Positions 1-18,580 of a stretch of DNA of 18,580 bases are shown here, piece after piece. Location of the stretch: assembly GCA_026014495.1 (NCBI GenBank), contig JAOZIF010000152.1, forward strand, positions 1 through 18,580, read 5' to 3'. Positions within the stretch are counted from its first letter, which is position 1; each line of letters begins with the position of its first letter. Source of the stretch: Candidatus Bathyarchaeum sp. (GTDB lineage Archaea > Thermoproteota > Bathyarchaeia > Bathyarchaeales > Bathyarchaeaceae). Under the pieces are notes generated by a model. The model was given only the letters and a program-made list of their open reading frames with translations, was not told the origin of the DNA and did no database searches. The position numbers and the translations under genes are program-made.

Positions 1-1
1 A

Positions 2-49
2 AAAGCTGTCGAAGAAGCAATAGAAACATGGGTTAGCAAAGAAAAATAG
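2..49 (+). CDS. 3' end of a small protein running in from the left edge, probably ribbon-helix-helix (CopG-like)
   Basis: Frame 2 reads KAVEEAIETWVSKEK then TAG (47-49); resembles the second helix of RHH proteins. Only 15 codons are visible. Confidence 0.5.
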   Translation, partial: KAVEEAIETWVSKEK

Positions 50-155
50 ATGCACTCTCAAAAGAGACAAAAAATAACGTCTGCCTGTTCTCGACGAGAT
101 GCGCGCGCACCACACTACAAGTTAATACTTGATAATTTATTCGGGGGTTTATTGA

Positions 156-290
156 TTGTATGTTAGAAATAATTATAGACTTAGTAAGTCAAATCAATTT
201 AGCGGAGTAGAATGCGAAAGCTGTATGTACAAAGCTACCAGTCACTGTTGGCGGCAATGTTCACTTAATCGCTGGAAAACGAATTACTAA
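156..290 (+). CDS. Cys-rich micro-protein (44 aa), putative metal-binding; not in ORF track
   Basis: Hand translation from TTG156: MYVRNNYRLSKSNQFSGVECESCMYKATSHCWRQCSLNRWKTNY, stop TAA 288-290. Has CxxC and HCxxxC motifs; GGGGG (143-147) lies 8 nt upstream as an SD-like site. Confidence 0.55.
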   Translation: MYVRNNYRLSKSNQFSGVECESCMYKATSHCWRQCSLNRWKTNY

Positions 291-379
291 AAACAAGTGG
301 GTCGCAAATTATTCGAGCCTATAATGCTATTTTGCTAGACCTAGAACGTAGATGCAGTGAAAAGTAGGGGGGTGAAAAG

Positions 380-562
380 GTGACTAAGAAATTAAAAACA
401 TTGGAAATAGAGAAATTACCTGAGACTAGGGACATAGAAACATGGGCAGAATTCAATGACCGATTAAACGAATTAGCAGATCAAGGATATACTGTATTGC
501 GTGCAACAGAAACATACATCCTATTGAGCAGGAAGAGCAACTCAATTAGAAGAGAAGAATAG
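380..562 (+). CDS. Small protein (60 aa), DUF4177-like
   Basis: GTG start after GGGGGGTGA SD-like site; EFNDRLNELADQGYTV resembles the DUF4177 pattern (LNELGxEGWEL). Confidence 0.65.
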   Translation: MTKKLKTLEIEKLPETRDIETWAEFNDRLNELADQGYTVLRATETYILLSRKSNSIRREE

Positions 563-782
563 CCTCATGAAGTGATTTTGAAGACGTAGGGCATTAGCTT
601 TTTTTGTTGATGACCGCCTAGAAGATTGCTCAGGCTGTTTTTCGGCGAAGAACGCTCCACCTACTGTTACACTAAAGGAGGACGCGCGCTAAAAAAAGTA
701 ATGCATTGATTGCAACTATAAACTTCATGAAATAGGTTCAGAAAATGAAAAAACTAAAACAATGGTGGTGTAGACTCTAAAG

Positions 783-1022
783 TTGTCTACAAAAACCTGG
801 AAGCCTCATCCGTTACACACGACAATAGTGGAACTCTTGGAGAGAAAAGGTCCCTTGACAGACATAGAGCTCTACGAGTTGCTCAAGGAAACCCATGGTG
901 AATCAGGATTTGGAGACCTAAACAAGACCTTAATGAGACTAGAAATACAAGGCAAATTGTACGTCTCTACGCGCACAAAAGGGAAGAGAAAGGTTGAATT
1001 AATAGAAGCAAAAAAACTTTAG
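783..1022 (+). CDS. Small winged helix-turn-helix protein (79 aa)
   Basis: Helix-helix-helix then beta-hairpin pattern (IVELLERKGPLTDIELYELL...LNKTLMRLEIQGKLYVST...KRKVELI); TTG start. Confidence 0.75.
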   Translation: MSTKTWKPHPLHTTIVELLERKGPLTDIELYELLKETHGESGFGDLNKTLMRLEIQGKLYVSTRTKGKRKVELIEAKKL

Positions 1023-1220
1023 CACACTAATTAACTCTCTTTTGGCTTTTTGTTCAAAGTTTTCTATCTCTAACTTTATGTGCACGAAAATTGTATGACG
1101 ATTAATTCTCAAATTACATTAATTGTAGCCGTTGTCTCTATTTTGTAGAGCTTATTTGAGACGCCTTAAGATATCGTGCTCTTTATATTGCGCAACGTTC
1201 TTTGATTACTTAGTGACTAC

Positions 1221-1469
1221 ATGAGTAAAGCAAAAAGAAAGAAGACTAAGTTTATCGACACTGACGAAGCTGAACAAAAGATTGAGCGCGAAACGGGGGA
1301 CATTTATGACGACACACAAAGAGGAGAAATGCTGAAAGCAGATGGTATTACCGCTGCCGAAAATTCTTTTATGCAAGGAAGAGAGATGACTCCAAAAAAG
1401 AGAAAATACCCATCACATAAAGACACGGTTTCAGTTGAACTCGCTTCTGAAGAATACACTGAAGACTAA
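1221..1469 (+). CDS. Hypothetical charged protein (82 aa)
   Basis: ATG ORF with basic N-terminus and acidic core (GDIYDD...DGITAAENSFMQG); TATA-like CTTTATATTG at 1181-1190. Confidence 0.7.
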   Translation: MSKAKRKKTKFIDTDEAEQKIERETGDIYDDTQRGEMLKADGITAAENSFMQGREMTPKKRKYPSHKDTVSVELASEEYTED

Positions 1470-1503
1470 ATTAGCGTTAGTTTTTATTGGTTCTTCTTGC
1501 ATC

Positions 1504-1668
1504 TTATGGCTGTGGATGCAAAAATTGAAATTTGCCGTTATCTGCTGGACAACCACAGGGTAACGTCTTGACTTCATTAAAATTAATAGAAGTCACGTTT
1601 TCTACTAAAGTTCCTTTTGAACCACATTTTTTGCAGTCATAGCTTACATTCGATTTTGCCTCACTCAC
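1504..1668 (-). CDS. Zinc-finger-like micro-protein (54 aa); not in ORF track
   Basis: Hand translation from GTG1668: MSEAKSNVSYDCKKCGSKGTLVENVTSINFNEVKTLPCGCPADNGKFQFLHPQP, stop TAA 1506-1504. Perfect archaeal SD GGAGGTGA at 1680-1673; CxxC...CxC motif; lies directly downstream of SemiSWEET. Confidence 0.75.
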   Translation of the reverse strand: MSEAKSNVSYDCKKCGSKGTLVENVTSINFNEVKTLPCGCPADNGKFQFLHPQP

Positions 1669-1695
1669 ATAATCACCTCCCACATGCTGCCTATT

Positions 1696-1950
1696 TCATT
1701 TGTATTTTATTTTATACAATAGGATAATAAGAGCTTGGATAAAACCAAAAAAATTGGCGATTATGATGGGCGAATTGTTCAATAAAATTCCATAAACGAG
1801 CCACAAAAATATGCTGCCCGAAAATATTGAGATCATTCCAAGAGAAATGTCTTTGGTAGATTTGGTTTTTAAAATCTTCAATAATTGGGGAAAAAGTGAG
1901 ATCCCACCCATTGCAGCCGCCACCAATCCAATTACGTTTATGTAATCCAT
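1696..1950 (-). CDS. SemiSWEET (MtN3/PQ-loop) transporter
   Basis: 84 aa with three TM helices, PQ motif (FPQLLKILKTKSTKDIS), WLVYG and PIIIAN signatures. Confidence 0.92.
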   Translation of the reverse strand: MDYINVIGLVAAAMGGISLFPQLLKILKTKSTKDISLGMISIFSGSIFLWLVYGILLNNSPIIIANFFGFIQALIILLYKIKYK

Positions 1951-2294
1951 TTCCTCTTCCGCTCTCTTACGGTGTTTGATCTATATATTGAATAGCTTGG
2001 AAAGCCCAATATACTTACTGCTAATACAGTTGCATATATTCAAGAATAGCGCGGACATAACGAATAAACTCAACACTAGAAATTAAATCAGGCTACATGT
2101 TTTTTAATAACTTTTCTTGAGAATCTACAAGCTTGTTTTTTCTTCAGTTTATTTTAACTTAAAAAAGAACGGGAAAATAAGTAATACCGCTAGTAATCTT
2201 CACCCAAAGGCCCAGCCTCTACAAAATCAGAACATAAATAACACTACTTCTAACATACTTGATACGTTCTTCTAAAAACACTGAATCTGCCCAC

Positions 2295-2729
2295 TTAAGC
2301 TCTATAAGTTGGTTCAACGCGTTTCTTTTTTTGCACTGGAGCTATCTTTGGCAAAGGTATAGGCGGCGGAATGTTTAGGCTTTTACAAACTAACACTGAC
2401 TCCAAAAAAACAGTGTTTGATATTGCTTGCATGACCTGTGGTGGAGGCGGCTTTTTATCTTTGTGTTCCTTTAAGATTTGTTGCAGTTCTTCTTTTGAGC
2501 CTGTAACCATGCTTGTTCCTTTCAAGCTGATTTGGGCTACTGCTGGACTGTAATTTATGGTGAAAACAAAGGGAACATCTAGTAGTTCTTCGCTTTTTTT
2601 GTTTATTCCAACTACATTAAGATTTGTTGATATCTGAACATGTGGGATTGATTTTCCGATTTCCCAGAAATTTTCGGCAGTGATGTTTTTTACGAAAACT
2701 CTTACATTAATCAATATTCTAGCCCCCAC
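2295..2729 (-). CDS. Conserved archaeal hypothetical protein, possible SecB-like fold
   Basis: 144 aa, beta-rich N-half (FVFTINYSPAVAQISLKG), then a helix and a PPPIPLP tail. The fold assignment is from recalled family resemblance and is unverified. Confidence 0.6.
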   Translation of the reverse strand: MGARILINVRVFVKNITAENFWEIGKSIPHVQISTNLNVVGINKKSEELLDVPFVFTINYSPAVAQISLKGTSMVTGSKEELQQILKEHKDKKPPPPQVMQAISNTVFLESVLVCKSLNIPPPIPLPKIAPVQKKKRVEPTYRA

Positions 2730-2763
2730 ACATTCATCTGCAACATTTAATGCACGGCTATGT

Positions 2764-2961
2764 TTATGACTGTTGCTTGTATCGCGTTAAACCGCAGTGA
2801 CCGCACGTGTAACGGTTACCATGGTCAGCCATGAAGTATCCAGTTCCACATCGTTCACAACTGGGACGTAGCCGTTTAAGTTCTTGACCTTCAATTTTGT
2901 AGTATTCGTGGCTTCCTTTTTCCTTCTTTTTGGCTTTCTCTTTTGTTTCTTTTTTAGGCAT
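2764..2961 (-). CDS. rps27ae: 30S ribosomal protein S27ae
   Basis: YYKIEG..LKRLR..CERCG.GYFMADHGNRYTCGHCG Zn-ribbon signature. Confidence 0.97.
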   Translation of the reverse strand: MPKKETKEKAKKKEKGSHEYYKIEGQELKRLRPSCERCGTGYFMADHGNRYTCGHCGLTRYKQQS

Positions 2962-2967
2962 TTGTTC

Positions 2968-3306
2968 TTACTCCTCCTTCTCTTCTTCTGCTTCTTCTTG
3001 TGCTTGTGGCTCCTCAGCCTTTTCTGGAATCACATTTCTAGCGATTACATGTTTAGGTTCCATGAGTTTAGCCTGATCAATAGAGTCATAAACGTTAGCT
3101 TCGCCAACACTAATCATTGTACCTGTTTTTGTTTTCATATTTTTAACAAAAACTAATTCAGGCTTTGTTTTCAACAAGGACGCAAGTCCTCTACTAACCT
3201 CAACACGTGATGGAGTGCCCCCATCTTGGGCATGATCAACATTAAATGTTATTTCCTTTCTTTTCATCAGAGTATTTTGCTCTTTTGAGATGATATTAAC
3301 CTTCAT
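2968..3306 (-). CDS. rps24e: 30S ribosomal protein S24e
   Basis: N.LMKRKEI.F...H...GTPSR.EV...LA..L; G...GEANVYDS; acidic tail; adjacent to rps27ae. Confidence 0.96.
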   Translation of the reverse strand: MKVNIISKEQNTLMKRKEITFNVDHAQDGGTPSRVEVSRGLASLLKTKPELVFVKNMKTKTGTMISVGEANVYDSIDQAKLMEPKHVIARNVIPEKAEEPQAQEEAEEEKEE

Positions 3307-3353
3307 TGCTACACTTCCGCAGGTTGCTGATGAATTGACACATCCCCCTTACT

Positions 3354-3884
3354 TTAGCTTTTCGAAGATTGCTCCATCGAATCAACGATACGACGCATCT
3401 TTTCTTTAGTTTCTTGGGTAACCTTAACCACTACAATTCCCTTACGAGGCTGCCCATAAACCACAAATGCACCGTTAGGCGCAGACAACACAGTTACAAT
3501 AGTAAGCAAATCTTCTTCACCCTCAACCATGACCTTTACGCGCCCCTTATGCTCAATAGCCTGTTTAATTGCAGTCCATGCCTCATCAGTTATTGTCCCG
3601 GAAGGATTGTTTGCACACAATATTTGCTCAACATCAACCATTATGGGTTCAATTGGCTTACGCATCGTTTTGTTGTCAACTATTAACACATTCAAAACAA
3701 TGTTATGCTCAAGCATGTTCCGCGAAACTATATCGCCAACAGAAATAACTGAGGGGGGCTTTTCCTCTTCAATAAGCTCTTTTAGCCTCTCCATTGTCTC
3801 TTCAAAGGGACCTTCAAACAAAAGCCCCTGAGGCTTCTTTAATTCATTACGCAATTCATCATTTAAGAGACGTATTCTGGTTAC
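3354..3884 (-). CDS. GTP-dependent dephospho-CoA kinase (DUF359 family); start uncertain (TTG3854 or the open stretch up to 3884)
   Basis: ELKKP.G, SVGD.V, IVDNKT.R, NPSGTI, VEGEEDL, VVYGQP..G.V.V motifs; canonical position between spt4 and rps24e. Confidence 0.93.
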   Translation of the reverse strand, partial: VTRIRLLNDELRNELKKPQGLLFEGPFEETMERLKELIEEEKPPSVISVGDIVSRNMLEHNIVLNVLIVDNKTMRKPIEPIMVDVEQILCANNPSGTITDEAWTAIKQAIEHKGRVKVMVEGEEDLLTIVTVLSAPNGAFVVYGQPRKGIVVVKVTQETKEKMRRIVDSMEQSSKS

Positions 3885-4070
3885 CTACCTTACCCGAAGC
3901 GCGTAGTGACCTTTCATTTTCACCTTCATGGCGCGAGCTATAGCCGAGCCTTCAGGGTCAATGATTACAACTACACCAGAGAAGTCGTCACTTAGATCGG
4001 ACTCATTACAATTAGGACAAATCGAACCATCAGATATGAAATGGCACATTCTACATGCTTTATCTGTCAT
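3885..4070 (-). CDS. spt4: Transcription elongation factor Spt4 (RpoE'')
   Basis: KACRMCH...CPNC...LSDDFSGVVVIIDPE.S.IA..M....G.YALRVR. Confidence 0.97.
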   Translation of the reverse strand: MTDKACRMCHFISDGSICPNCNESDLSDDFSGVVVIIDPEGSAIARAMKVKMKGHYALRVR

Positions 4071-4075
4071 TTCAC

Positions 4076-4678
4076 TTACTCTCCTGCTGGCTTTGCCTCA
4101 GCAGCATCAACTGGAGATTCACCATCTGCCGCCATCTTTTCTATGTCCTTTTGTATCCACTCAATCTTACCAAGGAAAGGCTGCCTAGCAGTTACACCTA
4201 TCTTGCCCGAACCACCGCTACGACCCAAAGACACAGCTGTAATGCGAACTCGCACATGATCTCCGCTCTGTAGTTTCCTTTTTGTTTCTTTACCCATGAG
4301 AACTCCTTGGCGTTCATCATATGAAATGTAATCATCCATTAGTTGAGATACGTGTAAAAGTGCGTCAACAGGGCCTATACGGATGAAGGCTCCAAACTCG
4401 GCTATTTCTACTACTTCTCCCTCGATTACTTCTTGAATCTTTGGGAAGAACGTGAGTAATGAGAACTGCACTTTATGGAATGTAGCACCGTCTCCGGGAA
4501 TAATTTTTCCGAAGGGGTTTACTCTGATCTCCGTAACGGCTACGACGTAGCCTAGCTCTTCGTCTACCATTCCATCATACTTCATTTTCAGCTGCTCATA
4601 GCCTACGTTGTCGATGTCTTCTCCAAACCTTTCTGGAGGTATCCGAATTGCATCCTCTAAAGTTACAAGTTTAAACAC
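4076..4678 (-). CDS. rpoE1: DNA-directed RNA polymerase subunit Rpo7 (RpoE')
   Basis: IRIPPERFG, GKIIPGDGA, EGEVVEIAEFGAFIRIGPVDALLHVSQ (S1 domain), KIGVTARQPFLGK; SD AGGTGA at 4690-4685. Confidence 0.97.
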   Translation of the reverse strand: MFKLVTLEDAIRIPPERFGEDIDNVGYEQLKMKYDGMVDEELGYVVAVTEIRVNPFGKIIPGDGATFHKVQFSLLTFFPKIQEVIEGEVVEIAEFGAFIRIGPVDALLHVSQLMDDYISYDERQGVLMGKETKRKLQSGDHVRVRITAVSLGRSGGSGKIGVTARQPFLGKIEWIQKDIEKMAADGESPVDAAEAKPAGE

Positions 4679-4772
4679 TCAATCTCACCTAATCTTAAAC
4701 TGACGATATTTACATGAAAGTAACACGCGTTGTCCTTTCGTTTCCAATTAAAACACAGACCCATTTATAAGC

Positions 4773-5201
4773 CTATACTGCGCCGTCCATCTCTAAACGA
4801 CGTTTCTGCCTCAAAAAAATAACTGGAACACCTTTTTCTCTTAATCTTTTCCGAAGTTCCTTGTCGTTTGTTGCAACTGGACAACTCCACTCTGATGCCA
4901 CCCTGACAATCACGTCATCATAACTCTCAGTTAATACCTTTTCAGCAGAAACAAAACTACACTTTTCAGCAAACCTAAGAGCCAACAATGCTTGCTTGTT
5001 AACCTTTGGGCTTGAATGTGCAAGTCCTTCAAGCTCCTTTTGGGTTGAAGAAAGAAGAACAGGCTCAAACCGCCGATTTAGAAGGTTCGCTAATTCTTCA
5101 AAAATATCCAAATTAAACTGTGATGGCACAAAAAAGAAGTTTGCGTCTAAAATAATCTTTAGTGTTGCTTCTTTTGAAGGTGCCAACTTATTGTTCTCCA
5201 A
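4773..5201 (-). CDS. PIN-domain ribonuclease (Fcf1/Utp24-like)
   Basis: IILDANFF, ELEGL, YDDVIV, VATNDKELRKRLR..GVPVIFLRQK; conserved position upstream of rpoE1. Confidence 0.93.
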   Translation of the reverse strand: MENNKLAPSKEATLKIILDANFFFVPSQFNLDIFEELANLLNRRFEPVLLSSTQKELEGLAHSSPKVNKQALLALRFAEKCSFVSAEKVLTESYDDVIVRVASEWSCPVATNDKELRKRLREKGVPVIFLRQKRRLEMDGAV

Positions 5202-5217
5202 AGTATTATCCTGCTTT

Positions 5218-6525
5218 TTATCCTGTTGTACTTATTGTACTATATCCGCTGACGGCTCCCGTGTCCGCCCATATGCCCACTCCGATGCTGTTAACGTTTC
5301 CGGGGTAAACTTTGTCAAGTTGTAAAACAATATACCAGTAGGGAATCAACTCTAAAGGCTCGTCTCTGATGTGTGGCCATAAATCCGCCGATACGGGCTC
5401 TTCTAGTATAACAAAATCTGTTATTTCTACGCCTTCTGCAGTCCATGAGTAATCTGGTGCATTGCTCATCGCTATTTGTATTGCCTCCTCTTCTGAGATG
5501 TTAACTTCAGTGCTGCCAATTTTAAAGAGGAACCACCCATCACTGAGGCTCTCCAAAACACCATTATCAAAACTTAGACTCACCCCTCTAGCTTGATAAT
5601 CAATGCCATCAACTGTTGTTATCCACTGGATTTCCGTGTCTTTTCCATCATTTGCTATTATGAGCTTCATGTCGCCCTCTATCTTTTCAATATCCTCTGT
5701 TTCGCTGATTGTACTCAACATGTCTTTCATTGTATCCACATAAGAAACTCCAGCATAGTTCTGGTATCTTTGGAGAACATCATCAGCAATTTCAAGAACA
5801 CTAGTTGATTGCTGCTGAGAATAAACTGGAGTGCCCTCAATTACATCTAGTATATATCTGGACAATGTTTGATTTCTAAACCTGAAATCTATTGACAACT
5901 CGCTGTCTTCAGACTTGAGCCTGTATGTAAAATACTCTTCAACAATGTTGTTTAAATCCGCGCGGTACTCTACCGTGTGACGTTCTAGTTCCGCTTGATA
6001 CTTTACCAAGTCAAGTTGAATTACATCTTTTAGAAAAGTCACTACACTTTCTGCACATACACCCAAAGATAACAGTAACTGATTATTTGTGGACAGTTGC
6101 TCAAACTCGTTTGTTAGTTGCTCATGTTCCACAGACAACTTGTTTAGCGCCACATACTGGGTGTACGATACAACAGATAACCCTATAATTCCAATCATTA
6201 AAACCGCAAGCAGTGTCTTCCATTGTATGGCTAAGGACGAGAAATGCTTTTGGTTGACGTCTGGCGTCTCTTCAACCCCTTTCATTGTTAGTACTGCTGC
6301 TTGACCGAACGTGGAAAGCCTGTATCTGCCATCATCCATTTTTGTTACGAGTTCTCCAAGGTTTTCGAGGTGATACGTTAGGTGTGAACTTGAAATTCCC
6401 AACTCTTCTAGTATGCGCGAAAAATTTTTTGGCTTTCCTGCGAGCATTCTCAAGATCTTGCGGCGGGCTGGATGTTTTAATGATGTGAACATGGTTGAAT
6501 AGGTTTCTTCCCCTGACTCTGTCAT
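5218..6525 (-). CDS. Membrane-anchored transcriptional regulator: N-terminal ArsR-type wHTH, one TM helix, coiled coil and large acidic extracytoplasmic domain with PepSY-like end
   Basis: FTSLKHPARRKILRML...GISSSHLTYHLENL.ELV.K...GRY.LS (HTH_20-like); hydrophobic segment about residues 104-122; ISEEEAIQIA and W.....IWADTG.V PepSY-like motifs. Confidence 0.85.
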   Translation of the reverse strand: MTESGEETYSTMFTSLKHPARRKILRMLAGKPKNFSRILEELGISSSHLTYHLENLGELVTKMDDGRYRLSTFGQAAVLTMKGVEETPDVNQKHFSSLAIQWKTLLAVLMIGIIGLSVVSYTQYVALNKLSVEHEQLTNEFEQLSTNNQLLLSLGVCAESVVTFLKDVIQLDLVKYQAELERHTVEYRADLNNIVEEYFTYRLKSEDSELSIDFRFRNQTLSRYILDVIEGTPVYSQQQSTSVLEIADDVLQRYQNYAGVSYVDTMKDMLSTISETEDIEKIEGDMKLIIANDGKDTEIQWITTVDGIDYQARGVSLSFDNGVLESLSDGWFLFKIGSTEVNISEEEAIQIAMSNAPDYSWTAEGVEITDFVILEEPVSADLWPHIRDEPLELIPYWYIVLQLDKVYPGNVNSIGVGIWADTGAVSGYSTISTTG

Positions 6526-6610
6526 TTTTTATCCCCCATCATCTTTAAGCTATGATGTACGTAAGCTTTTTGTTTTCTCTGTTGCTGATGATAAACATAT
6601 GGTTGTATTC

Positions 6611-6646
6611 AAAAAAAAGCTTATATGTTAAGTAACAATATATAAG
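6611..6646. promoter_or_regulatory. Overlapping divergent TATA/BRE elements for the nuclease (+) and the membrane regulator (-)
   Basis: Plus strand: A-run/AG BRE-like 6611-6619 then TTATATG 6621-6627, about 40 nt before ATG6663. Minus strand: CTTATATA from 6646. The two form an imperfect inverted repeat. Confidence 0.55.
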
Positions 6647-6662
6647 ATACTGAGGTTTTGTA

Positions 6663-7166
6663 ATGGTGGAAACTTTATTTAACGACGTTCTTCATACCGT
6701 TTCAACTTGGAATCCGAAGGCAGAATACTTAACAGAACGCAAATACAGAGACGACCTACTAGAATTCCTACAAGAACAACTAAACTCAGACAGCACCCCA
6801 TATAGCTCCGCAATTTGGGGACTTGACCCATTGTCGCACCATTTTGTGAAAAAAGAAGCAGGACGAAGTCTAGCAGACATCGCAATAGATAACGAAATTG
6901 GAATTGAGCTTAAGCGCAACCTAAAACATAAAAGCCAAATAAACAGACTGGTTGGTCAAGTTGTAGACTACCTAAACGCATACTCATGTGTAATAATCGT
7001 ATTATGTGGACGCACAGAACGTGAAGCTGTTAGTATCCTAAAATATAATCTCAAAACAATCCTGAAATCATTCTCTTCACATTCTGAAGAAGAAAAATTG
7101 GTAACAATCATACTCAAATCCAACTGCAACAAAACAAGAAAAACAATAACTCAAACAGTTATGTAA
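6663..7166 (+). CDS. Stand-alone PD-(D/E)XK restriction-endonuclease-fold protein
   Basis: E25 in the first helix, D72 (ADIAID), E82-x-K84 (IGIELK), GQxxxY (G98-Y103), then hydrophobic strand VIIVLCG. Confidence 0.78.
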   Translation: MVETLFNDVLHTVSTWNPKAEYLTERKYRDDLLEFLQEQLNSDSTPYSSAIWGLDPLSHHFVKKEAGRSLADIAIDNEIGIELKRNLKHKSQINRLVGQVVDYLNAYSCVIIVLCGRTEREAVSILKYNLKTILKSFSSHSEEEKLVTIILKSNCNKTRKTITQTVM

Positions 7167-7263
7167 CAACACTAAAGCAACTGCTGCCCAGCACTTCAAG
7201 ACAGCACCCCCCTGTGCAACTAGCCCATCCTTATTTGTTGCAGCCTTCAAAAAAGCAAACAGG

Positions 7264-8523
7264 CTAACTTTGTATTATTCCATATCCTATAAGACGCCAT
7301 CGACTCGCAATCTTTCTGCTTATAGCTGCTCTGGCGCCATCTTCGGCGCAGATGGGTCTAACCAATTTGAGAGTAACAGTGTCTTTCTTTGTAGACGTAA
7401 CAGTTCCAAGCGTTATTGTTGTCCCAACATCAAGAAGCAAACGTTCACCCTTGATTATGTTGTCAACCTGCACAAGCTCTTTGGTTCCAATAGCCCGCTT
7501 CAAAAGTTTAGTGCCTAAAACAATTTCAGAGCGTGTTGGAGGAAGCAAATCAGGTTTTCCCATCATATTACCTGTAAGACCATCAGCCTTTGTTAATGAC
7601 GGGTCCAAATACGTCCCTATTCCAACCAGACCCCCGCTTTGTGCTTCTTTTACATCCTGTCCGCCAGCACTCAAACTTGTAATTTCAGTAAAAATTGATT
7701 CATACCGCGTTTTTCCTTGTTTGTCAACTTTCAGTCCAGGGCGGATCTCAATTTCATCCCCTACCTTGAATGTTCCTTGAAAAATGCTTCCACCAATGAC
7801 TCCGCCAGTTAGTTCATCAATTGTTGCTCCGGGCTTGTTTACGTCAAAAGAGCGGACAACAAACATTCTAGGTGGTTTGTTTGGGTCATGTTCAGGAGTG
7901 GGAATGTTATCTTGTATTGCTTGAAGAACTGCGTCAACGTTTACCATATGTTGAGCGGAAACAGGAATGATTGGCTTTCCTTCGGCTACGCTTCCTTTTA
8001 CAAAAGATTCTATTTCTTTGTAACTCTCTAGTGCCCGTTTTTCGTCAATAAGGTCAATTTTGTTTTGAACAATAATTATGTTTGTTACTCCAGCTAGTTC
8101 AATTGCTGCTAGATGTTCTCGTGTTTGTGGTTGTGGGCAATGTTCATTGGCGGCAATTATCAGCAACGCTCCATCCATAACTGTTGCTCCAGAAAGCATA
8201 GTAGCCATGAGCGCTTCGTGGCCTGGGGCGTCAACAAAACTGACTGCTCTGACAAATTCACATTTAGTTCCACAGTTAGGGCATTCAGGGTTTGAAGTGT
8301 AAGCTTGAGGAACTTCACAGTTTGGGCACTTAAAGATGGGCGCATCAGCGTAACCTAATTTTATGGTTATGCCTCGCCTTAGTTCCTCGCTGTGTTTTGC
8401 TGCCCAAACTCCAGTTATGGCTTCAACTAAAGTTGTTTTGCCGTGGTCTACATGACCTATGGTTCCTATGTTAACTTCTGGCTGTTTAGGAAGGGGTATA
8501 GGCTTTTTTGATTTGGATGACAT
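7264..8523 (-). CDS. eif2g: Translation initiation factor 2 gamma subunit
   Basis: QPEVNIGTIGHVDHGKTT, EELRRGITIKLGYAD, CPNC/CPNC Zn finger, DAPGHE, QNKID, RSFDVNKPG, RWRLIGYG. Confidence 0.98.
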   Translation of the reverse strand: MSSKSKKPIPLPKQPEVNIGTIGHVDHGKTTLVEAITGVWAAKHSEELRRGITIKLGYADAPIFKCPNCEVPQAYTSNPECPNCGTKCEFVRAVSFVDAPGHEALMATMLSGATVMDGALLIIAANEHCPQPQTREHLAAIELAGVTNIIIVQNKIDLIDEKRALESYKEIESFVKGSVAEGKPIIPVSAQHMVNVDAVLQAIQDNIPTPEHDPNKPPRMFVVRSFDVNKPGATIDELTGGVIGGSIFQGTFKVGDEIEIRPGLKVDKQGKTRYESIFTEITSLSAGGQDVKEAQSGGLVGIGTYLDPSLTKADGLTGNMMGKPDLLPPTRSEIVLGTKLLKRAIGTKELVQVDNIIKGERLLLDVGTTITLGTVTSTKKDTVTLKLVRPICAEDGARAAISRKIASRWRLIGYGIIQS

Positions 8524-8572
8524 TGTAATCTCCTAGAGTTAATGTAATGCTATGCAACTAGATTCTAAACAG

Positions 8573-8582
8573 TTTATATTAA
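8573..8582. promoter_or_regulatory. Bidirectional TATA-like element between eif2g (-) and the metallopeptidase (+)
   Basis: TTTATATTAA reads as a TATA box on both strands, about 45-50 nt from each start codon. Confidence 0.5.
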
Positions 8583-8625
8583 GCATTCTCCTAAAGACAT
8601 CAGCTAAGTTTAGGACCTGAGAAAA

Positions 8626-9018
8626 ATGCCCTTAAAGTACATAGAAGCCCCAGATGTCAAACTGTTGGCTGACGAAATTATTGAAAGATTAGATTTTTCG
8701 CATGTTGTATCTGAGTCTGTTTACTGCTACCGAAGTGTGGGCTCAAAATCTAGGCGCATAATTGCTCGAATTCACGGATTTGGAAAGATATGGCAGTTGG
8801 CGCTTAATCTTCCATCAGCTTACGTTATTGAGGTGCTTTCTGAACGTTACGACAAATTAAGCCAAGAAGACAAAGAAAAAACCGTAATTCACGAACTGAT
8901 GCATATTCCAAGAGGCTTTAAAGGCGGTTTTCGCCCTCACAAAGGATACGTCAGCAGGCAACAAGTAGAAAAAATGTACAAAGAATACAAAAAAAGAAAA
9001 CGTGCATCTTCAGGTTAG
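8626..9018 (+). CDS. Putative HEXXH zinc metallopeptidase (phage-metallopeptidase-like family)
   Basis: 130 aa; ARIHG..KIWQ.AL, YVIEV.SE.YD.LS, then VIHELMHIP zincin motif and G.FRPH. Confidence 0.85.
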   Translation: MPLKYIEAPDVKLLADEIIERLDFSHVVSESVYCYRSVGSKSRRIIARIHGFGKIWQLALNLPSAYVIEVLSERYDKLSQEDKEKTVIHELMHIPRGFKGGFRPHKGYVSRQQVEKMYKEYKKRKRASSG

Positions 9019-9037
9019 ACCCAAAGTTCACAGACTG

Positions 9038-9322
9038 TTACCTGTCGCAGATTGGGCAAATCAAATACGTGTACCCTTTCTGTTTGGCAATTTCTTCTGC
9101 TTTACTGTTAGCTTCACTGCGGTCTTTTGAGTACCAGAATTCTCCAGTGTTTGTTTGGTTTGCCTTTGTAGGTTTAACGCCTATTGAACTAATTGGGTCT
9201 GCTAACATGCAATCAATGGTGTGCAATTTGATTTCGTTTTTTGGGTAATCCACAGCAACTAGATAGCCGTCTTCTGTGTACAATTTAATTAATTGCTCGT
9301 CACTAACAATCTTAGTCAACAA
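9038..9322 (-). CDS. Small protein with Ada-type metal-binding motif (H-x3-C ... C-x2-C)
   Basis: KLHTIDC ... FWYSKDRSEA ... GY..LICPICDR resembles the stand-alone Ada Zn-binding pattern; SD GGGAG upstream of TTG9322. Confidence 0.65.
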   Translation of the reverse strand: MLTKIVSDEQLIKLYTEDGYLVAVDYPKNEIKLHTIDCMLADPISSIGVKPTKANQTNTGEFWYSKDRSEANSKAEEIAKQKGYTYLICPICDR

Positions 9323-9435
9323 CGATTAAACAACTCCCTTAACGTCTAAAAACAAGTCAACTACTAAAAAAGATATCCGTTCTTAGAACTTGTTGATATC
9401 CTGTAAGAGTTTACACTAACCCCATTTGGAGTGTG

Positions 9436-9453
9436 TTAGGCTTTGGAGCCTAA
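9436..9453. terminator. Perfect 7-bp hairpin downstream of rps6e
   Basis: TTAGGCT-TTGG-AGCCTAA, 24 nt beyond the rps6e stop codon. Confidence 0.45.
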
Positions 9454-9477
9454 ACCCGTAAAAACTTGGTTTGTAGT

Positions 9478-9891
9478 TTATTGAGCCGCTTCAGCGGGGG
9501 CGCTTTCTGCTGGCGCTTCTTTGGGCTTTTCTGCTTTTTTGCCCTTTGGTTTCTCAAGAACCTTCATGTTGACTTGAACAATCGAGTCTGTTATGACATT
9601 TCCGCGAAGTGTCTTTCTTTTTCGTTCTCCTTTTCGAGTTGGATGAAAGCCTACGCCCTCACTTAAGATGGCGCCAACACGGACTCCTCCATGGATGTTT
9701 GGTCTCATTGGGAAACCATCCTTATCAGACCCGCCAGTTATCTTTAGTTTATATCCAGACAACTTGACTGCTGCTCCGTCGATAACTTCTCCTAGTTTTC
9801 TGCCAATCAGGGGAACAGCTTGAGTTTCTTCCAATTCCAAAGACTGTGATGTTCCATCTGGGTCTGATACTATTACTTTGAATTTTGCCAT
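9478..9891 (-). CDS. rps6e: 30S ribosomal protein S6e
   Basis: FKVIVSDP.G, LIGRKLGEVIDG, LKITGGSDKDGFPMRP, G.RKRKTLRGNVI. Confidence 0.97.
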   Translation of the reverse strand: MAKFKVIVSDPDGTSQSLELEETQAVPLIGRKLGEVIDGAAVKLSGYKLKITGGSDKDGFPMRPNIHGGVRVGAILSEGVGFHPTRKGERKRKTLRGNVITDSIVQVNMKVLEKPKGKKAEKPKEAPAESAPAEAAQ

Positions 9892-10040
9892 AAGCGATTT
9901 TTACGCTCCTACCGATTTTCTCGTGACGTTAACAGAATGGGGAGTAGCTGTTTATTAAGGATTACCCAGTGGACACGCTAACAGGGCAATAAAAACTTGA
10001 ATTAGACATTACTGTTTTGTTGAGTTGAACCGCAGTTAAA

Positions 10041-11639
10041 CTAGAACGTGAAAATATCTAACAATTTTTCGATTACCATAAGTGGTATATTGAATATAGG
10101 AGAGAATGGACCCAAACCACTTAGCATCTCTCTTAGACTGTGAACATCTTTTTTGTTCACGGCTCTAATCAATGGCGCACAAACCAAATAAACCAGCAAG
10201 AAAATCACGCCGCCTATAATTAACTCGATGAAATATCCATAGTTAATCTGCGACAAAAGCAAATTAGTAACCACCGACGCAACCAATGAAGCTAAAAGAA
10301 TCTTGGCTGAAACTAGCCAATCTACTTTGGCGCCAAAATGCTTTTTTATGTGCCATAGTCCCCAAGTCATGCCTGGGGCTCCGGCAATCAAGTTTGCAAC
10401 TATCAAACCTACGACTTTAAACTGGGGAACAAGTATTAAACTAGCTACAACTCCTGTTCCTAAGGTAACAAGTGCCATCTTCATTGTGGTTTGTGTTTTG
10501 TTTTGTCCGTTTAGAATGTTTGCGATACTTAGATTTCCAACTGCTGCATACAGGTAGCTTATTGAATACAGTGTCAAAAAGAATGGTGCATCAGTGTATC
10601 CTGTGCCAACAATAGCGAAAACAAGAGGCTCAGACAAAACCATAACCATCAACGCTACTGGTAACGTAAGCAAGGCTCCATACTTAACAGAAGACTGGAA
10701 CATCACTCTAAGTGTTTCCTTGTCTGTTTCTGCTTTAATCTTTGAAAAAGCTGGAAACAGCACTGTAGTTATTGGCACCGTAAAAAATGTTATCACAACC
10801 GTGAAATTAACTGCTGCTTGGTAGTTGCCTTGAGCTGCTAAGTAAATATTAGGGTCTACGTAACTTTGGCTTAGCAGTGTACTGTAAAACTGCGGCAAGA
10901 AACCACTTATTAATGCTGAAATCGAGAGCGGCAAACCATATTTTAGCATGGTTTTTAGAGTTTTGATTAGGTCACTTTTGTTTATTGATTGTACATTAGA
11001 CTTGCTAAGAAATTTGATGTAAAAAACTATGAGCCCTACAATTCCCGCGATAGTTTGGGCTATAATTTGTCCTTGTAAAGCACCTAAAACGCCAAACCCC
11101 AGCAGTACAAGAAGAGGCGCAAGGATGCATCGCATACACGAGTTTAACACCAAAGTCAAGCTGTGAAATTCCAGTCTTTCTAAGCCAATAAACGTGGACT
11201 GGGCAATCTTAAGAAAAGAATCAGCGATGATTGTTAGTGAAGCAAGCTCTATTAACATCTTTGCTTCAGGCACATTAAAGACGTTTGTTGCAAAGAAATC
11301 TGCCATAAAAAAGCACAATAATGTTAGTAGAACTCCTGTGACTAACTCAAAAAGCATTCCTGCAACCATGACGTTTTTGATTTTGGCTTTCTTGTTTTCA
11401 CCCTTGTATTGCGCTAGGTATTTTACCATAGCCGAGTTTATTCCCCAATCTTTGAACAAAGCCAGCATAGTAGGAAAAATTAGCGCAGTTGTAATTAGAC
11501 CATAATCGTCTGGATTACCCAGCAACCGCAATACAATAATTAGACTTAACGCTGTGATGACACTGGAAATACTTACTCCTATGAAAAGCTTGAAACCGCC
11601 CCTTGCCGAAGTTTTTCCCACTCCAGTTGCCGTATCCAA
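10041..11639 (-). CDS. Oligosaccharide flippase (Wzx/MOP family); start revised to TTG11639
   Basis: Many TM helices; SARGGFKLF..., RLLG.PDDYG, GIN.AMVKYLA, LKYGLPL, LFPAFS. The first 29 codons of the 11726 ORF do not look like family sequence. Confidence 0.9.
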   Translation of the reverse strand: MDTATGVGKTSARGGFKLFIGVSISSVITALSLIIVLRLLGNPDDYGLITTALIFPTMLALFKDWGINSAMVKYLAQYKGENKKAKIKNVMVAGMLFELVTGVLLTLLCFFMADFFATNVFNVPEAKMLIELASLTIIADSFLKIAQSTFIGLERLEFHSLTLVLNSCMRCILAPLLVLLGFGVLGALQGQIIAQTIAGIVGLIVFYIKFLSKSNVQSINKSDLIKTLKTMLKYGLPLSISALISGFLPQFYSTLLSQSYVDPNIYLAAQGNYQAAVNFTVVITFFTVPITTVLFPAFSKIKAETDKETLRVMFQSSVKYGALLTLPVALMVMVLSEPLVFAIVGTGYTDAPFFLTLYSISYLYAAVGNLSIANILNGQNKTQTTMKMALVTLGTGVVASLILVPQFKVVGLIVANLIAGAPGMTWGLWHIKKHFGAKVDWLVSAKILLASLVASVVTNLLLSQINYGYFIELIIGGVIFLLVYLVCAPLIRAVNKKDVHSLREMLSGLGPFSPIFNIPLMVIEKLLDIFTF

Positions 11640-11766
11640 AAAAGCCCTTGCTCCATTGTTGTACCTTGTATAGTTTAATCCAATGAACTTGTTCATTTTA
11701 AGATTGATGGAATTACAGGTAATCACAAAAAACTAACAATATCCAGATAACTGCCCTTTGCCTTAA

Positions 11767-12465
11767 ATGTGTGCAAAAAAATTGGAAAACCTCAAATACC
11801 GCCAGAAATGCTCAGTACATGTTCCTCTTTGGAGGTTCCAAGAAATGCCTAGCGCCACACTCCGAGCCTCACGAACTCCAATGATTCAGTATTTGTTAGC
11901 GGGAGAACTGCAAACTGAAATCCCCGATTTAGACATCAATGGCTCGGAACGAAAACTTTTAGACTTTGCTTATCACGACCTAGAAAACTGCTTAACTGAA
12001 AAAATGGAAGCCGCAACATTTGATGCAATCGAAGAAGCATTAAATGATGAATCTCGTCAAGATGAAATTAAGTCATTTCTGAAAATCTGGACAAAACAAT
12101 GGCTGGAAAAATGGAGAGAACGCGTTACATTCTGCCAAAAGATGCCTAGATTCTCTTTAGAACACGTTAAAATTAAAAGGAAAGCCATGACGATTTTCAA
12201 ACGGATGGAAAACGGGCAGGAACTAAAAAAACTAGTTGTGCAGAAACTGATTAACAACGGCGAAGTCTGCATGGCTGAGCTAATAGCGGAGACTCTGATA
12301 ATTGAGGAGATAGCAGTTCGACTGCGAATGAACAAGGGAAAAGATGATGCTGACAAGACTAGTTTAGACCCGTGGGATATCCTCCAAGAAGTGTTGCCTC
12401 GAGTAAGACAGTTAACAGAACGAAAAACGCCCCTCATTCACCTGAAGCTCTTGACTGACGTTTAA
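11767..12465 (+). CDS. Hypothetical all-helical protein (true start may be a later ATG, about 11845 or 11881)
   Basis: Long ORF with protein-like composition, filling the gap between the divergent flippase and convergent korB; no family recognised. Confidence 0.7.
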   Translation: MCAKKLENLKYRQKCSVHVPLWRFQEMPSATLRASRTPMIQYLLAGELQTEIPDLDINGSERKLLDFAYHDLENCLTEKMEAATFDAIEEALNDESRQDEIKSFLKIWTKQWLEKWRERVTFCQKMPRFSLEHVKIKRKAMTIFKRMENGQELKKLVVQKLINNGEVCMAELIAETLIIEEIAVRLRMNKGKDDADKTSLDPWDILQEVLPRVRQLTERKTPLIHLKLLTDV

Positions 12466-12484
12466 TCAAAGGCTCTGGATTTGT

Positions 12485-12511
12485 ACAAGCCATCAAAAAA
12501 GTGTGGCTTGT
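12485..12511. terminator. 8-bp inverted repeat between convergent genes
   Basis: ACAAGCCA (12485-12492) and TGGCTTGT (12504-12511), between the stops at 12465 and 12511. Confidence 0.45.
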
Positions 12512-13368
12512 TATGTCATTTCTTTCATGGTTGATTTTATATCCACGTTTTTCGAGGGAAATTTTGTAAGGTTTTCACCCTTTAGATGCTCAAGATTGTC
12601 GTGGTATGTGGGGCGCTCTTTGTTGTAAAATACACCAATGGGTAAGCGGTCTCCCCATTCCAGCGCCTTCTCAAGCGCCTTTTTCTGGTCAGTTACGTCG
12701 TGATTCTCTTCTTCTAGCTTGTATACTCGTTGGCGGAACCAATCGTAAGTGTTTAGATAATTGAAGCTAACACAGGGCTGAAACACATCAATAAACGCAA
12801 AGCCCCTGTGCTGTATTGCCTGCACAATCAAGCTCTTCAAATGCAACATGTCACCCGAAAAGCCCCTCGCAACAAAGGTGCCGTTACTAACTAAAGCATG
12901 AGCCAACGGGTTTAACATGGGTGGTATGACCCCAAACGGAGTTGACTTCGATTTAAATCCCTGTTGACTGGTAGATGTTGCCTGACCCGTAGTTAAGCCC
13001 AAAACCATGTTATCATGCACAATTAATGTCATGTCTATGTTTAGTCTTACAGCGTGAGCAAAGTGTCCCCAGCCCTCGTTGTACTGGTCTGCGTCTCCTG
13101 CAAAGCCAACCACAGTCAAGTTAGGATTCGCAAGTTTGATTCCTTGTGCTAAAGGTAAGGCTCTGCCGTGGATGCCGTGAAACCCGTTTATGTTAACATA
13201 ATTTACCATTTTGCCGTGACAGCCTATTCCTGACACAAGCACGGAATCTTCTCTTTTTAGCCCCAATTCTATCAGCGCTTTTTTGAATGCCATCAAGATT
13301 CCAAAGTTTCCACATCCAGGACACCAAGTGTTCGTTTTTGGCGTCTTCAAATCATCTAGACCTACCAA
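12511..13368 (-). CDS. korB: 2-oxoacid:ferredoxin oxidoreductase beta subunit (TPP-binding); substrate not determinable
   Basis: WCPGCGNFGI, VSGIGC, HGRALP.AQG.KLANP, GLT.GQ, QPCVSFN; TTG start abuts the alpha-subunit stop. Confidence 0.92.
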   Translation of the reverse strand: MVGLDDLKTPKTNTWCPGCGNFGILMAFKKALIELGLKREDSVLVSGIGCHGKMVNYVNINGFHGIHGRALPLAQGIKLANPNLTVVGFAGDADQYNEGWGHFAHAVRLNIDMTLIVHDNMVLGLTTGQATSTSQQGFKSKSTPFGVIPPMLNPLAHALVSNGTFVARGFSGDMLHLKSLIVQAIQHRGFAFIDVFQPCVSFNYLNTYDWFRQRVYKLEEENHDVTDQKKALEKALEWGDRLPIGVFYNKERPTYHDNLEHLKGENLTKFPSKNVDIKSTMKEMT

Positions 13369-15114
13369 TTAGAGCACCTCCTGTATGCTTCGCGCAAGAG
13401 CTTCTGGATTAAACGGTCTACCGTCATACTTCAAAATTTTAAAATCAACTGATGTAAGAAGCTGTTCTTGTATTATGCTGGACAGCTGAGATGTCTTGTT
13501 GTTTTCTACCACAATCGTCTTTTTGGCTAACTGCAGTATGTCCCGAACCTTACTGACTGGAAACGGACAAAGATACAATATCTGTAAATAATTAACTTTG
13601 ACGCCTTGTTTGCTAAGAACATTCATGGCTTCCAGTATTGGACCCTTTGTTGAACCCCATCCAATAACCGTTGCAGTTGCCTCTTTTGGGCCATAAAACT
13701 TCACCGTCTCATAGCCTTCGAGCTCCCTAGTTAATGCATCAAGTTTCTTGAAGCGCTTATCAGCCATTTTAGTGGACAACACAGGGTCCTCGGTTGTGTA
13801 TCCAAGTTCATTGTGCTCGTCTGCGTTTGTTCGAACTATTGCTCCTGTTGTTCCAGGCAGAGCTCTGGCCGAGATTCCATTTTCTGTGAACTTGTGTCGC
13901 ATGTAATCTTCTTTTCCTGTGTATTTGTTTTCGGTTACAAGTTGTCCACGGTCAATTCTTGTTTTGTTCTGGTCAAAAGGCTCAGTTGTTCCATTACTCT
14001 CTGCTAAATATTTGTCCGAAATGACTATTGCGGGAATCTGAAATTTTTCTGCCAGATTAAACGCTTCGACAGTATTGTAGAAGCATTCTTCAACGTTTCC
14101 GGGAGCGATTACAACTCTTGGAAATTCTCCTTGAGATGCATGTATGGCAAATCTAAGGTCCCCCTGTCCGGTGTACGTGGGAAGTCCTGTGCTTGGTCCG
14201 GGTCGTTGCACTAAAACTATGACGGGCGATGTTTCGCTCATGCCTATCATGCCCAGTGCTTCGGTCATCAGGCAAAATCCGCCTCCCGATGTGGCAGTCA
14301 TTGCTCTTGCTCCAGCATATGACGCACCTGCAACCATGTTTATTGCCGCTATCTCGCTTTCGGTTTGGATTACAAGCATCTTGTATTCCCTATCTAGGGG
14401 TGCAAGAAAATGAAGGATAGACGTGGCTGGCGTCATGGGATACGCTGCATAGAATTTACATCCTGCATTGAGGGCGCCTAAGGCTATTGCCTCGTTTCCG
14501 GCTACAAAAATTCTGTTTTTTCCTTCTGACCCTGTTTTCTTGAGTTTATATTCAAAATCGTTCCTGTAATTTTCTTTGGCGTAACTGTATCCTTGTTTTG
14601 CGGCTTCTATGTTTAGCTCAGCAACTTTTGGTTTGAATGTGTCGCGTAATACTTGGTTTAAAATTTCTGGGTCATAATCTAGCAACGCGTTTGCTGCGCC
14701 TAAGGCAACAGTGTTCTCCATGATTGATGGTCCATCCAGCTCCTTGACTATCTTTCTTAGCGGCACATGATACTGGTTTATGTCATCTCTTCCAAGTTCT
14801 TCTTTAGTTACCGTGATTTGGTCTTGGTCGTAGATTACTCCAGCACCTGAGACAAGCTCGTCCTTATGTAAAAGTATGGTTTGTTTGTCTAGGGCTACAA
14901 GAAGTTCAACTTTGTCTGCTTGGCAGTAAACCTTTTGGTCGCAGACTGTGACTGTGTAAAAATTGTGGCCTCCCCTTATGAGGGATTGGTAATCGTTGGC
15001 ACCAAAAACGTAGAGTCCTCCACGCAGGCATGCTTTGGCGAAAAGAAAACCTGAACGACTTATTCCTGCTCCTGCCTCTCCGCCAACCATCAAAGAAAGC
15101 TTGTTAACTGTCAT
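13369..15114 (-). CDS. korA: 2-oxoacid:ferredoxin oxidoreductase alpha subunit (fused gamma+alpha)
   Basis: GGEAGAGI, DYQSLIRGGHN, GNEAIALGA, YPMTPA, QTESEIAAI, ATSGGGF.LM.E, RPGPSTGLPT, KYDGRPF. Confidence 0.94.
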   Translation of the reverse strand: MTVNKLSLMVGGEAGAGISRSGFLFAKACLRGGLYVFGANDYQSLIRGGHNFYTVTVCDQKVYCQADKVELLVALDKQTILLHKDELVSGAGVIYDQDQITVTKEELGRDDINQYHVPLRKIVKELDGPSIMENTVALGAANALLDYDPEILNQVLRDTFKPKVAELNIEAAKQGYSYAKENYRNDFEYKLKKTGSEGKNRIFVAGNEAIALGALNAGCKFYAAYPMTPATSILHFLAPLDREYKMLVIQTESEIAAINMVAGASYAGARAMTATSGGGFCLMTEALGMIGMSETSPVIVLVQRPGPSTGLPTYTGQGDLRFAIHASQGEFPRVVIAPGNVEECFYNTVEAFNLAEKFQIPAIVISDKYLAESNGTTEPFDQNKTRIDRGQLVTENKYTGKEDYMRHKFTENGISARALPGTTGAIVRTNADEHNELGYTTEDPVLSTKMADKRFKKLDALTRELEGYETVKFYGPKEATATVIGWGSTKGPILEAMNVLSKQGVKVNYLQILYLCPFPVSKVRDILQLAKKTIVVENNKTSQLSSIIQEQLLTSVDFKILKYDGRPFNPEALARSIQEVL

Positions 15115-15132
15115 CTAAGCTCACACCCGAGT

Positions 15133-15390
15133 TTAGACTATTTTCTCGTTTGTTTTCAAATTAATTATGTGAATAGCATTAAATGGGCACGCTTCAGCAG
15201 CTTTCTTGTGGCAATCAAGCTCGTCTAGGTCTACGGCTTCTCCATTAGCGACCTTTTTTGCGCCTTCAACATGAGACTTTGCGTCCACATCAGAAAGGTC
15301 AAACTTGGAGCATAACTCAACACATGCCCCAAACCCCTGACAAACAGTGTAATCTATTATCACTCGAAATTTAGCCATAAAATCCACCAT
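15133..15390 (-). CDS. Single-cluster ferredoxin, probably [3Fe-4S]
   Basis: C17-Q-G-F20-G-A-C23-x3-C27 ... C60 ... C68-P; first gene of the oxidoreductase operon. Confidence 0.88.
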   Translation of the reverse strand: MVDFMAKFRVIIDYTVCQGFGACVELCSKFDLSDVDAKSHVEGAKKVANGEAVDLDELDCHKKAAEACPFNAIHIINLKTNEKIV

Positions 15391-15502
15391 ATAACATTCT
15401 GATTTTTAGGCTATATCATTTACTATATTACGCGATTGTTGCCTTTTTTTGTAACCTTTAAGTGTATTTTCCCATTTTATATCTAAATGAGAGGCTTCTG
15501 CT

Positions 15503-16516
15503 TTGAAGGAAGCAATGTTCTACAAAAAATTAGACAATAACGTGGTTAACTGCAATCTGTGTAGCCACCGTTGCCAAAAAATTGCTGACTCTAAAACAGG
15601 AATATGTGGAGTCAGAAAGAACCTTGACGGCAAACTGTACAGTCTAGTTTACGGCAGAGTTGTGGCTAGGTCAGTTGACCCCATAGAAAAAAAGCCGCTG
15701 TTCCAGTTTCTTCCGGGCTCCATGTCATATTCTATCGCAACAGTTGGCTGCAATTTTAGATGTGATAACTGCCAAAATTTTGACATTTCTCAGCTACCTA
15801 AAGAACGCAATGTAATCGTTGGGCATGAAACTTCTCCTGAAGAGATTGTTTTCGCAGCTAAATATAACAACTGTAAAAGCATAGCCTACACTTACAGTGA
15901 GCCCACAATCTTTTTTGAGTACGCCCTTGATGTGGCTAAGTTGGCGAAAAAAGAGGGTCTCAAGAATGTTTTTGTGACAAACGGTTACATCACAAAAGAG
16001 GCATTAATGGAGATTGCTCCATACTTGGACGCCGCCAACATTGACCTGAAAAGTTTCAGCGACGACTTTTACAAGAAAAGATGTGGGGCACGCTTGCAAC
16101 CCGTGCTGGATTCGATTGAACTCTACAAAAAGTTAGGAATCTGGACCGAGATAACAACGTTGATTATTCCAACATTAAATGATTCAGAAGATGAGTTACA
16201 AAAAATTGCAGAATTCATCAAAAACGTGGGCGAAGACACGCCTTGGCACATCAGCCAGTTCCATCCTATGTATAAGCTTCCGGACTTGCCACGCACGCCA
16301 GTTGCAACTCTAAGAAAGGCAAGACAAATCGGATTAGACGCAGGATTAAGATACGTTTACGAGGGAAATGTGCCCGGAGAAACAGGCGAAAACACATACT
16401 GTCCAAAATGCAAAAAACAGTTAATCCAAAGATTTGGCTATAGCATTCAGCAAAACAACATCAAAAACTCCAAATGTGTCTATTGTGGAACAAAAATTGA
16501 TGGTGTGCACGAATAG
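15503..16516 (+). CDS. amrS: AmmeMemoRadiSam system radical SAM enzyme
   Basis: CNLCSHRC...CGVR, DPIEKKPLF.F.PG, GCNFRCDNCQN (CxxxCxxC), SIAYTYSEPTIFFEY, W.EITTL.IP, NT.CPKC; TATA-like TTTTATAT near 15476-15482. Confidence 0.93.
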   Translation: MKEAMFYKKLDNNVVNCNLCSHRCQKIADSKTGICGVRKNLDGKLYSLVYGRVVARSVDPIEKKPLFQFLPGSMSYSIATVGCNFRCDNCQNFDISQLPKERNVIVGHETSPEEIVFAAKYNNCKSIAYTYSEPTIFFEYALDVAKLAKKEGLKNVFVTNGYITKEALMEIAPYLDAANIDLKSFSDDFYKKRCGARLQPVLDSIELYKKLGIWTEITTLIIPTLNDSEDELQKIAEFIKNVGEDTPWHISQFHPMYKLPDLPRTPVATLRKARQIGLDAGLRYVYEGNVPGETGENTYCPKCKKQLIQRFGYSIQQNNIKNSKCVYCGTKIDGVHE

Positions 16517-16530
16517 TTAGTTGGTGTGTG

Positions 16531-16558
16531 TAACACAATAAGACACCTAACACAATAA
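16531..16558. repeat. Direct repeat TAACACAATAA x2 (period 17)
   Basis: Exact 11-mers at 16531-16541 and 16548-16558, just after the amrS stop. Confidence 0.6.
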
Positions 16559-16584
16559 ACGGTTCAATATCTGGATGGGTTATG

Positions 16585-16671
16585 GAAGAGCGCACATAAA
16601 AGAAAAGGGCAAAAACTGATCTTGGAGATCGTCCCCCTTCTTCTATCGTGGGTGGAAACTGTGCGCTCTTC
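16585..16671. repeat. 87-bp element bounded by a perfect 12-bp inverted repeat; folds as a long hairpin
   Basis: GAAGAGCGCACA (16585-16596) and TGTGCGCTCTTC (16660-16671), with internal AGAAAAGGG/CCCTTCTTCT and GATCT-TGG-AGATC stems. Confidence 0.65.
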
Positions 16672-16796
16672 ATTCAATACTTTTTGGTGTTGCAGATTTA
16701 ACAGTTCAGAATTAACACTCTATATCCTAACGTAGTCTAAGTGTTCACAATTGGATGTGAAACAAAAAGTGGGTCTGGTTTTGTTTACTTTATCTA

Positions 16797-17423
16797 TCAG
16801 AAACCTAGAGCGTCGACCAGAAATGATAAACCAAAGTAGATTAGAACTGCCCCAAAAAGCGCGACCATCAGGCGGTATCCCTTGTGTCTTAAAATTTTGG
16901 CTCCTTTTTTTGCGAAGCCAGCAACTAGGATAAGCCATGCATAGTCCACCCAAACGTGGCATAAATACATGAAGATGACGCCTGCTAAGCCCGCAAACTC
17001 TAGAGATATGAAAATGAGGTTTGCGCCTATAGTGAGCCACCAGATGATAAAGTATGGATTTAAGCCTGTTAGTGCAAAGCCAATTAGAAAGAGATTTTTG
17101 GTGGTTTTTTGTTGTGTGTTTGTTTTGTGTGTTTCATGTATTGAACTGCGTATTTGCATGGCGCCAAAGATTATGAGTGCTGCTCCGCCTGCGGCTCCGA
17201 CTGCGAGCCTGATTGTGGGTTGGTTTGCGACGCTTAGGAGTCCTAGGGCCAGTAGCATTACGAGTGTGAATTCGATTATGGTGTGTGCTACGGAGAAGAT
17301 TATGCCGCTTTTTGTTCCTGAGCGTATGCCGTGAGAGATTGTTACAAAGAATAGCGGTCCGGGGGCTAATGCGCCTGAGGTGGTTAGGATAATGACTGTG
17401 GCTGCGAAGTTGAATATGTCCAT
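16797..17423 (-). CDS. LysE/RhtB-family exporter; start revised to ATG17423
   Basis: MDIFNFAATVIILTTSGALAPGPLF, G.RSG...SVAH...E, GFALTGLNPYFIIWW. Confidence 0.9.
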   Translation of the reverse strand: MDIFNFAATVIILTTSGALAPGPLFFVTISHGIRSGTKSGIIFSVAHTIIEFTLVMLLALGLLSVANQPTIRLAVGAAGGAALIIFGAMQIRSSIHETHKTNTQQKTTKNLFLIGFALTGLNPYFIIWWLTIGANLIFISLEFAGLAGVIFMYLCHVWVDYAWLILVAGFAKKGAKILRHKGYRLMVALFGAVLIYFGLSFLVDALGF

Positions 17424-17526
17424 GAATGATGAAAATTGTGTTGTGAATATGAATGTTCTGTATGCTGTTTGGTTTTGTGTATTTGTGTTGTACACAACTA
17501 CAACAATGCTTATTACGTATTAAGAT

Positions 17527-17538
17527 TTAATATATTAA
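17527..17538. promoter_or_regulatory. Palindromic TATA-like element between divergent lysE and the small membrane gene
   Basis: TTAATATATTAA is a perfect 12-bp palindrome 25 nt upstream of ATG17564. Confidence 0.5.
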
Positions 17539-17563
17539 TTATGGAGCACAAAGAGGCAAAAAC

Positions 17564-17803
17564 ATGAGAGCAACAGCCATCTTCCTCGCCTTTTTCATGC
17601 TATTCACAGCTGCATCACTTGCGGTTCCAATTCCACTATTCCCCGGAAACACAATCAACGCAGTTTCCACAATACCCTCAGAATACATCGAATATCTGGC
17701 AGCCTTAACAAACGGGCTAACCTATGGGTTCATCGTCTGGACCGTATTCTTTTTGGTTGACAAAAAATTAGAAAAATCAATGTCAATAAACTCCAAAAAA
17801 TAA
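17564..17803 (+). CDS. Small membrane protein (79 aa, two hydrophobic segments)
   Basis: ATG after GAGG; hydrophobic residues about 4-22 and 44-65, PLFPG linker, basic C-terminus. Confidence 0.78.
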   Translation: MRATAIFLAFFMLFTAASLAVPIPLFPGNTINAVSTIPSEYIEYLAALTNGLTYGFIVWTVFFLVDKKLEKSMSINSKK

Positions 17804-17860
17804 CCTACCAAACCACCCACACACAAAACCGTCCCTTCTTTTTCTTCGTTCACACAAAGA

Positions 17861-17926
17861 GGGGTCTGCCAGCCTTATAGTCTTCATTCCCGTTAAGGTC
17901 GGTCTGGGACGGCTACATCATCCCCC
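17861..17926 (-). ncRNA. Box C/D 2'-O-methylation guide sRNA; D' guide predicted to target the 23S rRNA G2251 equivalent (P-loop)
   Basis: Minus strand parses as GGGGG | C box AUGAUGU | 12-nt guide AGCCGUCCCAGA | D' CCGA | 11-nt linker | C' AUGAAGA | 12-nt guide CUAUAAGGCUGG | D CAGA | CCCC. It has a terminal G/C stem, two 12-nt guides, and TATA-like TTTATTTG (17956-17949) about 25 nt upstream. Confidence 0.85.
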
Positions 17927-17939
17927 AGTAATGGGACAG

Positions 17940-17993
17940 CATCCCAGACAAATAAAGTATTTGAAACACATCCCAGACGAACAAAATCTTTGA
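17940..17993. repeat. Degenerate 25-bp direct repeat (period 29) overlapping the sRNA promoter
   Basis: CATCCCAGACAAATAAAGTATTTGA (17940-17964) vs CATCCCAGACGAACAAAATCTTTGA (17969-17993), 21/25 identical. Confidence 0.7.
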
Positions 17994-18187
17994 CAGCTTA
18001 TGGGTAGTTGGGGAAAACATACTTGAAAAAAACTCCAAAATAAATGTAGCATGGCAGTTCTGTCTGTCACCCTGTCCCTCTGTCGTGCATAAGCTGAATA
18101 TGATAAAATACATCAAAAAATGGTTTCCAAAGTAGCCCACAACACCTTTATCAATAAAGTCACCATTTCCTGAAAGAGGAACGAGCC

Positions 18188-18580
18188 ATGGATTTCTTTG
18201 ATCTTATGAGTATCTCACACCGTTATATGGAGATACTAAACCCTTCAACACCTGAAAAAATCATCAAACTTGGCAAACTACTTAAATTGAAAGAGGGAAA
18301 ACGGGTCATCGACTTCGGTTGTGGCAGTGCTGAGCCCCTCATTATCTGGGCTGAAGAATTCGGAATCACTGGTATTGGCATCGATATATCCAAGGATTTC
18401 TGTGACAGGGCTAAAAAAAAGCTGTATGGGAAAGGGTTATCTGACAGAATCAAAATCGTTTGCTCTAAGGGAGCTGACTACGTATTTGAAGAGAGAACTT
18501 TCGATGCCGCAACATGTATCGGGGCGACGTTTATTTGGGGTGGCTACAAGCAGACAATCCAGGCAATGAAGCGGGCTATT
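18188..18580 (+). CDS. Class I SAM-dependent methyltransferase (YjhP-like), truncated by the window end; not in ORF track
   Basis: Hand translation from ATG18188: MDFFDLMSISHRYMEILNPSTPEKIIKLGKLLKLKEGKRVIDFGCGSAE...GIGIDIS...FDAATCIGATFIWGG, with motif I VIDFGCG; open to 18580; GAGGA upstream. Confidence 0.92.
   Translation, partial: MDFFDLMSISHRYMEILNPSTPEKIIKLGKLLKLKEGKRVIDFGCGSAEPLIIWAEEFGITGIGIDISKDFCDRAKKKLYGKGLSDRIKIVCSKGADYVFEERTFDAATCIGATFIWGGYKQTIQAMKRAI

Follow-up and report, generated by a model that had tools for sequence, protein, structure and literature searches.

The window analyzed here is an 18,580-nucleotide stretch of DNA from a Candidatus Bathyarchaeum sp. genome. A 385-nt gap of the window, bordered by a plus-strand ORF on each side, harbors a 66-nt element whose minus strand, from 17926 to 17861, reads GGGGG AUGAUGU AGCCGUCCCAGA CCGA CCUUAACGGGA AUGAAGA CUAUAAGGCUGG CAGA CCCC. 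The G+C content of the element is 57.6%, compared with 39% and 37.5% in the 200-nt flanks. We compared the element with the features used here to recognize archaeal box C/D small RNAs (sRNAs), namely spacers of ~12 nt, a total length of 50-70 nt and a guide complementarity of ~10 bp in which N+5 is paired, and found internal D' and C' boxes, spacers of 12 and 12 nt, a total of 66 nt and a closing stem. A first-pass annotation of the window had described a GC-rich island with the full C/D layout, two 12-nt guides and a GGGG/CCCC stem at this place, and the minus-strand sequence confirms that description. The parts of the element are listed in Table 1, where the homologues are the 40 distinct sequences of our alignment A1, and R1 is the covariance model that was built from it.

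Table 1. Parts of the predicted sRNA and of its upstream region, given as positions in the window
Feature	Position	Strand	Basis
TATA-like box CTTTATTT, -31 to -24 from the first G	17950-17957	minus	Positional A/T peak in 30 loci
Whole predicted box C/D sRNA, 66 nt	17861-17926	minus	Covariance model R1: 87.7 bits, E = 1.5e-20, at 17859-17928
Terminal stem, 5' strand, GGGG	17923-17926	minus	Sequence; G-C pairs kept in 35-40 of 40 homologues, covariation absent
G after GGGG; with A and U of box C, would-be 3-nt K-turn bulge	17922	minus	
Box C, AUGAUGU (consensus RUGAUGA)	17915-17921	minus	G-A-U-G-A-x-G (near-)invariant in 40 homologues
D' guide AGCCGUCCCAGA, 12 nt	17903-17914	minus	Antisense to 23S C2248-C2257; core GCCGUCCCAG invariant in 40 homologues
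Box D', CCGA	17899-17902	minus	C.GA invariant in alignment of 40 homologues
D'-C' linker CCUUAACGGGA, 11 nt, variable	17888-17898	minus	Holds most substitutions and indels of the alignment
Box C', AUGAAGA	17881-17887	minus	AUG..GA invariant in 40 homologues
D guide CUAUAAGGCUGG, 12 nt, genus-specific	17869-17880	minus	Candidate target tRNA-Thr(UGU) C28-A37
Box D, CAGA, lineage-wide variant of CUGA	17865-17868	minus	C.GA invariant; A at position 2 in at least 90% of 40 homologues
Terminal stem, 3' strand, CCCC, then pyrimidine/T-rich tract (UCUUU)	17861-17864	minus	

All four boxes deviate from the consensus solely outside the G-A dinucleotides, a peculiarity already pointed out in the first-pass annotation, and in the alignment these dinucleotides are invariant. 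In the terminal C/D motif the deviations fall on position 7 of box C and position 2 of box D, so that the tandem sheared G-A pairs predicted for the kink-turn are untouched. The CAGA form of box D allows a U-A pair with position 5 of box C in 35 of the 40 homologues, where most C/D RNAs have U-U. In other families, box D' takes the form CUGA, or CAGA in one sequence, and the register of the alignment is unchanged.

It could be argued that such a motif set is a product of chance, or that it belongs to something other than an RNA, such as a conserved site in the DNA or a piece of coding sequence. The pairs of the terminal stem are kept among the 40 homologues with no covariation, and a search of the window with Rfam 15 at gathering score gave no match, both of which are compatible with this explanation. 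However, no layout with a stem of at least 3 pairs occurred in 10 simulated genomes of the same size (first-order Markov), and dropping the stem requirement gave 0.4 matches per simulated genome. Furthermore, conservation extends through the class and has sharp edges at the RNA ends, the overlapping ORFs are merely short, implausible minus-strand ones that appear spurious, and invariant boxes and guide combined with a variable linker are the signature of a C/D sRNA. A chance or non-RNA origin of the motifs is, hence, extremely improbable. Note that the fold energy of the sRNA is unremarkable (MFE z = -1.0); given this and the stem without covariation, the case rests on conservation of motifs and guide, as is usual for the C/D RNA class.

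The absence of an Rfam 15 match at gathering score also bears on the word "unannotated" used in the first-pass annotation, which holds in this respect. When the scan of the stretch was made permissive (E up to 10), the sole C/D family reported was RF00095 (snoPyro_CD), with 12.9 bits against a gathering score of 45 and E = 6.7, and the families of yeast snR67 and human SNORD31 were absent. RF00095 shares the general archaeal C/D layout, its alignment reaches just the 5' half of the element, and membership in this family is ruled out by the Rfam criterion (12.9 < 45 bits).

A relaxed regular expression of the full layout, which would miss sRNAs with degenerate internal boxes, found just three sites in the 2.19-Mb genome: the sRNA of the window, a second copy of it, and one canonical sRNA. 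This number suggests a very small guide repertoire, as is also found in other mesophilic archaea. The canonical sRNA lies on the minus strand at C194:30033-30086 and has the boxes GUGAUGA ... CUGA ... AUGAUGA ... CUGA. Its D guide, GAUGGAGCGACU, forms 11 Watson-Crick bp with CGUCGCUCCAUC near the 16S 3' end of the relative G005, a site in the decoding region that we take to be the top of helix 44.

We then consider how the element is distributed. With BLAST, the stretch has homologues in 23 of the 24 further genomes in the genus and in the majority of families of the order; the similarity extends into the promoter region in close relatives, and in distant ones it is confined to query positions 34-101, i.e., the RNA itself. 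Model R1 found matches in 106 of 151 genomes of the order (80 of 104 when high-quality genomes are counted) and in 62 of 151 genomes of the class, with one copy in most genomes. Throughout the alignment, the G-A of all four boxes, the D' guide core and the CCC of the stem are invariant, and the linker and the D guide are the variable parts. In a scan of named genome records with a pattern of C box plus guide, most of the matches listed were chance matches in G+C-rich bacteria, and the carriers among the matches listed were labelled Bathyarchaeia or Bathyarchaeota; one record so labelled has an sRNA identical to that of a genus member. As judged from these searches, a continuous sRNA family is traceable inside Bathyarchaeia; outside the class, the boxes and the guide alone are common to archaeal P-loop guides.

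Upstream sequences of the 30 loci compared differ from one another, and their A/T content peaks at -29 to -24, reaching 97-100% at -28 to -26. This peak fits an archaeal TATA box followed by a start at or near the first G, and the TATA-like box that the first-pass annotation had assigned to the element is located accordingly; it would be expected to act as the promoter. Upstream of the sRNA, the minus strand of the region 17927-17992 contains two tandem modules 29 nt apart, with starts at 17978 and 17949. Each module consists of a T-rich stretch followed by GUCUGGGAUG(C)UGU and resembles the 5' end of the sRNA, GGGGAUGAUGU. The module lying between the TATA-like box and the start of the RNA is kept in many loci of the genus, and in the relative L011 TATA plus 5' end are clearly duplicated in tandem. 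The upstream modules look like vestiges of such a duplication of promoter and 5' end.

Other copies of the sRNA were observed in the same genome and in relatives. Contig C78 (C78:1-2895, 2.9 kb) aligns over its whole length to window positions 14999-17926 at 71% identity, and its genes are in the same order. At the contig end (C78:2829-2895), on the minus strand, it carries another complete copy of the sRNA, with CUACAAGGCUGG as the D guide. This contig stems either from a segmental duplication or from a second species of the genus that was binned together with the first (MAG contamination is 2.3%). One sRNA copy is the rule among relatives, as in the single-contig genome G005. In addition, copies truncated to the 5' half recur across the genus and in other Bathyarchaeia (C115:288-314, minus strand, in the own genome; L008:2048-2071, L037, L039, L042, L045, L053 and L161 in others). 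They have their own TATA-like box, GGGGAUGAUGUAGCCGUCCCAG, a conserved ...GCUUAGUAAUUUUUU and a T-run, and boxes D', C' and D are missing. Several of the truncated copies carry point changes in the guide or in box C, which are invariant in the full-length copies. The truncated copies could be decaying relics or could give rise to a short antisense RNA.

Next, we examined the target of the D' guide. An LSU rRNA search of the own MAG found no assembled 23S or 16S rRNA, and the 23S sequences used were those of six relatives, i.e., five members of the genus and one genome from another family. Positions are given in E. coli numbering based on MG1655 rrlH, in which CUGGGGCGG begins at 2248. In all six relatives the P-loop reads GCUGGGGCGGCA, and the D' guide forms 10 contiguous pairs with C2248-C2257, of which the one at G2253 is a G-U. 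Counted upstream from box D', the fifth guide nucleotide (N+5) lies opposite G2251. The ten pairs, the wobble and the position of N+5 proposed in the first-pass annotation are thereby reproduced on the rRNA of these relatives. On the other hand, 4.2% of shuffled guides had an equally good site (at least 10 bp, at most one G-U) somewhere in 16S plus 23S, and the complementarity by itself is merely modestly unusual. The target call therefore rests mainly on conservation, and its weight comes from a guide that is invariant throughout the class and a target that is universally invariant. Taken together, the comparisons indicate that this Bathyarchaeia element is genuine and represents a small guide RNA with wide conservation, whose most likely role is to direct 2'-O-methylation of the P-loop guanosine G2251. 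We are confident that the minus strand of the locus holds a box C/D sRNA gene of 66 nt that has a promoter of its own and a D' guide predicted to specify Gm2251.

The D' guide, however, has a second complementary site of which the first-pass annotation was unaware. A variable hairpin of 16S rRNA, presumably helix 26, has the 5' strand GUUGGGAUGGCU, and this strand rather than the P-loop alone might be the real or an additional substrate within the genus. In G005, the closest relative, 11 contiguous pairs can form there (9 Watson-Crick and 2 G-U), with an A-U pair at the place where the P-loop gives the G2253-U wobble, and G009 and G019 have the same hairpin sequence as G005. Across 25 genomes of the order, however, the hairpin is variable, with matching changes in its own 3' strand. 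The duplex with the guide is disrupted at N+5 or at an adjacent position in most families, whereas the guide core is invariant in 40 of 40 homologues, and even within the genus the hairpin of G016 is already mismatched with the guide. Crenarchaeal sRNAs with the same guide have, moreover, been assigned to the P-loop in the published work. We thus regard the 16S hairpin as quite improbable as a genuine substrate; its pairing appears to be a lineage-specific, possibly fortuitous secondary match and not a conserved target. The interpretation of the element as a box C/D guide for Gm2251 is supported with this addition.

Gm2251 is among the few ribose methylations common to all three domains, and in bacteria it is the product of the protein RlmB, while eukaryotes and some archaea use guide RNAs to make it. 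The corresponding nucleotide (E. coli numbering) is the target of yeast snR67, human SNORD31 and bacterial RlmB. Whereas snR67 and SNORD31 are nucleolar snoRNAs and RlmB is a stand-alone protein, the window RNA is an apparent archaeal sRNA, and its closest counterparts are found in other archaea. Methylation of G2251 was predicted in three archaeal species (Dennis et al. 2015, BMC Genomics 16:632, PMC4644070). The supplementary table of that paper contains sequenced, RNA-seq-derived sRNAs with the core GCCGUCCCAG, namely Pyrobaculum calidifontis (Pca) sR36, Thermoproteus tenax (Tte) sR107 and Ignicoccus hospitalis (Iho) sR410. The guide contexts are ...AGCCGTCCCAGT CTGA in Pca sR36, ...GAGCCGTCCCAGT CTGA in Tte sR107 and GGGG TGTGAGGA CGCCGTCCCAGA GCGA ... 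in Iho sR410.

These three sRNAs have the identical 10-nt core next to a D or D' box, with a U facing G2253 as in the window. Iho sR410 resembles the window sRNA further in having the guide at the D' position and GGGG/CCCC stem flanks, whereas the guide of Pca sR36 and Tte sR107 is at the D position. Their partner guides differ from the D guide of the window, and their boxes are nearer to the consensus (GUGAUGA, CUGA). The source organisms are hyperthermophilic Crenarchaeota with dozens of sRNAs. Boxes and guide alone are shared with these crenarchaeal P-loop guides, and the RNAs are too short to show further homology. The kind of RNA, its target and even its guide sequence are, hence, already published from other archaea; in the literature searched, we found no papers on C/D sRNAs of Bathyarchaeia.

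A different picture emerges for the D guide. In other families of Bathyarchaeia, and in single contigs labelled Thermoproteales and Methanomethylicales, the sRNA has a dual-guide form with the same D' guide and box arrangement, and within Bathyarchaeia this form also has the CAGA box D and the GGGG/CCCC stem. Its D guide is ACUCAUGACGGA or a close variant, which forms a duplex, with one G-U, with ACCGUCGUGAG of 23S rRNA (E. coli 2590-2599) and places N+5 on U2593; the genus of the window has CUAUAAGGCUGG instead. Guides of the U2593 type also occur on separate sRNAs, i.e., Pca sR17 and Mka sR68. The comparison indicates that the genus of the window replaced an ancestral U2593 guide by CUAUAAGGCUGG.

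Within the genus, positions 2-7 of the D guide counted from box D are invariant, and positions 8-10 are variable. We searched the 23S rRNA of five genus members and the 16S rRNA of G005, and no site pairs consistently with the D guide. The best 23S match, near E. coli position 637, was rejected, since it falls within an expansion hairpin that varies and the site lacks conservation. Complements of the D guide in the whole genome were as numerous as expected by chance. The first-pass annotation had been unable to assign a target to this guide, and comparison with 16S and 23S of relatives and with the 27 detected tRNAs yielded a single candidate, tRNA-Thr(UGU), which is a weak one.

In this candidate pairing, the D guide would methylate the anticodon arm of tRNA-Thr(UGU), and the RNA would be a dual rRNA/tRNA guide. 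The own tRNA-Thr(UGU) forms 10 contiguous bp through C28-A37, with one G-U for the window copy and Watson-Crick pairs throughout for the C78 copy. On the 27 detected tRNAs, shuffled guides were as good in 0.8% (window copy) and 0.23% (C78 copy) of cases, but these values rose to 5.9% and 1.2%, respectively, when rRNA was included in the search space. Of the 21 copies in the genus, 11 preserve all 10 bp, their guide position 9 being U or C (either can pair with G35), and two more preserve 9 bp. In contrast, the tRNA is 100% identical across the genus, yet 8 of the 21 copies have the guide variants CUAAUAGG, CUAAAAGG and CUUAAAGG, whose pairing with it is down to 6-7 bp. Furthermore, N+5 falls on C31, within the anticodon stem. 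To our knowledge C31 is not a 2'-O-methyl site, whereas C32 is a known one. A function of the D guide on this tRNA is, therefore, rather unlikely. We also considered that the variable guide positions might track ANN-reading tRNAs, and this was rejected, since tRNA-Asn and others have different anticodon stems.

Alternatively, the D guide may be idle in the genus and act as a 12-nt spacer that maintains the geometry of the sRNP. The core AGGCUG might in this case persist through partial pairing with UAGCC at the 5' end of the D' guide, or might not yet have decayed. The lack of consistent pairing with 16S and 23S sites of five genus members and the free variation of positions 8-10 are in agreement with an idle guide. 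Nothing convincing was found when we looked in the own genome for a separate sRNA with a U2593 guide, which fits a loss of that function. In the minimum-energy fold UAGCC is paired with GGCUG, and inspection of the alignment by eye showed a similar possibility for the ancestral D guide, whose GACGG could pair with CCGUC in the D' guide, but the UAGCC/GGCUG pairing is without statistical support (z = -1.0). Six invariant positions beside box D, in contrast to a freely varying linker, suggest selection, and the match to tRNA-Thr beats most shuffles; both speak against an idle guide, to which we give roughly even chances.

The second arm of an ancient dual guide for G2251 and U2593 might have been retargeted in the genus from the peptidyl-transferase center to the anticodon arm of tRNA-Thr(UGU). 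We consider such retargeting unlikely; if true, one RNA would tie modification of the ribosomal P site to a specific tRNA modification at the unusual C31 or at C32.

For the D' guide, the predicted reaction can be described by analogy with characterized archaeal sRNPs, and the genome encodes the proteins involved. Fibrillarin and Nop5 are encoded side by side on contig C65, and the genome carries two genes of the L7Ae family. There is also a weak second match to the fibrillarin family (28 bits), containing one in-frame TAG, on the minus strand at C84:12135-12626. The 66-nt sRNA would be transcribed from its own minus-strand promoter, and both the terminal C/D kink-turn and the internal C'/D' motif would be sites of L7Ae binding. 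The two sites would be bridged by a Nop5 dimer, which would position two copies of fibrillarin, and the duplex of the D' guide with the P-loop (C2248-C2257) would put the G2251 ribose into the fibrillarin active site for 2'-O-methylation. The D guide, exchanged in the genus, may be idle or retargeted in this complex. The anatomy, the conservation pattern, the target pairing and the sRNP protein genes all fit a C/D guide for Gm2251.

Model R1 could serve to annotate this sRNA family; otherwise, the finding is an ordinary one that opens no new question. Its meaning lies in what has been kept: the mostly mesophilic, uncultured Bathyarchaeia are predicted to retain a dedicated, class-wide guide for Gm2251, though the motif scan of the genome gives just three C/D layouts. 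Such retention supports the view that, where guide-dependent modifications are lost, the one in the P-loop is among the last to go.
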